A stretch of DNA of 63,441 bases from a virus (taxonomy: Duplodnaviria; Caudoviricetes), in IMG/VR virus record IMGVR_UViG_3300035703_000091, positions 1 to 63,441 of that record; one strand, given 5' to 3'. The notes beneath the pieces are model-generated. The model was not told the origin of the DNA, did no database searches, and saw only the letters and a program-made list of their open reading frames with translations. This document shows, in pieces, positions 1 to 63,441 of the stretch. The translations under genes were made by a program, and so were the position numbers. The number at the start of each line of letters is the position of its first letter. Within the stretch, counting starts at the first letter, position 1.

Positions 1-203
1 TCGTCGTTGAGGTCGTAGTGCGTGATCGCCGGCGAACGCCACCCCGACGTCGGGGCCGCCGGCTGCCCCACCACGTCCTCGGCGTCGCCGCCGTTCCGAC
101 GTCCCGTGACGCGCCAGTATTTGCCATCCGCCTCGATGCGGATTTCGTCGATCGGGCGGAGTTCGCCCACTCGACTTAGCATCTCGTCCACGGTCGTCGG
201 GGT
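1..203 (+). repeat. Terminal direct repeat copy 1 (circular assembly overlap)
   Basis: Matches 63239-63441 except at positions 67 and 76. Confidence 0.95.
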
Positions 204-1715
204 CGGTTCGGCCCCGCCGCACCCTTTCCACCAGCCGCGGACCAGGCCCGCCGCCTTGGGGTTCTCGACGGCCACCCACTCCTTGTGCGCGACCACGCCG
301 CAGAGATAGTCGACGCGCACGCTGGGCGGCGAGCCGAACTTCTCGTGACGCCGGAACGTGCGCTGCGTGACCTTGACCCAGGTCGCCTCCGACTTGGACA
401 GGATCGGCGCCGCGGCGGCCGTCTTCGTGATCTTGTCGCTGACCTGTCGCTCCCACTGATGCCCGCAGTCAGGGCATTCCATGACGGAGGCGTGGACCAC
501 CGAGTAGCACTTCGGGCAGGTCTTCACGGGTGCATCGCCCTTGCCGGAGCCGGGCTTGCGCGGCTTGACCATGTCGATCGGCCCGTGCCGCTTGATGTTC
601 CCGGCGAAGTCCAGCACCAGGCAGTTCGGCTTCGGCCCCGCCGCGATGGCGGCCAGCCGCCCCTCGCGCGTCGAGAGGTCGTGGCCCCGCGCGTAGATCG
701 GCCGCGTGCCGCGCCCGCATATCTGAACGTACAGGCTCGTCGACTCGGTCGGCCGCGCCATCGCCAGCAGGTCCACGCCGGGGGCGTTGAAGCCGGTCGT
801 CAGCACCGAGGCGTTCGTCAGGGCCCGGATGCGGCCGCTGCGGAAGTCTTCGATGATCTGCTTCCGCTCGCCCGCCGGGGTCTCGCCCGTGATCGTCGCT
901 GCGCTGTAGCCGCGCCGCCTGATCTCGTCGGCGAGGTGATGCGCGTGCTCGACGCCCGCGCCGAAGACCAGCCAGGAACGCCGCGCCTGGCCGTAGTGGA
1001 CGATCTCGTCGACGATGGCCGTGGTCAGTTCGTCCTTGTCGACCGCCGCCTGAAGTTCGCCCGCCTTGAAGTCGCCGCCCGTGCGGCCGACGCCCGAGAC
1101 GTCCATCTCGGCGGCCGTGGCCTTGGTGACGAGGGTCGAGAGATAGCCGTCGTCGATCAGCCGGCGGATTCCGACCTCGTAGGCGACCTTCTGGAACAGC
1201 GCGTCGTCGCCCTCGGTCAGGCGGCCGGAGTCGATGCGATAGTCGGTCGCCGTGAAGCCCATCAGGCGCATGTCGGGGTTCATCTCGCGCAGGTCGCGGA
1301 TGAAGGTGAGGTACTGGCCGTTGCCCTTCTTGGGGATCAGGTGCGCCTCGTCGATGAACAGCGCGTCGACCCGGCCCAGCTTCGCGGCCTTGTTGTAGAC
1401 CGACTGGATGCCCGCGAAGAGAATTTGGGCGTGCATCTCGCGCCGCCCCAGACCCGCGGAATAGACGCCGGCAGGCGCCCACTCCCACATGCCGATCAAC
1501 TCCTCGTAGTTCTGCTGCACGAGTTCGGCGACGTGGGTGGCGTTGACGATCCGCAACGGCCCGAACTCGTCCAGCATCCGCCGCATGATCGTGCAGATGA
1601 TGCCGGCCTTGCCGCCGCCGGTCGGGACCACGATCAGGCTGTCGGTCCCTTCGGCGAGGGCGTCGAGTCCAGCCTCGATCGCCTCAGCTTGATAGTCGCG
1701 AGGGGTCCAGGTCAC
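1..1715 (-). CDS. SF2 DEAD/DEAH helicase, RadD/YejH-like with Zn finger; continues across the contig junction to a stop at 63226
   Basis: Hand translation (absent from ORF track because it runs off the edge): GTG start MTWTPRDYQ, Walker A PTGGGK, IDEAH, TAT, LTTGFNAP, QICGRGTR, CPKC..CPDC. Confidence 0.9.
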   Translation of the reverse strand, partial: MTWTPRDYQAEAIEAGLDALAEGTDSLIVVPTGGGKAGIICTIMRRMLDEFGPLRIVNATHVAELVQQNYEELIGMWEWAPAGVYSAGLGRREMHAQILFAGIQSVYNKAAKLGRVDALFIDEAHLIPKKGNGQYLTFIRDLREMNPDMRLMGFTATDYRIDSGRLTEGDDALFQKVAYEVGIRRLIDDGYLSTLVTKATAAEMDVSGVGRTGGDFKAGELQAAVDKDELTTAIVDEIVHYGQARRSWLVFGAGVEHAHHLADEIRRRGYSAATITGETPAGERKQIIEDFRSGRIRALTNASVLTTGFNAPGVDLLAMARPTESTSLYVQICGRGTRPIYARGHDLSTREGRLAAIAAGPKPNCLVLDFAGNIKRHGPIDMVKPRKPGSGKGDAPVKTCPKCYSVVHASVMECPDCGHQWERQVSDKITKTAAAAPILSKSEATWVKVTQRTFRRHEKFGSPPSVRVDYLCGVVAHKEWVAVENPKAAGLVRGWWKGCGGAEPTPTTVDEMLSRVGELRPIDEIRIEADGKYWRVTGRRNGGDAEDVVGQPAAPTSGWRSPAITHYDLND

Positions 1716-1972
1716 GACGCGACCTCCGCCAACTCGACAAGCACGTCGCCGTGACAGGCGGCGGGGCCGCACCAGCAGCCGAGCGTCTTGCCCTTCAGTT
1801 CGCCGAGGCTGGCCATGAGGTCGGGCTGGGTGACAACCCAGGCGCGGTATTTCGCGATGACCTCGTCGCGTGTGCCGTCGCGCCCGATGACGAACGGATT
1901 TCCCCACTTGGAGGGGCGGCCGATGTAGACGTCATAGGGCATGACGCGGCAATGAACGACGTGGCCCTTCAT
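1712..1972 (-). CDS. DUF4326 family protein
   Basis: YDVYIGRPSKWGNPF...LKGKTLGCWCGPAACHGDVL signature. Confidence 0.85.
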   Translation of the reverse strand: MKGHVVHCRVMPYDVYIGRPSKWGNPFVIGRDGTRDEVIAKYRAWVVTQPDLMASLGELKGKTLGCWCGPAACHGDVLVELAEVAS

Positions 1973-2139
1973 CCCCGCACCCGCTTCACGTCCGCCTCGG
2001 CCTTCGCCGCAGGCGTCAGCATCGCCAGAGGCACGACAACGAAGCCTTGGCGATAGAGGGCCGAGATGATCTCGGTCGGCTGCTTGCCGGTGTTCGCCTG
2101 AAGCGCGGCGTGCGCGGCCTGGTGCGCGGCAGGGATCAT
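1969..2139 (-). CDS. Hypothetical protein (56 aa)
   Basis: ATGA-coupled to both neighbours; MIPAAHQAAH... Confidence 0.6.
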   Translation of the reverse strand: MIPAAHQAAHAALQANTGKQPTEIISALYRQGFVVVPLAMLTPAAKAEADVKRVRG

Positions 2140-2660
2140 GCGGCCCTCCCGACGAAATCGGGGAGCGCGTTGCCCGGCCGCGTGAACAGATACCAGCAGC
2201 AGTTGTCCTTGCCGTCCATCTTGGACCCCTCGATCCATTTTAGGCGGCCGATGCTGACGACCCGGCGCAGACGCGGCAGGAGCGGGGCGGCCTGCTTCGT
2301 GTGCTTCCAGTCGGCGTCGAACAGAAGCCAGGTCGGGGCCTGGTCGGACAGGTGAACTATCAGCGGATGCAGGAGCGCGCGGGTCCACGGCGGGTTCGTG
2401 ATGAAGGCGTCGATCCCCTCCGCCTTGATCTTCATGGCGTCGATCTTGCGGATGCCCTCGGCCAGAGGTTCGATGTCGCTCGCGCCGACGCAAATGTGTC
2501 CTGCGGCGATGAGTTGTTCGACCAGCCGCCCCGCGCCGGCGCACGGCTCGACGAACCGCGTCTGCGGCATCAGATGCGGCAGCAGGGCCGCGACGGCGCG
2601 CGGGTCGAAGGTCTCGTAGAGGTCGTTCTTGCGACGCTCGAACTCAGAACGCTTCCCCAT
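2136..2660 (-). CDS. Amino (N6A/N4C) DNA methyltransferase
   Basis: SAM motif EPCAGAG, catalytic ITNPPW, N-terminal DLYET. Confidence 0.85.
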   Translation of the reverse strand: MGKRSEFERRKNDLYETFDPRAVAALLPHLMPQTRFVEPCAGAGRLVEQLIAAGHICVGASDIEPLAEGIRKIDAMKIKAEGIDAFITNPPWTRALLHPLIVHLSDQAPTWLLFDADWKHTKQAAPLLPRLRRVVSIGRLKWIEGSKMDGKDNCCWYLFTRPGNALPDFVGRAA

Positions 2661-3121
2661 CACGCCGCCGCCTTCAGCAGGGACTTCAGGTCGATCGGCG
2701 CGGCCGGGCGGTAGGCCCGCTCGGCGTGCGCCGCGCAATAGCCGCCGCGCACGATGGGGGCGCAGCACGCGCGGTCGTCACCCACGGGCCAGGCGCACTC
2801 GCCGCCCTCTTTCAGCGCGATCGGCTTGGCGGTCGGCACGTCTTCGGCCGGCAGGTCGTGCAGGCCATCGGCGTTGATCTTCGGGGGCATGATCCTCTGT
2901 TCCTTGAGGCTGAAGCGGACGACGGTCGACATGCCGTTGGAGTTGGAGCCCTTCACCGTCACGCGATGGGGGACACGCCAGCCCATGCGGTTCGCCTTGC
3001 CGCAGATGGCCGAGCGCGTGGTCTTCATGACCTTCGCGATGAAGCCGGCCGAACGGTCCTCGTCGATCCACAGCTTCCGCAGTTTTTCGACGCGCTCGGG
3101 CGTCCAGAACTCACTCGACAT
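2660..3121 (-). CDS. gcrA: GcrA-family cell-cycle regulator
   Basis: WTPERVEKLRKLW...TRSAICGKANR N-terminus and C-terminal CAWPVGD..CC..YCAAH. Confidence 0.85.
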   Translation of the reverse strand: MSSEFWTPERVEKLRKLWIDEDRSAGFIAKVMKTTRSAICGKANRMGWRVPHRVTVKGSNSNGMSTVVRFSLKEQRIMPPKINADGLHDLPAEDVPTAKPIALKEGGECAWPVGDDRACCAPIVRGGYCAAHAERAYRPAAPIDLKSLLKAAA

Positions 3122-4100
3122 TCAGGCTCTCGGGGTTGGCGATGGGCTCCGGCGACGGCTGTTCGCCGTCGATCCAGGTGCGGCCGTCGCGAAGGGTGTA
3201 GGTGACGGTCTCGCGCTCCTCGTCCACGTCGATCTGTTCGCCGGGGACGAGGGCGGGGATGAAGAGGTGGGCGGGGCAGGCGGCGCGCTGTTCGTCGGCG
3301 GAGAGCGGCTTCGCCCAGCGGGAGCAGTCCCACGCCGCGTCGCCCGACATGAGGGGTGTGGCGTGCAGGCAGGTCCGGCAGTTCACCCGCGCGAACGACT
3401 CGCCCAGGCACAACGGCTTGGCCTTGCAGAACCGGCAGTCGGGCGCCTCGCGCTTCTCGCTGATCGGGACGGGCGGCTGGTCCATGGCGATGATGCGCTC
3501 GAGGCGGGCGAACAGACGAACGCACCATGCGTTGTCGTATTCGACGCGCTCGTAATAGACCTCATCGGTGTTCTTGTTGACGGCGGCGTAGAGGGCCCGG
3601 TCGATGCCGCGGACGTGCATGTAAATCTGGCATTGAACCCAATGCTCGAACTTGCCCTTGTGGACGCCGTGGACCTTGACCTTGCCGAACGACTTGTCGG
3701 AGTGGCTCTTGCACTCGAGCACATGCGCCTTCGTCGGCGCTTCTGGCACGCCCTCGGGGATGATGCCGTCCAGCTTGCCGCGGACGTGCCCGGCCAGAGC
3801 GCGGGCCGACCACTGGCGACCGTTGGCCGGGTCGACGTCGAGAACCTCGATGCCGGCCATGCGGAGGTCGGCGATGATCCGCTCCTCCTCGATGTGGCCC
3901 GTCTGAAACAGGCGCAGCATCCGGCCGCTGAACTTCTCCTTCGCCGAAGCCCAGCGGAACAGATACCAGAGCGCGCGGTCGCACTCGGTCCCCAGCATGG
4001 ACGGCGAGAAGCCGAGCCCACCCCAATCCTCCGCCCGCGCCTCATAGGCGGCGTAGACGAGATCGGGAATGCTCGAGCGTGGGCGCGGGAGCGGGGCCAT
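3111..4100 (-). CDS. Cas4/RecB-like PD-(D/E)xK exonuclease
   Basis: SPSMLGTECDR, GKLDG, VLECKS, QCQIYM, CRFC...C cluster plus extra CRTC...C...C. Confidence 0.8.
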   Translation of the reverse strand: MAPLPRPRSSIPDLVYAAYEARAEDWGGLGFSPSMLGTECDRALWYLFRWASAKEKFSGRMLRLFQTGHIEEERIIADLRMAGIEVLDVDPANGRQWSARALAGHVRGKLDGIIPEGVPEAPTKAHVLECKSHSDKSFGKVKVHGVHKGKFEHWVQCQIYMHVRGIDRALYAAVNKNTDEVYYERVEYDNAWCVRLFARLERIIAMDQPPVPISEKREAPDCRFCKAKPLCLGESFARVNCRTCLHATPLMSGDAAWDCSRWAKPLSADEQRAACPAHLFIPALVPGEQIDVDEERETVTYTLRDGRTWIDGEQPSPEPIANPESLNVE

Positions 4101-4814
4101 TCAGGCGGCCTCGCGACGCGACAGATGGGCGAGAAGCTGACGCCCCAGGTGCTCGGTGTAGGCGGGCGGAATCGCTTCGCTCATCTCGCCGCAGGTCATC
4201 CAGTCGATTCCCATGGCGCGGCCCATGGCGTCGCGGTGTCCCGCCGGCCATTCGTCCTTCGTGCCGCGGCCGCCCTTCTTGGCCGAGCGGTTGCGGGCGT
4301 GTCCGCCGTAGACCCCGATCACCGCGCCGCCGGAGTGGGCGCAAGGACCGGGCGGGGCGATCTCGACGTTGCTCTCGAACAGGCGATGGCGCTGAAGTTC
4401 GCAGCCATAGGCGCCCAGGCCGAACATCGTGCCGCACAGGGTGATGGGGGCGTGCATCTCTGCGCGTGCGCCCTCGACGTTCTCGATGACGTAGGGGAGT
4501 CCGCTGGCCTCGAGCATGTCGCGGACGGGCGCGATCAGGCGCGGCGCACCCCGCGCGCCCGGCGCATGGCGCAGGTCCGTGTACCCCTGGCACGGCGGGC
4601 TGGCGTGGACGGCGTCGAAGTTCGCCGCGATCCATGCGGGGTCGAGGTCCAAGCAGTCACGCTCGATCACCGGGTGCGGGTTGTTCTTGCGAACGACCAC
4701 GTCGACGCCCGTCACCTCGAACCCAGCGCGGGCGTAGCCCATGCCGGCGCCGCCAGCGCAGCAGAACAGATCGAGGAGGCGGGGTTTCGACATAGAAATA
4801 GCGTTCTTCCGCAA
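4101..4814 (-). CDS. C5 cytosine DNA methyltransferase (start may be MSKPR at 4793)
   Basis: LDLFCCAGG, ASPPCQ, IENV, QRHRLF motifs. Confidence 0.85.
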   Translation of the reverse strand: MRKNAISMSKPRLLDLFCCAGGAGMGYARAGFEVTGVDVVVRKNNPHPVIERDCLDLDPAWIAANFDAVHASPPCQGYTDLRHAPGARGAPRLIAPVRDMLEASGLPYVIENVEGARAEMHAPITLCGTMFGLGAYGCELQRHRLFESNVEIAPPGPCAHSGGAVIGVYGGHARNRSAKKGGRGTKDEWPAGHRDAMGRAMGIDWMTCGEMSEAIPPAYTEHLGRQLLAHLSRREAA

Positions 4815-4821
4815 GGGGCGG

Positions 4822-4848
4822 GAAAAGAGCCGGGGCCGAAGCCCCGGC
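4822..4848 (-). terminator. Intrinsic terminator
   Basis: Minus strand CCGGGGC-TTCG-GCCCCGG followed by CTCTTTT just after the 4864 stop. Confidence 0.65.
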
Positions 4849-4863
4849 GGTTTCAGGATGGTC

Positions 4864-5415
4864 TTAGGTCCGGCGCTGCCAGGACCGGCCGCCGGCCGAA
4901 GACGAAGGCGGCGGAGGCGGGGGCGACTGCGGCGCCGCGGAGGCGGGCGGCTTGCCCTCGGGGATCGGGTCGGGCTCGACGCCGTCGAACAGATACTTGA
5001 CGATCTTGTTCTTCGACATCTCCTTCTGGTGCTTCCTCGAGAAGTAGGTCTCGATGCCGACCTGGGCGTGGAAGGGCCGGAAGTGGAACTGATCGCTGTC
5101 GCCGCTCTGAAGCGGCCACGGCAGGTCGCACGCCTGCGCCAGGGCGCGAAGCTGGCCCTGCGCGATCTGCTGCGCCTGGGCGCTCTCGTGCTGGATCGAG
5201 GTGATGCCGTCGAACCACCAGACGCCCTTGTGCGGGCCGGACGCGACGCGCACCTTGTAGTCGAGGTTCTGGCCCTTGCCCGTCGAGTTCAGCTTGACGT
5301 CGGACTCGAAGATTTCGAGTTCATAGACGTCTTCGGGGATGATGGTGACGGAGCCCGAGCCGCCCGTCGAGGCATTGGCTTCGACGTTGGCGTCGATTTG
5401 ACCGAGGCTGGCCAT
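4864..5415 (-). CDS. DUF669-like single-stranded DNA binding protein
   Basis: IPEDVYELEI...QIAQGQLRALAQAC, Pro-rich tail ending in W; adjacent to AAA ATPase. Confidence 0.7.
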   Translation of the reverse strand: MASLGQIDANVEANASTGGSGSVTIIPEDVYELEIFESDVKLNSTGKGQNLDYKVRVASGPHKGVWWFDGITSIQHESAQAQQIAQGQLRALAQACDLPWPLQSGDSDQFHFRPFHAQVGIETYFSRKHQKEMSKNKIVKYLFDGVEPDPIPEGKPPASAAPQSPPPPPPSSSAGGRSWQRRT

Positions 5416-5434
5416 GGTGAGGGAAGTCCTTCGT

Positions 5435-5566
5435 TCAGTTGGTGAGGAGGTGGATGAAGGCGGCGATGACGGCGATGCCGCCGATCACGGCCAGCCAGCC
5501 GATGCAGACGAGAAGCCCCAGAAGGGCCACCTTGCGTCGGAGGTCGTAGTCGGGCGCCGGCGTCAC
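5435..5566 (-). CDS. Small membrane protein (43 aa)
   Basis: GTG overlapping upstream stop; one long hydrophobic segment. Confidence 0.55.
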   Translation of the reverse strand: MTPAPDYDLRRKVALLGLLVCIGWLAVIGGIAVIAAFIHLLTN

Positions 5567-6336
5567 GACGCGCTGCCCGGAAGGTGCTTGGCGATCTCCT
5601 CCCAGCCCTTGCCGGGCTTGTAGGTGATCTCGCTGGGGTGGTTGTAGCGGGAGCCGGCGATGAAGCCGGGGCGCTCGTCGAAATACATGACCCGCAGGCC
5701 GGCGCCCTCGCCGCGCTTGGTCTCCTGGTTGAAGCCGCCCTTCTCCTTCACGATCGACACCCGATGGTTGACGAAGGCGATGAAGTCGGCCTGAGCCTGG
5801 ATCAGGTCGGCGACGTTCTTCCGCAGGTTCGGGCGGTAGCGGTTGTAGGAGTCGCTCGTCGGCGAATCGAACTTGGTGATCTCGGCGTGGGTGATGAGCA
5901 GGACGCTCATGCCCTTGATCGTCCGCAGGTCGGACAGGGCGGCCAGCACCTCGTTGTTCCAGATGTTCAGGGCCTCGACATAGCCCTTGCCGTAGCCGGG
6001 CTCCTCGATCGACGGCCAGCCGTTGCGCTTGCACGCCTCGTCCTCGACCAGGCGGTTCAGGCCGTCGCCCGAGTCGATGATGAAGGTTTGGAAGTCGTGG
6101 TCCTCGGTGATGAGCGAGCCGACCGCGTCGAAGAAGTCGTTCAGCGTCTTCGCCTCGTCCTCGAAGGTGTCGACCTCGACGCCCGCCGGCGGGTTTTCGC
6201 CCGGCGTCCGCAGCAGGATCGGCTTGGGCGCCTCGCAGGCCAGCGAGGTCTTGCCGACCTTCTCGACCCCGTAGATCAGGCCGAAGGGGTTCGAGCGCGG
6301 CGCGCTCTTTTTCAGGGAGGCGAGGGACATCGCCAT
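5563..6336 (-). CDS. AAA_24/Sak4-like ATPase (recombination)
   Basis: IYGVEKVGKTS Walker A, FIIDS, GYGKGY, LITH. Confidence 0.85.
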   Translation of the reverse strand: MAMSLASLKKSAPRSNPFGLIYGVEKVGKTSLACEAPKPILLRTPGENPPAGVEVDTFEDEAKTLNDFFDAVGSLITEDHDFQTFIIDSGDGLNRLVEDEACKRNGWPSIEEPGYGKGYVEALNIWNNEVLAALSDLRTIKGMSVLLITHAEITKFDSPTSDSYNRYRPNLRKNVADLIQAQADFIAFVNHRVSIVKEKGGFNQETKRGEGAGLRVMYFDERPGFIAGSRYNHPSEITYKPGKGWEEIAKHLPGSAS

Positions 6337-6361
6337 GGGTGGTTCTCTCCTGCGGTTGGGA

Positions 6362-6703
6362 TCAGGCGGCTTGCGCGTTGAGGACGCGCTGCCAGGTGAA
6401 GCGGCCGACGAGACGCCAGCCGCGGTCGCGCACCGTTTCGATCTCGACGCCGAAGGGCGTCAGCTTCTTGCGGATGCGGGCGATGTAGACGTCGATCGTG
6501 CGGGTCTCCGGCACGGCCGCGCCCTCGGCGATGGACGCGCGGGTGGCGCAGTCGACGGCGAGCAGGGCGCGGAACACGCGATCTTCCGTCACCGTCAACT
6601 TCCACTCGGCGGGAAGAACGGCTTGCGTGTCGGCCAGCTTTGCGCGCAGGGTTTGAACCTGTTCGCGCAGCGCCAGAACTTCTTGCGTATCGCCGTTCGT
6701 CAT
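6362..6703 (-). CDS. Stand-alone OmpR/CtrA-type winged-helix DNA-binding protein with N-terminal coiled coil
   Basis: LTVTE...RTIDVYIARIRKKL..IETVRDRGWRL; no receiver domain. Confidence 0.8.
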   Translation of the reverse strand: MTNGDTQEVLALREQVQTLRAKLADTQAVLPAEWKLTVTEDRVFRALLAVDCATRASIAEGAAVPETRTIDVYIARIRKKLTPFGVEIETVRDRGWRLVGRFTWQRVLNAQAA

Positions 6704-6769
6704 GCTAGGTTTTATTCCACGGTCGCTTGGGTGCGTGCAACCTTTGTGTCGGTTGCGCGTATCTGCATG

Positions 6770-6815
6770 TCCAATCGAGTAACGGACGAATCCGGTGCTG
6801 TCAACGGACGAACAG
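6770..6815 (-). promoter_or_regulatory. Leftward early promoter / operator region
   Basis: Minus strand GTTCGTCCG-TTGACA at 6813-6799, matching the genome-wide TCSGTTGAC promoter family; AACGGACGAA repeated at 6781 and 6803. Confidence 0.6.
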
Positions 6816-7481
6816 AATATTTCGCAGAGCCCGCTATCCAACCTTGCCGAAAGGTTGCGCGAGCGACTGACCGCGCTCGGCATCTCCGAGAGAGAGGCGG
6901 GCCGGCGGGCGGGCTTCGGCCTCTCTTATGTGGGCGACGTCGTTCACGGCCGATCGCGCGAGCCCTCAACGCCTCGGTTGATAAAGTTGGCCGAGGTTCT
7001 TGACTGCGATCTGGACTACCTTATTGGAAGACAAGAGACGCCGCGTCGGGTGGCGACAGGGGCCGAGCCAGGCCGGGAACTGCGCGCAAATAATGTGCAG
7101 CCTCAACGACTCATTGACTTGTTCTCGTCATCCTCGCTGTCAGAAGACCTCTGGGTCAGGGCCTCTACTGAAGCGGTGGACAAGGTGCCTGTGATTCCGC
7201 CCCTCGCGCATGTGAACAGCGCCTACGCATGGTCGGTCTCTACTCCGCACATGGAGCCGAGATACTTCATCGGCGAGATCATCTATCTTCACCCCGGCCT
7301 CGTGCCGCGGGCAGGCGACTTCGTGCTTGCTCGGCGCAAGAGCGGCGACGTGTCGGTCGCCCGACTCGTCGGATACGAGGGCGCGGCCGTCCGCCTGGGC
7401 TACCTGGCCAACCCCGAGACCCTGCTCGTGCCGAAGACCGACATCGAGCATCTGCACCGGATCGTGGGGTCCGCCGGATAA
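6795..7481 (+). CDS. CI-like repressor (XRE HTH + S24-type C-terminal domain); start uncertain
   Basis: ISEREAGRRAG..YVGDVVHGRSREP...LAEVLDCDLDYL HTH; HMEPRYFIGE S24-like motif; sits between divergent early operons. Confidence 0.85.
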   Translation: MLSTDEQNISQSPLSNLAERLRERLTALGISEREAGRRAGFGLSYVGDVVHGRSREPSTPRLIKLAEVLDCDLDYLIGRQETPRRVATGAEPGRELRANNVQPQRLIDLFSSSSLSEDLWVRASTEAVDKVPVIPPLAHVNSAYAWSVSTPHMEPRYFIGEIIYLHPGLVPRAGDFVLARRKSGDVSVARLVGYEGAAVRLGYLANPETLLVPKTDIEHLHRIVGSAG

Positions 7482-7536
7482 ATCGGAACCGACGACCGAT
7501 TTATCCGTTGACATAGCGGAAACGTCCGCCTAGCCT
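7475..7536 (+). promoter_or_regulatory. Rightward early promoter with inverted-repeat operator
   Basis: CGGATAAATCGG (7475-7486) / CCGATTTATCCG (7496-7507) perfect inverted repeat abutting TTGACA-N17-TAGCCT. Confidence 0.7.
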
Positions 7537-7567
7537 CGGTTGCATCGAACGCAGCCGAGGCTTTTTC

Positions 7568-7837
7568 ATGCAGACTTGGACCTGGGGCGAGAGCACCGAT
7601 TTCCCGCCGTCGATTCGCCGGGACGGCGAAGACGTCTACGACCTGCTGCGCGCCAACCGCTTCGACGAGGCGAAGGACGCCGTCAAGACCTGGCGCGGCG
7701 ACAACCCCATCCGCCTCCTGATCGAGGGCGAGGATTTCCAGACCGCCATTTGCGATCTGGGCTCGATCCTGTTCCCACAGCGCCAGCCGCACGGTTTCGG
7801 CGACGCGATCCGCGCCCTCGAGCGCGACGCTTTCTGA
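7568..7837 (+). CDS. Hypothetical protein
   Basis: First ORF after promoter; phage-like codon usage. Confidence 0.65.
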   Translation: MQTWTWGESTDFPPSIRRDGEDVYDLLRANRFDEAKDAVKTWRGDNPIRLLIEGEDFQTAICDLGSILFPQRQPHGFGDAIRALERDAF

Positions 7838-7865
7838 CCAATCCATTTTCAACGGAGAGACCAAG

Positions 7866-8153
7866 ATGCAACGTCAACAGATCAGGCGGGTCGCCCGCAT
7901 CGCCAAGAAGCGCCTCGACGCGCGGCGTGAGCGCGGGGCCCGTCAGGCCGTCCTCGAGACCCTCCGCGCCTGCCGCGTCAAGACCGTCGTGCAGGGACCG
8001 GGCTCGCTGGCGCCGCTGGGCCGCAAGTTCAAGAAGCCGAAGGGCCAAGCCAACTGGCGCGTGAAGAACGTGCGGTCGTACATCGGCGGCGTCCCGGTCG
8101 ATGTCGAGTTCCACACGACCAAGGGCGCGCGGCGCTGGACGGTGGCGGCGTGA
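7866..8153 (+). CDS. Basic, Arg-rich hypothetical protein (possible RNA-binding/antiterminator)
   Basis: GGAGAG RBS; N-terminal RRVARIAKKRLDARRERGAR. Confidence 0.65.
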   Translation: MQRQQIRRVARIAKKRLDARRERGARQAVLETLRACRVKTVVQGPGSLAPLGRKFKKPKGQANWRVKNVRSYIGGVPVDVEFHTTKGARRWTVAA

Positions 8154-8377
8154 TGAGCACTCAGTCCCCCGCCCAAATCAGGGCCACCATCAAGGACGCC
8201 GTCATCGAGGACGCCGATGACGGGCGCTTCGCCTTCGGGGCGGTTTACGGACACATCGGCGGTGTATTCGCCGATGGCGCCCCGTTCCGAACCGCCACGA
8301 TCACCTCCGGCCCCGACGAGGGCGGCGTCGTTCAGACCGAAGACGGAGACTACCGTCTCGAGATGCGCCCCGAATGA
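8150..8377 (+). CDS. Hypothetical protein
   Basis: Overlapping start/stop with both neighbours. Confidence 0.65.
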   Translation: MMSTQSPAQIRATIKDAVIEDADDGRFAFGAVYGHIGGVFADGAPFRTATITSGPDEGGVVQTEDGDYRLEMRPE

Positions 8378-9498
8378 AACTCACCATCCCCCAACCCCGC
8401 CTCGCCGCCGCCCTGTCCAAGGGCGGGGCGGTCGCGCCGAAGTCGCACGCCGCGCCGATCGTGACGAACCTGCGCCTGACCGCGATCGACGGCTTCCTGC
8501 TGATCGCCTCGACCGACATGGACCGCTTCGCCGAGGCGAAGACACCGGCCGGTGTCGACGCCACGGGCGACACGACCGTATCCGCCGCCGCGCTGACCGC
8601 CTTGGTCGGGCGCCTGCCGAAGGACAAGGACGTCGCCATCGAACTCGAGGGCGAGCACCTGATCGTCAAGTGCGGCCGGTCACGCTCGAAACTGCCGACC
8701 CTGTCGCCCAAGCTGTTCCCGTCATGGCTCGACGACGCAGCCAGCGTCGAGGTCGAGATGACAGGCGCCGATCTGGCCGACCGCTTCGGCCCGCCGCGGC
8801 CGATGTCCGAGCCGAACGGCCTGACCAACGTCATGCTTCAGGGCGTCCACGTCGCCGCCCAGGACGGCGTGATGCGCTTCGTCGCCACCAACCGCTACAT
8901 GGTGGCCATGGTCACGGCCGCGACCGACGTCTCTTTCGCCGGCGTGACCGTGCCGAACGAGACGGTCGACGCGGCCCTGCGCGTCTTCAAGAGTGAGGAG
9001 CGCGTCGTTCTCGCCGTGTCGAAGAACAAGGTCGAGTTCTCGAACCACGCCTACCGTCTCGGGTCCAAGCTGATCGCCGAGACCTATCCGCTGGCCCAGG
9101 TGCTCGGCTTCCTGTCGGCGCCGCCGGCGGGCACGATCACCGCGCCCCGCGCCGCCCTGATCGAGTCGATCGAGCGGGCCCGGTTGGGGATGGACGCCGA
9201 GGGCGTGCGCGCCGTCGTGTTGCTGATCCCGCGCGCCGAGACCGATCTCGAGGTCAAGGGCTTCAACTCCAACGGCGGCGAGGTGCGCGACGGGGTCGAG
9301 GTCGACACGACCGAGGGGTTCGAGTTCGCGGCATTCGACCCGCGCTATCTGCTGAACGTGCTGTCGGCCATGGACGGCGAGGAGGTCGAGATTCGCCAGT
9401 GCGACGATCGGATCAAGCATCTGATCGCCTCGCCGGCCAACCCCGACTTCCTGGGCCTGGTCGCGGCGGTGCGGTCGAACGCGGCGATGGCGGAGTAG
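8374..9498 (+). CDS. dnaN: DNA polymerase III beta sliding clamp homolog
   Basis: 374 aa; ASTDMD, LQGV, FVATNRY, SKLIAETYP, FDPRYLLNVL clamp motifs. Confidence 0.9.
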   Translation: MKLTIPQPRLAAALSKGGAVAPKSHAAPIVTNLRLTAIDGFLLIASTDMDRFAEAKTPAGVDATGDTTVSAAALTALVGRLPKDKDVAIELEGEHLIVKCGRSRSKLPTLSPKLFPSWLDDAASVEVEMTGADLADRFGPPRPMSEPNGLTNVMLQGVHVAAQDGVMRFVATNRYMVAMVTAATDVSFAGVTVPNETVDAALRVFKSEERVVLAVSKNKVEFSNHAYRLGSKLIAETYPLAQVLGFLSAPPAGTITAPRAALIESIERARLGMDAEGVRAVVLLIPRAETDLEVKGFNSNGGEVRDGVEVDTTEGFEFAAFDPRYLLNVLSAMDGEEVEIRQCDDRIKHLIASPANPDFLGLVAAVRSNAAMAE

Positions 9499-9501
9499 GT
9501 C

Positions 9502-9747
9502 ATGACCGCCGCTCTCGTCTCTCTCGCCTGGGTCGTGATGGACTTCCTCTGGTGGCTGAACAAGCCGCTGTGGCGGATGGCCTGCGCGCTCCACCTCGAG
9601 GTCCGTTACGGCTGGCCGCCCGAGCACGCATGGCCCTACACCGAAAGCCTGCTCGAACTGGCCGACGAGGCGCGCGACGAGTGGGGCTGCTTCTGGTTCT
9701 CGCCGGCCGATGCGGTCGAGGTGGATGCGGAGTATTGGGATGGCTAA
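9502..9747 (+). CDS. Hypothetical protein
   Basis: GGAG RBS, operon-contiguous; C-terminal SPADAVEVDAEYW. Confidence 0.6.
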   Translation: MTAALVSLAWVVMDFLWWLNKPLWRMACALHLEVRYGWPPEHAWPYTESLLELADEARDEWGCFWFSPADAVEVDAEYWDG

Positions 9748-10204
9748 GGCTCCCGCCCCCAAGAAGCCCAGCCGCGTCACCGTCCCGCCGCGGGCGCACC
9801 CGCTGGCCCGTCTCGTCTTCGCCGAGATGCAGCGGCAGGGCGTGACCTACGAGGAACTGTCCTTCCGGTCCAACGTCCTGCCGCACACCTTCAAGGCGTG
9901 GCGCACCGACAACACGCCGGGCCTGTCGACGATCGAGGCGTGCCTCGGCTCGCTCGGCTGGGCTCTCGTGCCGGTCCCGCGCTTCGAGGAGGTGCCGGAG
10001 AACGTGCGCGCGGGCGCCCGCGCCCTCGCGGCCGAGTGGCAGAACGAGAACCGCGTGCTGGCCGAAATCCTCGCGACGGTCTGCACCAAGCCGATCATCG
10101 TCAACACCGATGGCCCGGTCGTCGCCACCATCACGCCCCGCCGGCCGAAACGTCTGCGCGTCCATCCCGACCAGGCGGTTCTCTTCGAGGGGGAGGCCGC
10201 GTGA
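9740..10204 (+). CDS. XRE-type HTH protein
   Basis: EMQRQGVTYEELSFRSNV..TFKAWR..TPGLSTIEACLGSLG. Confidence 0.7.
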   Translation: MAKAPAPKKPSRVTVPPRAHPLARLVFAEMQRQGVTYEELSFRSNVLPHTFKAWRTDNTPGLSTIEACLGSLGWALVPVPRFEEVPENVRAGARALAAEWQNENRVLAEILATVCTKPIIVNTDGPVVATITPRRPKRLRVHPDQAVLFEGEAA

Positions 10205-10590
10205 GCCAGGTCGAGGAACAACTGCGGGCGGAGATCGCCTGGCTGAAAGAGCGCATCCGCGACCTGACGCGGGCGGAGGACTGGCAGGACATTCGCGCGG
10301 TCCTGAACTGCCGGCCGCAAGTCGCAAAGGTCATGGCCCTGCTCTGGGGTCGGACGGGAGTGTGGATTTCCTCGGAGGCCATCTACAAAGAGGTCTTCAT
10401 GAAACCGACCGGCGAGGGGCCCGAGACGAACGTCGTCTCGGTCTGCATCGCCCACCTTCGCGCCGCCCTGAAAGCGGCAGGGGGGCCGGCCGTCGAGAGC
10501 CGATACAAGACCGGCTACCGCTGCACCCCCGAACTCGCCGCCTGGATCGACGAGAAAGTGTTCGGCGCGACGGCGGAGGAGGCGGCGTGA
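10201..10590 (+). CDS. Second stand-alone OmpR/CtrA-type winged-helix protein
   Basis: Coiled-coil start, then PETNVVSVCIAHLRAALK..VESRYKTGYR. Confidence 0.75.
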   Translation: MSQVEEQLRAEIAWLKERIRDLTRAEDWQDIRAVLNCRPQVAKVMALLWGRTGVWISSEAIYKEVFMKPTGEGPETNVVSVCIAHLRAALKAAGGPAVESRYKTGYRCTPELAAWIDEKVFGATAEEAA

Positions 10591-10847
10591 ACGACCTCGT
10601 CCGCCAGATCATGCAGGCGTCCCACGAAGCCCACGGCGGGCCGTGTTGGACGTCGAAGCGCCGCGGCACATACGTCGCCCAAGCGATCACCGGGATCGCA
10701 GCGCGCAATCTGGCGCCGATCATCGGTCGCAGCCGTGCGGCGACCTATAAGGCGTGCGCCGAGACCGCACGCCGCCTTCGCTCCGATCCTGACGAGGTCG
10801 CCGTCGTGCAGCCGCTTATGGAGGCGTTCTTGGAGCACGCGCGATGA
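10587..10847 (+). CDS. Hypothetical protein, weak resemblance to DnaA domain IV HTH
   Basis: GTG coupled start; LAPIIGRSRAATYKAC. Confidence 0.5.
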   Translation: MNDLVRQIMQASHEAHGGPCWTSKRRGTYVAQAITGIAARNLAPIIGRSRAATYKACAETARRLRSDPDEVAVVQPLMEAFLEHAR

Positions 10848-11041
10848 AGCAGGCGCGCAAAGGCTGGGGCGCGCAGCGCCAGAGCGAGTGCGGCGGGAAG
10901 AAACGCTATCGCACCTGGGAGCAGGCCAGCCTCACCCGCCGCACGCGGATGACCTACGGAGCCGATGACCTCCGCATTTACGAGTGCCGGTTCTGTGCCG
11001 GATTTCATTTGACGAAACAACGAGTTAAGGACGCAATATGA
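10844..11041 (+). CDS. Small Zn-ribbon phage protein
   Basis: CGGKKRY...YECRFCAGFHLT. Confidence 0.7.
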   Translation: MKQARKGWGAQRQSECGGKKRYRTWEQASLTRRTRMTYGADDLRIYECRFCAGFHLTKQRVKDAI

Positions 11042-11448
11042 GCCAGATGAATCTAGAAATCGTAGCCGCAGGCAACGTCCTCCGTGACGCCGCCTTCGGC
11101 GCGTCGTCGGCCGCCGGTTGGTGGCGCAAGGGCGAGGAAGACCTCACCGAGGCGGCGCGCAACGGCGGGCTTTGGGGTGGCGCCCTCGTCGCCCAAAAGC
11201 TGTGCCTGATCCACTCCGAGATCAGCGAGGCCATGGAAGGCCACCGCAAGGGCCTGATGGACGACAAGCTGCCGCATCGCTCGATGATCGAGGTCGAACT
11301 GGCCGACGCCGTCATCCGCATCGCCGATCTGGCCGGTGCTCTGAACCTCGATCTGGGCGGCGCCATCGCGGAGAAGATGGCCTTCAACGCCGTGCGGCCG
11401 GACCACAAACCGGAGGCCCGCGAAGCGGCCGGCGGGAAGGCGTACTGA
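11038..11448 (+). CDS. MazG-like nucleotide pyrophosphohydrolase
   Basis: LIHSEISEAMEGHRK...EVELADAVIRIADL...EKMAFN. Confidence 0.85.
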   Translation: MSQMNLEIVAAGNVLRDAAFGASSAAGWWRKGEEDLTEAARNGGLWGGALVAQKLCLIHSEISEAMEGHRKGLMDDKLPHRSMIEVELADAVIRIADLAGALNLDLGGAIAEKMAFNAVRPDHKPEAREAAGGKAY

Positions 11449-11576
11449 TGACCCCCCTCCTCGCTCTCCTGCCTCTCATCGGCGTGCTCGCCGCCTGGGC
11501 CGGCTACGAACTCTACGAGCGCGGCTACCGCCGCGGCTTCAAGGACGCCGAACTGATCTGGCGGAGAGACCGATGA
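11448..11576 (+). CDS. Small membrane protein (42 aa)
   Basis: Coupled start; hydrophobic N-terminus then YERGYRRG. Confidence 0.55.
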   Translation: MTPLLALLPLIGVLAAWAGYELYERGYRRGFKDAELIWRRDR

Positions 11577-11788
11577 CGCCGCGCCAGAAGGCCGACACCC
11601 TCGCGCTCGAGTTCCTCCGCGACGAAGGCCCGCACACCATGCCGAGCCCGCTCGAGACGGTCGAGGCGATCGCCGCGGCCATCGTCTTTCTCGATCTCAT
11701 GAAGGAGGGACTCGTGTCGAAGATCGACTTCGGCGGCGGGCGTGTCCAGTTCGCGATCACCGAGGCCGGGCGGCGGAGGTTGGGATGA
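11573..11788 (+). CDS. Hypothetical protein (possible winged helix)
   Basis: LMKEGLV...FAITEAGR. Confidence 0.6.
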   Translation: MTPRQKADTLALEFLRDEGPHTMPSPLETVEAIAAAIVFLDLMKEGLVSKIDFGGGRVQFAITEAGRRRLG

Positions 11789-12165
11789 CGAGCCCGCCCC
11801 TTCGCATCCTTGTCTGCGGCGGCCGGGATTTCGCCGATCGCGACTTCGTATTCCGCACCCTCGATCAGTTGACGATCGAGGAGGGCGAGATGATGCCGCG
11901 CAACGGCACGGTCATCATCCACGGCGACTGCCCCACAGGCGCGGATCGCTGGGCCGACGAGTGGGCCGTGGTGAACTGGACGCCGGTCGAGCCCTATCCC
12001 GCCGATTGGTCGGCACTTGGTCTCTCGGCGGGCCCGAGCCGTAACGCGCGCATGTTGACCGAGGGTTGTCCTGATCTGGTGCTGGCCTTCCCAGGCGGCC
12101 GCGGGACGGCAGACATGATCGGCCGGGCCAACAAGGCAGGCGTGCCGGTGAAGATCGCATCATGA
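11785..12165 (+). CDS. YspA/SLOG family protein (DUF2493)
   Basis: RILVCGGRDF, IIHGDCPTGAD, AGPSRNARM, AFPGGRGTADM. Confidence 0.85.
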   Translation: MTSPPLRILVCGGRDFADRDFVFRTLDQLTIEEGEMMPRNGTVIIHGDCPTGADRWADEWAVVNWTPVEPYPADWSALGLSAGPSRNARMLTEGCPDLVLAFPGGRGTADMIGRANKAGVPVKIAS

Positions 12166-12383
12166 CCGCCCCCGCCTTCACCGAACGCGATCTCGAGAAG
12201 GCGCTGAAGGCGACACAGGCCGCCGGACTGACCATCACCCGCATTGACGTGAACCGTCATACCGGGCTTATTTCCATCATCACGGCGGACGGCCAGCCCT
12301 CCGCACCCACCCAAGAGCGAGACGAGATCGGAGAGTGGCTTGACCGACATTCCGATGAAGGGCGTTCACCGCGTCGTCGCTAA
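12162..12383 (+). CDS. Small protein overlapping int start (possible excisionase/RDF)
   Basis: Position immediately upstream of and overlapping the integrase. Confidence 0.5.
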   Translation: MTAPAFTERDLEKALKATQAAGLTITRIDVNRHTGLISIITADGQPSAPTQERDEIGEWLDRHSDEGRSPRRR

Positions 12384-13368
12384 GGGCCGGACCTATTGGT
12401 ACGCCGAGCGCGGCGGGCCGCGCCTGCCGGGCGAGCCCGGCTCCCGCGAGTTCCTCGAGGCGCTGATCGCCTTCCGCCAGCGGCCGGAGGAGAGCCGGAC
12501 GATCCGGCGCCTCGTGGTCGACTACAAGGCCAGCGACGACTTCGCGCGCCTGTCCGAGACCACGAAGAAGACCTACACACCCTGGTTCGACCGGATCAGC
12601 GACGGACTCGGCCGGCTGTCGATCAAGTCCTTCAACGACCCGCGCATCCGCAAGGTCATCAAGAAGTGGCGCTCGGAGTGGAAGGACACGCCGCGCCAGG
12701 CCGACACGGGCAAGCAGGTCTTGAGCGTGATCCTCTCCTACGCTGTCGAGAACGGGTCGCTGATGACGAACCCGTGCTTCGGCATCTCCAACCTCTACGA
12801 GGCCGACCGCTCGGGCCTGATCTGGCTCCCCGAGGACATCGACCTGTTCGCCAAGCACAGCAGCAAGGAGTTCATGTTCGCCCTGCGGCTGGCCACGCTG
12901 ACGGGCCTGCGGAAGTCCGACCTGCTGCGCCTCGAGTGGCGGCACGTCGGGGAGAAGTCGATCGACCTGCCGACCGGCAAGTCCAAGGGCCGACTGTCTT
13001 ACGAGGTGCCGCTCTACGGCGAACTGCGCGACCTTCTGGCCGAGATCAAGGCGCATTGGTCGGGGCGCAAGGTGCGGCCGCTCACGGTCCTCGGCGGCGA
13101 GCGGGGTCATGCGTGGACGCCGAACGGCTTCGGCACGGCGTGGCAGCGGGCCAGGGTGGCCGTCGAGACCGCCGGCGACATCGAGTGGCATCTGACCTTC
13201 CACGACGCCCGCGGCACAGCCGCGACCAAGTACGCCGGCCTCGGCTTCTCCGACGAAGAGATCGCCGAGATGGTCGGCTGGGAGAAGACCGAGGTGACGA
13301 AGATCGTCGACCGCTACGTCAGGAAGGGCGCGCGGCTGAAGGCGAAGATCGAGCGGTTGGGGGGTTAA
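12340..13368 (+). CDS. int: Tyrosine integrase
   Basis: TGLRKSDL, KSK, FHDARGT, GW, RY catalytic residues. Confidence 0.92.
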   Translation: MTDIPMKGVHRVVAKGRTYWYAERGGPRLPGEPGSREFLEALIAFRQRPEESRTIRRLVVDYKASDDFARLSETTKKTYTPWFDRISDGLGRLSIKSFNDPRIRKVIKKWRSEWKDTPRQADTGKQVLSVILSYAVENGSLMTNPCFGISNLYEADRSGLIWLPEDIDLFAKHSSKEFMFALRLATLTGLRKSDLLRLEWRHVGEKSIDLPTGKSKGRLSYEVPLYGELRDLLAEIKAHWSGRKVRPLTVLGGERGHAWTPNGFGTAWQRARVAVETAGDIEWHLTFHDARGTAATKYAGLGFSDEEIAEMVGWEKTEVTKIVDRYVRKGARLKAKIERLGG

Positions 13369-13616
13369 CGAATAAGTCCTGCGGCGTGGTAATGCTCGTC
13401 CCACCGGGCGTCATGCGCCGCTTTCTGCTCCGCCTTCTCGTCAGCGTTCAGCCAGCCGCGCTCCGCTGCGGCCCTTGGCCACCCATCGCGCATCCGCTCG
13501 ACGGCCTTCCGCTCGCGCTGGGTCCGGCAGTTGCCGCACTTCCCGTCATAGGCGCTGGCCTTGCCACGCCTACATCTACAGGTCTTGCCGGCCATGGGGT
13601 GAGGGGCGTCGGTCAC
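13365..13616 (-). CDS. Hypothetical Cys-rich protein
   Basis: CRC...CGNC; coupled GTG start. Confidence 0.55.
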   Translation of the reverse strand: MTDAPHPMAGKTCRCRRGKASAYDGKCGNCRTQRERKAVERMRDGWPRAAAERGWLNADEKAEQKAAHDARWDEHYHAAGLIR

Positions 13617-13819
13617 GGGTTCGTCTCCGGCGGATCGGGCGGATAGATGCCGTCGATCATCGCGAGAATGATCTCCCGAATCTCCTCGTCCGTCGTCGCC
13701 CCGCGCGTGGCGCGGCGCAGGTTCCGGCCCTTGAGGGCGACCCTGCATTGGTGGACGCCGCCGTAACCGCTGTCGCGCAGGGCTGTGACCTGTTCGGCTG
13801 ATGGATCGAAGCGGCTCAT
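13613..13819 (-). CDS. Hypothetical protein
   Basis: Coupled overlaps within leftward operon. Confidence 0.55.
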   Translation of the reverse strand: MSRFDPSAEQVTALRDSGYGGVHQCRVALKGRNLRRATRGATTDEEIREIILAMIDGIYPPDPPETNP

Positions 13820-14028
13820 CCCGGCATCCTGTCCTGAAGTTCCTGGGGCGTGCGGGCGACCGTGACCGCGCTCACGCGGCGACCGCGCACGTCAGACAGC
13901 ATCTCCGCCCGCCCCTCCGACCTGGCGGCGTCGAGGAGGCGGTTGAGGTGTTCGTCGCTGTGAACGTCGAATGATCGGTCGCCGAACAGCCGATCGCACA
14001 GCGCCTTGTTCTCTGCGGAGAGGGTCAT
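13816..14028 (-). CDS. Hypothetical protein
   Basis: ATGA coupling; MTLSAENKAL...LNRLLDAARSEGR. Confidence 0.55.
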   Translation of the reverse strand: MTLSAENKALCDRLFGDRSFDVHSDEHLNRLLDAARSEGRAEMLSDVRGRRVSAVTVARTPQELQDRMPG

Positions 14029-14222
14029 CGGCCTCGAGCCTCCATCATGGCGTCGGCGATGCGGTAGCAGGAATCGCCGAGTTTTTGCTGAAGTCCCTCG
14101 CTCCGAATGTCGGGATTCGACAGCAGCCCCGTCAGAGCCGCCATGGCGAACTCGTCGCGGAGGTGGGTGTCGGCGGGGCGGCGGGCGTTGCGGTCGGCCA
14201 GTTCTCGAAGGGAGTCGGTCAT
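14025..14222 (-). CDS. Conserved phage hypothetical protein
   Basis: LRDEFAMAALTGLL...YRIADAMMEAR, a motif common in small phage proteins. Confidence 0.7.
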   Translation of the reverse strand: MTDSLRELADRNARRPADTHLRDEFAMAALTGLLSNPDIRSEGLQQKLGDSCYRIADAMMEARGR

Positions 14223-14614
14223 TGGGCGGGCTCCGCCTCGATCGCGCGCCGGATGATCTCGCGCCCCTCGTCGTTGTGGTGGATCGTGCCGGCAGCGGCC
14301 ATGGCGACATACTCGTTGCTGACGGCGCGGCTGTCTCCCGGCTCCATCTTGCCGAGGCGGATCAGGGCCAGGTCCAGCGCCGCACGCAGATCGTCCCGCT
14401 GCCTCTTCAGGTGCCGGCGGGCCACGTCGTCGCAGCACTTCGGGGAAAACTCCGGCGCTTCGTCTTCGTGCAGCATGGACACCCCTGACACGGGGTCGAC
14501 GCGATCATTCGCCTCGGACTTGGTGTAGCGGCCGGCTTCGTCCCTGATCCCGGTGTAGCCGGAAGAGTTCGGGCGATAGTAGAGCCCGCGCTTCATGAGG
14601 AGGTAGTGGCTCAC
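14219..14614 (-). CDS. Hypothetical protein
   Basis: GTG coupled start; YYRPNSSGYTG..EAGRY. Confidence 0.65.
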   Translation of the reverse strand: MSHYLLMKRGLYYRPNSSGYTGIRDEAGRYTKSEANDRVDPVSGVSMLHEDEAPEFSPKCCDDVARRHLKRQRDDLRAALDLALIRLGKMEPGDSRAVSNEYVAMAAAGTIHHNDEGREIIRRAIEAEPAQ

Positions 14615-15117
14615 GACGCAGTCTCCCCTTCGACCTTCACATGCCGCGACGTCAGCCCGTCGTAGGACTCGATCTCCGCCTCGAGCGCGCGGACCTCGGC
14701 CTCCAAGATGACGCGGCGCCCCGTCGCCGGGCTGCACGGCCGCGAAACCACCTTCCGCGCCGCATCGAGCAGCGGGCCGAAGGTGTCCTTGCGGTCGTCT
14801 TCGACGATCTGCTGGACGTGATCGTTGAAGTAGGAGATCACCACATCGGCCGGATAGGTGGCCTTCGACAGCACGCCGCCCGTGACCTCGGAGATGATCT
14901 TCGGGACGTGCTCGCACACCATCTGGTGATCGCGCAGTTCGGCGGCGACGTCGTCGCGCGTCAGTTCGCGGTCGTCGTAGAGGCCGGCGAGCCAGTCGAA
15001 GGCGCGGAGCGCCTCGATCGCGCGGGTCATGACGGCGTAGTCGGTGTCGGTCTTGTCGGGCGTCGCCAACAGGTTCTTGTTGCGGATCGCCTCGAGGCGG
15101 GTGGCCAGGTCGGTCAT
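14611..15117 (-). CDS. Hypothetical protein
   Basis: GAGGA RBS; first gene after the 15177 promoter. Confidence 0.7.
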   Translation of the reverse strand: MTDLATRLEAIRNKNLLATPDKTDTDYAVMTRAIEALRAFDWLAGLYDDRELTRDDVAAELRDHQMVCEHVPKIISEVTGGVLSKATYPADVVISYFNDHVQQIVEDDRKDTFGPLLDAARKVVSRPCSPATGRRVILEAEVRALEAEIESYDGLTSRHVKVEGETAS

Positions 15118-15149
15118 CTAAAATCCTCTCGTGCTGAAAAAGCACGATG

Positions 15150-15186
15150 ACCATACACCGGATCATTCCAGTGTCAACGGACAAAG
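15150..15186 (-). promoter_or_regulatory. Leftward promoter
   Basis: TTTGTCCG-TTGACA-(CTGGAATGATCCGGTG)-TATGGT. Confidence 0.7.
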
Positions 15187-15201
15187 CGGAAACAGATCAA
15201 A

Positions 15202-15407
15202 TGTAAAACTGCTGTAAAACTGCTCCGCATACGGAGCGCAGACCACCGCTAAGTCATTGAAATGATGGAGCGGGCGAAGGGAATCGAACCCTCGACATAC
15301 AGCTTGGGAAATCTTACGTCTGGAAGGAATCGCAAGGACTTACGGTGTAAACTTGGCCGATCTAAGCCCTTGGAGACGCTAGGGTCGGCCGCGGCGCTGT
15401 AAAACTG
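15202..15407. promoter_or_regulatory. attP arm region: integrase arm-type repeats and IHF-like site
   Basis: TGTAAAACTGC tandem at 15202-15223, TGTAAACT at 15346, TGTAAAACTG at 15398; TTTCAATGACTTA (minus, 15250-15262) is 1 mismatch from WATCAANNNNTTR. Confidence 0.7.
15266..15310 (-). other. attP core = 3' half of tRNA-Gly(CCC)
   Basis: Minus strand TTCCCAAGCTGTATGTCGAGGGTTCGATTCCCTTCGCCCGCTCCA: anticodon loop, T-arm, acceptor 3' strand and CCA; 5' half absent. Confidence 0.88.
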
Positions 15408-16093
15408 TGCGGCCAGGCCGGGTAGGATATATCCGGCACAAATCGGTTGTTCTTCTTCCGGTTTTCGTCCGCCGTGATGATCCTCAGATTCCAAGGAACG
15501 TGAAGGCCGCAGACCTCTCGACCTAGTAGTGGGATCATGTGGTCGACGTGATGGCGCACGCCGGTTGCCTCGGTCAGGATGCGGGCCTCATCGTAGATCG
15601 CGATGATCTGAGCCCTTTGAATGTCGCTCAGAGGCAGCGTTTGGCGGATGATCGCTTGCTGAGATCGCTTTTTCATGCGGCGCCGAGCCAGTCGCACGGA
15701 GTCGGCGTTTTGGGCTGCATAGTTCCGCTGGTAGGCCCTAGCCTCCTCTCGAGTCCTTTCGCGGTGGTCCATCTTCACCCGCATCCAGGTCTCAGGATTT
15801 TCCGCTCGCCACTTGCGACACCGCGCTCGATCACATGAACGGCATAGCGTCGAGCGCCCGTCCTTCGCCTTGCGATTTACAGTGTAGGCGCTCAAAGGGT
15901 GCTCTGCACGGCACCTCGAGCACATCTTCGTCGGCTCCGGTGCCGGGGGCGGTGGCTGCGACCTTATTTTGGCCCGCCGCGCTCTTTGGTAGTCAGCAAA
16001 GCATCTCTTGCAATACGGCCCCGCCGCGCCGGCTCTGACCGTAAACGCCTCAACCGGCTTCTCTTCGCCGCATCTGCTGCACAGCTTCAGCAT
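15362..16093 (-). CDS. HNH endonuclease with two N-terminal Zn-finger repeats
   Basis: CSRC..CKRC and CSRC..CRSC; HHVDHMIPL...CGLHVPWNL...ENRKKNN. Confidence 0.88.
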   Translation of the reverse strand: MLKLCSRCGEEKPVEAFTVRAGAAGPYCKRCFADYQRARRAKIRSQPPPPAPEPTKMCSRCRAEHPLSAYTVNRKAKDGRSTLCRSCDRARCRKWRAENPETWMRVKMDHRERTREEARAYQRNYAAQNADSVRLARRRMKKRSQQAIIRQTLPLSDIQRAQIIAIYDEARILTEATGVRHHVDHMIPLLGREVCGLHVPWNLRIITADENRKKNNRFVPDISYPAWPHSFTAPRPTLASPRA

Positions 16094-16097
16094 CCAT

Positions 16098-16135
16098 AAA
16101 TAGGAAACGCCCCCGATCCGAAGACCGAGGGCGTT
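16098..16135 (-). terminator. Terminator-like hairpin ending the candidate ncRNA
   Basis: AACGCCCTCGGTC-TTCG-GATCGGGGGCGTT then TCCTATTT (13-bp stem, 2 G-U pairs, imperfect U tract). Confidence 0.7.
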
Positions 16136-16905
16136 GGGTCCGCGTGACCGATCGCGCTATCAGATCGGCTCGCCGCCGAAACGGCGGATTCCGGCCGACC
16201 ATCACTCCCATCCATTTCTACCCCGCCTCCGGGTGGCGGCCGCGCCCAAGGGGCAACCGCCGTCTTTCCGGCTGTCATCGGTTTGCCCTTTCGGGCCGTC
16301 GCCATCGGTCGCTACCCGGCTCTCGACCGGACGAGTCTAGGCTACATGGGGCACCCAACCGAAACCCGCGCCTGGCTCCCCGGCCCGGCTTGCACGGGCG
16401 GCCGGCGTCACCACCGGGCGGGGTTCTCGTGTGGCCCGAAGGCCGAAACTGGCCGGGATCACGCGGGTCCGTCTTCAACGGCCGCCACCCCGACTGCGCT
16501 TGGCCTTCGCGCAGCACCGTCTTTCCGGCTGTCCGCTTGGTGGCGGAATCGGTATCCGCCTTTCGCCGGGAGCCGGCGTCCCATTTTCCGCCCTGGGAAC
16601 GGGGTGGACCCTATAACGCTCGGCCCCTGCTTACGACCGCTGGCCCCCGGATTTTGTGATCTACCGGGCGGCGGTTGGTCGAAACTTACGGGGAGGAAAA
16701 GTCGGGCGTCCCTGACCACCTCCCCTGCGGGCCCTGTCACACCGGGCGTCCCGGCAGCGCAGCAGCCCGAATAGTCCGCAGACATCGCACTCTCCGGGGC
16801 CTGCGAGCCCGTCAATCAGGGCGGAGAAGCCCCGGTGCTTGCGCCGTTCTCTCTCGGCCGTCGACCCAACGACGCGGGGTCTGCGCTTACATTCGCCAGA
16901 ATGTG
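16100..16905 (-). ncRNA. Candidate large structured non-coding RNA (~800 nt), family unassigned
   Basis: Own promoter, terminal UUCG hairpin, continuous hairpins, a 12-bp long-range helix, repeated GACAGCCGGAAAGACGG, no credible CDS. Confidence 0.7.
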
Positions 16906-16911
16906 AATGTG

Positions 16912-16939
16912 ACCATACAGGCGTTTATTCCTGCGTCAA
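16912..16939 (-). promoter_or_regulatory. Promoter of the candidate ncRNA
   Basis: TTGACG-(CAGGAATAAACGCCTG)-TATGGT; same architecture as the promoters at 15177 and 58333. Confidence 0.75.
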
Positions 16940-17082
16940 GTGATTTTTTTCTTAGGAGGGTGTCGCCCCGACCTACACGCGCGAGAGACCAATCAGCACG
17001 GAGAGGATGCGGGCCTGCCGGTGGCCGAGGCGACGCCGAACCATAGCCCGCTCACGCGATCCGCGAGGACGGGTGTGGTGGC

Positions 17083-17394
17083 CTACTCGACTTCGTGCTT
17101 CCAGCCGCGGGCGTGGGCGACTTCGTGGCAGGCGATTTGCGCGAAGACCTCGTCGCGGAAGACACACGGGTCGGGCAGGATCACGAAGCCGTCGACATAG
17201 CAGCCGACGATCATGTTGCTGGCCCGGCCGCCGATCTGTCGGCAGGCGGCGTCGATCAGATGGGCGGGGACCACGATCAGGCCCATGGCGATCGGCGGGC
17301 CGCCCACGAACTCGGCCGGCGGGCGCGTGACGAAGTCGGGCGCCGAGGCGGAGACGGTCATGGCCATCGCGGCCGAGAGAGCCAGCTTCATCAT
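17083..17394 (-). CDS. Small secreted protein with HExxH motif
   Basis: Signal peptide MMKLALSAAMAMTVSASA; CHEVAH; four Cys. Confidence 0.7.
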   Translation of the reverse strand: MMKLALSAAMAMTVSASAPDFVTRPPAEFVGGPPIAMGLIVVPAHLIDAACRQIGGRASNMIVGCYVDGFVILPDPCVFRDEVFAQIACHEVAHARGWKHEVE

Positions 17395-17453
17395 GGGTCG
17401 AGGCTGACACGAGACGGGCCGAGGTGCGCGGTCGGTCGGATGGCCGAAACGAC

Positions 17454-17487
17454 AACGGCCGCGCCCTGGGTCAATGGCGCGGCCGTT
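17454..17487 (-). terminator. Terminator-like hairpin
   Basis: AACGGCCGCGCC-loop-GGCGCGGCCGTT followed by GTCGTTT on minus. Confidence 0.6.
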
Positions 17488-17513
17488 CAGATCACATGAG
17501 CAGTCGGGACGGG

Positions 17514-17522
17514 TCAGCGCAT
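17514..17522 (-). other. Two-codon minigene ATG-CGC-TGA in a ~110-nt transcription unit
   Basis: AGGAG 8 nt upstream; promoter at 17598-17571; hairpin downstream. Confidence 0.5.
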
Positions 17523-17570
17523 CGTGGTCGCTCCTGGGGTTGAGGGGTTCAGTCCTCTGCGAGAGCCCCC

Positions 17571-17630
17571 ATCATGCCTGATTATTTTCCTGCGTCAAGC
17601 CTTGACGATAGGAAAGAAGTCGCACATGGA
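17571..17630. promoter_or_regulatory. Back-to-back divergent promoters
   Basis: Minus TTGACG(17598)-N16-CATGAT, near-identical to the promoter at 50839; plus TTGACG at 17602. Confidence 0.65.
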
Positions 17631-17658
17631 GGGGGTGCTCACAGCACAGGAGAGAGGC

Positions 17659-17850
17659 ATGGTGCGCGTCAATCTTCAGGAGGTTTCACCTTCGGGCGGT
17701 TACGATAAGGTTCACGAGATGGCCGCAGTTCCGCGAGAGGGGGAGAACATTTTCATCGGAGAAGACGGCGACGTGGCCTCCGGCACGGTGTGCCGCGTCC
17801 TCTGGACTGTCGGCTACAGCAAATACGACGTGCAGGTCAGGTTCCGATGA
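17659..17850 (+). CDS. Hypothetical protein
   Basis: GGAGAGAGG RBS; VPREGE..I...VCRVLW. Confidence 0.65.
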   Translation: MVRVNLQEVSPSGGYDKVHEMAAVPREGENIFIGEDGDVASGTVCRVLWTVGYSKYDVQVRFR

Positions 17851-18035
17851 ACCTCACCATCCAGCAGATCGACTTCCTTCTTAGCCTCATGGGCGTGGGG
17901 AAGGAATCTGGCATCCGCCCTGGCGGCAACTTCACCGCCCTTCAGGCCCTCAACCTTCAACGGACCCTCGAGCATGAGCGCGACCTTCTCTCTCCGAAAC
18001 CGAATGCTGCTGGAAACCCAGCTAACTCAGCCTGA
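17847..18035 (+). CDS. Hypothetical protein
   Basis: ATGA coupling. Confidence 0.5.
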   Translation: MNLTIQQIDFLLSLMGVGKESGIRPGGNFTALQALNLQRTLEHERDLLSPKPNAAGNPANSA

Positions 18036-18228
18036 GCGGCTTCAACTGCTCGCCCTGCACGTCCCAGGGCAGCACGAGGCGCTCAACAAGGCGCTGGACG
18101 CGGCTCGAGAGGAAGGGCGGCTCGCGGAGGTCCATCGCGTCGCCAACGAGAAGCACGTCCGCCTCTATGGGCGGCCGCTGGGCGACTTCGATCTACCGCA
18201 GCCCCAGCCTGCCTACACCGGCGGGTGA
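18004..18228 (+). CDS. Hypothetical protein
   Basis: LNKALDAAREEGR, echoing the motif in 13816-14028. Confidence 0.5.
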   Translation: MLLETQLTQPERLQLLALHVPGQHEALNKALDAAREEGRLAEVHRVANEKHVRLYGRPLGDFDLPQPQPAYTGG

Positions 18229-19404
18229 AGGCTCGTCGAACACGCCCAGCATCTCGGGTCGGGTTGTCCGCCGATCGACCTCGCCATAGTCGTCGTGGTA
18301 CGTCACCATCATGCAGCCGCGGCGGCTGACCAGGCCCTTCGACATGGCATAGTCGTCGGAGGGCGCGAGAGACGGGTGCTGGGTCGCGAGAAGCCCGTCC
18401 TTCTCCTTCTCGTGTATATGGTGCTGGTGGCCGGCGTGCGCGTAGGCGTACTCGGCCTGACCCCACATCGAGCGGAACATGGCGGCGAACTTCCCGGCCA
18501 GTTCGGTCAGCTTCGAGCCTTGGCCGTGGTGGATGCAGAGCATCACCTTCCCGAACAGCAAGGCGTAGTAGGGCGCGCGGGACTGCACGACCTTCAGGCG
18601 GGGTTCGTCGCGGTAAACCCGCGCGATCATCTTCGGCACCCACAGGGCGCCGAACTCATCGTGGTTGCCGGCCGCCCAGACGAGATGGACCTCCTCGTGC
18701 GTCTCGAGCGCGCGATCGACGGCGTAGAACGCCAGGTCCAGGACCGCGTCGATCATGTCCATCGCGTCGCCGTCCGCGTTCAGGACGTGCTTGCTGCGCG
18801 GCGTGACGGGCTTCAGGCTGTCGTAGTGGGCGGCGTCGCCGCCGAAGCAGAGGACCAGGCGCTTCGCCTTCGGGGCCCGCGCGAAGGCGTCTTCGATACT
18901 GGCCCGCACCGTCCGCGTCGCGATCTCGATGTTCCACCGACCGGCGGGATCGTCCGACGAGATGCTCTCGCCGATGTGCAGGTCGAACAGGCCGAGGAAG
19001 TTGGTCAGCGCCGATGCCCTCGCATCGGTTGATGGCGCTGGGGTCGGGGCGAATCGGGGGAAGTCTTTCAGGCGCTCTTCGCAGCGCGCCACCGCCGCCT
19101 CGATGTCAAACCCGTCTGGGTGCTGGCGCTCCCAGGTTCGCTCGACCTCGCCCAGGGCGTTGCGCTGGACCGTGACCTTCCCCATGCGGTTGCCGGGAGC
19201 AACGCCGCTGGTGAAGTGGCCGGGCGCGATGCCTTGTTTCGCCGCTCGCTTCTTCAGCTTGTCCAGCGCGTCCGAGATGTTGCTCGGAGAGCAGTCTAGG
19301 GCCTCGGCCGCGGCGCGGTGCGTGCCGTGCTGCTCCAAGGCCGCGACGATGCGCTTCTCGCGGTCGGTCGCGACCTCGAGAACGCGGGGATCAACGTGGC
19401 TCAT
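18193..19404 (-). CDS. HTH-fused calcineurin-like metallophosphoesterase
   Basis: N-terminal THRAAAEALDCSPSNI HTH; DLHIG, GD, GNHD, HHG, GHQHH motifs. Confidence 0.82.
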   Translation of the reverse strand: MSHVDPRVLEVATDREKRIVAALEQHGTHRAAAEALDCSPSNISDALDKLKKRAAKQGIAPGHFTSGVAPGNRMGKVTVQRNALGEVERTWERQHPDGFDIEAAVARCEERLKDFPRFAPTPAPSTDARASALTNFLGLFDLHIGESISSDDPAGRWNIEIATRTVRASIEDAFARAPKAKRLVLCFGGDAAHYDSLKPVTPRSKHVLNADGDAMDMIDAVLDLAFYAVDRALETHEEVHLVWAAGNHDEFGALWVPKMIARVYRDEPRLKVVQSRAPYYALLFGKVMLCIHHGQGSKLTELAGKFAAMFRSMWGQAEYAYAHAGHQHHIHEKEKDGLLATQHPSLAPSDDYAMSKGLVSRRGCMMVTYHDDYGEVDRRTTRPEMLGVFDEPSPAGVGRLGLR

Positions 19405-19408
19405 GAAC

Positions 19409-19756
19409 CTATTTCGACGTGGCGCGCGTGCGAGGCGCGGGGCGCATTTCGACCAGGCGATCCAGCCGGTCTGCGAGTCGGTTGAGGGCGTCGGCGACGC
19501 GATCCTCGGACTTCTGAAGCATCTCGATCGTGGCGAACTTGGCGACGACTTCCGTGCGGTAGGCGGCCAGTTCGGCATGAGCGGCAGCGACGGCGGCTTC
19601 GGCGCGGGCGTAGGCGGCGTCGGCGCGCTCCTGCGCGGCCTTAGCCATGGCGTGTGCGCTCTCGCCCTTGTAGCGGCCCACAGCCCAGCCGCCGTAGATG
19701 CCGACTGCCGTCAGGACGAGCATTCCGGCCGAGAAGACCCAACTCCACTCGCTCAT
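19409..19756 (-). CDS. Lysis-region membrane protein (TM + coiled coil)
   Basis: N-terminal TM; heptad-rich C-terminus. Confidence 0.7.
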   Translation of the reverse strand: MSEWSWVFSAGMLVLTAVGIYGGWAVGRYKGESAHAMAKAAQERADAAYARAEAAVAAAHAELAAYRTEVVAKFATIEMLQKSEDRVADALNRLADRLDRLVEMRPAPRTRATSK

Positions 19757-20043
19757 TCGCCCGACCCTCCGATCAGGTCGTAGCGCACGGCGTCGGCTCC
19801 GCGGGCCCGCAGCCTCTCAGCGCAGGTACGCCCCCAAGCCAGCGTGTCGACTTGGTACGCCTCGGCCCGGCCCTTGGTGGTTTCCTGGGCCGGCGGGGTG
19901 GGTTCAGGTCCGCACATGAAGTCAGCGAGCGTCCAAGCCGGTAGCGGACGGGGCGGCGTCGGAAGGCCGGGCTCCGGTCGGCTCGCGCATGAAGCGGTAA
20001 GCACCGTCAGAGTAGCGGTAAGGATCGTCAGCGCCGGGCGCAT
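19753..20043 (-). CDS. Outer-membrane spanin (Rz1-like lipoprotein)
   Basis: Lipobox LTASC, Pro-rich, overlaps the i-spanin gene. Confidence 0.75.
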   Translation of the reverse strand: MRPALTILTATLTVLTASCASRPEPGLPTPPRPLPAWTLADFMCGPEPTPPAQETTKGRAEAYQVDTLAWGRTCAERLRARGADAVRYDLIGGSGE

Positions 20044-20347
20044 TTTCGGCTTCCTGTTTCGCGGTTCCGGCCGCGTCCCGAATGGTCACGATGGTCTGCG
20101 TCTCGGCGGCTCGCGCCTTGGCGGTCTCGAGAGCGAGAGACACCTGCACGTTGTAGGCGTTCTTCCAGTCGGTCAGGGACGCTTCGGTGGCCTCGAGTTT
20201 CGTCTCGACCGCCTTGGTCTCCGCCGCGCGCTGGGCGCTCTGGTCGCGGTAGTGGTTGGCGGCGAACAGGGCGCCGGCCAGGGCGATCCACACCCAATGC
20301 CGCAGCAGGAAGCCGCCGACGATCTGCCCGAGTTTCAGCCAGGTCAT
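19922..20347 (-). CDS. Inner-membrane spanin (Rz-like)
   Basis: N-terminal TM then Ala-rich helical periplasmic domain. Confidence 0.75.
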   Translation of the reverse strand: MTWLKLGQIVGGFLLRHWVWIALAGALFAANHYRDQSAQRAAETKAVETKLEATEASLTDWKNAYNVQVSLALETAKARAAETQTIVTIRDAAGTAKQEAENAPGADDPYRYSDGAYRFMREPTGARPSDAAPSATGLDAR

Positions 20348-20646
20348 TTGTCGTCGTCCTCGAACGAGAGTTCGGCCGTGGCGTCGCCCTTGGTCAGTTT
20401 CACGCCCGACGCCTTACCCCAGGCTAGCGTGACCATCACCACCGCGACGATCGCCGTGGCCGCCAGACCCATCCACGTCACGCCGTGGATGCGGGCCAGC
20501 CAGACGGCTTCGCTGTCGGGGAACTGGCCGTAGGCGAGCCACGCCTGCACCATGCCGGCGGCGATGGACGCCATCACGCCACCGCCCAGCATCAGGGCGA
20601 AGCGGATCAGCGGTAGGGCCTTCAGGGCGGCGACGATCTTTTCCAT
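20344..20646 (-). CDS. Putative holin
   Basis: 100 aa, two TM segments, charged C-terminus, between lysin and spanins. Confidence 0.6.
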   Translation of the reverse strand: MEKIVAALKALPLIRFALMLGGGVMASIAAGMVQAWLAYGQFPDSEAVWLARIHGVTWMGLAATAIVAVVMVTLAWGKASGVKLTKGDATAELSFEDDDK

Positions 20647-20648
20647 GG

Positions 20649-21158
20649 TCACGCCTGACTTTCGCCGGTCGGGACGCCGGCCGCGTTCAGCCAAATGCGG
20701 TTCGGCAGGGGCAGGTCGACGCCCCTCGGCCAAGTCATCGCAACCAGGCTGGTCTTGGGGATGCGGGTGATGCTGACGCGGTTGCCCTGGTTCCCACCCA
20801 AAATGTGAAGGTGGGTTCTGTCCTCACCGATATAGAAGCCGACGTGACCTCCGCCCTTGCGATCGAACACGCAGACGCAGCCGAGTCGGGGGTCGTTCAG
20901 AATGCGACCCCACTTGGGACTCGCCCACTCCTTCGCGCGCACGGCGATCTTGGGCGGCTCGATGCCGACCTTGAACATGCACCAGGCGACGAAGGTGCCG
21001 CACCAGGCGGTCTCGTCGGAAGTGACGCTGATGCCGAGGACGCGGGCGCCCATCTTGGCGATCCAGCCCATGATCGTCGGGTTGTGGCGCGGTCCCACAA
21101 CCTCTTGAACGCCCATGTTGCGGCGCGCTTCGGTCAGCCAAGCAGGTTCGATGGACAT
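20649..21158 (-). CDS. TIGR02594-family (NlpC/P60/CHAP-like) putative endolysin
   Basis: SDETAWCGTFV, GGGHVGF, LGGNQGNRV. Confidence 0.85.
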   Translation of the reverse strand: MSIEPAWLTEARRNMGVQEVVGPRHNPTIMGWIAKMGARVLGISVTSDETAWCGTFVAWCMFKVGIEPPKIAVRAKEWASPKWGRILNDPRLGCVCVFDRKGGGHVGFYIGEDRTHLHILGGNQGNRVSITRIPKTSLVAMTWPRGVDLPLPNRIWLNAAGVPTGESQA

Positions 21159-21215
21159 GGCGTGATCTCCTTGATCGACACCATGCCTCGGGGTTCCCGT
21201 AACGCCGGGACGGGT

Positions 21216-22193
21216 CTAGTCGCTTTGGCCGATTTCCAGTGACAGGTCCGTGCGATAGCCGCTGGAATCGAGCGTGTGCGTGACCGACCGGATGCGGTAT
21301 TCGCCATCCACGTCGGGGTCGAAATCCTGCACCTGGGCCTTGCCCTCAGCGAAGACGTCGGGCAGGCCAGGACCGCTCGCCGTCATCGAAATCTTGCCCC
21401 GCTTCGAGTCGCCGAGTTGGGCCTCGGCCGCGGCCTTGGCCTCCGCCTCTGAGCGGTAGACGCGCCGGTCGCGATGCTTCGTCTCGCCGGAGCCGGCCGT
21501 CACGCTGACGCGCTCGCCCTTCGCGTGGTCGATGTAGGTGCATACGACGGCGTCGTAGCCCCCACGCTCGCCCGACGTCGCCTCCCAGGACGAGACCATC
21601 TCCGGCGTCAGCACGATCGGCGTCTTCTCCCCACCGGACGGCAGGCTCGAGCCGCCGCGCGCCGCGATGACGGCCTTGCCGTCCGCCAGCTTGAACGACG
21701 CACCGACGCGCTTCGCCACGCGGGTCAGGAACGACAGGTCGGACTCGTTCTGCTGGTCGATGTGCTCGAGCGAGATCGAGCCGATGCGCGGGTCCACGAT
21801 CGGCGTCAGGCCGTGGTCGCCGGCGACCTGGGCGGTGATCTGCTGGACCGTCTTGCCGTCGAAGCTGCGGCTCTTGGCGGCGCGGATCGCGCTCGTCATG
21901 TCGGCGCCCTTGGCGCTCACGCGAAGCTGCCGCGGCATGGCCGACTTCGACCACTCGTCGACCTTGAACCGGCCCATGTAGGTCGGCGCGGGCTCGTAGC
22001 CGAGCCAGACCTGCACCTCTGCACCTTTCGGCGGGGCCTTGAAATACTCGCGGTCGTCGATGACGAGTTCGAGCGTGTCGGACTTGTTGCCCGTCTCGTC
22101 GGTGATCGACAGCGACACGAGGACGCCAGTCGGGCCGAACACCTCCGTCGAGATGTCGCGCCCGTCCAGAATGAGCCGAGCGGCGGGCTTCAC
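21216..22193 (-). CDS. P2 gpD-like late control/baseplate hub protein
   Basis: SDTLELVIDD, LGY..MGRF, QQNESDLSFLTR. Confidence 0.9.
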   Translation of the reverse strand: MKPAARLILDGRDISTEVFGPTGVLVSLSITDETGNKSDTLELVIDDREYFKAPPKGAEVQVWLGYEPAPTYMGRFKVDEWSKSAMPRQLRVSAKGADMTSAIRAAKSRSFDGKTVQQITAQVAGDHGLTPIVDPRIGSISLEHIDQQNESDLSFLTRVAKRVGASFKLADGKAVIAARGGSSLPSGGEKTPIVLTPEMVSSWEATSGERGGYDAVVCTYIDHAKGERVSVTAGSGETKHRDRRVYRSEAEAKAAAEAQLGDSKRGKISMTASGPGLPDVFAEGKAQVQDFDPDVDGEYRIRSVTHTLDSSGYRTDLSLEIGQSD

Positions 22194-22408
22194 GACCAGA
22201 GCCTCGTGCTCTGGCGACGGTCCTGCTGCGTCGGAATCGGGATGCGGATGGTCAACCCGGCCGGGAGGATCGCCTGCGCGGCTAGGCCGGGGTTGGCGTC
22301 AAGGATCGCCTCGGTCGGCCCGCTCGAGCCGCCGAACCGATTGAACGCGATCAGGTCGACGGTGTCGCCTTCCTGCGTCAGGTAGTTCTCGTAGGTCACG
22401 TCAGCCAT
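22190..22408 (-). CDS. Tail protein X (LysM-like)
   Basis: TQEGDTVDLI..ILDANPGLA..LPAG...LWS. Confidence 0.9.
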   Translation of the reverse strand: MADVTYENYLTQEGDTVDLIAFNRFGGSSGPTEAILDANPGLAAQAILPAGLTIRIPIPTQQDRRQSTRLWS

Positions 22409-22793
22409 AGGCCACCAGGGAGAGATCGAAGTCGATCCTACGGGGCGTGCCGTCGCTGAAGAAGACGGTCTGGGTCTCGTTGACGGACGTGATGCAGAAC
22501 TCTCCCAGCACGCGGCCGGCGCCGGAGACGAGCAGCAGGGGCACGCCGAGGCCCGCCTGGGCTCGCATGGCCGGAAGCTGCTCGAGCCCCGCGCGCTGGG
22601 CGATGAATCCGGGGAAGATCGTGCCGCTCAGGCGGATCGTGTCGGCGCCCTCGCCGACGAACTGCTGCGCCGGCTTGCGGCCGATCCGCTCGACCTGGGC
22701 CCAGCGGTATTCGGTCTGGCGCTCGAGCGCCTGGTAGGCGGCCGACGAGATCGAGAATCGGAAGGCCCCGAGGGCCATCATGACGGTTTCCAT
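22401..22793 (-). CDS. P2 gpU-like tail protein
   Basis: MMALGAFRF...YRW...QFVG...IDFDLSL. Confidence 0.9.
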   Translation of the reverse strand: METVMMALGAFRFSISSAAYQALERQTEYRWAQVERIGRKPAQQFVGEGADTIRLSGTIFPGFIAQRAGLEQLPAMRAQAGLGVPLLLVSGAGRVLGEFCITSVNETQTVFFSDGTPRRIDFDLSLVAYG

Positions 22794-24979
22794 CAGTCGT
22801 TCATCCTCGCCGACTGCTCACGGCGAGCCTTCTGCTCGAGGCGCTTCATGACGGCCTCGGCGACGGCGTTGGGGTCGCCCGCGCCCTGAACATAGAGGTG
22901 GATCGTGTCGCCGCCCGCCTGAGCCGGCGCGACGGCGATGCCCCCCGACAGCGCGGCGATCAGCGCGGCCGTCGCCTTGGCCGGGATGATCGTGCCGGAT
23001 CGACCGGGCGCGAAAAGTTCCTGGCCCTGCTCGTTGATCTGGTAGAGCGAGCCGCGTGTCACGCCGCCGCCGCGGGCACGACGGCCCACACCACCGGCTC
23101 CGAAGTTGTCGCCAGACGGGTTACCGAGGTCGGGCAGGTCACCGGCCGGGCGCATCGTGAAAAGGTTGCGGACGGCGGTGATCGCCACCTTCAGCCCTTC
23201 GATGAACCTCATGACCTTGTTCGTCATGCCCCCGATGACCGCGCCGAACGCCTCGCCCGCAGACTTCCACTTCTCGGTCTCGGCCGGGGCGAACAGGCTA
23301 CCTAGCCAACCGAACACGGCGCCCAGGGCGTCGCGCAGAAGTTCCAGCGGCAGCAGCGCGATCCTGAACGCCCCCGCCAGAACCGACCCGAAGGTCTGAA
23401 GACGTGCCATGCCCTCGGGGCCGACCGCGTCGGCGAAGCCCTGCTTCATGCCGTCGAAGAACGCCTTGAAGCCGCTCCACTTCGACACGATCCACGCGAC
23501 CGCCACACCCAAAGCCCCGATGGCCAGCGCCAGAGGCCAGGCGGTGACGGCCGCCGCGGCGAAGCCGTAGCGGGCGGCGATCATGGCGATCCGCAGCGGG
23601 GCGAACCGCATCAGCAGGCTCCCGATGAAGCCCCCAAGTTTGAACAGGCCGGTCCCGAGCCGAAGCGCCATGGTCGCGAGACCACCGAACAGCCAGACCA
23701 CGACCAGGCCGACCACGCGCAGGCCGATCAGAGCCGCGGTGACGCCGACGATCGCTTTGGTCAGGCCGGGGTTGCGCTCGGCCCACAGGGCAACCTTGCC
23801 GGCCACCTTGGCCAGCCACTCCGCGCCGGATGCGAGCGCCGGAAGCAGGGTCGAGCCGATCGTGATGGCCAGCGACTCGATTGCCGCGCGGAAGCGCCCC
23901 AGCGACGTGCGCGTGGTCCCGCTGATGCGCTTCCAGTCGGCCTCGAGCACGCCGGACGCGGCGCGCGAGGCGTCCTTGATCCGCTCGTACTCCTTGCGGT
24001 GCTGAAGCAGGGCAAGGGCGGCTTGGCGGGCCTGGCGGTCGGGGAACAGCTTCGTCAGGGCGATGGCGTCCGAGCCGTCCTTCGTCAGGCGGCCGATCTC
24101 GTCGAGCATCATGTCGACGAAGTCCGCGCCGGTCTCCTGCGACTTCTTGAACATCGCGCCGATGTCGACGCCCAGCTTCGAGAAGTGCTGCTGGGTCTCG
24201 TTCCCCGTCAACTTGTCGAGGAAGTTTAGCAGGTTGTTCTCGGCTTCCTCGGCGTCGCGCGCGTTCTTGCGCGTGATCTGAAGCATGGCCGCCATTCGGT
24301 TCACGCCGTCCAGACCCTTCATGCCGAGCAGCGAGGCGCGCGACGACAGGCCGGGGAAGGCCCGCGCCATGCTGTCGATCTCGAAGCGGCCCTCCTTGCC
24401 CGCCTTGGACATGATGTCGAAGGCGCGGCCGAGTTCGCTGACCGAGACCTTCAGGTTGTCCACGACGGCGATGGCGGCCTGCGACGCCTCGAGCCTGTCG
24501 ACGCCGGCGGTTCGGGCCAGCATCAGCGTCGGGTCAAGCATCCCGATCGCGGTCTGGAACGAGTCCATGCCGTCCGCCTGAATGCCGGACTGCACGAAGT
24601 CGTTCAGCGCGCCCAGGGCCTCACGCGCGCCGATGCCGTACTTCTTGCCCGCGGCGACGGCAGCACGGCCGCCGGCGTCCAGGCGTCGGCCGTGAACCTC
24701 GGCGGTGTTGCCGACGCGGACGAGCGCGTCCTCGAACTCGACGGCCGGGCGCATGAACTCGAGCAGGCCGTAGCCCAGCATCCCCGCCTCGAAGATGCCC
24801 TGGGTGCGGTTGCCCGCCCCAGCCTCGAGGCTCGACTGCAACCGCGTCATCTCCGCGTTCATGACGCGGAGGCGCTGGCCCATCTGTGCGAAGCGTCGCT
24901 CGGTCGCGGTCGCGGCGGCGTTGACGCTCGCCCCGACCTTGGCGCCGATGTTGACGAATACGTTCAGACCGCGGGCCAT
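22793..24979 (-). CDS. Tail tape measure protein
   Basis: 728 aa Ala/Gly-rich, AGKEGRFEI, hydrophobic C-terminal half, position. Confidence 0.9.
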   Translation of the reverse strand: MARGLNVFVNIGAKVGASVNAAATATERRFAQMGQRLRVMNAEMTRLQSSLEAGAGNRTQGIFEAGMLGYGLLEFMRPAVEFEDALVRVGNTAEVHGRRLDAGGRAAVAAGKKYGIGAREALGALNDFVQSGIQADGMDSFQTAIGMLDPTLMLARTAGVDRLEASQAAIAVVDNLKVSVSELGRAFDIMSKAGKEGRFEIDSMARAFPGLSSRASLLGMKGLDGVNRMAAMLQITRKNARDAEEAENNLLNFLDKLTGNETQQHFSKLGVDIGAMFKKSQETGADFVDMMLDEIGRLTKDGSDAIALTKLFPDRQARQAALALLQHRKEYERIKDASRAASGVLEADWKRISGTTRTSLGRFRAAIESLAITIGSTLLPALASGAEWLAKVAGKVALWAERNPGLTKAIVGVTAALIGLRVVGLVVVWLFGGLATMALRLGTGLFKLGGFIGSLLMRFAPLRIAMIAARYGFAAAAVTAWPLALAIGALGVAVAWIVSKWSGFKAFFDGMKQGFADAVGPEGMARLQTFGSVLAGAFRIALLPLELLRDALGAVFGWLGSLFAPAETEKWKSAGEAFGAVIGGMTNKVMRFIEGLKVAITAVRNLFTMRPAGDLPDLGNPSGDNFGAGGVGRRARGGGVTRGSLYQINEQGQELFAPGRSGTIIPAKATAALIAALSGGIAVAPAQAGGDTIHLYVQGAGDPNAVAEAVMKRLEQKARREQSARMND

Positions 24980-25119
24980 CAGCTTGCCTTGTTAATCCGC
25001 TCCTCCAACTTCATCGCCGCGGTGACGGCGCTGCTGAAGTCGTCGACCTCAAGGTCAAGAATGGCGGGCCAGGTGAAGCCGCCCTTGCTGACCTTCATCA
25101 GGAGCAGAGCGGCTTCCAT
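24979..25119 (-). CDS. Tail assembly chaperone downstream ORF (gpE'/gpT-like)
   Basis: 46-aa ORF (FTWPAILDLEVDDF) between chaperone and tape measure; TGA overlaps the tape-measure ATG. Confidence 0.65.
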   Translation of the reverse strand: MEAALLLMKVSKGGFTWPAILDLEVDDFSSAVTAAMKLEERINKAS

Positions 25120-25132
25120 GAACCCTTCCTCG

Positions 25133-25420
25133 TCAGGAAGCGCCGCCCCGAAAGGACTCGTACTGTTCCTGCACCTTCGTCGCGTCGTACTCGTCGAGTT
25201 CGGCGACGTGCTCCGGCGTCCAGGCGACCTCGCCGGTTTTGCAGAGACGGGCCAGCAGGGCCATGTTCTGCTCGACCTGATCGCCCTTCTGACGCCGGGC
25301 CCACAGGGTGTCGGCCACCTTCGGGCGGCGGATCGTGACGAACTTCAGGGTGTCGCCGTCGATGGTGACGGGGAACTCGAGGTCGATCGTGACCTCGAGG
25401 CGCTTGTCGAAGGTGCTCAT
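25133..25420 (-). CDS. Tail assembly chaperone (gpE/Mu gp41-like)
   Basis: LEFPV...IRRPKVAD...LARLC...LDEYD. Confidence 0.85.
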   Translation of the reverse strand: MSTFDKRLEVTIDLEFPVTIDGDTLKFVTIRRPKVADTLWARRQKGDQVEQNMALLARLCKTGEVAWTPEHVAELDEYDATKVQEQYESFRGGAS

Positions 25421-25443
25421 CTTCTCTCCTTATGAGCGGTGAA

Positions 25444-25938
25444 TCAGCGGCCGAGGGCGGCGCGCTGGGCGGCCAGTTGGTCGACTCCGCCCACGACCCG
25501 CACCATGTTCGGCACGTCGATCACGAGCAGGTCAGCACCGGCCTGGTTCCAGCGGAAGTAGTCGACCGCGATCTCGAACTCCGGCTTGTTCATGTCGCCG
25601 GCCTTCCACGAACCGGCCATGAAGCCCTTCGTGCGGCCGCCGAGTTCGACGAGAACCGGGATGGTCACGCGGGTCTGGTCGTTGACCAGGGCGCCGCGAA
25701 GCTGGATACGACGGCCGGCGTTCAGGTTCTTGATGACGTCGGCGGGGTACTCGGCGAACGTCAGCTTGGCCGACATCACCTCCTGGCCCATCTCGATCTC
25801 GTAGGGGGCGTCCATGCCCCCGCCGCGATGCTCCTCCATCTTGAACTTGATGTCGGGCAGTTGGGCTTCCTCGCACAGCCCGGCGTAGCCGATGCCGTCG
25901 ATCGAGCAGTTCCAGTTTTTGAGGACGCTGGGGATCAT
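25444..25938 (-). CDS. Major tail tube protein (P2 FII-like)
   Basis: LKNWN, EEHRGGGMD, IDVPNMVRVVGGVD. Confidence 0.92.
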   Translation of the reverse strand: MIPSVLKNWNCSIDGIGYAGLCEEAQLPDIKFKMEEHRGGGMDAPYEIEMGQEVMSAKLTFAEYPADVIKNLNAGRRIQLRGALVNDQTRVTIPVLVELGGRTKGFMAGSWKAGDMNKPEFEIAVDYFRWNQAGADLLVIDVPNMVRVVGGVDQLAAQRAALGR

Positions 25939-25944
25939 CTGCTC

Positions 25945-27372
25945 TTATCCGAAGATGTTGATGACGTAGTCGGCCACGATCGAGGACTCGAACGTGACGC
26001 GCTCCGCCGGGGTCGGCGGGGTGAAGTCGTAGGAGAAGGTGACGTGACCGGCCTGAATGTCGGCGTCGGTGTTCTTGGCCGGGTCGACCCAGCACTCACC
26101 GCCTAGGATCGCGCCACGCGCCTTCAGTTGGCGCATGTAGGCGTTGACCGAGGCCACGACGTCCTCGAAGTACGCCTTGTTGATGACCTTGTCGACGGCG
26201 TAGCGGTGCGCCTTCTGGATCGACAGGTCGATCATGTCCTTGGTCCGCGAGACGGACAGGAAGGCGTAGAGCGCGTCGGACGAAGCGGTGCGGTTGCCCC
26301 ACAGACGCCAGCCCTCGTCGCGGATGAAGGTCGCGATCTCGTTCTCGTTCAGCAGGTTCGCGCGCGTGTTCGGATCGCCCAGCGCCCAATCGACGGGGCG
26401 GTCCAGGCCGCCGATGCCGTTGACGGTCTCGTTCGAGGGCGACTTCCAGAAGCCGATCTCGTGGTCGATGCGGGCGATCAGGCCGGCGGCGCGCGGCGAG
26501 TTCGGCTTGGAGACGTAGGCCGCGGCCACGGTGTCGTACACCTTGACCTTCGGGTCCACGATGTAGACCCGGCGCGAGCCCCAATCGTTGCGATAGGCTA
26601 GCGCGGCCGCGTCGGTCGTGCTGGGGCCTTCGGCGATGATGTGGGCCTTGAACTGATTGGCCAGCGGCAGCAGGGCCGACACGACCGGGTTCGCGGCGGA
26701 GCCCGTGGTGGCGGTCGCCGCGGCGCCCGTGCCGCCGCCGCCAGTGAAGGCGATGGTCGGGGCTTCGGTCAGGTGACGGCCAGGATTGGTGATCGTGACG
26801 GCCACGACCTTGCCCGCGTCGGCGCCCGTGCCGAGGACAGCCACGGCGGTCGGCAGCACCTTGTTCGGGTCCGTGCCGCCGCCCGTGAACGCCACGGTCG
26901 GGGCGGAGGTGTAGCCCGTGCCCTGGTTGGACAGGGTGATCGAGACCACGCCGGTCGGGCGGTCGCCCGTGAAGCCGGGCGCAATCAGGAGCATCGGCTG
27001 CACGCCGGTCTCAGTCTCGGCCGCGCGGAACGCCTGCACGCCCAGAAGAGCGCCGTTCATGTCCACGCCGCCGATGATGTTGGCGACCGTCTCGCCTTCA
27101 TTGGCGCCGGCGTCGACGCGGACGACCACGACGAAGGGCGAGAACTGATCGAAGATGCCGTCCAGGGCATCCTTCAGGGTTCCGGTCGCACCGATCTGGG
27201 CGTAGCCGGATCGGGAGTTTACCAGGACCGGGGTGTCCAGCGGGAAGGCGTCTTCATCGGCCGCCGGGGCGGTGCCGATCAGGCCGATGACGGCGCTGCG
27301 GACGGTCTGGATCGGGCGAGGGCCACGGTCGACCGTGACCACCTCAACGCCATGCAGAAAATCGGTCGCCAT
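25945..27372 (-). CDS. Tail sheath protein (P2 FI-like)
   Basis: FLHGVEV, GFWKSPSN, GWRLWGNRT; internal Gly/Thr-rich insertion. Confidence 0.93.
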   Translation of the reverse strand: MATDFLHGVEVVTVDRGPRPIQTVRSAVIGLIGTAPAADEDAFPLDTPVLVNSRSGYAQIGATGTLKDALDGIFDQFSPFVVVVRVDAGANEGETVANIIGGVDMNGALLGVQAFRAAETETGVQPMLLIAPGFTGDRPTGVVSITLSNQGTGYTSAPTVAFTGGGTDPNKVLPTAVAVLGTGADAGKVVAVTITNPGRHLTEAPTIAFTGGGGTGAAATATTGSAANPVVSALLPLANQFKAHIIAEGPSTTDAAALAYRNDWGSRRVYIVDPKVKVYDTVAAAYVSKPNSPRAAGLIARIDHEIGFWKSPSNETVNGIGGLDRPVDWALGDPNTRANLLNENEIATFIRDEGWRLWGNRTASSDALYAFLSVSRTKDMIDLSIQKAHRYAVDKVINKAYFEDVVASVNAYMRQLKARGAILGGECWVDPAKNTDADIQAGHVTFSYDFTPPTPAERVTFESSIVADYVINIFG

Positions 27373-27401
27373 CGGGCGGGTGCCTCCTAGAAGTTAGCTG
27401 G

Positions 27402-27446
27402 ACGATAGACCCTCACGCCCTGATCTTCGTGGCGGGTCTGGTCGCC
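27402..27446 (-). promoter_or_regulatory. Putative late promoter (activator box + TANNGT)
   Basis: Plus-strand CGTGGCGGGTCTGGTCGCC shared with 37429 and 44195; minus-strand TATCGT 20 nt downstream. Confidence 0.55.
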
Positions 27447-28055
27447 CTAAAGGTGGATGCAGGCCAGCAAGGCCACGTTGCGGGGGCGGTTCTCGGTGCC
27501 GGCGTTCTGATCGACGGTGACGGCTGCGCCAGCATTGTTCGACGACGCAGGCTTGGACGCCGAGCCGTTGTTGACGCTCGAGGCGTTGCTGATCGGGTGA
27601 GTGTGCGGGCCGATCATCTCGGCCTGGGCCGAAGCCAGGCCACGCCCGGAGTCGATGCCGCGGCCGTCGTCCAGCCCGCGCACGAACTCGCCCCGAAGGT
27701 CGGGCAGGGTCAGGCGCTTGTGCGCGGCCCAATCCGCAGCAGCCGAGGCTCCGCGGGTGGAGCCGGCGCCAGCCGACGTCAGGATCGCGAGCGTCGTGTC
27801 GGCCCACAGGGCGTTGAACAGAGACTCGGTGTCGGCGTTGGCGCGACTCGCGCCCGACGAGGCGTTGCCGATGGTGGAGCCGTTGGCCTTCAGCCACCCG
27901 GTCGGTGCGGTCGTGCGCGCAAACCAGGCCACTGCGCCCGTGTAGCCGGCAGTCGCCAGCGCCGTCACGTCCGCCTTGGCTGAGAGCGCGGTCGTGACCT
28001 CGGATGAACTTACAGGGGTGGCAATCGCTCGCTGCCACGCGCGGGAACCAGGCAT
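27447..28055 (-). CDS. Tail collar domain protein (second copy)
   Basis: GAVAWFARTTAPTGWLKANG...LPDLRGEFVRGLDDGRG...ENRPRNVAL. Confidence 0.85.
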   Translation of the reverse strand: MPGSRAWQRAIATPVSSSEVTTALSAKADVTALATAGYTGAVAWFARTTAPTGWLKANGSTIGNASSGASRANADTESLFNALWADTTLAILTSAGAGSTRGASAAADWAAHKRLTLPDLRGEFVRGLDDGRGIDSGRGLASAQAEMIGPHTHPISNASSVNNGSASKPASSNNAGAAVTVDQNAGTENRPRNVALLACIHL

Positions 28056-28076
28056 TACGGTCTAGCGGGCCCCCAT

Positions 28077-29399
28077 TCAGGTTTTGATGCAGATGAGCAC
28101 GGCGACGTTGCGAGGCCGCGTCTCGGCGCCGCCGGCGGCGGCGGTCTGGTACGGCGCAACGAACTCGACGCCGCCCAGGCCGGTCGTGGTGAAGCCCGAG
28201 CCGCCCTCGCCGGACGCCGCGGGCGGTGTGACGTTGTGGACGTGCGACTTGATCTCGTCGGCTTGCGTCGATCCGAACACCCGCCCGGCGTCGACGCCGC
28301 GGCCGTTGTCCCAGCCGCGCAGGAACTCGCCGCGGAAGTCGGGAAGCCGAAAGTCCGAGCCGGATTCTCCGCCCGTGTTGAAGGCCGTGCCGATGGCGTT
28401 GAACAGCGCGGCATAGGTGGTCCGAGCGACGACCTGGCCGTTGCAGGGCAGGTAGCCCGTAGGGGCGGTCGATCGCGCGAAGGTCTTGATCTCGCCCGGC
28501 TGCGCGGCGGCCAGAACCGCAGCCGCGATAGCCGCGTCGACCTCGGACTTCGTGTAGGTCGTCGACGTGTTGGCCTTGCCGCCCAGGAGGGTGTTCGCCT
28601 CCGTCTTCGTGTAGACCTCGGCTTTCTGGTAGTAGCGAGCGTCCGACTGCGTCTTGGTGAAGACGTTCGCCAGCGTCACGGCTCCGAACTTCACCCAGGA
28701 CACGACGTCCCCAGCAGTCAGTGCGCCGGGGAGACCGATGGACGTGCCGGAGGTGGTGACGACGTCGGACGCCGGCAGCGTTACGCCATTTATCGCCACG
28801 ACGATGTTGCCGGGATCGTAGCCGCCGTCGACGGCGACGGAAGTCTCGCCACCGGCCGCCGTGAACTCCTGTTGCTCCAAGATGCCGGACACGGCCGAGC
28901 CGGCGTCCTGCCAGGACGTGCCGGTGTAGACCCGCATCCGGTTCAGCACCGTGTCAAAGTAGGTCGCGCCGGCCGTGACGGGGTCGCCGTTATCGTCGGT
29001 CGTCGGAGCCGCATCGCGGGCTCCCAGATACTTCGAGCGATAGGCGACCAGGGCCGTCGCCATCTTGGCCAGGGTGTCGAACTCAGTGACGACGCCGTCG
29101 CGCACTAACGCAAGAACGGCCGCCGCCTGTTCGGCCTTGAAGGTGTCCTCGGAGTATTCGTCCTGAAGGCCCTTCAGGTAGGCGTCGATGCTCTCCGCGT
29201 CCTCGAAGATCGGGATGAGCGCCTCGGCGAGCCGCTCGAGACCGACTTGCCGCAGTTGCTCGATCGCCGCGAGGAAGTCAGGCTGGATCGCCTCGACTGC
29301 GCGGAAGCGCGCGTCGATGTGCGCCATGGCCCGGTTCATCCGGGCTGGCGTCGCGGCCGGATCAGCGGCGAAGTCGAGGGCGGCGGGAAGCGTGGTCAT
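28077..29399 (-). CDS. Tail fiber protein with C-terminal collar domain
   Basis: PGEIKTFARSTAPTGYLPCNG...LPDFRGEFLRGWD...ETRPRNVA. Confidence 0.88.
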   Translation of the reverse strand: MTTLPAALDFAADPAATPARMNRAMAHIDARFRAVEAIQPDFLAAIEQLRQVGLERLAEALIPIFEDAESIDAYLKGLQDEYSEDTFKAEQAAAVLALVRDGVVTEFDTLAKMATALVAYRSKYLGARDAAPTTDDNGDPVTAGATYFDTVLNRMRVYTGTSWQDAGSAVSGILEQQEFTAAGGETSVAVDGGYDPGNIVVAINGVTLPASDVVTTSGTSIGLPGALTAGDVVSWVKFGAVTLANVFTKTQSDARYYQKAEVYTKTEANTLLGGKANTSTTYTKSEVDAAIAAAVLAAAQPGEIKTFARSTAPTGYLPCNGQVVARTTYAALFNAIGTAFNTGGESGSDFRLPDFRGEFLRGWDNGRGVDAGRVFGSTQADEIKSHVHNVTPPAASGEGGSGFTTTGLGGVEFVAPYQTAAAGGAETRPRNVAVLICIKT

Positions 29400-29411
29400 C
29401 AGGCTTGGGCC

Positions 29412-29588
29412 TTAGTCGGCCGGCGTAATGGTCTTGGCGACGCCGTCCTCGAGCATGGCGAGCAGAATGCTCTCGTTGACCGTCACGTCCTGCGACGGCT
29501 TGTAGCGGAAGCCCTCATGCTCCCACACCCGGTCCAGAGCGACCTTGTAGTAGCCGCTCTTGGACTTCTTGTATTTGGCCTCGGCCAT
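29412..29588 (-). CDS. Hypothetical protein (58 aa)
   Basis: AGGAGAG RBS; fills gap in the tail operon. Confidence 0.7.
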   Translation of the reverse strand: MAEAKYKKSKSGYYKVALDRVWEHEGFRYKPSQDVTVNESILLAMLEDGVAKTITPAD

Positions 29589-29600
29589 CGGTCTCTCTCC

Positions 29601-31850
29601 TTAGAGCGCGTAGTCCTTGCGCCAGCCGAAGTGGAAGGTGCGGAGCACCGAGTCGGTCGTGGCCTCGAACTGAATCTTGTAGGCGTCGATGCCGGCGCCC
29701 AGGTTGAACAGCCAGGTCCGCTCGATCGAGCCGTCCTCGGCCACGACGTCCACGAAGGACGAGGCATTCGTGACGGTCGTGAAACCGGCGCCGCTCCGCA
29801 GCTTGCAGGTCGCGGTGTGGTGGACGGCGTCGAACGTCTCGAGGCGACCAATGACGCGAATCTGCGTCGAGGAGGCCGGCAGGGTGCGCTCGGTCGAGAT
29901 GTGCGTCAGCGAGGTCCGCGGACGCGAGACCCGAACGCGCGAACCCGTCAGCTTGACGGCCGGCATCACGTCAGGCGTGCCGGTGAAGACGGCCCGCAGC
30001 GGAACCAGGGGCGGGACGTTGCCGCCCGCGCCCAGGACCGACTCGTCGGTCTCGGAGATCGGAGTCCAGACGTTGCCGACCTGAATCTCGAAGGTCAGTT
30101 CGGTCGAATCCGGCACGATGGCGTCGGCCAGAATGTCCAGAGTCGTGATGCCGCCAGACAGTTGCAGGGGAGCCATCTCGATCACGGCGCGCGACTGCGA
30201 GAAGCGGGCCGAGTAGAGCGAGAAGCACAGGTCGCGCGTGCCGTCGCCCTGCTGGTAAGCGCCGTCGAGGACGTAGAAGAACGTGCCCTGCGGGAAGTTC
30301 TCGCCGTTGGTCGTGGCGAGCCAGTGGTCCGCAGCGGCGATGATGACGATGGCGTAGCGCACGCCGCCCTTCAGGAAGGCCGGCTGCACGGGGATGACCG
30401 TCTCAGCGTTCAGCACCAGGCTCGAGCGGTCGACCTCGGTGTACGAGATGACCTTCGACAGGTCGGGGGCTCCGCGGTAGGTCTCGCAGACGGCCAGCGT
30501 GACGCCGCCCGTCGCCGCCAGGCGCGTGAAGTTCAGGCCGACGCTGGTCAGCCACATGTCGTTCGCGTTCAGGAACGTCTCGGCGACCTGGGCGCCGGGC
30601 ACGCTGTGGTCGACCGTGACCCGCTCCCAATAGGGCTCTTGGATCGTGTCGTACCAGAAGCGGCGGACGCGCACGATGTCGTGGGCGCCGACCGAGCGCG
30701 TGGCGTTGAAGACGTTGAAGGTTTCGCCGTTCCGCTGGAAGGTCTCGGTCTCGTAGTCGTACCGGCCCGACTGCCACCAGGCGGTGTTCGAGCAGACCGT
30801 GAAGGACTCGCCGTAGCGGATGCGCGTGCGCGACATGGTCTTCTGGACCATCTCGTGCGTCTGATAGCTGTAGGCGCTGACCTGAACCTCGCCCTGGCGC
30901 GGCCCCACGGCAAGACGGACGTCCTGGGTGTAGGCCGGGAACATGACGCCGCCTGTGATGCGGGCGCGCGGGTTCAGGGCGTCGAAAATCTGAAGGGCCG
31001 ACTCGTTGGCCGCGTCGTTGGCGAAGCGGATGCCCTCTTCGACCAAGGCCAGGAAGTTCGGGTGGGTGAGGTCGGACTCCTCGGTGTCGAGGAAGAAGTC
31101 GGCGTCGCTGTCGGAGGCGTTGGACGGGATGCCCGACTTCTCTTCCAGCACGGCCAGGCGCGCAACGATGCGGCCGTAGGTCTCGCGTCCGACATTGCCG
31201 GAGGCGGTGCTCGTCAGAGCGGCGATGTCCGAAGCCAGAGACGCGACTTGCGGCTCGGTGCGGGTGCGGAACGCCTCGAGGGCCGCAGAGCGGGCCGCGA
31301 CGCTCTTGACGCTGTCGAGGGCGTTGGCCGCGATCATCTCGACCGACTGAATGCCGGTCGGCGACAGGACGATGCGGGCGATCGGCAGAACGCCGACGTC
31401 CACGATGGGGTCCAGCGGGTCGGCGTTCTCGGAGCCCAGCACGACGTTGACGTTGGCGATGCGGGCCAGTTCGGTCGCGACGACGCGCGGCTCCGAGGCG
31501 CCGGTCTCCTCGTTGATGAGGAACTCGCGGGGCGTGTTCGCCGTCTCGACCTCGGTGCCGAAGGCGACGATCAGGGCGATCTTGCGCGCGGCGACCGGCA
31601 GGCGGGTCGTGAAGTCCTCGACCAGGGTGGTCGCACGGGCATAGACCTTGCCGCCCACATAGAGGCGACCCGGCTGCACGGTGAGGACCGCGGTGCCCGT
31701 GGCGGCGGCTCCGAAGCCGGCGTATTTGCGCTGGTCGGTGATCCCGTCCGCGACGACGTGCTCCATCGACTGCTGAACGAAGTCCTGAATGGTGTTCAGG
31801 TCTTCGGCGTCGTTGTCCATCCCGTCTTGGGAGATGAAGCGACTTTCCAT
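29601..31850 (-). CDS. Large baseplate/tail structural protein
   Basis: 749 aa beta-rich, VAETF motif, position after tail protein I. Confidence 0.7.
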   Translation of the reverse strand: MESRFISQDGMDNDAEDLNTIQDFVQQSMEHVVADGITDQRKYAGFGAAATGTAVLTVQPGRLYVGGKVYARATTLVEDFTTRLPVAARKIALIVAFGTEVETANTPREFLINEETGASEPRVVATELARIANVNVVLGSENADPLDPIVDVGVLPIARIVLSPTGIQSVEMIAANALDSVKSVAARSAALEAFRTRTEPQVASLASDIAALTSTASGNVGRETYGRIVARLAVLEEKSGIPSNASDSDADFFLDTEESDLTHPNFLALVEEGIRFANDAANESALQIFDALNPRARITGGVMFPAYTQDVRLAVGPRQGEVQVSAYSYQTHEMVQKTMSRTRIRYGESFTVCSNTAWWQSGRYDYETETFQRNGETFNVFNATRSVGAHDIVRVRRFWYDTIQEPYWERVTVDHSVPGAQVAETFLNANDMWLTSVGLNFTRLAATGGVTLAVCETYRGAPDLSKVISYTEVDRSSLVLNAETVIPVQPAFLKGGVRYAIVIIAAADHWLATTNGENFPQGTFFYVLDGAYQQGDGTRDLCFSLYSARFSQSRAVIEMAPLQLSGGITTLDILADAIVPDSTELTFEIQVGNVWTPISETDESVLGAGGNVPPLVPLRAVFTGTPDVMPAVKLTGSRVRVSRPRTSLTHISTERTLPASSTQIRVIGRLETFDAVHHTATCKLRSGAGFTTVTNASSFVDVVAEDGSIERTWLFNLGAGIDAYKIQFEATTDSVLRTFHFGWRKDYAL

Positions 31851-31851
31851 C

Positions 31852-33135
31852 CTATCGGACCTCTTTGATCTCGCCGAACGTGAACTCGCCGAACCTCAGT
31901 TCAGGCGAAAAACGCACTTGGCCGTAAGTAGCCGTGTCAATGAGCACCGTATCCCGCAGGGCCTTGGAAACGCGGACGGCTTCAATAGCCCTGTTGAGCG
32001 GAACCATGCTCGCCGCCTTGCGGAAGCCGACGCCGTTCCACCTGCCCGACCGGCGGACGGGGCGAGTCATGGGAACGCGAATCCGCAGTTCGGCGGTGAA
32101 GGGCGCGATGCCGTAGCGGCCGTATCCGTAGTAGGAGCGCGCCGTGCGTCGGCCGCCGAGCCGCTCGGGGTCGTGCAGGCTGATCTTGTCGTAGATCAGC
32201 AGCGGCGCGTGCGACCGCAGCCGGAACCGCTTGCCGCGGCCGCGTCCCAGGCTCGTCCCGTCGAGATAGGATTCGTCGTCGACGGACAGGACGCCCGGCG
32301 CTTCTCCGGTGGGATACGACCGGAAGCGCCCGAAGAACGATCTGGGGGTTGGCGCGACGCGAGGCTGAGCCACGCGCTGCGGGCGAACGTCGACCGGCGT
32401 CACGCCGCGGCCGATCGCCGCCAGCCCCAGGTTCTCGTCCGTGCGGATCGTGACGACGTTCGCGTCAGCGTCGGTCGCCTCGAGAAACCCGGAGCCGTAG
32501 AAGCCGGGCCCGCGCCAGGAACGCTTGCGCGTCGAGCCGATGTAGACCTGCTGGACCGCCCCGCCCTCGAGGATCGAGATTTGGACGTCGGTCTCGACGC
32601 CTCGGTCGAAATAGGTCGCGCGCTTGGCGTAGAGCGAGCGAGCCCGCGTCTTCCGCATCCAGCCAGTGCCGCGGAACTGACGGATCGACGCACGGCGGAA
32701 GAACAGGCGGCTTTTGGCGATTGAACGCTGGTAGAGCGGATAGACGCGCACCTGGGGCAGGCTCTCGAGCCATGCCTTCCGCTGCTCGTCCGTCATCGAA
32801 CCATAGCGGAAACCGCGCGCGGGCGGGCGAATGACGCGCAGCACTTCGGCGCCGGTCAGGGCGACGTGGGCCTTGATGCCGGCGACGGTCGTCTTCAGGC
32901 GGTGCAGTCGAAACGCCTGGCGGCAGACCTCGCGCTTCTTCGTCTCCGGCCAGTCCTCATACCAGACGTCGATCGACAGCGACGCCGCCAGGTAGGACAG
33001 CAGATGCGCGGGGCAGGTGTCGGGGTTGAGGATCGCGCCCGCCACCTCGAACGGGACGGGCCGTTCGGCGTCGACGGTGGCGACCGCGACCTCCCACGAC
33101 GTCCGGTTGTTCGGAAGCAGGGTGACGTCGGTCAC
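31852..33135 (-). CDS. P2 gpI-like tail/baseplate protein with C-terminal extension
   Basis: LLPNNRT..NPDTCPAHLLSYLA..SIDVW..W.ETKKR. Confidence 0.85.
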   Translation of the reverse strand: MTDVTLLPNNRTSWEVAVATVDAERPVPFEVAGAILNPDTCPAHLLSYLAASLSIDVWYEDWPETKKREVCRQAFRLHRLKTTVAGIKAHVALTGAEVLRVIRPPARGFRYGSMTDEQRKAWLESLPQVRVYPLYQRSIAKSRLFFRRASIRQFRGTGWMRKTRARSLYAKRATYFDRGVETDVQISILEGGAVQQVYIGSTRKRSWRGPGFYGSGFLEATDADANVVTIRTDENLGLAAIGRGVTPVDVRPQRVAQPRVAPTPRSFFGRFRSYPTGEAPGVLSVDDESYLDGTSLGRGRGKRFRLRSHAPLLIYDKISLHDPERLGGRRTARSYYGYGRYGIAPFTAELRIRVPMTRPVRRSGRWNGVGFRKAASMVPLNRAIEAVRVSKALRDTVLIDTATYGQVRFSPELRFGEFTFGEIKEVR

Positions 33136-34028
33136 TCGATCACCTCATGCGTGATCGTGATGTCGTCGCAGTAGGCGGCCGAAAACGAGTCCGGCACGAC
33201 GTCCTGCGCCGGCGCGGTCAGAATCGCTCGCTCGACGCCGCCGACCGACGCCGCAGCCTCGATCATCTGGCGATAGACGGGCAGGCCGACGCGATGGCGC
33301 GAGTCGACATAGGCGCGGACGGATCGCTCCGCTGCCTGGCGCACCAAGGCGGGGTCGGGCCCGCGCGGCAGACGCAGGGTCAAGGTCACGTCGTAGGTCA
33401 CGACGTCGGCGGCACGCACCGACACAATGTCCGTCAGTTGAGTGGCCGCGTCGTCCTTGAAGGCGTTGTAGACGGCGTTGACGACAGACTCCTCAACCGT
33501 GCCGTCACCCTCACGGGCCAGGAGCACCACGTCGACGCGACCTTGTCCCCGCTTCACGGCCGCGACGTCCTTGACGCTCGGCGCGGTGAGCAGGGCGAGG
33601 GAGCGGTAGCCGCCGCCGGTCATGCCGGCGTAGGGCAGCGCCTCGGGCGCGAGTTGGACGCGGCGTCGAAGGTCTTCGTCCGGCTCCATGACGGCCGGAT
33701 CGGGCGGATCAGCGGGGACGAGGACGTGACGCTGGACGCCATAGAAGGCGGCCAAGTTGTCGAGGTTCGCGCCCGTGGCGTAGGGCAGCAGCAGGGACCG
33801 CACCGCGTCGTTCAGCGCGGCGTAGCCAAGCGTCTCGCGGTAGGCGCCGACCTGCTGAAGAATGACCGCGGGGTCAGTCTCGAGCGCGTCCATGTCGAAG
33901 TCGGGCCAGAGTTCCTTAAACCTGGCCAGGCGCGCGGCGAAGATGGACTCGTAGCTGACGCCCTGCACGGCTTCGGGAGCCGGCAGGCGCGACAGGTCCA
34001 GGGTCTCAGAGACGAAGCGTGCGGTCAC
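33132..34028 (-). CDS. Baseplate J protein
   Basis: LDLSRLPAP, ATGANLDNLAA, EPDEDLRRR. Confidence 0.92.
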   Translation of the reverse strand: MTARFVSETLDLSRLPAPEAVQGVSYESIFAARLARFKELWPDFDMDALETDPAVILQQVGAYRETLGYAALNDAVRSLLLPYATGANLDNLAAFYGVQRHVLVPADPPDPAVMEPDEDLRRRVQLAPEALPYAGMTGGGYRSLALLTAPSVKDVAAVKRGQGRVDVVLLAREGDGTVEESVVNAVYNAFKDDAATQLTDIVSVRAADVVTYDVTLTLRLPRGPDPALVRQAAERSVRAYVDSRHRVGLPVYRQMIEAAASVGGVERAILTAPAQDVVPDSFSAAYCDDITITHEVIE

Positions 34029-34180
34029 AGTTCCACCCCCATGCGGCGCTGCGCCCGCTCACGCGCGAAGACCTCGCGCAGATCGACGACCTTGTCGCCG
34101 GCCGCACGGATCAGTTCGTTTCGGCGCTCGGTCGTGAGCGTCCGCATCAGCCAGGCCGCCTCGCGGTTGTCGATGCTCAT
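34025..34180 (-). CDS. Hypothetical protein (51 aa)
   Basis: Coupled to both W and J. Confidence 0.5.
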   Translation of the reverse strand: MSIDNREAAWLMRTLTTERRNELIRAAGDKVVDLREVFARERAQRRMGVEL

Positions 34181-34533
34181 AGCGCCACGCTCGCGGTCTT
34201 CGGTTCGGAAACGCTGAAGTCTCCCAGATGTCCGCGCGGGAAGTAGACGCCTTCGATAGCCAAAGTCAGGCGGCCGTCCGTCGTTGCGCCCTCCACGCCC
34301 ATGCGGGACACGCGGAACCGAGGCTCGTATCGCAGAGCCTCCGCAACCGCGGCGTAGAAGTCGATCAGCGTGACGGGCGAGATCGGGGCGTCGACCAGGC
34401 GCGGCATGTTCGTCCCGATGTGCCGACGCATGATGCGCGACAGCTTCGGGGTGGTGAACAGCACGCCGAGCGACTGGACGACGTGCGCCCAGCCGGAGAG
34501 AGGTTTTCCCGTCAGGCGGTCGACGCCAGCCAT
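34177..34533 (-). CDS. Baseplate wedge gpW/gp25 family
   Basis: GVDRLTGKPL..HVVQS..TTP..SRIMRR..YEPR. Confidence 0.9.
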   Translation of the reverse strand: MAGVDRLTGKPLSGWAHVVQSLGVLFTTPKLSRIMRRHIGTNMPRLVDAPISPVTLIDFYAAVAEALRYEPRFRVSRMGVEGATTDGRLTLAIEGVYFPRGHLGDFSVSEPKTASVAL

Positions 34534-37397
34534 CAGACCGACGTGATGGTCTCGACCATCTCCCACTCATATCCGTCGCCGACCACAAGCACGTTGAAGG
34601 TGTCGGCGCCCGTAGTGCCGCTGTTACCGGCGTTGAGGGTGTAGGTGCCGGCGAACGACCCCGAAGCCGCGATCACCGTTTCCGCCGTAGCCGCCACCGC
34701 CGTCACCGTCGTACCGTCGAAGGTGAACAGGCGACGCAAAATCACCGCTTTCTGCTGCGAGTTGTCGGCGTTCCTGCTGATCAGCTTGACCTCGACCATG
34801 CTCGTGCCAACAGGGACTTTGCCGATGCGTAGGACCGTCGTTGACGCGGTGCTGACGACAGAAAACTTTGCCTCGCCCTTGAACGAGACGAACGCGCCGC
34901 CGAGGATCGGCTTGTCCGACTGGAAGTCGCCCGGCACCTTCACGGAGCCCCCGCTGGCCCGGATGCTGTAATCGCTCGCGTTCAGGATCACAGGCTCGCC
35001 GAAGAACTCGACGCTCGGAGAGCCGGTCTCGACGAACAGGCCGGCGTACATCGTGGCCGCGTCGCCGCGCGCATCGAAGTCGTAGAAGCGGTAGGAGCCG
35101 GAACCCGACTCCGTGAGACGAACGGCGGAGCCGCCGAAGACGTTGGCCGCGTTGAACTCGGCGGTCACCACATCTCCCGCCGACGCCGGCGTGGTCAGAA
35201 CGAATCCGCCGGAGCCCTTAGACCAGGCAGCGGTCACGCCATTCACCTTAACCGTCTGAGGGTACGCCCGAATGCGGAAGAAGGTCTGGCCGGCCGTCGC
35301 CGTGTAGGTCTCGACGGCCAGCTTGTTGACGTTCCTGACGTTGAAGGTGTGGAACTCGATGTCCTCGGGGGCCGTCGCATACGAGCGCAGAGCCGAACCG
35401 CCGCAGTTTCGGCCCTTCGTCAGGTGGTAGCGATGACGCTTGATGCCCCCCCCTTGAAGCTGGACCATCGCGTCAAAAATGTCCTCGCCGGCGATATGCG
35501 CCTCAAGGTCTTCGACGTTGTCGCCCGAAGACATAAGACGGGCGACCTTCTTGGCGCGACCCTCAAACTTGACGCTGCGGATTTTCTTGCCCTCGGCCAA
35601 GGCGTTCGCCACTACGGCCACCTCGAACAACTGCGACCCGATTTGATAGCCGCAAATGTCCTTGGCGACGATGTTTTCCATGTCCAAGACATTGCCGCCG
35701 CCAAGCTGGCACTTCACGCCAGACAAGGCGATCCACTCGAGAGCGGTGCCGAGGATGCTCAGATTGCCAGACTGAATGTAGAAGCCGTGCTGGCCGGGGA
35801 TGTCGTGGATTATGCCGCCAAGGACGGTGCGCGGAACGGCCGGATGCGGGCCGTCCTCCCACTCATCCAGAATGCCTTGCGCCGTGCCAGAAATGTCCGG
35901 CGCGACAACCTCAAAGCCTTCGCAGGGGCCGTAGGCTGCGCTGTGAACGAAGCTTATCCCCATCTGATAGTTCGCTTCCAGCCCGTCGCCGACCTCCCCA
36001 GGATACTTGATGACAGAGCCCAGGCGATGAGTTCCGACCACCTTGGGGAAGGTCAGCATAGCGAACTTGCAGCCGTTCAAGAGAATGCCGGCGTGACCGC
36101 ACCGCAAGATGTGCGCGCGGTCGATCGAGACATAGTCGCTGTCCGTCAGCCAGATTCCGCGATCTTCGGACGAGGTGTTGCCGGTCCAAGGACCGCCAGG
36201 GTTACCGCCGAACGTGCCTTCGCCGTAGATGCGCCCGCGATTGAGGTTCATCACCAAGCCGTCCGCCTGGTGTCCGCGGAATGTCGGGGTTGATGCGAGA
36301 CCCTGTGTAATGACGGTCTTGTAGCCTTGGAAGTCAATGCGCTGACCGGCATGGACGTTCAGGATGCCGTTGACGCGGAACGCGCCCTCGGGGAAGAAGG
36401 CCCGATCCATGGCCGCAAGGGCGGCGGCAAGCTGATCGCGAATGTTGGTCATCGACGTGCCGCCGAGGATTTCGGCGTCGAGATCGGGGTCGACCCAATG
36501 CAGTACCGAGTCTTCGCCGCCGATCGCGCCCCAGCCACGCAGCGTTCGCGCGAAGGTGCCGCTGTTGCTTCGCTTGTGCAGGATCAGCAGGCCGCCCGAG
36601 CCGTCCGGTGCGGCCAACTCCGACTTCTGCGCCGCGCCGACAATGCGGGAATCGTCGCCCGCAGCAACGGTGCCGGCCGTGGTTCCGACGCTACGCAGAG
36701 AGGCGTTTCCGAGACCCAGGGCCGTGCGGAAGGCTTCGGCGTTCGTGATCGCCGCCGTGATGTTGGCCTGAGTGACCGAAGCGTCGGAGCCGGCCGGGCC
36801 GCGTAGGTCTTCCAGCGCCACAAGGGTCGTCCACGCGCCCCCCGTGCCGGCGTAACGCCATTCAAGATGCGTGACCGTGCGGCCCAGTTCGACGTTGAGG
36901 CCGTCGTCGCCGTCGATACCAGGATCGCCCTGGTCGCCCTTGTCACCCTTGCCGAAGGGGATGCCGGCAGACCAGCCCGTGATGCCCTGGCGGAAATACA
37001 GCAGGCCCTCGTCGAGGGCCAGGAACGAGAAGCCCTCATCCTCGGCGTTGTAGGCTCCTCGCTCGGAGATGTTGCCTTGGGCGTCGACCGCGAAGGGGTC
37101 GCCCTTGTCGCCTTTGGGGCCCTGGACGTCGGTCAGGGTGAAAAGGTCGATCCATGTCACCGTGCCGGCTTGACGCCACTGGACCTTTCCGGCGGACACA
37201 CGGAGTTCGGCCGACTTGCCGTCCTCGCCGTCGCTGAAGATTCCGCTCATCTGCTCGATGAGGAACTGGATCAGCAGGTCGAGCGTACCGCTGCGGAGCG
37301 AGGCGTCGTCCTGCCCGATCGGGAACAGGTCGGTGCGCGCCAGGGCCACGGCCGGCGTGATGTCCTGAATGCGAGCAGGGAACAGGGTATCGGTCAT
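34533..37397 (-). CDS. Tailspike / receptor-binding protein (collagen-like repeats + probable beta-helix)
   Basis: 954 aa; GPKGDKGD repeats; FFPEGAFRV entry motif typical of pectate-lyase-like beta-helices; less biased codon usage than neighbours. Confidence 0.75.
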   Translation of the reverse strand: MTDTLFPARIQDITPAVALARTDLFPIGQDDASLRSGTLDLLIQFLIEQMSGIFSDGEDGKSAELRVSAGKVQWRQAGTVTWIDLFTLTDVQGPKGDKGDPFAVDAQGNISERGAYNAEDEGFSFLALDEGLLYFRQGITGWSAGIPFGKGDKGDQGDPGIDGDDGLNVELGRTVTHLEWRYAGTGGAWTTLVALEDLRGPAGSDASVTQANITAAITNAEAFRTALGLGNASLRSVGTTAGTVAAGDDSRIVGAAQKSELAAPDGSGGLLILHKRSNSGTFARTLRGWGAIGGEDSVLHWVDPDLDAEILGGTSMTNIRDQLAAALAAMDRAFFPEGAFRVNGILNVHAGQRIDFQGYKTVITQGLASTPTFRGHQADGLVMNLNRGRIYGEGTFGGNPGGPWTGNTSSEDRGIWLTDSDYVSIDRAHILRCGHAGILLNGCKFAMLTFPKVVGTHRLGSVIKYPGEVGDGLEANYQMGISFVHSAAYGPCEGFEVVAPDISGTAQGILDEWEDGPHPAVPRTVLGGIIHDIPGQHGFYIQSGNLSILGTALEWIALSGVKCQLGGGNVLDMENIVAKDICGYQIGSQLFEVAVVANALAEGKKIRSVKFEGRAKKVARLMSSGDNVEDLEAHIAGEDIFDAMVQLQGGGIKRHRYHLTKGRNCGGSALRSYATAPEDIEFHTFNVRNVNKLAVETYTATAGQTFFRIRAYPQTVKVNGVTAAWSKGSGGFVLTTPASAGDVVTAEFNAANVFGGSAVRLTESGSGSYRFYDFDARGDAATMYAGLFVETGSPSVEFFGEPVILNASDYSIRASGGSVKVPGDFQSDKPILGGAFVSFKGEAKFSVVSTASTTVLRIGKVPVGTSMVEVKLISRNADNSQQKAVILRRLFTFDGTTVTAVAATAETVIAASGSFAGTYTLNAGNSGTTGADTFNVLVVGDGYEWEMVETITSV

Positions 37398-37403
37398 GAC
37401 GCC

Positions 37404-37447
37404 ACAATACCGGGGCCGCGCCTAGAGGCGTGGCGGTTTGGGTCGCC
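37404..37447 (-). promoter_or_regulatory. Putative late promoter
   Basis: CGTGGCGGTTTGGGTCGCC box; minus-strand TATTGT 19 nt downstream. Confidence 0.55.
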
Positions 37448-38142
37448 TAACCCTGCGGCTGGCCAGACAGGCCCGAGCCAGGTTGGGTGTTCTCGTGGCG
37501 GTGTTCTTCGCCCACGTCGACGCCGTTGTGCGTGAAGATGGGCCCGTCGATCTCGAGGCCGTCGTTGCCCCTGATGCGGCCGGAGGACACAGCGCCCTCG
37601 CCGCCCACGACAAGTGTCTGCCCGCCCGCTGATAGAGTGATCGAGCCGTTCTGGATCGTGACCGTCGCATCGCCGATGGCGTGGACGATCTGCTCCTCGG
37701 TGATGGTCGTGGTCGCGCCGCCGACCGTCGTCTTCATGGTCTTCGAGCCGAGGTCGTACTCGATCGACGATCCGTCGCGGAAGTCCTTGCGCCAGAGGTC
37801 GCCCCGGTCGCCCACGGCCGGGTTATCCTCGTTGTAGATCGTGGCCGGGATCACCACGCCGTTCGGCAAGTCACCCGACTCCGACAGGACCATGACGGCC
37901 TCGCCGACCTGAAGTGGGTTCCATTCATCGGATCGACCGCCGGCCATGGGGAGCCAACCCGTCTTAATGTAGCCCTCGGCATCCGCGGGATCGCCGATGC
38001 CGACACGGACGCGCGCCTTGGCGTAGTCGGTCTCGATCACCCTGCCGGACTTCACGACGTCGGCCAGGCGGCGCTCGTTCTCGGTCTGCTCTGGCGTGCC
38101 GACGCCCTGGGTGCGCGTCCAGTCGCGCTCGAGACCGAACAT
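37447..38142 (-). CDS. Baseplate assembly/spike protein V
   Basis: TGWLP, P.VGE.V.VLS..GD, FRDGSSIEYD, C-terminal HRH. Confidence 0.9.
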   Translation of the reverse strand: MFGLERDWTRTQGVGTPEQTENERRLADVVKSGRVIETDYAKARVRVGIGDPADAEGYIKTGWLPMAGGRSDEWNPLQVGEAVMVLSESGDLPNGVVIPATIYNEDNPAVGDRGDLWRKDFRDGSSIEYDLGSKTMKTTVGGATTTITEEQIVHAIGDATVTIQNGSITLSAGGQTLVVGGEGAVSSGRIRGNDGLEIDGPIFTHNGVDVGEEHRHENTQPGSGLSGQPQG

Positions 38143-38747
38143 CAGAGGGCCTCGGTTCCGTGAATGAACTCGTCGCCGGCGCGGGGCGGGGTCGATGGCG
38201 AGGTCGGGCCCGGCGGGAGGGTGTATCCGTCCGACCCGCCCGAAGGCTCGCCGTCAGTCTCAGGGTCTTCGTCGGGGAGCCAGCCCTGGCTTGTGTCGGG
38301 GCGGCGAGCCACGAGGTAGCGGAACTCGTAGGTCATGAAGATGCCGCCGACCACGACCTGCTGCCCGTCCGTGACGTCGATCTGCGCCTCGGTCAGGTTG
38401 AAGTCTCCACTCGGGAACTCCGTTACGGTGTGGTTCTCGAGGAGGGCTTCGATCTGCTCGGCCAGGTCGTCCAGCCTGTCGTCGATGCTCTGGCCCTGCT
38501 TCGCCGCGGTCAGCGCCTCGATCACGATTTCGACCGTGTGCCAGGCCCAGGTGTCGGCGCCGTTGGTCGAGTACTCGACCTTCGTGGTGCCGCGGGTGTA
38601 GGCGAAGATGACCGGCCCCTCCTCGAGCACCATCGTCTCGAGGTTCACGGTCGGCGTCATCGTGTCGAAAACGCGATCCTGGGCCGTGGTGATGTTGAGA
38701 AGGCGGTTCTTGACCGACGCACGGATGATCTTGCGAGGGTGGGCCAC
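38142..38747 (-). CDS. Tail terminator/completion-like protein
   Basis: HPRKIIR..LDDLAEQIE; position. Confidence 0.65.
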   Translation of the reverse strand: MAHPRKIIRASVKNRLLNITTAQDRVFDTMTPTVNLETMVLEEGPVIFAYTRGTTKVEYSTNGADTWAWHTVEIVIEALTAAKQGQSIDDRLDDLAEQIEALLENHTVTEFPSGDFNLTEAQIDVTDGQQVVVGGIFMTYEFRYLVARRPDTSQGWLPDEDPETDGEPSGGSDGYTLPPGPTSPSTPPRAGDEFIHGTEAL

Positions 38748-38748
38748 G

Positions 38749-39084
38749 TCAGGCTCGCATCAGTTGCAGGACCGTCATGCCCGTGCCGTCCGGCTTCGTG
38801 TCGTGGACGTTGAAGTCGCCGACTCCGGGGATCGAGACGAGCGCGCGGCCAGCCCTCACGGCGGCCAAGTCAGAGGAGCGGGCCCGGAACTGCGGCTTGT
38901 TCCCGCTCACCTCGGCCTGGTGGTCGTAGCCGTTGCTCTGGGTGACGCCGCGCGTCAGGTGCGGGGCGTCGTAGATGCCGGAGACGATGATGGGATCGCC
39001 GCCATTCGGCGTGATCGTCGCCTCGACGGCGAAGTCGTCAGAGTTGAGGAAGGCGAGCCGGTCGGCGTCGTTTTCAACGGCCAT
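38749..39084 (-). CDS. Head-tail joining protein (lambda FII-like)
   Basis: DDFAVEA..GIYD...PDGTGMTVL. Confidence 0.8.
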   Translation of the reverse strand: MAVENDADRLAFLNSDDFAVEATITPNGGDPIIVSGIYDAPHLTRGVTQSNGYDHQAEVSGNKPQFRARSSDLAAVRAGRALVSIPGVGDFNVHDTKPDGTGMTVLQLMRA

Positions 39085-39115
39085 CCCGGCTCGCTCCTAC
39101 TCTAGTCGCCGCCGC

Positions 39116-39631
39116 TCATTCCGAGCGCGCGGCCCACAGACGGTCGACTTCCTCGACCGTGACGTCGTCGAAGCCGGTGGCGTCTTCGATCGCCTTGACC
39201 TTCGGGCGGCCTTCGCGCTCGCCGGTCTTGACCATGTCGGCGTCCGCCAGAATCTCGAAGGCTTCGAGGATGGCGGCGTCGCGTTCGGCCGGCTCGACGG
39301 GGGCGTCGTTCGTGCCCTCGAGCGGCTGGCCTTGGTCGGCGATCTCAGCCTCGGCCGGGGGCGCCGGCTCCAAGGTCTCGGCGGGCGGAGTTTCTTCCGC
39401 CGCCGAGGGCGTCACAGGCTCCGCCAACCCGGCATCCGAAGCCTCGCCATCCACTTTTTCAGCAGCCTCGGTCTCGTCGGTCTTCTCGACGAACACGACG
39501 TCCACCTCCTCGGCGACGCCCAGGCCGATCAGGGCCCGGCCTTCGTCCTCGGAGACTTCGATGAAGGGTTCCGGCGGGCTCTGAAGCCCGCCGTGCCCGA
39601 TCAGGACCGCGCCTTTCCCACGGACCCGCAT
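39116..39631 (-). CDS. Acidic hypothetical protein after capsid (FI position)
   Basis: EGRALIGLGVAE N-terminal domain, acidic linker, GRPKVKAI..V.VEEVD..W. Confidence 0.65.
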   Translation of the reverse strand: MRVRGKGAVLIGHGGLQSPPEPFIEVSEDEGRALIGLGVAEEVDVVFVEKTDETEAAEKVDGEASDAGLAEPVTPSAAEETPPAETLEPAPPAEAEIADQGQPLEGTNDAPVEPAERDAAILEAFEILADADMVKTGEREGRPKVKAIEDATGFDDVTVEEVDRLWAARSE

Positions 39632-39632
39632 C

Positions 39633-40667
39633 TTATCGCACCGTCGCCGACAGCAGGTTGTTCGGGCGGTACGGAACCAGCAGCGGCGCCGACTGCATCA
39701 GCAGGAAGCGACGGCTGGGGTCCGGCTCGACCCACGACTTGACGAAGTACTGCCGGGCCTGAAGGCCGGCGTCCTCGTCGCGAATGGCGCCGAAGTGGCG
39801 AACGCCATCCACGTCACGCGAGCCGATCAGGACCGTGTAGGCCGGCAGGACCGGCTTGGTCTGCATGTCCTCGGGATCGGTGTACGAGTTGGTGTACGTC
39901 CAGAAGCGCAGGTAACCCACGCGGCCGCGGTAGACGACGCCGGCGCGCGGTTGCGGGACGTAGCCGGTCGCGATGTTGGCATCGGCCAGTTCGCGGCGGT
40001 TGGTGTCCAGCAGCTTCTCGATCTTCGGATCGGCGCGATAAAGGTTCCAGGCGTCGACCGTCATGACCACGTCGGTCGGCACGTTGCCCGTGTTGTCGGT
40101 GACTTCCTGGGCCCACGCCTCGACGTTGTCGTAAGGCGAGACGCCGGACTCGCCCCAGCGGGCGGTCGAGGTCAGCACCTTGCGGTTGCCCGCGCGACGG
40201 CCGTAGTCGATCACGGCGGTCGGATACCGCTCGCCGGAGATGGTGGCGGTGCCGTTCACCAGCACGTCGCCGGCCATCACCTCGAGGCGACGGTTCAGCA
40301 TCGTGATCTGCTCGTCCAGCGCGAAGGCGATCTTCGCCTGGTGGCGCTGGGCCGGGGTCATAGAGCCGCCGATGCGCTCGCCGGCCATGCGGCGGAACGC
40401 CTTGTTCGGGTCGAAGACGCGCTTGTCCTTGGCATAGGCCGGACGGAACGACTTGGTGGCGTAGCCCTGGTCGGCGACCAGCTTGCCCTCGATCAGCGGC
40501 GACACGAACGGCGTGATGAGTTTCCGCTCATTCGTCACGTCGAACATGATCGTCTCTTCTTCCGAGGTGGCGACCTCGGGGAAGAAGGTGTTCACGAGGA
40601 ACTGCGTGTCGTCGACCCGTTCGTCGACCACGCGGTTCAGCACATAGGGATCGAAGATGTCGACCAT
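39633..40667 (-). CDS. Major capsid protein (lambda E family)
   Basis: FLVNTFFP, PFVSP, QSAPL. Confidence 0.93.
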   Translation of the reverse strand: MVDIFDPYVLNRVVDERVDDTQFLVNTFFPEVATSEEETIMFDVTNERKLITPFVSPLIEGKLVADQGYATKSFRPAYAKDKRVFDPNKAFRRMAGERIGGSMTPAQRHQAKIAFALDEQITMLNRRLEVMAGDVLVNGTATISGERYPTAVIDYGRRAGNRKVLTSTARWGESGVSPYDNVEAWAQEVTDNTGNVPTDVVMTVDAWNLYRADPKIEKLLDTNRRELADANIATGYVPQPRAGVVYRGRVGYLRFWTYTNSYTDPEDMQTKPVLPAYTVLIGSRDVDGVRHFGAIRDEDAGLQARQYFVKSWVEPDPSRRFLLMQSAPLLVPYRPNNLLSATVR

Positions 40668-40685
40668 GGTGGTTTTCCGGCCTCC

Positions 40686-41069
40686 TTAGCCGACGATCGT
40701 TTCGAGGTAGATGCCGCGGTCACGCAGCACCTTGTCGACGCTGGCCGCGGTGTGGCCGGTGCCGAAGGTGATGGCGCCCGAGTTGAAGCGGCCGGCGATT
40801 GCGATGGCGGCTTCCTTGTCGCCCGAGGTCGCGTCAACCGGCTCGAGCAGAATGGCGACAGGGTCTTCCGAGCCGTCCGTGGCCGCGGCCAGGGACAGGA
40901 CGTACTTGCCAGTCGCGTCGATCTGGCCCAGCAGGGCGCCGCGCGCCAGGTTGCCGGTGTCGATGATGCCCTTGCGCTGGATCGTGTCGCGATCCATCAG
41001 CTTGTCGGGCGTGTAGGTGCCCTCAGCGTTCAGGCCCGAGGCGTTGATGGTCGAGAAGTCGGTGCTCAT
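40686..41069 (-). CDS. Head decoration protein D
   Basis: RGALLG...DGSEDPVAIL...GRFN; position. Confidence 0.88.
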   Translation of the reverse strand: MSTDFSTINASGLNAEGTYTPDKLMDRDTIQRKGIIDTGNLARGALLGQIDATGKYVLSLAAATDGSEDPVAILLEPVDATSGDKEAAIAIAGRFNSGAITFGTGHTAASVDKVLRDRGIYLETIVG

Positions 41070-41082
41070 CTGTCAGCGCCCC

Positions 41083-42330
41083 TTACTTGCCGTCCGCCAG
41101 GTCGGCGGCGGCGACGATGTTCTTGACGAGCGCCTCACGGGCCTCGGCTTCGGTCGGCTCGTTGTCCTTCGAGGCGCTGACCTTCCCGGCCTTCTCCTCG
41201 TCGGCCTTCAGGGCCGTGATCTGCTTCTCGCCGGCGTCGGCCTTGGCCTTGGCGGCCAGATCGGCGACGGCCAGGGCGAAGGTGGCGACGTCGGTGCCGT
41301 CTTCCTTGGCCTTGGCCACCACGTCGGCCGGAACGGCGTGCGCGGCGGCGATGCGGTCGATGCCCGCCATGCGGGTGCGCTCGGCCGCCAGGGCCGAAGC
41401 GACGAGAGCGGCGGCGTCCACCGTCTCCGCCTTCGGTTCGATGGCCGGTTCGGCCGGGGTGTCGCTCATCGAGGTTCCCTTACGAGCAGTTGATCCGGCG
41501 GCCTGCGTCTTCTTGCGACCAGCGGAGAGTTCCGCCAGCACGCTCTCGAAGTCGCCGACCGCGTCGGCCAGACCGGCTTTCACCGCATCCTTACCGACGA
41601 AAGTGCCACCCTTCCCGAAGTCATTCAGGACGGTTTTGGTGTCCACGCCTCGGTTCCGGGCCACAGCCTCCACGAAGACCTCGCCCATGGCGTCGACGGT
41701 CTTCTGGATTTCGGCGTCGCCGGCCTCAGTGCCGGGGTCCGCGTTCTTGTTGGGCGAGACGGACGAGACGAAGCGGAACCGCTTGACGCCGCGCTTCTCG
41801 TCGGCGGCGGTCGTGTCCAGCGTGGCGATCTGGGCGCCGATGGAGCCCAGCACGGCCAGCGGGTCGACGATCACGCGATCGGCGGCGGAAGCCAGCCAGT
41901 AGCCCGCGGAAGCGCCCATGCCGCCGACATAGGCGATGATCGGCTTCTTGCCGCGAGCCTGGTAGACGGCCTCGGCCAGTTCGTTCACGCCCAGGGCGGA
42001 GCCGCCGGGCGAGTCGACGTTCAGCAGCACCGCCTTGACCTTGGGGTCGTCCATGGCGGTCTGAAAATCGCGCCGCAGGTTGGCGTAGGACGTCGCGCCC
42101 GACATCTCGGTCATGAGGTTGGCGCGCTGGAACATCGGGCCGATCGCCTCGATGATCGCCACGCCGTCGCGCATTTTGGCGCGTTCGGCGCGGTCGAGCG
42201 ACTTCGCCCGATAGGCTTCCAGCGCCTCGGGCGTCACCTCGTTCTGGCGAGATGCGATTTCAAGGAATCGCTCGAGCGCGTTCGGCTCCATCGCCCAAGT
42301 GGTCGTCAGGGCGGCGTCAAGAACCCGCAT
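41083..42330 (-). CDS. S49 prohead protease/scaffold (lambda C)
   Basis: VDSPGG, ASAGYWLAS, GSIG, GLAD. Confidence 0.92.
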   Translation of the reverse strand: MRVLDAALTTTWAMEPNALERFLEIASRQNEVTPEALEAYRAKSLDRAERAKMRDGVAIIEAIGPMFQRANLMTEMSGATSYANLRRDFQTAMDDPKVKAVLLNVDSPGGSALGVNELAEAVYQARGKKPIIAYVGGMGASAGYWLASAADRVIVDPLAVLGSIGAQIATLDTTAADEKRGVKRFRFVSSVSPNKNADPGTEAGDAEIQKTVDAMGEVFVEAVARNRGVDTKTVLNDFGKGGTFVGKDAVKAGLADAVGDFESVLAELSAGRKKTQAAGSTARKGTSMSDTPAEPAIEPKAETVDAAALVASALAAERTRMAGIDRIAAAHAVPADVVAKAKEDGTDVATFALAVADLAAKAKADAGEKQITALKADEEKAGKVSASKDNEPTEAEAREALVKNIVAAADLADGK

Positions 42331-43921
42331 TGGGGGCTCCTCCTTGCGTCGGCGCCGGGGTCGGCGGCGGAACGGCCGGCTTGGCCGGCGAGATGTCGAG
42401 TTTCAGGGCCTTGCGCTGCGCCACCTCGCGGCCACGCACTTCAAGGTTCCGGTAGATGTCGCCGCCCGTGACCTCGTGCGTGACCTCTTCGAGCGTCTTG
42501 ATGCCGAGGTCGACGTAAGCCTCGGCGGCTTTCGCTTCCTTGGCCGGATCGAGGGTGATCTGGGCCGGGCCGATCCAGTCGCATCCGCACCACGCGGCGC
42601 GGCGGATCGGGTCTTCAAAGAAGCCGGGGGCCTCGATGATGCCGCGGGCGACGCACTCAGCCAGGAACCACTCGTAGACCGGCTGGCAGAAGTTGCGGGC
42701 GAGCCAAGTGCGGCGCTCGAGGTAGAACTGGCGCGCGACTTCCAGAGCCGCCTTCGAGGCGGTGTAGCTAGACGAGAAGTGCATGATGAGCACTTCGTAG
42801 GGAATGCCGAGCGAAATCCCGATCTGACGGACCATCGCCAGCCAGAAGGGGTCGAAGTTCGGGTTCGGCCGGTTCGAGGAGATGACGGTCGGCTCCTCGC
42901 CGGGTGCGCCCTCGATGATTGTGCCCGAGCCGAGCGCGACCTGATTGGCCGGCAGCGGCGGCCCGCCGATCGTCTCGCCTTCGCCGACGATGTCGCTGCC
43001 GCCCTCGGTGTTCTTGATGAAGACCGTGAAGAAGGCCGACACGACCGCGGCCATGAGTTCGGCCTCGGTGTAGCGATCGAGTTGCTTCAGGCTCTCGATG
43101 ACGGGCGCAAGCGCCGGCACACCTCGGGTCAGGCCGATCCGGTCCTTGTCGAACAGGTGGATGACCAGGGGTGTCCCGTTCTCACCCATGACGGGCACGC
43201 GGACGAAATCGCGGTCGGTCGGGCGATAGGTCGTCGTGCGGACCAGATCATCGCCGGGGTGCGTGTTCCTAATGTGAACGGCGAGCGGCTGGCCGTCGCG
43301 GTCGACTTCCACGCCGTCTCGAATGTCGCGGGTGGAGCCGGCGGCGTCGTCAGGGGTCGCGACCCGGTCGGCCTCGATCATCTGGACGCATAGCGCCAGG
43401 AACGACCCGCCCTCTTTGTAGCGCCGCATGGCGAAGACGTCGCCGCTGTCGAAGGCGCCGAGGAAGGCGAGGGCCTGAAGTTCATAGAAGTTCTGGGTCC
43501 GCGTGACGTCGCAGAACTTGGAGCGGGCCCACAGGTCGAACAGGACTTCGGCGCGGTCCTCCCACGCTTCCGCCTGGGCGTCGGACAGGCCCAGCAGTTC
43601 GCGTTGCAGCATCGAGCGCATCCGCAGGCCGCGGCCGACGACGTTGACCTTCGAGGTGTTTCGCGCGCCGCGCGCCAGGCCGGCGTTGCGGGTTAGATCG
43701 CGCGAGCGGGCCCGCAACGCCGGCAGGTCGCCCAGCGAATCGCTGTCGGCGGAGCCCGCGGCCGGGTTGAAGTTCCGCATCGAGGTCTTTTCGGACCTCG
43801 CGCCGGCGTACTGGCCCGCGCCGTAGAAGGCGAGGCGGGCCTGGTAGTTGCGCGCGGCGAAACCGCCCAAGCCGATGTTGGACAGCGTGCGCTCGATCAG
43901 GTTGGGCTTCGGCAGGCTCAT
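42317..43921 (-). CDS. Portal protein, lambda family
   Basis: LRARSRDLTRN, RGVP.LAP, SSYTASKAA, LDPAKE. Confidence 0.93.
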   Translation of the reverse strand: MSLPKPNLIERTLSNIGLGGFAARNYQARLAFYGAGQYAGARSEKTSMRNFNPAAGSADSDSLGDLPALRARSRDLTRNAGLARGARNTSKVNVVGRGLRMRSMLQRELLGLSDAQAEAWEDRAEVLFDLWARSKFCDVTRTQNFYELQALAFLGAFDSGDVFAMRRYKEGGSFLALCVQMIEADRVATPDDAAGSTRDIRDGVEVDRDGQPLAVHIRNTHPGDDLVRTTTYRPTDRDFVRVPVMGENGTPLVIHLFDKDRIGLTRGVPALAPVIESLKQLDRYTEAELMAAVVSAFFTVFIKNTEGGSDIVGEGETIGGPPLPANQVALGSGTIIEGAPGEEPTVISSNRPNPNFDPFWLAMVRQIGISLGIPYEVLIMHFSSSYTASKAALEVARQFYLERRTWLARNFCQPVYEWFLAECVARGIIEAPGFFEDPIRRAAWCGCDWIGPAQITLDPAKEAKAAEAYVDLGIKTLEEVTHEVTGGDIYRNLEVRGREVAQRKALKLDISPAKPAVPPPTPAPTQGGAPNAGS

Positions 43922-44163
43922 AGCGGCACAGCCCGACGAACGCGACGGCGGGTCAGGCCGGCGGCTTCATTCTGGGCCAGCGGCTCGAGGCGGCGGCGTT
44001 CGGCGTAGAGCCACTCGAGATCGCCGCGCCAGACTTCGCGGCCGGTCGGGCCGTCGCCGATGCGGTAGCGTTGGCCCCGCTCGGAGACAGCCGTGATGGC
44101 CTCGTTCACCTGGGCGAGCGAGTCTCGATAGTAGGTCGGCGATCCGATGACGGGCGTCGGCAT
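43918..44163 (-). CDS. Head completion protein (gpW-like)
   Basis: AITAV..GQRYRIG..R; position before portal. Confidence 0.75.
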   Translation of the reverse strand: MPTPVIGSPTYYRDSLAQVNEAITAVSERGQRYRIGDGPTGREVWRGDLEWLYAERRRLEPLAQNEAAGLTRRRVRRAVPL

Positions 44164-44169
44164 GTCCGC

Positions 44170-44214
44170 ACACTACGGCGCAGCCGACTATTCCCGTGGG
44201 CGGTTCGGGTGGCG
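44170..44214 (-). promoter_or_regulatory. Putative late promoter
   Basis: CGTGGGCGGTTCGGGTGGC box; minus-strand TAGTGT 19 nt downstream. Confidence 0.5.
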
Positions 44215-44215
44215 G

Positions 44216-44491
44216 TTAGGTCTGGACCCCGCGCGGGTAACCCGGCTTGACGATGTCCTTCATCGTCGGCGGTACGGCGCCGGCCAGCATCATCTCGACG
44301 GCCACCTCGATCGGGCCCGACAGGGCGCTCTTGCCGTCTTCCAGCTTCGAGATGTGCGATCCGCCGTAGCGCGGCGACAGCTTCAGAGCCCTGGCGAGTT
44401 CGGCCCGCGTCAGCGGGCGGCCGAGACCCCACAGGTCTCCCAGCTTCTCGCGGGCGGTCGTGATGTACGCCGAAACTTCACCGTCTTGCAT
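44216..44491 (-). CDS. XRE HTH protein (moron between terminase and gpW)
   Basis: LTRAELARAL..HISKLEDGK; own TTGACC-N17-TATGAC promoter and AGGAGG RBS. Confidence 0.8.
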   Translation of the reverse strand: MQDGEVSAYITTAREKLGDLWGLGRPLTRAELARALKLSPRYGGSHISKLEDGKSALSGPIEVAVEMMLAGAVPPTMKDIVKPGYPRGVQT

Positions 44492-44539
44492 TCTTTCCTC
44501 CTGATGGGAATGAAGTCATAGATGGCCTCATTCGCGAGG

Positions 44540-46510
44540 TCAAGCGGTCAAGCCTTGGCTTCTGACGCGCCGGCCGCGGCTGGCGGGCACGGGCGCGACC
44601 TTTGCAGGCTCGATGGCCGCGTCCTTGCGGTTCATCATAGCACGCCATTCGGCCAGGCGGCGCGAGACGTCAACAGGCGAAGAACGTCGCGCAGCAAAGG
44701 CATAGATACGACAGTCCCAAGGCTCGTTTCTGCCGCCATCCGGCGTGTGCCATTCGTTGTAGGCGCGGCCGAACTTGTATTTAGTGATCCGCTTCTCGAT
44801 GGTCAGGCCGGCGAAGTATGCTTCGTCGTACTTCTCGTTCTTCGGGAAGTGGCAGTAACCCGGCCCAGGTTCTCGCAGGAGCAGGCGGCGTTGCGTGGCC
44901 GACTTGGCGTCGTCCAGGCCGATCAGGAAGACGTCGGTCTGCTTCGCGACGTTGCGCGTCGCCTTTTTCGGCCAGATCGGCTTGCCGATGCTGCTCGTCG
45001 GGCCCTTGATGGCGAAGACGCGGCGCGAGAATCGCGGCCGGCAGAAGTCGTAGACCTTGTGGGTCTCGAAGCCGGAGTCGACGCAGGCCGTGTCGATGCG
45101 GATGGTCGGGCCGTAGGGGTGGCGGAAGGTCCGCAGGAGGTGGTCGTCGAGCGCCTCCCAGAACGAAGACGAGCCAGGGTCTCCGTAGTGGACCTCGTAG
45201 TCGAGCGACCACGACTCCTCGCCCTCGCCCCAGCCGACGGTCTCACACTCCCAGCGGTTGCCCTGAATGTCGACGCCGGCGGTGACGATGCCGACACCTT
45301 CCGGCAGCGGGTCAAACGAGTAGTTCTCCCGGCGCCCGAACAGGGTCGTCGGGTCGGCGCGCTCGCCGCCGATCTCGAACGTCTCGCCCAGGACGGTGTT
45401 CACCCAGGTCTTCAGGCGGTCGGGATAGTCCTTGACCTCGAGGAACTCCCGCACGACGCGCATCAGCGGCACGCGCTTCGAGGCCAACTGCGAAGCGTGG
45501 AAGCTGGCGTGGCCGCGGAACTCCTTGGCCGCGATCCACCCGTGGTCGGCGCGGAGCATGGAGGCCGAGATCGCGTCCTGGCGCTGGGCCTCGGTCCACG
45601 CCTTGCCGCAGCCGACTTCGCCCGTCTCGGAATCGTGGGCGTCCGCGTCACAGTGGTACAGCGCCTTGTCAGGCTGACCCTCGGGCCACCTCACGTTCTT
45701 CCACTTGAACGACTGAAGCAGGCCGCAATGGGGGCAGTTGACGTGGAAGCGCCTCTGGTCGCCCTCGAGATACGATGCCTCGATCCGGCTGTCGCCCTTG
45801 ATCGTCGGGGTCGACGCCAGCACGATCTTGCGGTTCCAGAAGGTCGTCGTCCGCTTCTCGGCCAGCGCGACCGGGTCGCCCTCGCCCTTGCCGCCACCGC
45901 GGCCGGCATCCTTGGGGTAGCCGTCAATCTCGTCGAGCAGGACGACACGGATGGGGCGCGAGGCGAGGCCGCGGGGGGCGTTGGCACCGGCCAGGGCGAT
46001 GTAGCCGCCGGGGAACGCCTTGTTCCGCAGCGTGTCGGAGGCGTCGCGCGTCTTGCCGTTCGAGCCGAAGATCGCCGACAAGACCGGCGTGTCGCGGATC
46101 ATCGGGTCGAGGCGCTGCTTCGAGAAGTTCTCGGCCTCGTCGATCGAGTTCTGGACCAGCAGGATCGGTGACGGGTCGCCGTGGGCGAAGTAGCCGGCCA
46201 GATTGAGGATCAGTTCAGTCTTGGCCAACTGCGCGGCCATCATGACCGTGACCTTCTCGACCGTGGGATCGGACGCGGCGTCCATGATGCCCTTGGCCAG
46301 GGGCTCGTTCGACGTCCGCCAGCGGCCCGGCAGGGCGGCGCTCTCAGCCGAGAGGTAGCGATAGGTGTCCGCCCACTCCGACAGCGTCAGTTTCGGCGGT
46401 GGGGTGTAGGCACGGGCCAGGCCGGAGCGCACGGCGACGCGCAGCCGGTCGCGCATCGCGTCCCGGTTCTGCTCGACGACGCCGTAGGTCTTGGCTTCAG
46501 CCAACGTCAT
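44540..46510 (-). CDS. Terminase large subunit (lambda gpA family)
   Basis: AAQLAKTE, LDEIDGY, STPT, CPHC, AGVDIQ, RNEPWDC. Confidence 0.95.
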   Translation of the reverse strand: MTLAEAKTYGVVEQNRDAMRDRLRVAVRSGLARAYTPPPKLTLSEWADTYRYLSAESAALPGRWRTSNEPLAKGIMDAASDPTVEKVTVMMAAQLAKTELILNLAGYFAHGDPSPILLVQNSIDEAENFSKQRLDPMIRDTPVLSAIFGSNGKTRDASDTLRNKAFPGGYIALAGANAPRGLASRPIRVVLLDEIDGYPKDAGRGGGKGEGDPVALAEKRTTTFWNRKIVLASTPTIKGDSRIEASYLEGDQRRFHVNCPHCGLLQSFKWKNVRWPEGQPDKALYHCDADAHDSETGEVGCGKAWTEAQRQDAISASMLRADHGWIAAKEFRGHASFHASQLASKRVPLMRVVREFLEVKDYPDRLKTWVNTVLGETFEIGGERADPTTLFGRRENYSFDPLPEGVGIVTAGVDIQGNRWECETVGWGEGEESWSLDYEVHYGDPGSSSFWEALDDHLLRTFRHPYGPTIRIDTACVDSGFETHKVYDFCRPRFSRRVFAIKGPTSSIGKPIWPKKATRNVAKQTDVFLIGLDDAKSATQRRLLLREPGPGYCHFPKNEKYDEAYFAGLTIEKRITKYKFGRAYNEWHTPDGGRNEPWDCRIYAFAARRSSPVDVSRRLAEWRAMMNRKDAAIEPAKVAPVPASRGRRVRSQGLTA

Positions 46511-47042
46511 GATCCGCGCTCTCGCCCAGATAGGACGAGACCTCGGTCAGGGCATCCACGATGGCGCTCTCGACAGCCGACACCAGCTTCTCGGAGGCCG
46601 GGCGGTCGTTGTTCAGGTGCGTCAGGGCGATCGGGCGGACGGCGTTCGGTATGGCCAGGAGTCTCGAGCGCACGCGCGAGTGCTCGTCGACCACTATGGC
46701 CTTCACCTCGTCGATCGGGACCAACTGGCCGGCGCGCTCGGCGGCGTCCAGTTCGTGCTTGTCGGCGAGGGCTCGCTCCTTCCGGGCCTTGGCCTCGTCT
46801 TCGGTCTCGATCATGTCTTCGTTGAACGGGTCAGCGGCCTTCTGCCGAGGCGTCTTGGCCCGGCCGTCGCGGTTCTGGAACTTGCTGGCCGCGTACCACT
46901 CGATGACTTCGCGGGTCTCGAACTCCCACTCGACGCCCTTGGAGCCCTGCCGGGTGTATGGCAGGCCGTCGTCGAGCCAGGCGGTGACGGTCGGCTTGGA
47001 AATCCCGAGGATTTCGGCCAGTTGGGCGCGGTTGACCCTCAT
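46497..47042 (-). CDS. Terminase small subunit (Nu1-like)
   Basis: VNRAQLAEILGISKPTVTAW..GLP winged HTH + coiled coil. Confidence 0.9.
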   Translation of the reverse strand: MRVNRAQLAEILGISKPTVTAWLDDGLPYTRQGSKGVEWEFETREVIEWYAASKFQNRDGRAKTPRQKAADPFNEDMIETEDEAKARKERALADKHELDAAERAGQLVPIDEVKAIVVDEHSRVRSRLLAIPNAVRPIALTHLNNDRPASEKLVSAVESAIVDALTEVSSYLGESADHDVG

Positions 47043-47551
47043 CGCTCGAGCATCCCGGCCACCAACCACGACAGATCGGCCTCGGTGCCGTCGTTCACGA
47101 GCAGGCGGTCATAGGGAAGGTCGGCGTTCTCCGACGCATGGGCCATTTTCGCCGTTCCGGGGCGCTCGACACGCCAGATCACGCCCCCCAGGGCCCTGAT
47201 CGCCTCGATTTCGTTCGGGAATCGCACGTCATCGGCCACGATCGACGCGCCCGCATCGACTAGGGCTCGGGCCTTCCGGGTCCACAGCTTGACCCAGATG
47301 TCGGGATTTATCTGCTCGCGGCCCCAATCCGTGCCGAGGGTCTGCATCATGAGCCGCGGCGTGACCCCCAGGTCGTCCATGACGACCTCTTTCTGGGAGC
47401 CATAGAGTTGCTCGCGGGTCAGGCCGACCGCGCCAAGCATGGATTTGAGGGGATCGGCGAAGGCCAGGCGGTTGAAGTCGAACGACCGCTCGAGCACGCC
47501 GGCGGCCGTGCTCTTACCGGAGCCAGCCAAGCCGCAGATTCCAACGATCAT
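47039..47551 (-). CDS. Deoxynucleoside monophosphate kinase
   Basis: GLAGSGKST, FADPLK, PRLMMQTLGTDWGR, DVRFPNE, HASE. Confidence 0.9.
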   Translation of the reverse strand: MIVGICGLAGSGKSTAAGVLERSFDFNRLAFADPLKSMLGAVGLTREQLYGSQKEVVMDDLGVTPRLMMQTLGTDWGREQINPDIWVKLWTRKARALVDAGASIVADDVRFPNEIEAIRALGGVIWRVERPGTAKMAHASENADLPYDRLLVNDGTEADLSWLVAGMLER

Positions 47552-47710
47552 TCTTGCCTTCCGGGCGAAATCTCTCCGAGAAGACAAGTCTGCCCCCGAA
47601 AAGCCCGCCAGATGGGGCGTTTTCGGTCGCCATGGGCCATTCTGATAGCTTCCGCTCATGGCCTGACGCGGGAAACAAATCGACTTTTCACATTTGCAGC
47701 TAGCCATAGA

Positions 47711-47784
47711 TCGGGGTTCGCCCGTCACCCGCACCCGCACGGCCCCTGGGAGAACCTAAAAAAGTCAATTAAATCAATGACTTA
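47711..47784 (-). promoter_or_regulatory. Putative cos region with IHF site
   Basis: Minus AGGTTCT (cosQ-like) followed by the partial dyad GCGGGTGACGGGCGAACCCCG; perfect IHF consensus AATCAATGACTTA at 47772-47784; upstream of Nu1/gpA. Confidence 0.5.
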
Positions 47785-48005
47785 GGTCATGTGTTGCATG
47801 GATGACACATAGGACAATCATCCTATTTGCGAATGAGTGGCAAGTGCGTTTGCATTCGTTTGCATAAGCGAATGTTATGGGCCACGTCGGGGCGGGGCCT
47901 AGGCGTCAGTCGGATTGATCGTCGCCGGGCGGGGTTGACCTAGCAGCCCCGGCGGGTCATGCGCGCGCGTATGCGCGAGGGCGCGCGGCCTCTATGGCGT
48001 CGCCG

Positions 48006-48053
48006 GATTTATCGGTTGACAGGGTGCGGGATGCGTGGTTTTATTCCGGCATC
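48006..48053 (+). promoter_or_regulatory. Repeated cassette promoter
   Basis: GATTTATCGG-TTGACA ... GGTTTTATTCC starting 21 nt after the start of TTGAC. Confidence 0.75.
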
Positions 48054-48071
48054 AAGAACGGAGTCGCAGTC

Positions 48072-48338
48072 ATGACCGCCAAGATTCACCCGCAAATCCG
48101 AGACGCCTTCAATGCTGGCGTTCTCGCTTCGCCCGGCGCTCAATGCCCTCATATCTGGTCGTCGGATTGCTTTGAGGCATGGGAAGCCGGGCGCGCGCTG
48201 GCGTCGCAGGGCCACGACGTCGAGTCGCTGGTCAAAAAGTCCCGCGCGACCTTCACGGCCCGCCTTTCCAGCGGGCGCGAAGTTTCCGCGACCGTCCGCT
48301 ATGTCGGCAAGGGCTCGCATCAAATCGCCCTCTCCTAA
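48072..48338 (+). CDS. Hypothetical protein
   Basis: GGAG RBS after promoter. Confidence 0.7.
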   Translation: MTAKIHPQIRDAFNAGVLASPGAQCPHIWSSDCFEAWEAGRALASQGHDVESLVKKSRATFTARLSSGREVSATVRYVGKGSHQIALS

Positions 48339-48369
48339 CCCCATCCCTCCCGCACAAGGACTCACGCCC

Positions 48370-48714
48370 ATGGCCACCCTCGCCCCCAGCGTCTTCAACG
48401 TCAGCCCCATGCGCGACATGGGCTCGCCCAGCGGCGAAGACGAAACTTGGTTCGTTCCGTGCGAAGCGGAGGACGCCGAACAATGGACGGTATTTTATAC
48501 TCCGAGAGGCGAGCGCGCCGATCCTTTACCCGTAGCAGACTTCGCCACTAAAGATGAAGCGGACAAGCTTGCGGCGGAAATCGTCAACCTTCGCCCCGGC
48601 GACGTTTTCGAGACGATGCACGGATGGTTCGTCGTGATCGACTCGCATGACTTCGCCGCTGACGGCCCCATGACCGAGGCCGAGGCGCGCGAACACGGCG
48701 ACACGTTCGCCTAA
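48370..48714 (+). CDS. Hypothetical acidic protein
   Basis: AAGGA RBS in repeated leader. Confidence 0.7.
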   Translation: MATLAPSVFNVSPMRDMGSPSGEDETWFVPCEAEDAEQWTVFYTPRGERADPLPVADFATKDEADKLAAEIVNLRPGDVFETMHGWFVVIDSHDFAADGPMTEAEAREHGDTFA

Positions 48715-48746
48715 GCCCCATCCCCTCCCGAACAAGGACTCACGCC

Positions 48747-48998
48747 ATGCGCCGTCACCTTCTCCCCTTCGCCGCCTTTCTCGCCTTCGCGTCCGCGCCT
48801 TGGATCATCGCCGCCGACGCGGCGAAGCTGGCGCGCCAGTGCGCGACCGACTCGGAATGCGCCGCCATGCACGGCGGGAGCGGCGACCCCGTCCCCATGC
48901 CGCGCCTAGTCGCCTTCGGATGCGACGGCGCGGCGGGCCCGCTCTATGCGCGCGAGGAGTCGGACCTGCCCCGTTGCGACGTTGTCGAGACGTTCTAG
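48747..48998 (+). CDS. Small secreted Cys-containing protein
   Basis: Signal peptide; CATDSEC and GCDGAAGPLY...C. Confidence 0.7.
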   Translation: MRRHLLPFAAFLAFASAPWIIAADAAKLARQCATDSECAAMHGGSGDPVPMPRLVAFGCDGAAGPLYAREESDLPRCDVVETF

Positions 48999-49031
48999 GG
49001 CCGCGCCTTCACCCGCTTCGCCGTCGTCCGA

Positions 49032-49310
49032 ATGAACGACTCGGACTTTTGGCGGCTGACGCATCTTCGGAGCGGGGCAAGCGTCGACTCTATCCTTCCC
49101 GCCCTCCCGCGCAAGCTGACCATGGCGGATAAACTCGCCGTTGCGGCGGCCTTTGAAACGCTGACGTATTGCGATTGGTCGGCGTTCGACTCCCTCCCTC
49201 AAGTCACGCTCGAGACGAAGGACGCGCCCCGGCTGACGCCCTCGCCCTCGCTCCGCGTGACTATGGATGAAATGCGGCGCGTTGCGTGGCAAGCCTTGGG
49301 AGTCGCCTAA
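49032..49310 (+). CDS. Hypothetical protein
   Basis: ORF coupled to next gene; start uncertain. Confidence 0.45.
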   Translation: MNDSDFWRLTHLRSGASVDSILPALPRKLTMADKLAVAAAFETLTYCDWSAFDSLPQVTLETKDAPRLTPSPSLRVTMDEMRRVAWQALGVA

Positions 49311-49507
49311 TGGCCGCCCCCATCATTCCCGACCTGCCGCACGGCTGCGGCTCTTGGATCATCGTCCGCAAGGGGACGCTGGACTCGGTCGCGGAGTTTT
49401 TCGACCGCGCCACGGTCGAGCGCGTCAACGGCGAGCGTTACGACGCCCTCACGGCGCTCGATTACCTGGGCCGCCTCAATCGCCAGATACGGGACGCGGG
49501 AGCCTAA
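49310..49507 (+). CDS. Hypothetical protein
   Basis: GGAG RBS; SWIIVRK..VAEFF...TALDYL..LN. Confidence 0.65.
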   Translation: MAAPIIPDLPHGCGSWIIVRKGTLDSVAEFFDRATVERVNGERYDALTALDYLGRLNRQIRDAGA

Positions 49508-50100
49508 ACCGCTCCCGTCTCCGCCCATCGCACTAGCAGCCGCCCATATATCGGCCCAAACTCGCGCCGGACGGTGCCGGCGACTATCTCGAGCGCGTCG
49601 AGCCGTTCGGGCACGTCGGCGCCTGTTTGCAGCTTCCCCATGACGATTAGGGGAAGGCGGCTCTTACCCTTGCGTCTGACGACTAGCGCCCCGCCGAACG
49701 TCTCAATGACGAAAGGCTTACGCTTGGACCGTGCCGCGCTCCGCAAAGTCCGGCGGACCTGCGTATGCGTCCCCACGCGCGAGATGGCGCCGCCGGGATA
49801 GGTGGGAACAAAAAGCTTGCCGCGCTTCTCCTCCCCGATCCCGACGACGTGCCGCCCCATGTAGCGGTCCACGCTCCCGACTTGGGCGTTTAGGTTGCCC
49901 GACGACGCCGGGCGCATCCTCACGCCCTTGTCGATCCACGTCCGCCGCTTGTGAAAGACCTTGTGACCCGCGCGCCAGTAGGGCACGGCCTTTTCAGCCG
50001 TGAACGTGAGCGACTTTGCCGCCATGACGCGCGACACACTGGCCAGCCTGTTTAGGCGGCGCAGATCGCGGCCGTCGAGCGTGAGGACGATTTCAGTCAT
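49504..50100 (-). CDS. Basic protein, possibly lambda Z-like tail completion
   Basis: AAKSLTFTA..VF..R.W; typical position upstream of cos/terminase. Confidence 0.55.
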   Translation of the reverse strand: MTEIVLTLDGRDLRRLNRLASVSRVMAAKSLTFTAEKAVPYWRAGHKVFHKRRTWIDKGVRMRPASSGNLNAQVGSVDRYMGRHVVGIGEEKRGKLFVPTYPGGAISRVGTHTQVRRTLRSAARSKRKPFVIETFGGALVVRRKGKSRLPLIVMGKLQTGADVPERLDALEIVAGTVRREFGPIYGRLLVRWAETGAV

Positions 50101-50123
50101 GCGATTTTCCGCATATCCGCGCC

Positions 50124-50528
50124 CTATGCGCCTTCGGGCATAAGCGGCGCACCCTCCTGCACGATGGCGCGCACGGCCGCGCGGGCCTCGTCTAGGCTCC
50201 GCATCTTCGCCACGCGCACGTCAAAACCGAGGCCGCGCAAGAGCGCGTGTCGGGCCTTCTGATCGGCATTGAGCGAGCCGCCGTCCGCCTTGTTTTCCAG
50301 CAGGATCAGGCGAGCGCCGGGGAAGTAGAATCGCAGGTCCGGCTCCCCGGCCTTCATGCCGGTTGCGCGCGCAAGGTCGCGCTGGCCTGGGTGCAGCCTC
50401 ACGCCCTCTAGCCCGGCGGCATAGGCGAAGGCGTGGCCGGCGGCGAGCAACGCCTCGCATTCGGCGACCTGCTCCGCTTGCAAGCGCCATTCGGGAATGC
50501 GGTTTGAGGTTCGGTCGGCGGCGGCCAT
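50124..50528 (-). CDS. VRR-NUC domain nuclease
   Basis: EWRLQ, GMKAGEPDL, LENK..GSLNADQ. Confidence 0.85.
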   Translation of the reverse strand: MAAADRTSNRIPEWRLQAEQVAECEALLAAGHAFAYAAGLEGVRLHPGQRDLARATGMKAGEPDLRFYFPGARLILLENKADGGSLNADQKARHALLRGLGFDVRVAKMRSLDEARAAVRAIVQEGAPLMPEGA

Positions 50529-50531
50529 GCG

Positions 50532-50560
50532 AAAAACCCTAGGCCTTGCGGGCCTAGGGG
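50532..50560 (-). terminator. Intrinsic terminator
   Basis: CCCTAGGCC-CGCAA-GGCCTAGGG-TTTTT. Confidence 0.8.
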
Positions 50561-50583
50561 TCGCGGCGGGTTGGGTGGCGGGC

Positions 50584-50784
50584 TTAGCCCAGATAAACCG
50601 GCTTCAGGCCGCGAGCCGCGCACCATTCGCGCACCTCTTGTTCCGTGCCCAGATAAGCCGCCTCGCGGGTCCAGTTCCAGCACGACTCATCGCGGACATA
50701 GACGCGGAAGTTACAGCCGGGACCGGAGCCGTTGCGGTCGGCGCAATAGCGGGCCTCGTCGGCGGGAATGGGGGTGCTGGTCAT
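50584..50784 (-). CDS. Hypothetical protein (monocistronic moron)
   Basis: GGAG RBS, own promoter and terminator. Confidence 0.7.
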   Translation of the reverse strand: MTSTPIPADEARYCADRNGSGPGCNFRVYVRDESCWNWTREAAYLGTEQEVREWCAARGLKPVYLG

Positions 50785-50811
50785 CTCGTTAACTCCATTT
50801 CTGATGCGCCC

Positions 50812-50890
50812 ATCATGCCTGAATAAAAACGCACGTCAAGCGGATTTATCCGTTGACATGGCGGATGACATGCGGTTTTATTCCGTCATC
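50812..50890. promoter_or_regulatory. Back-to-back divergent promoters
   Basis: Minus TTGACG-N16-CATGAT; plus GATTTATCCG-TTGACA...GGTTTTATTCC. Confidence 0.75.
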
Positions 50891-50895
50891 AACCG

Positions 50896-51444
50896 ATGGA
50901 GACCGCCATGACCAACCGCCCCGCCGATATGGAAGCCGCCCGCGAACTGGCCTTGTTCGCTGAAAACGACGGCGACCTGTACCGCTCGCGCATCCTGCCG
51001 ATCATCGCCAATCTGGCGAAGAAAAAGGCCGCCGGGACGTATGACGCCGCGCTCGCCCTCAAGCTGTGGGGCTATGCCGCCGACGACGCGGCGAAGCGGT
51101 ACGCCAAAGCGCACGGCGGGTCGTTCGACGTGCCGACCCGCAAGGCCGTCGCGCCCATGCTGGCCGAGTCCTACGCCGAACATCTGGCCGAAGAGGCGCA
51201 GACTCTCACCCTTCGCAAGCTGTGGACGGTATCGGCCATCAAGGCCGCTCACGAGGCCGCCGGGGGCGTGTTCTTCGATCGGTCGCACATGAGGGCGAAC
51301 GGCGAGACGCTTAAGTCCTTCTCGGTCGAGATCAGGCACGGCAACGTCTACCTGATGCGCGACCGCGACGGCGCGGCGTGGTTCTTCAACCCCGCCACGG
51401 GCCGGTTGGATAAGTCCAACCACGGCACGGCCCATCGCGGCTGA
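50896..51444 (+). CDS. Two-domain phage hypothetical protein (start probably 50908)
   Basis: ELALFAENDGDLY...GTYD domain followed by IKAAHEAAGGVFFDR domain. Confidence 0.75.
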   Translation: METAMTNRPADMEAARELALFAENDGDLYRSRILPIIANLAKKKAAGTYDAALALKLWGYAADDAAKRYAKAHGGSFDVPTRKAVAPMLAESYAEHLAEEAQTLTLRKLWTVSAIKAAHEAAGGVFFDRSHMRANGETLKSFSVEIRHGNVYLMRDRDGAAWFFNPATGRLDKSNHGTAHRG

Positions 51445-51479
51445 CCGCCATTCCCCGCCCTCGCCTTTGGAGCCTGACC

Positions 51480-51839
51480 ATGACACCCGCCGACGCCCTC
51501 GCCGCCATCATCGCAGAATGGGACTCGGGCCGCTCCGGCTGGCGCGATGACCTGTCCGCCCGTCTCGACGGCCTGTCGGAGGTGATCGAGAAGGCGCGCG
51601 GCGTGTCTGTGCCGCCCATCCTGACCGAACGCCAGAACAGCGGCGACGCCCCGATCCAAGGCCAAGCCGCCGCCATCGTCCACGACGGCGCCCGCTATCT
51701 GGCGCGCTTCCCGCTCGCCATCATGACCCGCTCCGAGGCATGGGACGCCGCGACCCGCTGGCGCGACGAGAACGCGCCCGGCGCCGTCGTCGGCTGGTTC
51801 ACGGGCCGCATGATGCCGATTTTCGAGAACGCACAATGA
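51480..51839 (+). CDS. Hypothetical protein
   Basis: GGAG RBS. Confidence 0.65.
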   Translation: MTPADALAAIIAEWDSGRSGWRDDLSARLDGLSEVIEKARGVSVPPILTERQNSGDAPIQGQAAAIVHDGARYLARFPLAIMTRSEAWDAATRWRDENAPGAVVGWFTGRMMPIFENAQ

Positions 51840-52027
51840 CCGCCCCGCTCTACTCCCTGACCGTCAAGCGAGAACTGGCGACGCGATACAGCGTCAACGA
51901 GACGACGCGGGCTCTTTCAGCCGCGCGCGACGCCTTCCCCGGCCACACCCTAAGCGTTGAAGCGGACGGCCAAGGCCGGTTTCTCATCGCATCGGAGGGG
52001 CGCGTTGCGCGCTGGCTTCGCCAATGA
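51836..52027 (+). CDS. Hypothetical protein
   Basis: ATGA coupling. Confidence 0.55.
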   Translation: MTAPLYSLTVKRELATRYSVNETTRALSAARDAFPGHTLSVEADGQGRFLIASEGRVARWLRQ

Positions 52028-52140
52028 CCGCCCGCCTGTGGCGCGACGCCGCCGTGACCGCCCTTTTCGCCGCCCTGTTCTGCGCCGGCCTCGCCCTGAT
52101 GCCTGAGCGCCCGCCCGTGACCTGTGAGGCCAACCGATGA
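52024..52140 (+). CDS. Small membrane protein (38 aa)
   Basis: ATGA coupling at both ends; hydrophobic segment. Confidence 0.5.
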   Translation: MTARLWRDAAVTALFAALFCAGLALMPERPPVTCEANR

Positions 52141-52310
52141 ACCGAACCGAAGCCCGCGCGCTCGCTGAACGCGCCCTGACCCTTCCCCGCATCGTCGCGG
52201 CCACTCCGCGCAAGTCGGGTGGCTCCTACTCGGTCCACATCACGGCCGAGCACGGGGCGACCGTCTGGCACAAGGCCGACGACGACTCCCGCTGGAATCC
52301 GCCCGCATGA
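52137..52310 (+). CDS. Hypothetical protein (57 aa)
   Basis: ATGA coupling at both ends. Confidence 0.55.
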   Translation: MNRTEARALAERALTLPRIVAATPRKSGGSYSVHITAEHGATVWHKADDDSRWNPPA

Positions 52311-52618
52311 CCCGCCGCGCCCTTCTCGCCGCCGCGTCCGCCCTGGCGCTCGCTTCCTGCGAACCGGCGCCCGACGTGCAGCTTGTGGCCTACGCCTGCC
52401 ACGACGCGAGCGGGCCCGTCTACCTGTCGGAGCGGGCCGAGGCTCCCGACTGTCCCGAGGTCGGCCCGCGCGGTGATCCCCGCCCCGACTATGAGCGGTG
52501 CTTAGATCGGGCCATCCGCGCCGACTGGCGCGGCGACTATGCCGAGGCGTCCGCCTGGTATGGGGCCGCCGACGCGGCGAAGGCGGGGCAACCGTGCCCG
52601 TCGTGGGTGCGGTTCTGA
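52307..52618 (+). CDS. Lipoprotein
   Basis: Lipobox LASC; ACHDASGPVY...C. Confidence 0.7.
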   Translation: MTRRALLAAASALALASCEPAPDVQLVAYACHDASGPVYLSERAEAPDCPEVGPRGDPRPDYERCLDRAIRADWRGDYAEASAWYGAADAAKAGQPCPSWVRF

Positions 52619-52619
52619 G

Positions 52620-52860
52620 GGGCGGCGGTAAAGGGGGGTTTCGGGGTAAACGGGGTTTAGCCTATAGAGACTCCTGCTAACACGGGAATAAAACCAAATA
52701 TAAAAAGGCTCCCCCCTCTAAACCCTCTATACTAAATCTAACCTACCTATATATATGATATATAAGGATTATTTCTAGGTAGGTTTCCATTGTGTTTAAG
52801 GGGGTAACACATTTTGGCCACAAACCACCGCAGACAGGCTGTCACAAAAGTTTCACACAC
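52620..52860. other. Putative replication origin
   Basis: Most AT-rich tract; GGGGT(T/A) repeats; AACCTACCTA/TAGGTAGGTT inverted repeat (52740-52749, 52776-52785) around a TATATAT core. Confidence 0.6.
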
Positions 52861-52912
52861 AGCCGCCCGAATATGTGGTTTTATTCCTTCATCGCTTTAG
52901 GAGATTTCAGCC

Positions 52913-53293
52913 ATGACCACCGCCGCCCCCGAGATGACCGACTTCGAGCGCGATACCCTGTCCAATCTGGCCAGGGTCTACGGTATCGCCGCAATCCTCG
53001 AAGCTGCCACCCCCACCCCCACCGCCGACGACTTCGCCCGCGCCGTAAACCGCTGGGTCGGAGCCTCCGGCCGATCCAGCATCGACGCCGCCCGCGAGGC
53101 GCTGGACGCGATCACCCCCGCCGGGTTGCATCTGCGCCCCTCCGCCTCCGGCCACGCCGTGAACGTGCATCTGGCCGGTGAGAGCGAGTCCGTCGCCCTG
53201 TTCTACCTGAACGAACATCGCTCCCGCGTCCGCTCGCCGCGTCTGGTGAAGCTGGCCTGGGCCGCGATCTTGGCCATGGGAGAGGCGAAATGA
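52913..53293 (+). CDS. Hypothetical protein
   Basis: AGGAG RBS after GGTTTTATTCC box at 52877. Confidence 0.7.
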   Translation: MTTAAPEMTDFERDTLSNLARVYGIAAILEAATPTPTADDFARAVNRWVGASGRSSIDAAREALDAITPAGLHLRPSASGHAVNVHLAGESESVALFYLNEHRSRVRSPRLVKLAWAAILAMGEAK

Positions 53294-53682
53294 GCGCCGC
53301 CTTCACCCTCGACACGTCGGGCTCGATATGGAGCGCGCCGGAGGGCATCGCCCGACGCCTCATGACGTGGCGCGACCTCTCGCCCTTCGCGCAAGGCTAT
53401 GTGGAGGCGATGTTTACGGCGTCCTATGGCGACATTCGCGCCGACATAGCCGGAGCCCAGGGCTGGGATGGCGACCGCGAACCCGCCTTCGCCGACCTCG
53501 CCCCGGAAACCCTCGCGCGGATCATCGCGGACTGTGAGGCTTTCGTGGCGGAGCCGACCGTCATCGTGGACGCCAGATACGGACGCAACTTCTGGCGCGT
53601 CCGCCAGCGCGGCGACCTACCCAAGTTCCCGCCCCTGACCGTCCAGCTTGGCGACGACGGCAAGGTGAGATTTGCCGACTGA
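53290..53682 (+). CDS. Phage hypothetical protein
   Basis: ATGA coupling; FAQGYVEAM...LAPETLARIIADCEAF..GRNFW..R. Confidence 0.7.
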   Translation: MSAAFTLDTSGSIWSAPEGIARRLMTWRDLSPFAQGYVEAMFTASYGDIRADIAGAQGWDGDREPAFADLAPETLARIIADCEAFVAEPTVIVDARYGRNFWRVRQRGDLPKFPPLTVQLGDDGKVRFAD

Positions 53683-53728
53683 TTTATCCGTTGACACCCT
53701 CCCCGATGCGTGGTTTTATTCCCGCATC
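53681..53728 (+). promoter_or_regulatory. Repeated cassette promoter
   Basis: GATTTATCCG-TTGACA...GGTTTTATTCC with the same 21-nt offset. Confidence 0.75.
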
Positions 53729-53743
53729 GAATAGGAGACACCG

Positions 53744-54190
53744 ATGACCACCGTCAGCTTCACCACGAAAAAGAGCCGTCACGCCGCCGCCGAAGAAATG
53801 GCCGCTACGCTCCGCTCCATCGCGCCCACCGCCGAAGTCACGATCGAACCGGAGGGCGACGTGTACGGCAAGCGCCGCGTCACCGTCCGCGCCAAGGTTC
53901 ACGGCGTCGAATCCAAGTGCGACCTGGACGGCGAGAGCATGGCTTGCGGCCTGGTGTCCTGGTACATCTACGGCCGCGAACCCGCCCGCTTCACCGACGC
54001 CTTCGCCTTCATGATCGGCGGCTCGATCAACACCTGCCACCGACAGAAAGCGACGGGCCCCTTCGCGCGCGGCAACCAGACGAAGCGTGGCCAGTACGAC
54101 CGCGCCGCGTGGCTCGAGATGACGTCGATTTGGGCCGCCGCGCTCGCCGACGTGGCGCTGGGGAATGAAGGCCGGGCGGTGACGCTGTGA
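53744..54190 (+). CDS. Hypothetical protein
   Basis: AGGAG RBS. Confidence 0.7.
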   Translation: MTTVSFTTKKSRHAAAEEMAATLRSIAPTAEVTIEPEGDVYGKRRVTVRAKVHGVESKCDLDGESMACGLVSWYIYGREPARFTDAFAFMIGGSINTCHRQKATGPFARGNQTKRGQYDRAAWLEMTSIWAAALADVALGNEGRAVTL

Positions 54191-54489
54191 CCCACACCTA
54201 CACCACCAAGCGCGAGAAGAACGGCGCGGCGCTGCAACTCTGCAAGATCGGCGGCTCCCGCTACCTGCGGATCGTTCGCGCCAGCGACGGCAAGATCGCC
54301 GCCCGTTGGGACGGCGCCCCGTTCTCGGGCAAGCTGGCCGACGCCTACGCGGCCTTCGATGCGGTCATGGACCGGCCCATGCCGGAGGGCGACGACTTCA
54401 CGGCCGACGACATGGCCTTCGGCGAGCGCCTGGGCCAGATGCTCAAGCGCACGAGCCCGACCTCGTATGAGGTTCGCCCCGCCGCCTGA
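54187..54489 (+). CDS. Hypothetical protein
   Basis: GTGA coupling. Confidence 0.65.
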   Translation: MTHTYTTKREKNGAALQLCKIGGSRYLRIVRASDGKIAARWDGAPFSGKLADAYAAFDAVMDRPMPEGDDFTADDMAFGERLGQMLKRTSPTSYEVRPAA

Positions 54490-54530
54490 TTTATCGGTTG
54501 ACTTCGTTCCTAAGTTACGTTTTCATTCCT
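54488..54530 (+). promoter_or_regulatory. Repeated cassette promoter (variant)
   Basis: GATTTATCGG-TTGACT...GTTTTCATTCC with the same offset. Confidence 0.65.
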
Positions 54531-54554
54531 AGATCAACAGCAAAGAGATTTCAG

Positions 54555-55715
54555 ATGACCAGCAAGGTTTATGCCTCCGGCGAGACGCCGATGGTGGGCG
54601 ACGTGGTGCGGCGTGACGAAGCCCCCTGGTTCGGCGTCGCGGTCGGCGACGTCGCGGCCGTGCGCGAGGTGCGTGACCTCGGCCAAGGGATCAAGCTGGA
54701 TCGCGGCGACGACGCCGCAACCCACTCGACCTGCACCTTCACCCTGATCGCCCGCGCCGGCGAGCCGGTGGAGTATCGGCCGGGCGACGTGGTGGAGGGG
54801 GTCGAAGAACCCATCATCACCGCCGTTCGCCCCGGCCGGAGGTACGTCATCAAGGCGCCGGAAAATGGTGGCAAGGCGCCCACCATCGACCTCGACGGCG
54901 ACCGCCGCTTCATCGGCAAACCGGCCGAGAACGTTCGCGCATCCGTCCGCCTGGTCCACCGCCCCGACGCCCCGGTCATCGCCACCCCCGACGCCCCGCC
55001 CATCGGCGTCCCCCTGACTGAAGGGACCGCGAAGCTGCTGCGGGCGGGCGATCTGGTGCGGGCGGAGTGGGACGACACGAGCCGCTGCGGGGGCTGGGCC
55101 GCCGGAGACGTCCTCACCATCACGGAAGGCGGAAGCAGCCTAGTCCGTTTCGTCGACAAGGATGGCGACCTCCGAGAGCGTCGTGCAGAAGGCTACACCT
55201 TCATCGGTCGCCCCGACGCCGAGGGCTGGGTGGCGTTCACCACCTGGCCCGAAGGGCTGGACGTCTCGAAGTTCGAGTTCAAATCGAAGAACGGCAATGT
55301 GTTCGGCGGCATCCCCAATCTCACACAGACCGACAACGCCAAGCGTCACGAGTCCGTAGCGATCACCGCCTTCCGCCTGCTGCCGGCCGACGAAGCACCG
55401 AAGATCAGCGCCATCGCCGACGTCGCCCGCGATCTGCGGCCAGGCGCCCGCGTTCGGGTCACTGTCGAGGGCCGCGTGAACCCACGCGGCGACGTCGTGA
55501 CCGACGCCGGCCCCTGGCTGCACCACCAGGCCGTGCCGCACGCCACCGCGATCGAGGTCATCGCCGACGCCCCGCTGGCCGTGGGCGACCGGGTCGTCGG
55601 CCCCTTCAGCGATGACGTCGGCGTGATCCGCCACATCGCGCACGAGTGCGCCGCGGTCGAGTTCGACGACGACTTCCGCATGATTGTGCTCAAGCGCCTG
55701 GGGCGGGCGGGGTGA
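54555..55715 (+). CDS. Multi-repeat small beta-barrel (SH3/KOW-like) protein
   Basis: Repeated VGDVV, PGDVV, AGDLV, PGARV, VGDRV units. Confidence 0.7.
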   Translation: MTSKVYASGETPMVGDVVRRDEAPWFGVAVGDVAAVREVRDLGQGIKLDRGDDAATHSTCTFTLIARAGEPVEYRPGDVVEGVEEPIITAVRPGRRYVIKAPENGGKAPTIDLDGDRRFIGKPAENVRASVRLVHRPDAPVIATPDAPPIGVPLTEGTAKLLRAGDLVRAEWDDTSRCGGWAAGDVLTITEGGSSLVRFVDKDGDLRERRAEGYTFIGRPDAEGWVAFTTWPEGLDVSKFEFKSKNGNVFGGIPNLTQTDNAKRHESVAITAFRLLPADEAPKISAIADVARDLRPGARVRVTVEGRVNPRGDVVTDAGPWLHHQAVPHATAIEVIADAPLAVGDRVVGPFSDDVGVIRHIAHECAAVEFDDDFRMIVLKRLGRAG

Positions 55716-55751
55716 ACGCCCGCCAAGCCCTCCAACCCAAGGAGCCCTCCA

Positions 55752-55985
55752 ATGCAGGGGAATGATGAAGCGGTGCTGAAGCCGTGCCCGTTCTGTCAGG
55801 GCCGCGCAGAAGTGGCGGGACAGAAATGGTCCGGAAGGTGGTTTTACGGTGTCCAGTGCGCCGAGGACTGTGGCGTCTGGATGGACGCGCGAGAGGCAAC
55901 GCCTGAAGGGGCGATCGCCGCATGGAACACCCGCGCTCCTGAGCCCCCCGCCCTTCAATCCGTCAGGTCAGGGGAGGGGTCGTGA
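55752..55985 (+). CDS. Lar-like restriction alleviation protein
   Basis: LKPCPFC...CAEDC...AIAAWNTR. Confidence 0.8.
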   Translation: MQGNDEAVLKPCPFCQGRAEVAGQKWSGRWFYGVQCAEDCGVWMDAREATPEGAIAAWNTRAPEPPALQSVRSGEGS

Positions 55986-56212
55986 TGGGCCTCTACTGCG
56001 AAGTCATGTGCGATCTGCGGATTTCGGGAACCGACCCGCGCCAGCCCCTCAACCCGCTGTGCTGGTCTGACGCCAACAACAACCCGCAGGGTCCGAACCC
56101 TGCCGCCGCCCGGTCTGCGGCGCGCGATGAGGGCTGGACCCTCGGTCGCGGCCGAAAGGCGATCTGCCCAGGCTGCGCTGCTCACACGAAAGCCCAACCC
56201 CATGACCACTGA
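55982..56212 (+). CDS. Hypothetical Zn-binding protein
   Basis: CD...ARDEGW...ICPGC. Confidence 0.65.
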   Translation: MMGLYCEVMCDLRISGTDPRQPLNPLCWSDANNNPQGPNPAAARSAARDEGWTLGRGRKAICPGCAAHTKAQPHDH

Positions 56213-56462
56213 TACGACCACCCCCTCTGCGGTGTTCCAGCTTCTCCCCGGCGAACAAGTCCTGTGGATCGTCGGGATGCCCGGTCCTGACGTCGATAAA
56301 TGCGAGGTCGTCAGCCAAGACGGCGACGCCGTGACGATCCGGTTTCAGGTCTGGGGACAAGGCCCGTTTCACGAAAAGGTCGTGTCGTTGGAGCGCGACA
56401 TAACGTGGCGCAAAGACTCGGACACCGAGTGCCGCCACCGCCAATGGAAGGCTATCCAATGA
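56202..56462 (+). CDS. Hypothetical protein
   Basis: Operon-contiguous. Confidence 0.55.
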   Translation: MTTDTTTPSAVFQLLPGEQVLWIVGMPGPDVDKCEVVSQDGDAVTIRFQVWGQGPFHEKVVSLERDITWRKDSDTECRHRQWKAIQ

Positions 56463-57490
56463 CCACCCCAACCTCCTCCGTGCTGCGGCATGGGCCTGTG
56501 ACGGACCTTCTGCGTCGGTTCCGCGATTTGATGGTCGCCCAACCCGAAGGCGTCATGTCTCACCATCACCCCATCTGGGTTGAGGTCGCGGAAGCCCTCG
56601 CCCAGCCCGCCGCCCAGCAGTCGGAGGCGGAATACGTCACCTACCACGGTGGCGATCCGAAAGTCCGGTTCCGCGACTTCAAGGGCAACGAACCGAAGTG
56701 GGCACAGGACATTCAGCCAGCCCACCAGCCGGAACCCCCCGTTTGTGATCCCTCCCCCTTGCCTGTGGATGGGCTGATCGAGCGGCTGCGGGAAATCGTC
56801 AGCGACGATGAGGTCGCCCGCGTCCACGGCAACGCCAACTTCGGCACAATGTCGCCGCGCGAGGTCGTGAACGATGGGGTCCGCAAGTATGCGGTCGGCT
56901 ACCAAGGCGGCCACACGCAACTCTGCATCCTCATGGAACACGGCCTCATCACGAAGCCGCGCCCCGGCCGCTACGACGCCAGCCTGACGAAGAAGGGTCG
57001 ACGCTACTTCCGCGAACTTCAGCAGTCCGCCGCCGATGCCCTGGAAGCCGCGAAGGCCGAGATTGAGGGGCTGCGGGCGCTGTCAGACCCGAAGCATTGG
57101 CGCGACCGTGACGACCAGTGGTCCGATGCTGTGCGCGCCGTTCACCCGACGAGATCAGACGACCCGAAGCGCCACGAGCGGTTCATGACCGCGCTCGAAA
57201 TGGTCGGCAACCGCCACGGCAAATACGAACTGGTCGGCCTCGTTCAATGGCTGCTGACGCGGGCAGAACGCGCCGAAGCCGAGGCCGCTGATCTGCGGAA
57301 GACGTTGGAGGCCGAACGCGCCTGGCACGACTTGCAGGCCGAGGGGTTGTTTGAAACGGCCCGCGAAGCCGCCGCGCGCAAGGAACCCGACGAGAGCACA
57401 CTCTGCGCCCGATCTGTCGCGCACTCCGCACGGGCGCAATCCATCCGCCAAGCCCTCGCCGCCCATGCAAAGCAGGAGCCGGGAGCATGA
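56459..57490 (+). CDS. Mosaic multi-domain hypothetical protein
   Basis: ATGA coupling; segments joined by AQPAAQ / AADALE..AEIE linkers. Confidence 0.7.
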   Translation: MTTPTSSVLRHGPVTDLLRRFRDLMVAQPEGVMSHHHPIWVEVAEALAQPAAQQSEAEYVTYHGGDPKVRFRDFKGNEPKWAQDIQPAHQPEPPVCDPSPLPVDGLIERLREIVSDDEVARVHGNANFGTMSPREVVNDGVRKYAVGYQGGHTQLCILMEHGLITKPRPGRYDASLTKKGRRYFRELQQSAADALEAAKAEIEGLRALSDPKHWRDRDDQWSDAVRAVHPTRSDDPKRHERFMTALEMVGNRHGKYELVGLVQWLLTRAERAEAEAADLRKTLEAERAWHDLQAEGLFETAREAAARKEPDESTLCARSVAHSARAQSIRQALAAHAKQEPGA

Positions 57491-57746
57491 GCGTCGATGA
57501 CCGGCGATGCGGTAATTGCGAGCACTTCAGGCAACGAGAAACCGTCGTTAACGCCATGCGGCTCTTCGGGAAAGAGAAGGTCGAAATCCGAACCTACTGC
57601 ATGTGGACGCCTCCGATCCCCTACTGGGCGGCATCGCATCACATCCCGGAGGGGATGACCGAGACGCGGGCGCGAGCGAAGTCGGAAGACGACGGGCGCT
57701 TTTGTGCGGCGTTCTTGCAAAAGACGGAGCCGGGAGCATGAGCGTC
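57475..57746 (+). repeat. 21-bp direct repeats flanking one gene
   Basis: GGAGCCGGGAGCATGAGCGTC at 57475-57495 and 57726-57746. Confidence 0.9.
57487..57741 (+). CDS. Hypothetical Cys-containing protein
   Basis: CGNCEHF...C..PP...C. Confidence 0.65.
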   Translation: MSVDDRRCGNCEHFRQRETVVNAMRLFGKEKVEIRTYCMWTPPIPYWAASHHIPEGMTETRARAKSEDDGRFCAAFLQKTEPGA

Positions 57747-57748
57747 CT

Positions 57749-58090
57749 ATGACCCTCTGGCTCGAGGAAACCGACCCGCGGCGCCTCCCGGAAACTGAGG
57801 CGACCGCGCTCTACATCGAGCACCGCCCCGGCCCCTACCCCCAGGCGCTTCTCGACCACTGGCAGGTCCGCCGCGACTCCGCCCTGCGCCGCAACACCCT
57901 GACCACCATCGCCGGCCGTCTGCGCGACGTCATCGTCGATCCGACCGCCGGCAACTGGCGCGACTTCCGCGACCTGGGCGAGGCGATTTTCACGCGCACG
58001 GCCACGGGCTACGCCCGCACCGCCTTCGGCGATGAACTCGCCGCCCTGATCCAGAGCGACCGAAAGCGCCTCGCGGATAAGTCCGCCTAA
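57749..58090 (+). CDS. Hypothetical protein
   Basis: Phage-like codon usage. Confidence 0.6.
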   Translation: MTLWLEETDPRRLPETEATALYIEHRPGPYPQALLDHWQVRRDSALRRNTLTTIAGRLRDVIVDPTAGNWRDFRDLGEAIFTRTATGYARTAFGDELAALIQSDRKRLADKSA

Positions 58091-58133
58091 GTCCACCGTA
58101 AGTCTGGGATTTAGCAGAGGAGCATTCCCCACC

Positions 58134-58301
58134 ATGAGCACCACCTTCCAGGTTGGCCAGCGCGTCACCTTCACCACGCCGGGCCGCTATCCGACCCAGC
58201 AGACCGGCGCGATCCAGGCGATCGATTCCAGGTTCGCCGACGTGAAATGCGACGACGGCAAGGTCCGCCGCGCCCGGCCGGCGACGCTGCACGCCGCCTG
58301 A
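58134..58301 (+). CDS. Small SH3-like hypothetical protein (55 aa)
   Basis: GAGGAG RBS; FQVGQRV...VKCDDG. Confidence 0.65.
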   Translation: MSTTFQVGQRVTFTTPGRYPTQQTGAIQAIDSRFADVKCDDGKVRRARPATLHAA

Positions 58302-58321
58302 CGGAAAAGTCCGCCATACGC

Positions 58322-58360
58322 GATTTTATTCCTTGACGTAGGAATGAGGTCGCGTATGGT
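58322..58360 (+). promoter_or_regulatory. Promoter with ATTCC dyad around -35
   Basis: TTATTCCT-TGACGT-AGGAATGA; TTGACG-N16-TATGGT. Confidence 0.75.
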
Positions 58361-58388
58361 GGCTCCATTGCAGAGGAGAGAGATTGCA

Positions 58389-58646
58389 ATGAGAACCAAC
58401 GTAGTCGCCCTGACGTCGAACACGATCCACACCCGCGCCAGCGTCGCCGCGGCCATTCAGGAGGCCCGCGCCGGCGGCCGCGCCCTGGCGGCCGATCTCG
58501 AAGCCCGTGCCCGCGAACTCGCCATGGAAGCCCGCATGATCGCGGCGCTGGGCGAGGCCGTGCCGGTCGGCATCGCCGAGACCGCGCGCCAGATGGCCGA
58601 GCAGGTCGAAGGGCACGCGAACCGGATTCGCTGCATTCTTTCCTGA
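58389..58646 (+). CDS. Hypothetical helical protein
   Basis: GAGGAG RBS. Confidence 0.65.
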   Translation: MRTNVVALTSNTIHTRASVAAAIQEARAGGRALAADLEARARELAMEARMIAALGEAVPVGIAETARQMAEQVEGHANRIRCILS

Positions 58647-58719
58647 GCCCCCTGCTGGTCGGCCATCCGTGAGGTGGCCGCCCTACCGGACGCTCAGGTC
58701 CGAATAGGAGAGAAAAACC

Positions 58720-58908
58720 ATGGGCCAGCCCCAGCAGCCGGTCGCGTTCCCACCCGGCGAGAACACATTCACCTACGTCACGCCCGAAGTCGCCGCGCGC
58801 TTCCCCGGCCCGACGCCGCCGCCGAACGGCTACGTCCCGAGCGCCGGCGGGTTGGACCGCGTGTCGGACCACGTCAACACCCGCTTTCCCGAGAAGAAGA
58901 CGTCCTAA
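58720..58908 (+). CDS. Hypothetical Pro-rich protein
   Basis: AGGAG RBS. Confidence 0.6.
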   Translation: MGQPQQPVAFPPGENTFTYVTPEVAARFPGPTPPPNGYVPSAGGLDRVSDHVNTRFPEKKTS

Positions 58909-59129
58909 TGCAGGCCCGCCTTAACCTTCTTCGGGTGACCGCCACCATCGTCGTTCTGGCCACCTTAGCCAGCCTCGGCACAGTCTGGTGGGGTGTCGTC
59001 GTGATCGGACAATACTGGCTGACGGCGCCGGTCCTGAACAACATCTTCGTCATCATCCTGGGGCCACTCTGGGCGCTCTACTGCGCCTATGAGGCGACCC
59101 GCTTCATCTGGAAGAAATCACCCAAATGA
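58908..59129 (+). CDS. Two-TM membrane protein
   Basis: TAATG coupling; two hydrophobic segments. Confidence 0.65.
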   Translation: MQARLNLLRVTATIVVLATLASLGTVWWGVVVIGQYWLTAPVLNNIFVIILGPLWALYCAYEATRFIWKKSPK

Positions 59130-59806
59130 GAATCCTAGCCCTAGCCGCCGTAGCGGCCCTGTCCTTCGCCACGGCGGCGTGCGACCGCGCCATCTCCAAC
59201 ATGCAGACCTACGTCTCCGACGACTGCGGCGTGAGGTGGAAGGAAATCCCGCCGGGTGGCGCCGTCCCGGCCCGAGTCGGCGTCTGCGCCCTGAAGGTCA
59301 CGATCCCCGGCTACCCCATGGCCGGCGAGGCGAAGTTCCGCACTTCTTTCGCCAACCGTGTCATGGCCGACGTCTCGATCAGCTACGAATATACGATCGT
59401 GGATGGCAAGAAGTTCCTGACCGAGGCGCGCTACCTGGGTCGCCAGAACTCGGAGGGCGACGGCGAGGCCAACTCGGCGTCGAAATACGAGAGCGCCGAG
59501 AACACCATCATCGACCGGCGTATCCGTGAGGCCGTCACCTCGTCTTTGATCGGACAGGACATCGTCGACTTCGACCAGGGCAAGTCCGAGGACGTGCTGA
59601 TGGGCGCGATCAACAAGGCTCTGGCCGAGCGCGGCGTCGAACTGGTGTCCATGGCCCTCGTCGTCACGCCGGACAACCAGACGCGACAAGCGATGGACGT
59701 GGTCTCGGCGCGCCGGGTCTACGCTTCGGCCGCGATCCCCGATCTGGGCGACGACATCATCGTCGCGCGGTCAGGCGCGAGCCAGGTCACGGTGCAGTCG
59801 AAATAA
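59126..59806 (+). CDS. SPFH/Band-7-like lipoprotein
   Basis: Lipobox TAAC; IIDRRIREAV...INKALAERGVEL..M.P...QAMD. Confidence 0.65.
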   Translation: MRILALAAVAALSFATAACDRAISNMQTYVSDDCGVRWKEIPPGGAVPARVGVCALKVTIPGYPMAGEAKFRTSFANRVMADVSISYEYTIVDGKKFLTEARYLGRQNSEGDGEANSASKYESAENTIIDRRIREAVTSSLIGQDIVDFDQGKSEDVLMGAINKALAERGVELVSMALVVTPDNQTRQAMDVVSARRVYASAAIPDLGDDIIVARSGASQVTVQSK

Positions 59807-59826
59807 GACCCACCCCCGCCTGACGA

Positions 59827-59853
59827 GAAAACCCCGCTTCGGCGGGGTTTTTT
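59827..59853. terminator. Bidirectional intrinsic terminator
   Basis: AAAACCCCGC-TTCG-GCGGGGTTTTT between convergent genes. Confidence 0.9.
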
Positions 59854-62191
59854 ACGCCGCCTCGTCCACCGCCACCTTGGCGAACACCCGCTGCGTCGGC
59901 CGCCCGCCCTTCTCGCCCGATCGGACGTCCCGGTAGACCTCCTCGGCCGCGAGAAGCTGGCCCATGATGTCGTCGTAGCGGCGCTTGTCGAACTTGCCGC
60001 GGATCGCGCGGATCAGGTCGCGCTCGGGGATGCCCCACTGGCCCGCCTCGCGGACCTGGCGCAACACCCACAGATACTCCGCCTGCTTGTCGCTGTCGGC
60101 GACGCGCGATTCCAGCGCACCCAGGAGCGCCGTCGCCGAACACGTCACCACCGTCCGCGCCCATTCGAGCGCCGCCGTCGTGATGACCGGGTTCTCCGCC
60201 TCGCAGCCCACCGCGTAGAGCAGGGCCAGCTTCACGACGTGCTCCGCTTCGCGGCTGGCCACGATCTCGCGCATCCCGCCCGACGACATGGCCTCCTCCC
60301 GCTTCGAGGTTCGGAAGTCCATGAACCACTCTTCGGCGCCGACGCCCCACTCGGCCCTGATCGGCTTGTTCGGCATCCCGCCGACGCCGTTCAGGTTGCC
60401 CTTGGGCCGCACGTCCATGATGGCCCGCAGTCGGGCCAGGAGCGCGGCCGGCGGCTGGCTGGGGTCGGCCTTCGGCCGGACGATCTCGGGGCGCGCGTCG
60501 CCCACGTCGAAGATCAGGAAGCGCGGCAGCAGGCCGTCCTCGGCGCTGGCCGACGAGAAGGTGTTCCACAGCTTGCCCGGCGTCGTCGCGCCGCCGATGC
60601 ACAGGTTCGGGTTCATGATCGGCACGGCCTTCTCGGTCGCGCCCTCGGAGCCGTGATAGACCCCGTTGGCGCGCGAGAACAGCGTCAGCATCATGTCCCG
60701 CATTCGCCGGTCATGGGCGGCCGCCTTGCGGTCCAGAATCTTCCCGATCCAGCCGTCGAACTCGTCCATCAGGACGGCGACGCTGGGCTTGATCTCGAGC
60801 AGCTTACGGAAGGCGCTGTCTGATTTTATATCCTCGGGCCCCAGATATTTTTGCAGGCCCGCCTCATAGGCCAGCGTCGAGCAACACGTCGGGCTATGGT
60901 TCTTCCCGAAGCCAGTGGGTGCGACGCCCACCGTGTAGAAGTTCGTCCGCGCGCGGGTCGGACCCTCGAAGCGCCGACCGATGAACGCACCCAGCGTGGG
61001 GATTGCGGCGGCGAGCGCCAGTTGGGGCGACGGCGTGTCGGCGCTGGCGACGATCCACTCTGTGATCTCACCCAGGACGCCGGGCGGGAAGCACGCTGCG
61101 TCGGGCACGACGGGGCCCAGCGGAGCCGGCTCATGCAGGATCGACACCTCGGCCACCACCGCCGCGTTCGGATCGACCAGGCCCGCCAGGTTCGTTCTTT
61201 TCGGCGCGGCCGGAACCTCGGGCTCGGCCATGGATTTAAGGGCCAGAGTTACGGGCTTTTGAGGTGCGACATGCTCCTGCAACCAGCGGAAGGCCAGGTC
61301 GAGATCGCACCCGCACGCGGCCATGACGAGGTCGAGGGGAGTGTAGCCCTTGTCGGCGTCGCCGAAATCCTTGATGCCGTGGGGGTCGATCGACAGGTTC
61401 GCCGCGCGCTTGGAGATGTGCCGACCGGACGCGGACGGGCGCCAGTGCGCCGTCGCGCGATAGCCGCCGCCGGAGCGGGTGCAGTTGTAGAGGTTGAGCG
61501 CCGGCACCCAGGCGTCGAGGTTCTGAAGCGCGGCGTCGTTCAGCGCCCGATGGATGCTCTCGCCCTCGAGGCTGGCCTCGCCCTTGGCGTGGACGACGGG
61601 CGGCTGATAGCCGAAGGGAGCGAGCGCCGCGGCGATCTGATCACCGATGTCGTCGGGCAGGACGGGCAGGTCGGCGAGATCGTAGGTCTCGAGGGTGTCC
61701 GGCGTGATCCAGTGATAGGCCCCGCCGCTCGGGTGGATCGTCGGCGGAAGCACCGTCTGCCGCCCATGGGCCAGCAGGTCCAGCACGCGCTCGCCGCCGA
61801 CGTTGAAGCTGCGGTTGATGACGGCGGGACGGGCCAGGTAGAAGCGGCACTCGCCCTTTCGGCCGCGCTTTCGCACGGGCGAGGGCGGCAGGACGCCGTT
61901 CATGGCGGCGACGAGCGCGGCGTCGTCCGTGTCGACGTCGGCCGCGACGAGGATCATGCCCTTCACGCCGCTGGACGCACCCAGGGCGACGCCGATGCCG
62001 GCGTCGGGCCACTTCTCCCAAACGTTCATCTCGAGGTCGGTCGGCTTGCGGTCGCAGAACCGCGACCAGCCGTGCTCGAGCCGCCACTGGCCCTGCGTCA
62101 TGGTTCCGGGCGCCTTGGCTCCCGGCATTATGGGGATCACGGAGAGGCCGTTGTCGCGGAGGCGATCACCGGCGGCGGCGAAGGGAGACAT
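59852..62191 (-). CDS. Bifunctional primase-polymerase with C-terminal P-loop (DUF3987-like) domain
   Basis: VIPI.PG.K.P, DVD, QTVLPPTIHP; APTGFGKN, MDEF, DGLLPRF. Confidence 0.88.
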   Translation of the reverse strand: MSPFAAAGDRLRDNGLSVIPIMPGAKAPGTMTQGQWRLEHGWSRFCDRKPTDLEMNVWEKWPDAGIGVALGASSGVKGMILVAADVDTDDAALVAAMNGVLPPSPVRKRGRKGECRFYLARPAVINRSFNVGGERVLDLLAHGRQTVLPPTIHPSGGAYHWITPDTLETYDLADLPVLPDDIGDQIAAALAPFGYQPPVVHAKGEASLEGESIHRALNDAALQNLDAWVPALNLYNCTRSGGGYRATAHWRPSASGRHISKRAANLSIDPHGIKDFGDADKGYTPLDLVMAACGCDLDLAFRWLQEHVAPQKPVTLALKSMAEPEVPAAPKRTNLAGLVDPNAAVVAEVSILHEPAPLGPVVPDAACFPPGVLGEITEWIVASADTPSPQLALAAAIPTLGAFIGRRFEGPTRARTNFYTVGVAPTGFGKNHSPTCCSTLAYEAGLQKYLGPEDIKSDSAFRKLLEIKPSVAVLMDEFDGWIGKILDRKAAAHDRRMRDMMLTLFSRANGVYHGSEGATEKAVPIMNPNLCIGGATTPGKLWNTFSSASAEDGLLPRFLIFDVGDARPEIVRPKADPSQPPAALLARLRAIMDVRPKGNLNGVGGMPNKPIRAEWGVGAEEWFMDFRTSKREEAMSSGGMREIVASREAEHVVKLALLYAVGCEAENPVITTAALEWARTVVTCSATALLGALESRVADSDKQAEYLWVLRQVREAGQWGIPERDLIRAIRGKFDKRRYDDIMGQLLAAEEVYRDVRSGEKGGRPTQRVFAKVAVDEAA

Positions 62192-62231
62192 TCAGAGACC
62201 TTGTGCGAGAGGAGCGGGGAGCGCGAGCCGC

Positions 62232-62612
62232 CTAGAATGGCGGCGCTGCTCTCGCGGCTTCGGCCATGGCCTCGCTGTATCCACACAGCATGTGCGCGGA
62301 AAAGGCGTCGAGTTCGGCGTCTGAGAGATCACGAAGATCGAACTTGCCGATGGACGCAAGATATTCTCCGGCGCGATCCATCCCTACGCGCAGGGCCGCG
62401 GCTTCGGTCTCGGAAACGTCGTTCATGGCTTCTCTCATGGGTGCGTGGCTGGCGCAGCGGCCGCAGACGGCCAGGTGCTTATAGGTGAGGTTCTTGGGCG
62501 CGGGCTCGCGCCGGCAGACGTAGCAATAGGAGCCCTGGGCCGCCCGCATGATGTGCGCGGCCTCGTCGAGGGTCTGGGGCTCGAAGCTGTGGCGGGCGGG
62601 TTCGTCGGTCAT
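62232..62612 (-). CDS. DUF6511-like protein
   Basis: CYVC..C..C; E.AAL..G...AGEYL..IG..DL; position upstream of primase. Confidence 0.65.
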   Translation of the reverse strand: MTDEPARHSFEPQTLDEAAHIMRAAQGSYCYVCRREPAPKNLTYKHLAVCGRCASHAPMREAMNDVSETEAAALRVGMDRAGEYLASIGKFDLRDLSDAELDAFSAHMLCGYSEAMAEAARAAPPF

Positions 62613-63217
62613 GCGAAAACGCTCACTCGTTCACCGGGGCACCCGGCCTCAATCCAGCCGCCCCATTGGTCGGCCATGGCGTCGGCGATGCCGGAATAGG
62701 TCTGGCTCCGCAACTTCCACCGATCCTCGCTGGGCGGCATCTTGTGGATGCGCGCCTCGCGGCCCTCGACGACGTCCGTGGGTGTCAGCTTCGGAAGGCC
62801 CTTCAGCCAGAGACAGGTCGCCTTGGTCTCGCCGTGCCCGAACTGCCACGGCTGGATCGTCTGGTCGGGGCGCCGCCAGACCGAGGACATGATGCAGACC
62901 GGGTTCTCGATCGCTATGCGGGGAATGTCCAGCTTCGCCAGGCGCATGAAGAACGCCACCGCGGCCTGCTGCTGGCCAGTGAGGCGCTTGCCCTCGAAGT
63001 GACGCGCCCCCGAGACGGCGAGGTGCGTGCAGGGCGGATGGAAGATGGCCAAGTCCCACGGATAGTCGACGACGTCGAACACATCGCCCTGATAGTGCGG
63101 GCCGGGTGCGTCGGTCGGAAGCAGATCGGCAGACATGGCGTTGTGGCCACGGCGGATGAAGGCGTCGCGGACAGCCCCGCTGTATTCGCACCCGATCAGG
63201 ACGTTGAGAGGTTTCAT
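62609..63217 (-). CDS. Short C5 cytosine methyltransferase-like protein
   Basis: VLIGCEYSG, FHPPCTHL, IENPV, RSQTYSGIA.AMA.QW. Confidence 0.85.
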   Translation of the reverse strand: MKPLNVLIGCEYSGAVRDAFIRRGHNAMSADLLPTDAPGPHYQGDVFDVVDYPWDLAIFHPPCTHLAVSGARHFEGKRLTGQQQAAVAFFMRLAKLDIPRIAIENPVCIMSSVWRRPDQTIQPWQFGHGETKATCLWLKGLPKLTPTDVVEGREARIHKMPPSEDRWKLRSQTYSGIADAMADQWGGWIEAGCPGERVSVFA

Positions 63218-63225
63218 GAGCGATT

Positions 63226-63441
63226 TCAAAAAGGAATGTCGTCGTTGAGGTCGTAGTGCGTGATCGCCGGCGAACGCCACCCCGACGTCGGGGCCGCCGG
63301 CTGCTCCACCACGCCCTCGGCGTCGCCGCCGTTCCGACGTCCCGTGACGCGCCAGTATTTGCCATCCGCCTCGATGCGGATTTCGTCGATCGGGCGGAGT
63401 TCGCCCACTCGACTTAGCATCTCGTCCACGGTCGTCGGGGT
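63226..63441 (-). CDS. C-terminal end of the helicase (wraps from position 1)
   Basis: In frame with 1-1715 through the overlap; ends DLNDDIPF-stop. Confidence 0.88.
   Translation of the reverse strand, partial: TPTTVDEMLSRVGELRPIDEIRIEADGKYWRVTGRRNGGDAEGVVEQPAAPTSGWRSPAITHYDLNDDIPF
63239..63441 (+). repeat. Terminal direct repeat copy 2
   Basis: 201/203 identical to 1-203. Confidence 0.95.

Follow-up and report, generated by a model that had tools for sequence, protein, structure and literature searches.

A non-coding stretch of a phage genome carries a pseudoknotted RNA module from a widespread, uncatalogued family

Phage genomes are compact, so a conserved non-coding RNA within one is rare and usually important, as with nut, put, GOLLD and ROOL. 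The phage sequence analyzed here (the window, 63,441 nt in full) raises the question of what such a genome keeps at positions 16100-16939, where a first-pass annotation found no credible gene and proposed one large, highly structured RNA of about 800 nt. We asked whether this stretch codes for protein, whether it is likely to be transcribed, and which parts of it have relatives elsewhere.

The stretch lacks a coding signal. The spread of GC content among codon positions was at most 0.16 over 16100-16950, against 0.4-0.58 in the flanking genes, and none of the six ORFs of the stretch matched Pfam or PHROGs (E<=0.1). The longest low-periodicity run of the window, 1350 nt at 15720-17055, falls here and the runner-up measures 735 nt, in agreement with the initial description of the locus as the longest gene-free stretch of a compact genome. 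It is therefore probably a non-coding RNA. No RNA sequencing run was found to contain the stretch, and the one match came from a DNA sample that is probably its source.

The ends of the stretch carry signals that would define a transcription unit, with a nuclease gene just beyond it:

16912..16939, minus strand: promoter-like TTGACG-N16-TATGGT, 9/12 matches, start inferred near 16905
16096..16135, minus strand: intrinsic-terminator-like hairpin, stem 16135-16106, 13 pairs, 4-nt UUCG loop, imperfect U-rich tail
15362..16093, minus strand: endonuclease VII / HNH-type nuclease gene (phrog_1035, E 1.2e-28)

The first-pass annotation had noticed that the promoter at 16939-16912 shares its design with sites at 15177-15150 on the minus strand and 58333-58360 on the plus strand. 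This is not a chance recurrence: the genome holds three such sites where 0.12 are expected, and three were reached in none of 100 shuffles. All three copies fit the extended cassette TTGACR-NN-GGAATRA-N7-TATGGT. The 13-bp UUCG hairpin that had been described at the other end is equally firm, with a mean pair probability of 0.98. As an intrinsic terminator should be a G+C-rich hairpin followed by a U-run, we looked for at least five T in the first eight bases of the tail; the tail TCCTATTTAT has six, and is interrupted. The nuclease gene starts 12 nt past the terminator stem, has no promoter of its own, and lies outside the RNA. Nuclease homologues were found near the motif described below in only two other loci, and we reject a linkage between motif and nuclease. 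Together, these data strongly support the view that the stretch is a phage non-coding transcription unit with a putative promoter and terminator of its own.

Folding energy is consistent with a structured RNA. The stretch 16100-16939 folds at -415.8 kcal/mol, which corresponds to z -3.6 against 20 shuffles and z -3.25 against 25, and none of nine control windows of equal GC from the same genome reached this value (z -1.75 to +1.11). When the stretch was divided, the excess became modest, with z -2.3 for the 5' part (-2.32, with 3 of 100 shuffles equally good), -0.75 for the middle and -1.3 for the 3' part (-1.29). The complementary strand folds equally well (z -4.2), so the assignment to the minus strand comes from the promoter, the terminator and the model match described below, and not from energy.

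We next asked if the RNA belongs to a known family. As the first-pass annotation had supposed, no known family was matched: the 4227 models of Rfam 15 gave no match at gathering score anywhere in the window, and the region 15900-17200 gave only seven weak matches (E 0.9-7.5), none of them to GOLLD, ROOL, HEARO, OLE or raiA. Known small ribozymes, riboswitches, RNase P, SRP and tmRNA were likewise set aside, as Rfam gave them no support. The window also held no tRNA genes by an ARAGORN-type search and no match to the Rfam tRNA model. A full-text literature search with keywords and with the motif letters as DNA and RNA returned only unrelated primers, although supplements may hold motif lists.

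Relatives were found for the core of the central domain. We built a covariance model, R1, from 24 sequences, including that of the window, and its single full-length match in the window covers positions 1-120 of 120. The module contains a pseudoknot in which GGG (16367-16365) pairs with CCC (16351-16349), the two strands flanking the 5' strand of helix P1 (UCGGU 16362-16358 with ACCGA 16282-16278). Abutting helix P1 is hairpin H3 (GCCC-GAAA-GGGC, 16296-16285). Then follow UGAC-A (16277-16273) and the terminal hairpin P2, composed of GCCG (16272-16269), the loop GAAAGA (16268-16263) and CGGC (16262-16259). An upstream hairpin is present in most of the 24 modules, that of the window included, and by eye is GNRA-capped in seven. 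About 45 bases of the module are invariant.

The pattern of substitutions among the relatives supports three helices of this structure. In the 24 sequences the pseudoknot is 100% paired, with changes on both sides in two of its three pairs; the variants are GCG/CGC in three sequences and GGC/GCC in two. This helix is only 3 bp long, and its compensatory changes come from five sequences, two of which are near-duplicates. For the whole structure, the covariation score over the 24 sequences was 0.215 against 0.045 in shuffles (reached in 0/500). H3 was found in 23 of 24 by script and, by eye, in the window too; its stems comprise 21 distinct sequences. Among 66 matches to the terminal hairpin, four of the five pairs show changes on both strands (covariation score 0.238; shuffles 0.061, 0/500). 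Helix P1 is invariant, and covariation therefore cannot test it; thermodynamic folding of the window gives it a probability of ~0. The covariation expected among homologs of a functional RNA is thus found for the pseudoknot, H3 and the terminal hairpin, while about 650 nt outside the core have no relatives in which to look for it.

How widespread is the module? Twenty-four other viral contigs score 70-109 bits with R1, and nhmmer with the window sequence alone also recovers two of them, L143 (E 2e-15) and L145 (E 7e-11). The phages that carry the module range from 46% to 67% GC, and their core letters are nearly identical, which suggests that the module has spread. The 5' block of the module had no match in INPHARED, and a 20-mer from the module gave only chance coding matches in genome and metagenome scans, at two and three loci. 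Phages P1 and T4 lack the module, with one chance match to the hairpin pattern inside a phage P1 gene. A blastn search of E. coli genomes gave no match, in a 28-Gb library where short blocks cannot reach the E-value limit. Three of 151 alphaproteobacterial genomes gave weak matches (22-25 bits), and six named phages that carry the hairpin scored 24-30 bits with R1, which represents the hairpin and a closing stem and not the full module. There is strong support for placing the core of the central domain in a phage RNA family that is widespread but uncatalogued. In this family an upstream hairpin precedes a 3-bp pseudoknot, the invariant 5-bp helix P1 is accompanied by variable hairpins, and a terminal hairpin closes the module.

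With the core in place, the RNA between promoter and terminator can be divided as follows:

16535..16905, minus strand: 5' domain, ~370 nt, successive stable local hairpins without relatives among the loci examined
16516..16534, minus strand: hairpin A (GGAC-A, stem GCCG, loop GAAAGA, stem CGGU), a hairpin-only copy of the family handle
16425..16515, minus strand: local multi-hairpin block, local helices at probabilities 0.92-0.98
16383..16401, minus strand: hairpin H0, stem GCCC/GGGC, 9-nt loop, just upstream of the module
16255..16376, minus strand: pseudoknotted module (model R1), 78.6 bits, E 4e-33
16136..16254, minus strand: 3' domain, two local hairpins and a 3' arm (16242-16220), without relatives found

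In the 5' domain, helices 16835-16827/16802-16794 and 16725-16719/16696-16690 have pair probabilities of 0.97-1.00, and the multi-hairpin block is made up of helices 16509-16498/16449-16437, 16494-16487/16459-16452 and 16481-16477/16473-16469. Hairpin A has an ensemble probability of 0.69 and scores 8.5 bits with R1, for the hairpin part only; its exact 17-mer is present twice where 0.03 copies are expected, and the 13 loci that a scan found for its context are unrelated to the window. Relatives were detected only for 16401-16255 (~150 nt) and for the hairpin at 16534-16516. The remaining ~650 nt matched nothing in 261 collected loci, INPHARED phages or 27 related-phage loci, and blastn of the whole stretch against INPHARED phages gave no match. 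The 27 loci were reached by synteny through a neighboring exonuclease, whose closest protein is only 65% identical, and none resembles the RNA. For these ~650 nt, the case for a function comes only from fold energy, a signal that is modest when the pieces are taken one at a time. Altogether, this analysis strongly supports an RNA that is modular and not one fold, with a lineage-specific 5' domain, hairpin A, a central domain and a 3' domain that ends in the terminator.

All relatives share one unit, the terminal hairpin, of the form [U/G]GAC-N-stem-GAAAGA-stem. It was placed in at least 114 viral loci by one scan and in at least 118 by another, and the collected hairpins comprise 207 unique sequences with 52 distinct stems. 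Because the loci were collected with exact patterns, loop and prefix are fixed by design, and only stems and flanks are free evidence. The phages that carry it range from 37% to 70% GC. It occurs in jumbo-phage tRNA arrays, in lambdoid early leaders, in this soil or subsurface phage, and behind stop codons, far from any promoter; a single contig carries five copies within 1 kb of non-coding RNA, and different, unrelated upstream folds terminate in the same hairpin. Its orientation supports reading at the RNA level: tRNAs within 100 nt lie on the same strand in 22 cases and on the opposite strand in none, and the nearest long open frame is on the same strand in 120 cases and on the opposite strand in 38. 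A same-strand tRNA starts within 200 nt downstream of 17 of 182 hairpins, 15 of these 17 starting 3-13 nt past the stem, and a U-tract follows 18 of 182. Behind the other ~150 of 182 there is neither, so that a role at 3' ends is an extrapolation. No protein family recurs within 3.5 kb on either side of the hairpin (the best was found in 8 of 86 locus groups), which makes a host partner more likely than a phage one.

We also considered whether the GAAAGA loop forms a pseudoknot with an upstream U-rich word. Among 116 hairpins without helix P1, TTTC occurred within 60 nt upstream at a frequency of 0.17 against 0.18 in a control zone, and TTCC at 0.17 against 0.09 in an upstream control and 0.17 in a downstream control. 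These counts do not support a loop pseudoknot, nor the idea of a tRNA acceptor-arm mimic that depends on it.

Taken together, these observations lead us to favor, tentatively, a non-coding modular unit with a conserved core and a hairpin handle that is read by a trans-acting, probably host, factor. We regard as strongly supported a minus-strand transcript of about 800 nt that starts from the promoter at 16939-16912 and stops at the terminator hairpin at 16135-16106. The terminal hairpin would be the recognition handle for the trans-acting factor, marking and protecting the 3' boundary of each folded RNA domain. With handles at the 3' ends of domains, the 800-nt precursor might yield two or three stable RNAs, and the terminator would limit read-through into the nuclease gene. 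As for the conserved module itself, it could act as a protein sponge, as a regulator or as a catalyst. A more far-reaching version, which we regard as doubtful, holds that the hairpin is a universal 3' handle of phage ncRNAs read by a conserved bacterial factor, much as the eukaryotic histone mRNA stem-loop is read, that the ~125-150-nt module is a new class of ribo-regulator or a catalytic or ligand-binding RNA, and that the 800-nt poly-domain precursor is cut at the handles. The module and its invariant-loop hairpin recur widely across phages yet are absent from Rfam, and such broad conservation suggests contact with a component shared by many bacteria. Identifying this partner could uncover a general step in the maturation of phage RNA or in the takeover of the host.

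Alternatively, the RNA could be a leader that brings about antitermination in cis, as put and nut sites do: the RNA or a hairpin-bound protein would modify the polymerase so that it reads through 16135-16106 into the nuclease gene and beyond. The arrangement is suggestive: a promoter, a long structured leader, a strong terminator, and a gene that starts 12 nt on without its own promoter. Two known systems invite comparison. Like the boxB element of lambda nut, the hairpin has a short G+C stem and a purine-rich, G-started loop, conserves the loop while the stem covaries, and is found in leader RNAs of phages, where the RNA strand is the one read. Like HK022 putL and putR, the stretch is a folded phage RNA directly behind an early promoter and without a protein product, and in the HK022-group coliphage mEp390 the hairpin (record positions 27449-27471) lies ~400 nt past the early-left promoter in a 670-nt leader. 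The details differ, however. BoxB has a five-base GNRA-like loop with an upstream boxA and is the binding site of antiterminator N, whereas the hairpin here has a six-base GAAAGA loop closed by G-C and preceded by [U/G]GAC-N, and no N-like or Q-like protein family recurs nearby. The put RNAs are two stem-loops of ~70 nt that act in cis on RNA polymerase, whereas the conserved module is ~125-150 nt with a pseudoknot and many occurrences are not behind promoters. The hairpin is also seen 3-13 nt before tRNA genes, within tRNA arrays and past stop codons remote from any promoter, it closes unrelated RNA folds, and 18 of 182 copies themselves precede a U-tract. Moreover, the genes beyond the nuclease gene are served by another copy of the promoter cassette (15177-15150). 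We consider antitermination unlikely.

It is also rather improbable that the stretch is mostly non-functional spacer, that is, a mobile or horizontally spread module and hairpin in a decaying intergenic region, perhaps brought with the nuclease gene, the rest folding because it is GC-rich. The nuclease gene is indeed of foreign composition (GC 0.58 versus 0.66) and of a mobile type, the module core is nearly identical in phages of very different GC, and the other ~650 nt lack relatives. Yet the stretch is headed exactly by the phage's own promoter cassette, windows of equal GC fall short of its fold z, the genome is otherwise compact, with 735 nt for the next gene-free run, and nuclease and motif meet elsewhere in only two loci.

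A last possibility is that proposed at the outset, a single global fold of ~800 nt in a new class comparable to GOLLD or ROOL. Those RNAs are large and structured, are carried by phages, often close to tRNA genes, and have no known function; here only ~150 nt are conserved, Rfam gives no match and the window has no tRNA. The feature that had carried the proposal was a 12-bp long-range helix. Its inverted repeat exists (16479-16493/16228-16242, 15 nt, 93% complementary), its 5' arm lying in the multi-hairpin block, but it does not exceed chance: a perfect inverted repeat of at least 12 bp appeared in 22 of 300 dinucleotide shuffles, and the helix has an ensemble probability of 0.03, or 0.00 once helix P1 is imposed. 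With helix P1 imposed, a rival closing helix appears (16424-16410/16237-16220), and the 3' arm 16242-16220 is common to the two competitors. The nested pair ACCCGCG/CGCGGGT finds no support either: it has a probability of 0.01 and clashes with the covariation-supported pseudoknot. In favor of a single fold are the z of the whole stretch, beyond that of all nine controls, some long-range helices at probability ~0.5 in the minimum-energy fold, and contig L143, where ~650 nt of non-coding DNA surround the module behind a promoter-like site. Against it, conservation is limited to ~150 nt even in L143 and L145, and the module of L145 follows a promoter-like site by ~25 nt and so can stand alone. 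Within 260 nt after the module, a tRNA was found in 2 of 24 cases and a terminator-like hairpin in 1 of 24, by a strict test requiring a perfect stem. A structured RNA that matches no Rfam family survives for the conserved core, and the single ~800-nt fold we regard as very unlikely.

Two further resemblances deserve mention. Hairpin 16401-16383 is identical to consensus positions 29-47 of the twister-sister ribozyme (RF02681), but this covers 19 of 81 positions at 18.1 bits, below the gathering score of 34 (E 0.9). The remainder of the ribozyme, including the internal loop with the cleavage site, is absent, and in family members the upstream hairpin usually has other loops (GNRA in 7/24), so we rejected a twister-sister ribozyme. 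A possible resemblance of the 8-mer GGAAAGAC to 23S rRNA close to the macrolide site was set aside, as an 8-mer may well match some part of rRNA by chance. Finally, GenBank records leave module and hairpin unannotated and some place tiny ORFs over the motif; recognizing it would correct such records.

The stretch 16939-16100 (minus strand) is a non-coding unit lying between a small gene that ends at 17083 and an endonuclease VII/HNH gene that starts at 16093 (phrog_1035, E 1.2e-28). The first-pass annotation had found no credible gene here, and this holds: codon-position GC spread is at most 0.16 over 16100-16950 (0.4-0.58 for the genes on either side), and none of the six ORFs has a Pfam or PHROGs match at E ≤ 0.1. 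The window's longest low-periodicity run (15720-17055, 1350 nt; runner-up 735 nt) covers it. The promoter-like TTGACG-N16-TATGGT noted at its head is one of three genomic copies of a longer cassette, where 0.12 would be expected.

Copies of the promoter cassette TTGACR-NN-GGAATRA-N7-TATGGT, from a genome pattern count
15177-15150, minus strand: further copy
16939-16912, minus strand: copy heading the stretch
58333-58360, plus strand: further copy

All three share the spacer word GGAATRA in addition to both hexamers, a hint of either a promoter class specific to this phage or a site for a regulator. At the other end, the 13-bp terminator hairpin proposed for 16135-16106 (minus strand) was recovered with a U-rich tail by a terminator scan and has an ensemble probability of 0.98. 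Given the cassette and this hairpin, the DNA can soundly be read as a predicted unit of ~800 nt from promoter to terminator. The start of the nuclease gene lies 12 nt past the terminator stem, and the gene lacks a Shine-Dalgarno sequence of its own (16091-16135, minus strand); the sole G-run before it sits within the terminator's 3' arm, and a 15-codon frame begins at 16097, 4 nt ahead of the gene start.

The 17-mer GACAGCCGGAAAGACGG occurs exactly twice in the window, at 16533-16517 and 16276-16260 (0.03 expected). An IMG/VR scan for it returned at least 114 loci; those among the matches listed come from highly diverse phages and fall in non-coding DNA, and their flanks identify the element as a hairpin with a variable stem. 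One locus has an additional block in common with the window; searching for that block turned up 13 loci, and a third, looser pattern gave at least 118, some chance coding matches among them. We built an alignment (A2) and a covariance model (R1) from 24 non-identical sequences, a set gathered by sequence patterns and hence pattern-biased. R1 finds one full copy in the window, at 16376-16255 on the minus strand (78.6 bits, E 4e-33), and matches hairpin A, a hairpin-only copy at 16534-16516, in the hairpin part alone (8.5 bits). Run over the window and 85 loci, 86 sources in all, R1 gives 66 matches at E ≤ 1e-6, and 25 of these are full modules scoring 70-109 bits (the window counted); an R1 search of phage P1 gave no match.

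Parts of the conserved module, 5' to 3'
1: upstream hairpin (window, 16401-16383, minus strand), sequence-variable, with a GNRA cap in 7 of 24 modules (window counted), by eye
2: GRGCG-N
3: three bases pairing with three bases 15 nt downstream, a pseudoknot
4: UUU
5: 5' strand of helix P1 (CGGU)
6: conserved G-rich loop
7: variable hairpins, one to three in number
8: hairpin H3, abutting AA
9: 3' strand of helix P1 (ACCG)
10: AUGRC-N
11: terminal hairpin with loop GAAAGA and a G-C closing pair

Support differs between these helices. Pseudoknot pairing is 100%, with both-side changes in two of its three pairs (GCG/CGC in three sequences, GGC/GCC in two). The terminal hairpin has both-side changes in four of five pairs, 58 cells of this kind where shuffles give 14.1, and its covariation score of 0.238 (0.061 shuffled) was reached in none of 500 shuffles. 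H3 was found by script in 23 of 24 and by eye in the window, with 21 distinct stems; the script missed the window copy because a second ACCGAUGG word misled it. That word, at 16305-16311 (minus strand) upstream of the true P1 3' strand, could be an alternative partner of the UCGGU strand, and so a possible switch. Helix P1 is invariant in the family alignment, so covariation neither supports nor refutes it. It is also absent from the single-sequence fold of the window, a miss that should serve as a warning on all energy-based helices predicted in the stretch. In two other viral loci (L189, 4250-4300; L188, 6690-6730) a long perfect hairpin takes its 3' arm from the bases preceding the pseudoknot. 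L188 also has other sequence where the G-rich loop would be, permitting a 10-bp local hairpin instead of P1. Both cases may represent alternative folds.

The terminal hairpin is itself conserved and strand-specific. Across 233 loci there are 207 unique GGAAAGAC hairpins that extend by three or more further pairs, with 52 distinct stems and a prefix that is mostly AUGACA (52) or CUGACA (51); because the search patterns dictated the loop and some of the prefix, evidence comes from stems and flanks alone. Each of the 22 tRNA genes no farther than 100 nt away shares the hairpin's strand, and the closest long open frame runs the same way in 120 cases and the other way in 38, which marks the hairpin as an RNA-level element. 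A same-strand tRNA starts within 200 nt downstream of 17 of 182 hairpins, 3-13 nt past the stem in 15 of these 17; a U-tract follows 18 of 182. Quite different upstream folds end in the identical type of GAAAGA hairpin. Within 3.5 kb of the hairpin no protein family recurs (the best reaches 8 of 86 locus groups), and an endonuclease VII/HNH gene is not a regular neighbour.

We tentatively favour a reading, somewhat short of an even chance as a whole, in which the transcript would be a chain of domains, each folding independently. The hairpin would serve as a handle that a trans-acting factor, probably the host's, recognises so as to mark or protect each domain's 3' end, and the terminator would restrict read-through into the nuclease gene. 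As analogies only, the put RNAs, or else 3' stem-loop handles of other kinds, come nearest in role, and the lambda-type nut boxB hairpin in form. A put- or nut-like antitermination leader is unlikely; in phage mEp390 the hairpin does lie ~400 nt past the early-left promoter, and elsewhere hairpins stand next to tRNA genes. A largely inert spacer carrying a hitch-hiking module is rather improbable.

The first-pass annotation could assign the stretch to no known family; no Rfam family matches the window, and none matches 26 related loci. The hairpin at 16383-16401 (minus strand) equals positions 29-47 of the Rfam twister-sister consensus letter for letter in its stem and 9-nt loop, a 19-nt identity confined to one hairpin loop; the rest of that ribozyme is absent around it. 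A literature search, with supplements outside its reach, found no description of the hairpin or module. What this window contributes is the complete pseudoknotted module, backed by covariation, along with an adjacent hairpin-only copy and a phage promoter and terminator that frame the two.

Apart from 16401-16255 and hairpin A, the stretch has no likeness to any gathered locus, to INPHARED phages or to exonuclease-linked related phages. Layout differs between the two nearest relatives of the module: in L143, ~650 nt of non-coding DNA follows a promoter-like site, and in L145 such a site stands ~25 nt ahead of the module. The module is thus a self-contained unit set in varied frames.

A single giant fold of ~800 nt, as originally proposed, is very improbable, with relatives confined to 16401-16255 and hairpin A and the central helix at chance. 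As a whole the stretch folds better than shuffles (-415.8 kcal/mol, z -3.6, -3.25 on repeat; -1.75 to +1.11 in nine same-length control windows of the genome), but its pieces score modestly (16905-16535, -2.32; middle, -0.75; 16254-16136, -1.29), and the complementary strand folds equally well (-4.2). The proposed 12-bp long-range helix is present as an inverted repeat, but 22 of 300 shuffles equal it, its ensemble probability is 0.03 and its 3' arm can pair equally well with 16424-16410, so the fine structure first described is not established.

The hairpin also occurs, unannotated, in GenBank records of cultured phages of Stenotrophomonas, Acinetobacter, Klebsiella, Pseudomonas, Cronobacter, E. 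coli (mEp390) and cyanobacteria. Small annotated ORFs adjoin or overlap its region in mEp390 (gp36; L270, 2229-2471) and FoX2 (gp30 and gp31; L292, 376-559); lying in apparent structured leaders, they may be mis-annotations. Seven loci (L056, L068, L100, L271, L277, L279, L280) have another conserved RNA fold, which starts CCCCAGCGGGCGGUGGGGC and closes with the same GCGGACA-hairpin. In one locus (L075, 1-1500), 1 kb of non-coding sequence carries five GAAAGA hairpins; a weak hammerhead match (HH9, 21.8 bits, under its gathering score of 52) lies no more than 5 nt behind one of them, and there is a tRNA at 1393-1464. In jumbo-phage contigs of 70-150 kb (L157, L162, L164, L167, L181, L190, L192 and similar), a ~130-nt module variant lies between two tRNA genes, beginning directly after the 3' end of one and stopping, by eye, ~7-12 nt before the next.

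Follow-up and report, generated by a model that had tools for sequence, protein, structure and literature searches.

The boxB hairpins of lambdoid phages combine a short stem, the sequence of which is fixed for each phage type, with a five-base GNRA-like loop. The motif described here occurs twice in a 63,441-nucleotide stretch of Caudoviricetes DNA (IMG/VR record IMGVR_UViG_3300035703_000091; hereafter the window) and resembles boxB in being a short hairpin with a purine-rich loop carried by early phage transcripts, in E. coli-type prophages even at the nutL place, but it differs by an invariant six-base loop, a 5' tail, a stem of free sequence, a distribution over many phyla and the lack of an accompanying boxA in the window. 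The put RNA of phage HK022, described in the cited part of PMC9378689 as ~70 nt of two stems and a triplex, is similar as a cis-acting phage RNA located past early promoters that may use a universally conserved host machine, whereas our motif spans only ~20 nt, and its sites before final terminators argue against the same role. GOLLD and ROOL are likewise long structured phage non-coding RNAs, and the association of the motif with tRNA clusters recalls them; however, its conserved unit is a 20-nt module and not a large fold, and Rfam searches returned no GOLLD, ROOL or other family in the window or in 33 other motif-bearing loci (15 + 18, with nothing overlying the motif) except tRNA, which was the sole family near the motif arrays of the 18 multi-copy loci. 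A further likeness is to the CsrB and RsmZ sponges, with their repeated GGA hairpins and the single GGA hairpins of target leaders, as the motif is present both as single copies in mRNA leaders (of capsid genes and of an early operon) and as multiple copies in terminator-ended non-coding RNAs (loci L259 and L075 and the window), with a GGA at the stem-loop junction that spans the closing pair and the loop. Its conserved part (13 bases) is nevertheless much longer and extends beyond the CsrA consensus, and the motif is present in Actinomycetota and Bacteroidota, from which CsrA is, to our knowledge, absent.

In the window, both copies belong to a candidate non-coding RNA of ~800 nt on the minus strand (16100-16910), which is placed between tail/repair genes and a nuclease gene and is recognized by flat codon-position GC, by its minimum free energy (MFE) and by the lack of a family match. 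A promoter-like site (TTGACG, 16 nt, TATGGT; 16912-16939, minus strand), known only as a consensus match (9 of 12 positions), would place the start near 16905; two such sites were found in 2.1 kb, compared with 0.3 in shuffles. At the other end, ~125 nt after the second hairpin, an intrinsic-terminator-like hairpin on the same strand (16106-16135; 13 pairs, 8 of them G-C, followed by a T-rich tail) forms the last helix of the predicted fold, the MFE of which (-415.7 kcal/mol; z = -4.4) is lower than that of 20 shuffles (-389.0 +/- 6.0). Third-position GC is 0.57-0.70 in the six ORFs within or overlapping the gap, with flat codon-position GC, compared with 0.86-0.91 in three neighbouring genes and 0.69 in the adjacent endonuclease gene, and four of the ORFs inside the gap had no Pfam match. 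Rfam 15 gave no match in the window at the gathering score, and at E <= 10 there was nothing credible in the window and nothing overlying the hairpins; two weak matches were treated as chance, one to a twister-sister fragment of 19 nt (16383-16401, E = 0.9) and one to c4-a1b1 (E = 2.5). The candidate RNA contains no tRNA, and no homologue of its whole length was identified in the phage collection by distant blastn, in the loci of three relatives of the downstream nuclease or among about 360 motif loci, while three exact-word scans yielded 0, 1 and 0 matches, the single one (L399) sharing only a 21-mer. No relatives were found for the ORF upstream of the RNA, and a look for RNA sequencing runs covering this DNA returned none. 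The downstream gene (15362-16093, minus strand) encodes Zn-ribbon repeats and an endonuclease VII or HNH-type nuclease (phrog_1035 endonuclease VII, 1.2e-28; HNH and Lar-like matches); it is regarded as a neighbour and not claimed as a member of the element, and the Zn-ribbon proteins beside the window RNA and beside L075 showed no convincing relationship.

The preliminary description of this DNA was right about the core of the element, namely an exact 17-nt repeat on the minus strand with a GCCG/CGGY stem and a purine-rich loop. The 17-mer GACAGCCGGAAAGACGG is present exactly at 16276-16260 and 16533-16517, and nowhere else in the window even with up to three mismatches allowed; an exact direct repeat of this length was reached in 1 of 3000 first-order Markov simulations of the 841-nt gap. 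Both copies fold with a GCCG/CGGC or GCCG/CGGU stem and a six-base GAAAGA loop. Copy 2 (16256-16280, minus strand; U-GACA-GCCG-GAAAGA-CGGC-G) is canonical, with a full-length match to our covariance model R1 (19.9 bits, E = 3.6e-5) and a fold of -8.9 kcal/mol (z = -2.1). Copy 1 (16515-16534, minus strand; G-GACA-GCCG-GAAAGA-CGGU) is mildly off-type, with G in place of U ahead of GACA and a G-U closing pair, and has a local match at 16517-16528 (13.0 bits, E = 0.016). These are the only two matches of R1 in 63 kb, and both lie within one promoter-to-terminator non-coding unit.

Two further repeats proposed for the same RNA fared less well. The supposed degenerate third copy, GACGGCCGAGAGAGAACGGC, is indeed present at 16862-16843 on the minus strand, where it has a GACG tail and a possible 4-bp GCCG/CGGC stem, and the window contains no further purine-loop hairpin with a GAC[AG] tail besides it and the two motif copies, but by our tests it does not belong to the motif: its AGAGAGAA loop has eight bases, its stability is no better than that of shuffles (z = -0.27), and the covariance model does not match it at E <= 10. 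The recurrence of GGACGCC is real and local, with GGGACGCC on the minus strand at 16745-16752, 16705-16712 and 16575-16582 (the last ~40 nt upstream of hairpin copy 1), a GACGCC variant at 16409-16404, three GGACGCC observed against 0.30 expected (Poisson P = 0.004) and three of the window's eight GGGACGCC occurrences inside the gap. As for the hairpin tips claimed for it, two copies are palindromes (CGGG-ACG-CCCG, at 16745-16752, and GGG-ACG-CCC), and at least one is a hairpin tip in the MFE fold. A wider role for GGACGCC is unsupported, as it is not conserved with the hairpin elsewhere: GACGCC or GGACGCC occurs within 200 nt upstream of the hairpin in 7 of 51 representative loci, which was judged not to be an enrichment.

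Chance does not account for the two exact repeats, which are genuine RNA hairpins under selection, since hundreds of unrelated loci carry the same module with a stem that has changed in a compensatory way. The motif consists of a single-stranded tail, (c)U-GAC-R, a stem of 4-6 bp with no fixed sequence and a GAAAGA loop closed by G-C, usually followed by A; 13 bases are fixed, and it was found in >350 viral and bacterial loci from many phyla. All scan counts given here refer to the matches listed and are thus lower bounds. A search of phage genomes with the 17-mer, as proposed at the outset, retrieved at least 114 viral contigs, which represent 51 unrelated flank clusters with locus GC from 0.34 to 0.70; beyond the 17-mer, conservation in these was confined to U at -1 (41/51), C at +1 (46/51, with U, giving G-U, in the other 5) and A at +2 (32/51). 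At least 119 bacterial contigs contain the exact 19-mer; their record titles point, among others, to Proteobacteria, Bacteroidota, Clostridia, Actinomycetota, Cyanobacteria, Planctomycetota, Verrucomicrobia, Spirochaetes and candidate phyla. When three stem pairs were left free, 123 matches with 27 distinct stems were listed; 117 of the matches pair (106 with three Watson-Crick pairs, 11 with two and one G-U) and 6 contain a mismatch. Among 114 distinct rows, 98.6% of cells are paired, compared with 78.8% in shuffles and 14-38% in slid controls, and double-sided stem changes number 113 against 29 in shuffles, a value reached by none of 500 shuffles. The excess of G-U pairs on the given strand (11, compared with 2 of the A-C type) points to an RNA transcribed from that strand. 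Among the 781 TGAC[AG]-tailed hairpins listed, 232 have the loop GAAAGA, against 4 for the second most frequent loop. Outside the module, at least 147 flanks are unrelated, positions +3 to +12 and -2 to -14 are unconserved, and a closing helix formed by the flanks is unsupported (duplex energy -6.9 observed, -7.0 in controls). No description of the motif, as GCCGGAAAGACGG or as a GGAAAGAC hairpin, was found among the openly accessible papers listed, and it is apparently undescribed so far.

The motif favours untranslated DNA, as ORFs of at least 120 aa contain 26% of 283 instances but 69% of random positions, and the nearest long ORFs are mostly co-oriented (147/181 downstream, 130/172 upstream) at median distances of 412 nt downstream and 287 nt upstream. 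There is no fixed neighbouring gene, the top Pfam family accounting for 4 of 148 downstream ORFs, and a terminator within 60 nt after the motif is not the rule (5.2%, compared with 1.2% of random positions). There is a strong association with tRNA genes. Among 366 deduplicated instances, a same-strand tRNA gene begins 3-12 nt past the stem in 30 (0.5 expected; 28 flank clusters and 12 isotypes) and a tRNA ends within 150 nt upstream in 27 (5.1 expected), with no opposite-strand tRNA within 150 nt. At least two copies share a strand in 30 loci, in arrays of 2-5. For instance, L075 has five copies at intervals of 183-278 nt along 1.5 kb devoid of ORFs, with a tRNA at the end; L328 has the order tRNA, hairpin, about 210 nt, hairpin, tRNA, with a spacing of 257 nt as in the window; and L259 is built of a 78-nt tandem unit with a terminator at the end. 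A hammerhead-type core was seen 8 nt past the third copy of L075, but an association with hammerheads was rejected, with two independent loci only (L075 and L275) against 0.57 expected. In L088, an SraC/SdsR pair lies kilobases from the motif array. Single hairpins occur in the early-left leader of E. coli-type prophages, a homologous leader being carried by 509 of 5426 E. coli genomes, and inside short terminator-ended RNAs of Xanthomonas FoX1, Vibrio D81 and Vibrio 1.123.O, where the hairpin stands ahead of a terminator that ends an operon and faces convergent genes. Finally, the host tmRNA itself contains 1-3 copies in 10 Actinomycetota loci. These are 10 of 12 tmRNA-bearing loci, all picked by the motif scan itself; in a broader sample, leaving out three unpublished genomes, 1 of 32 tmRNAs had the motif, in the scan's own genome, and the motif was rejected as a general tmRNA part.

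The motif, its conservation, covariation and strand and these contexts are established, and from them we infer a processing or end-protection role and the identity of the reading machine. Our main reading, with a probability of about 40%, makes the motif a portable tag for RNA punctuation or end protection that is linked to maturation of the tRNA type. The hairpin would act in the transcript, on the sense strand and within long untranslated phage stretches, as a tag that a conserved component of cellular RNA processing recognises by its sequence; it would mark and protect RNA ends and split polycistronic non-coding or leader transcripts into stable pieces. The ~800-nt RNA of the window would thus be cut or delimited at its two hairpins into pieces of ~390, 257 and 150 nt. 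The tight spacing before tRNA genes points to an RNase P-type maturation pathway. The preliminary description had seen in the repeats protein-binding or processing sites, and in the RNA a sponge or scaffold or a precursor cut into several small RNAs. As candidate functions, processing or recognition sites and a multivalent or cut RNA both fit three findings taken together: selection on the hairpins, seen in their spread over hundreds of unrelated loci with stems that changed in a compensatory way; the arrays in terminator-ended non-coding RNAs (L259, L075); and the tight tRNA adjacency. Several observations speak against a processing tag. Most copies (~300 of 366) are not beside a tRNA; no cut is needed in FoX1, D81 and Vibrio 1.123.O, because the hairpin already lies inside a short terminator-ended RNA; and a cut within tmRNA, in the 10 Actinomycetota loci, would sever an essential RNA. 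Neither RNase P nor another bacterial RNase is known to act on a hairpin of 4-6 bp with a five-base tail. The thirteen invariant bases point to a very specific reader, and no protein family is consistently encoded beside the motif as a candidate for it.

A bolder and more doubtful proposal is that the hairpin is a universal portable address tag, in which GGAAAGAC, displayed as the best-conserved eight bases of a core cellular RNA beside the fixed UGACR tail, engages one ancient machine in nearly all bacterial phyla, some host tmRNAs using it likewise. The machine might be RNase P, the ribosome or a factor servicing them, and tagged RNAs would be either cut and stabilised at defined points or, when multi-copy as in the window, able to soak the factor up. 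If true, it would constitute a new class of cis-acting RNA signal, used by viruses and with a reach like that of the Shine-Dalgarno sequence.

It is also conceivable, though unlikely, that the motif is a processive anti-termination or anti-Rho signal, an analogue of nut or put whose nascent hairpin modifies RNA polymerase or blocks Rho, so that transcription would cross long untranslated stretches and, past the terminator at 16106-16135, reach the downstream genes. The motif does occur in long untranslated gaps, the order in the window is promoter, hairpins, strong terminator and genes, and in lambdoid prophages of the E. coli type and the Salmonella/Aeromonas type the motif or its conserved leader follows the repressor gene and the leftward early promoter, which is the nutL/putL position; homologous leaders are carried by the E. 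coli genomes counted above. This early-promoter position was found in prophages of the E. coli/Salmonella type and not in the window, and the downstream ORFs are diverse. In HK022, RNA alone suffices for put activity via conserved parts of RNA polymerase, but put RNAs are far longer, at ~70 nt in two stems against 20 nt for the motif (PMC9378689, in the part cited). The L008 leader, the only one compared, showed no similarity to 5 kb of the HK022 early region by BLAST, with only 9-13 nt chance matches. Read-through past the operon-final terminators of FoX1, D81 and Vibrio 1.123.O into convergent genes would be harmful, and anti-termination has no obvious use within tmRNA or 3-12 nt before tRNAs. 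The specific analogy with the lambda/P22 boxB, bound by N, which had been drawn at first, is not supported: the loop is the six-base GAAAGA in all 232 tailed GAAAGA hairpins and all 123 scan matches, no boxA-like sequence was identified in 16100-16940 (two consensus strings, up to two substitutions), and the motif occurs in phyla and in contexts (before tRNAs, before final terminators and in tmRNA) for which an N-type system is not expected.

Just as unlikely is molecular mimicry of a core cellular RNA, by which G-GAAAGA-C presented on a hairpin would bind or decoy the reader of 23S rRNA 2056-2063, multi-copy RNAs serving as sponges. The invariant GGAAAGAC is identical (8/8) to these positions, a universally conserved segment at the peptidyl-transferase loop and macrolide site. 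In the ribosome this segment is not a hairpin loop, and we know of no universal factor that reads it; neither Erm methyltransferases nor TLR13 is universal in bacteria. The surrounding sequence 2054-2068, the Erm/macrolide site and TLR13 ligand 'RNA15', is given in the cited part of PMC12887398 as ACGGAAAGACCCCGU and contains the eight invariant bases of the motif and nine bases of the canonical copy. This 15-mer was present once each in two of five genomes of motif-bearing lineages. In addition, GGAAAGAC agrees with GGAAAGUC of RNase P RNA in 7 of 8 bases, and GAGGAAAGTCCGGGC occurs in the RNase P RNAs of four of the same five genomes. Invariance across phyla is what mimicry of a universal RNA predicts, and terminator-ended arrays of 3-5 copies (L259, L075, L161) are sponge-like. 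However, identity over 8-9 bases to some part of ~4.5 kb of rRNA has an estimated chance of a few percent, and mimicry leaves the UGACR tail and the fixed 3-12 nt distance to tRNA genes unexplained. In the motif the shared bases make up the hairpin loop and the pair that closes it, in surroundings unrelated to those in 23S rRNA or RNase P RNA, and no common reader is known.

Two structural explanations are less probable still. The motif may be a small-ligand aptamer or a self-contained nuclease-resistant fold, with the tail docking on the loop, that stabilises the RNA carrying it, which we consider quite improbable. It is tolerated and conserved in the tmRNA pseudoknot region of 10 loci, a region that serves mainly folding and stability, and its portability into at least 147 unrelated flanks without a flank-made closing helix fits a self-contained fold. 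Thirteen invariant bases, though, are rarely demanded by a fold alone, the motif is very small as an aptamer, and there is no tail-loop covariation to support docking, as both parts are invariant. The second, docking on the tRNA elbow, is very improbable: tail and loop would form a T-loop-type platform that stacks on the elbow and holds or chaperones tRNAs and tRNA-like RNAs, with RNase P, the L1 stalk and T-box leaders as precedents. The strong association with tRNA genes and tRNA-like structures agrees with it, and the elbow as a universal target would explain conservation across phyla. The universal module, as described in the cited part of PMC3664808, consists of two T-loops with invariant UG..A and AG..A; the UGACA tail fits UG..A, but the GAAAGA loop has no AG..A in register. 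Moreover, the order of the elements (tail 5', loop apical) and the 4-6 bp spacer are unlike T-box Stem I, and on geometric grounds a hairpin 3-12 nt from a tRNA 5' end could not reach the elbow of its own tRNA. The remaining explanation, that the repeat is due to chance, is coding sequence (a P-loop-like T-A-G-K-T, as which the 17-mer can be read) or acts at the DNA level, for instance as a promoter or a site bound by protein, is largely refuted: TGACA is like the consensus -35 hexamer and the 78-nt repeats of L259 might in principle be iterons, but no conserved -10 follows the motif (+3 to +12 being unconserved), the TAGKT frame is flanked by stop codons in many loci, ORF statistics place the motif outside long ORFs, the window gap has flat codon-position GC and ORFs without Pfam matches, the stems covary with strand-specific G-U pairs, and the 17-nt repeat is rare in simulations.

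Phage genomes contain many long non-coding gaps and tRNA clusters. A 20-nt signal with 13 fixed bases that ranges from Proteobacteria to candidate phyla, and that has been co-opted by some tmRNAs, implies a single and very conserved reader. Because a homologous leader is present in about a tenth of E. coli genomes, the motif can be tested in a standard laboratory host. Identifying the reader would explain how untranslated phage transcripts are organised, whether tRNA arrays, leaders of early or capsid genes, or orphan non-coding RNAs; it would also offer a simple annotation marker for non-coding RNA genes of phages and might provide a compact, host-independent RNA part for engineering.

The short hairpin that recurs in the window (a UGAC-R tail followed by a stem with a GAAAGA loop closed by G-C) is treated here as an undescribed RNA motif, since no Rfam 15 model matched it in the window or the other motif-bearing loci examined, and neither its sequence nor descriptive terms led to a description in the full-text literature, subscription journals and supplementary files being outside that scope. 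Its general kind, a short recognition hairpin, is known, and its host range is unusually wide. The preliminary description placed exact 17-mer copies at 16533-16517 and 16276-16260 (minus strand), and both are present; when the surrounding gap was simulated 3000 times with a first-order Markov model, a repeat as long arose once, and each copy folds into a hairpin, as had been proposed, its 4-bp G+C stem capped by the loop GAAAGA. The covariance model built from the covarying stem rows recovers exactly these two sites in 63 kb (E = 3.6e-5 and 0.016). The third, degenerate copy claimed at 16862-16843 was left out of the count: its loop is 8 bases, its fold is not better than shuffles and the model misses it at E <= 10. 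The accompanying GGACGCC repeat is real and local to the gap (three copies versus 0.30 expected, P = 0.004; three of the window's eight occurrences of GGGACGCC, counting both strands, fall there), with two copies at hairpin tips as described. Of 51 representative loci elsewhere, only 7 have GACGCC in the 200 nt upstream of the hairpin.

The window is a complete viral record of 63,441 bp, a tailed phage genome with sheath, tape-measure and tail genes on the minus strand. The gap spans ~990 nt between a 103-aa ORF (17083-17394, minus strand), upstream of the candidate RNA, and a Zn-ribbon/endonuclease VII-HNH gene (15362-16093, minus strand) after it, and it holds a promoter-like site (16939-16912) and a strong terminator-like hairpin followed by a T-rich tail (16135-16106), both on the minus strand. 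It is marked as non-coding by several features: third-position GC is 0.57-0.70 and flat over codon positions in ORFs within or overlapping it (versus 0.86-0.91 in three nearby genes, but only 0.69 in the adjacent endonuclease gene), four of these ORFs have no Pfam matches, an 811-nt stretch folds better than 20 shuffles (MFE -415.7 versus -389.0 +/- 6.0 kcal/mol, z = -4.4), no tRNA genes were found, and no Rfam 15 family reached its gathering score anywhere in the window or matched the gap credibly at E <= 10. Positions 29-47 of the twister-sister Rfam model match 16383-16401 (minus strand) perfectly over 19 nt (18.1 bits, E = 0.9, gathering score 34), probably by chance, as only one hairpin of the ribozyme is matched. 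The segment just upstream of the second copy (16272-16371) recurs with 100 identical bases in a 151-nt contig from each of two soil-metagenome runs of one study, which diverge past 16371 and end at 16272; this hints that the segment may be a mosaic, exchangeable sub-unit. An exact 21-mer (16334-16354), and nothing more, is shared with positions 250-270 of L399, a low-complexity metagenome contig very unlike the window in composition. As for the flanking genes, the endonuclease joins two CxxC...CxxC Zn-ribbon repeats, similar to Lar-like restriction alleviation, to an endonuclease VII/HNH domain and has just three, distant relatives in the viral collection (29-35% identity); the 103-aa ORF carries an HExxH motif and a signal-peptide-like start, matches nothing in Pfam or PHROG, and lacks relatives in that collection.

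A search of the 17-mer across viral contigs, with contexts recorded, returned at least 114 loci. Among the matches listed, their flanks form 51 unrelated clusters, the GC of the loci ranging from 0.34 to 0.70, and conservation extends one base 5' (U in 41/51 clusters) and two bases 3' (C in 46/51 or U in 5/51, then A in 32/51). The exact 19-mer occurs in at least 119 bacterial contigs, which by record titles, among the matches listed, include Proteobacteria, Bacteroidota, Clostridia, Actinomycetota, Cyanobacteria, Planctomycetota, Verrucomicrobia, Spirochaetes, Myxococcota and candidate phyla. Second copies within these loci include variants that keep the UGAC(A/G) tail and G-GAAAGA-C and differ in stems that remain complementary. 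Scanning with three stem pairs unconstrained yielded 123 matches with 27 distinct stems: 106 had three Watson-Crick pairs, 11 had two plus G-U, and 6 had a mismatch. Over 114 distinct rows, 98.6% of cells were paired, a share that falls to 78.8% when columns are shuffled and to 14-38% in slid controls, and double-sided changes numbered 113 versus 29 in shuffles, a level attained in 0/500. Given-strand G-U pairs (11) outnumber A-C types (2), and the structure therefore appears to reside in RNA of the given strand. In TGAC[AG]-tailed hairpins the loop is GAAAGA 232 times, the runner-up occurring 4 times; the flanks form no closing helix. A P-loop-like peptide reading of the motif was rejected because stop codons surround it in the sole frame giving that peptide.

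Among loci with GC <= 0.60, ORFs of at least 120 aa, counted in any frame, contain 26% of 283 instances but 69% of random positions; the nearest such ORFs are co-oriented with the motif in 147/181 cases downstream and 130/172 upstream, at median distances of 412 and 287 nt, and the motif thus marks long untranslated, transcribed gaps. No neighbouring gene family is consistent, the commonest Pfam family (capsid) accounting for 4/148 non-redundant downstream ORFs, and a cluster of 21 loci has the motif in the 5' leader of major-capsid-type genes. In an Escherichia whittamii prophage the early-left leader, from the repressor gene to the first early gene, contains three copies along with a tRNA-like fold; homologous leaders occur within a ~950-nt unannotated gap in 509/5426 E. 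coli genomes, and related ones in Salmonella SPN3UB and Aeromonas pAEv1818. The same contents occur in the unannotated ~950-nt gap from repressor to first early-left gene in two E. coli-type prophage contigs, L133 (1300-2040, plus strand) and L242 (3061-4006); GAGGAAAGACC occurs three times in L133, once as a ribosome-binding region. The motif also occurs in short RNAs that end at a terminator: in Xanthomonas FoX1, there downstream of a tRNA, in Vibrio D81, and in Vibrio 1.123.O, where the unit runs cleanly for some 390 nt from TTGACA/GATAAT to its terminator.

Two or more copies on one strand were found in 30 loci. The contig L075 has five, 183-278 nt apart over 1.5 kb free of ORFs, with a tRNA and terminator at the end; the 322-kb viral contig L259 (4122-4515, minus strand) has five in all, with a 78-nt hairpin-containing tandem unit, in an array that leads directly to an intrinsic terminator, some 200 nt beyond which lies a tRNA; and L328 repeats the window's 257-nt copy spacing between tRNAs. 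A hammerhead-type core follows one L075 copy by 8 nt (499-546, plus strand; weak Rfam HH9 match, 21.8 bits, E = 0.021, gathering score 52) and precedes one copy in contig L275 by 56 nt (minus strand), two independent loci versus 0.57 expected. Both are small type-I cores of the same stem III design inside motif-bearing non-coding arrays. A Clostridia MAG contig, L161 (minus strand, around 7647-7700), has three copies back to back, the second and third with weaker 3-bp stems and one with U for the loop-closing G.

The motif is strongly associated with tRNA genes. Among 366 instances, deduplicated on identical +/-25-nt flanks plus flank clustering rather than phylogeny, a same-strand tRNA gene starts 3-12 nt after the stem in 30, where random positions in those loci predict 0.5, and a tRNA ends within 150 nt upstream in 27, where 5.1 would be expected; no tRNA on the opposite strand comes within 150 nt of any instance. 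The 30 represent 28 flank clusters and 12 isotypes, with 22 of the loci viral and 8 bacterial. Near the arrays of 18 multi-copy loci, tRNA is the sole Rfam family, the other matches being an SraC/SdsR pair kilobases off in one contig (L088). The tmRNA gene itself carries one to three hairpins, located past the tag reading frame and in some cases adjoining one another with a spacing of 19 nt, in 10 Actinomycetota MAG loci (bacterial genome contigs L141, L150, L154, L171, L175, L201, L208, L232, L233 and L239). The Rfam tmRNA model confirmed the gene in G001, and tmRNA carriage of the hairpin is lineage-specific, as a wider tmRNA sample, with three unpublished genomes left out, had the motif in 1/32, G001's own.

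Resemblances to core RNAs extend over 8-9 bases and are only suggestive. The invariant GGAAAGAC equals 23S rRNA 2056-2063 (2054-2068 is given as ACGGAAAGACCCCGU in PMC12887398; this 15-mer was found in 2/5 test genomes) and is one base off GGAAAGTC of RNase P RNA (4/5 test genomes). As the tRNA-elbow docking module is presented in PMC3664808, the motif tail fits its UG..A half but the loop does not fit its AG..A half. The reported P22 small RNA 'P22G' (PMC13397905, Table) has a hairpin, GAUG-GAAAGA-CAUC, that lacks the UGACR tail, and this resemblance may be chance.

Tentatively, with a probability of about 0.4, the hairpin may be a punctuation or end-protection signal tied to tRNA-type maturation, because it precedes tRNA 5' ends at a tight spacing irrespective of isotype, and because its arrays part RNA segments of 180-280 nt, occasionally with a ribozyme, and it lies in leaders between genes. 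That it serves as an anti-termination signal seems unlikely: its position in prophages is nutL-like, but copies also sit inside tmRNA and just before operon-final terminators. Mimicry or a sponge would account for the invariance and the arrays, but it leaves the tail and the tRNA spacing unexplained and is improbable. A boxB/N reading, after the boxB comparison drawn in the preliminary description, fails on loop form, the lack of a boxA in the gap and distribution. If the hairpin is indeed a punctuation signal, the window RNA would be split at its two copies into pieces of about 390, 257 and 150 nt.
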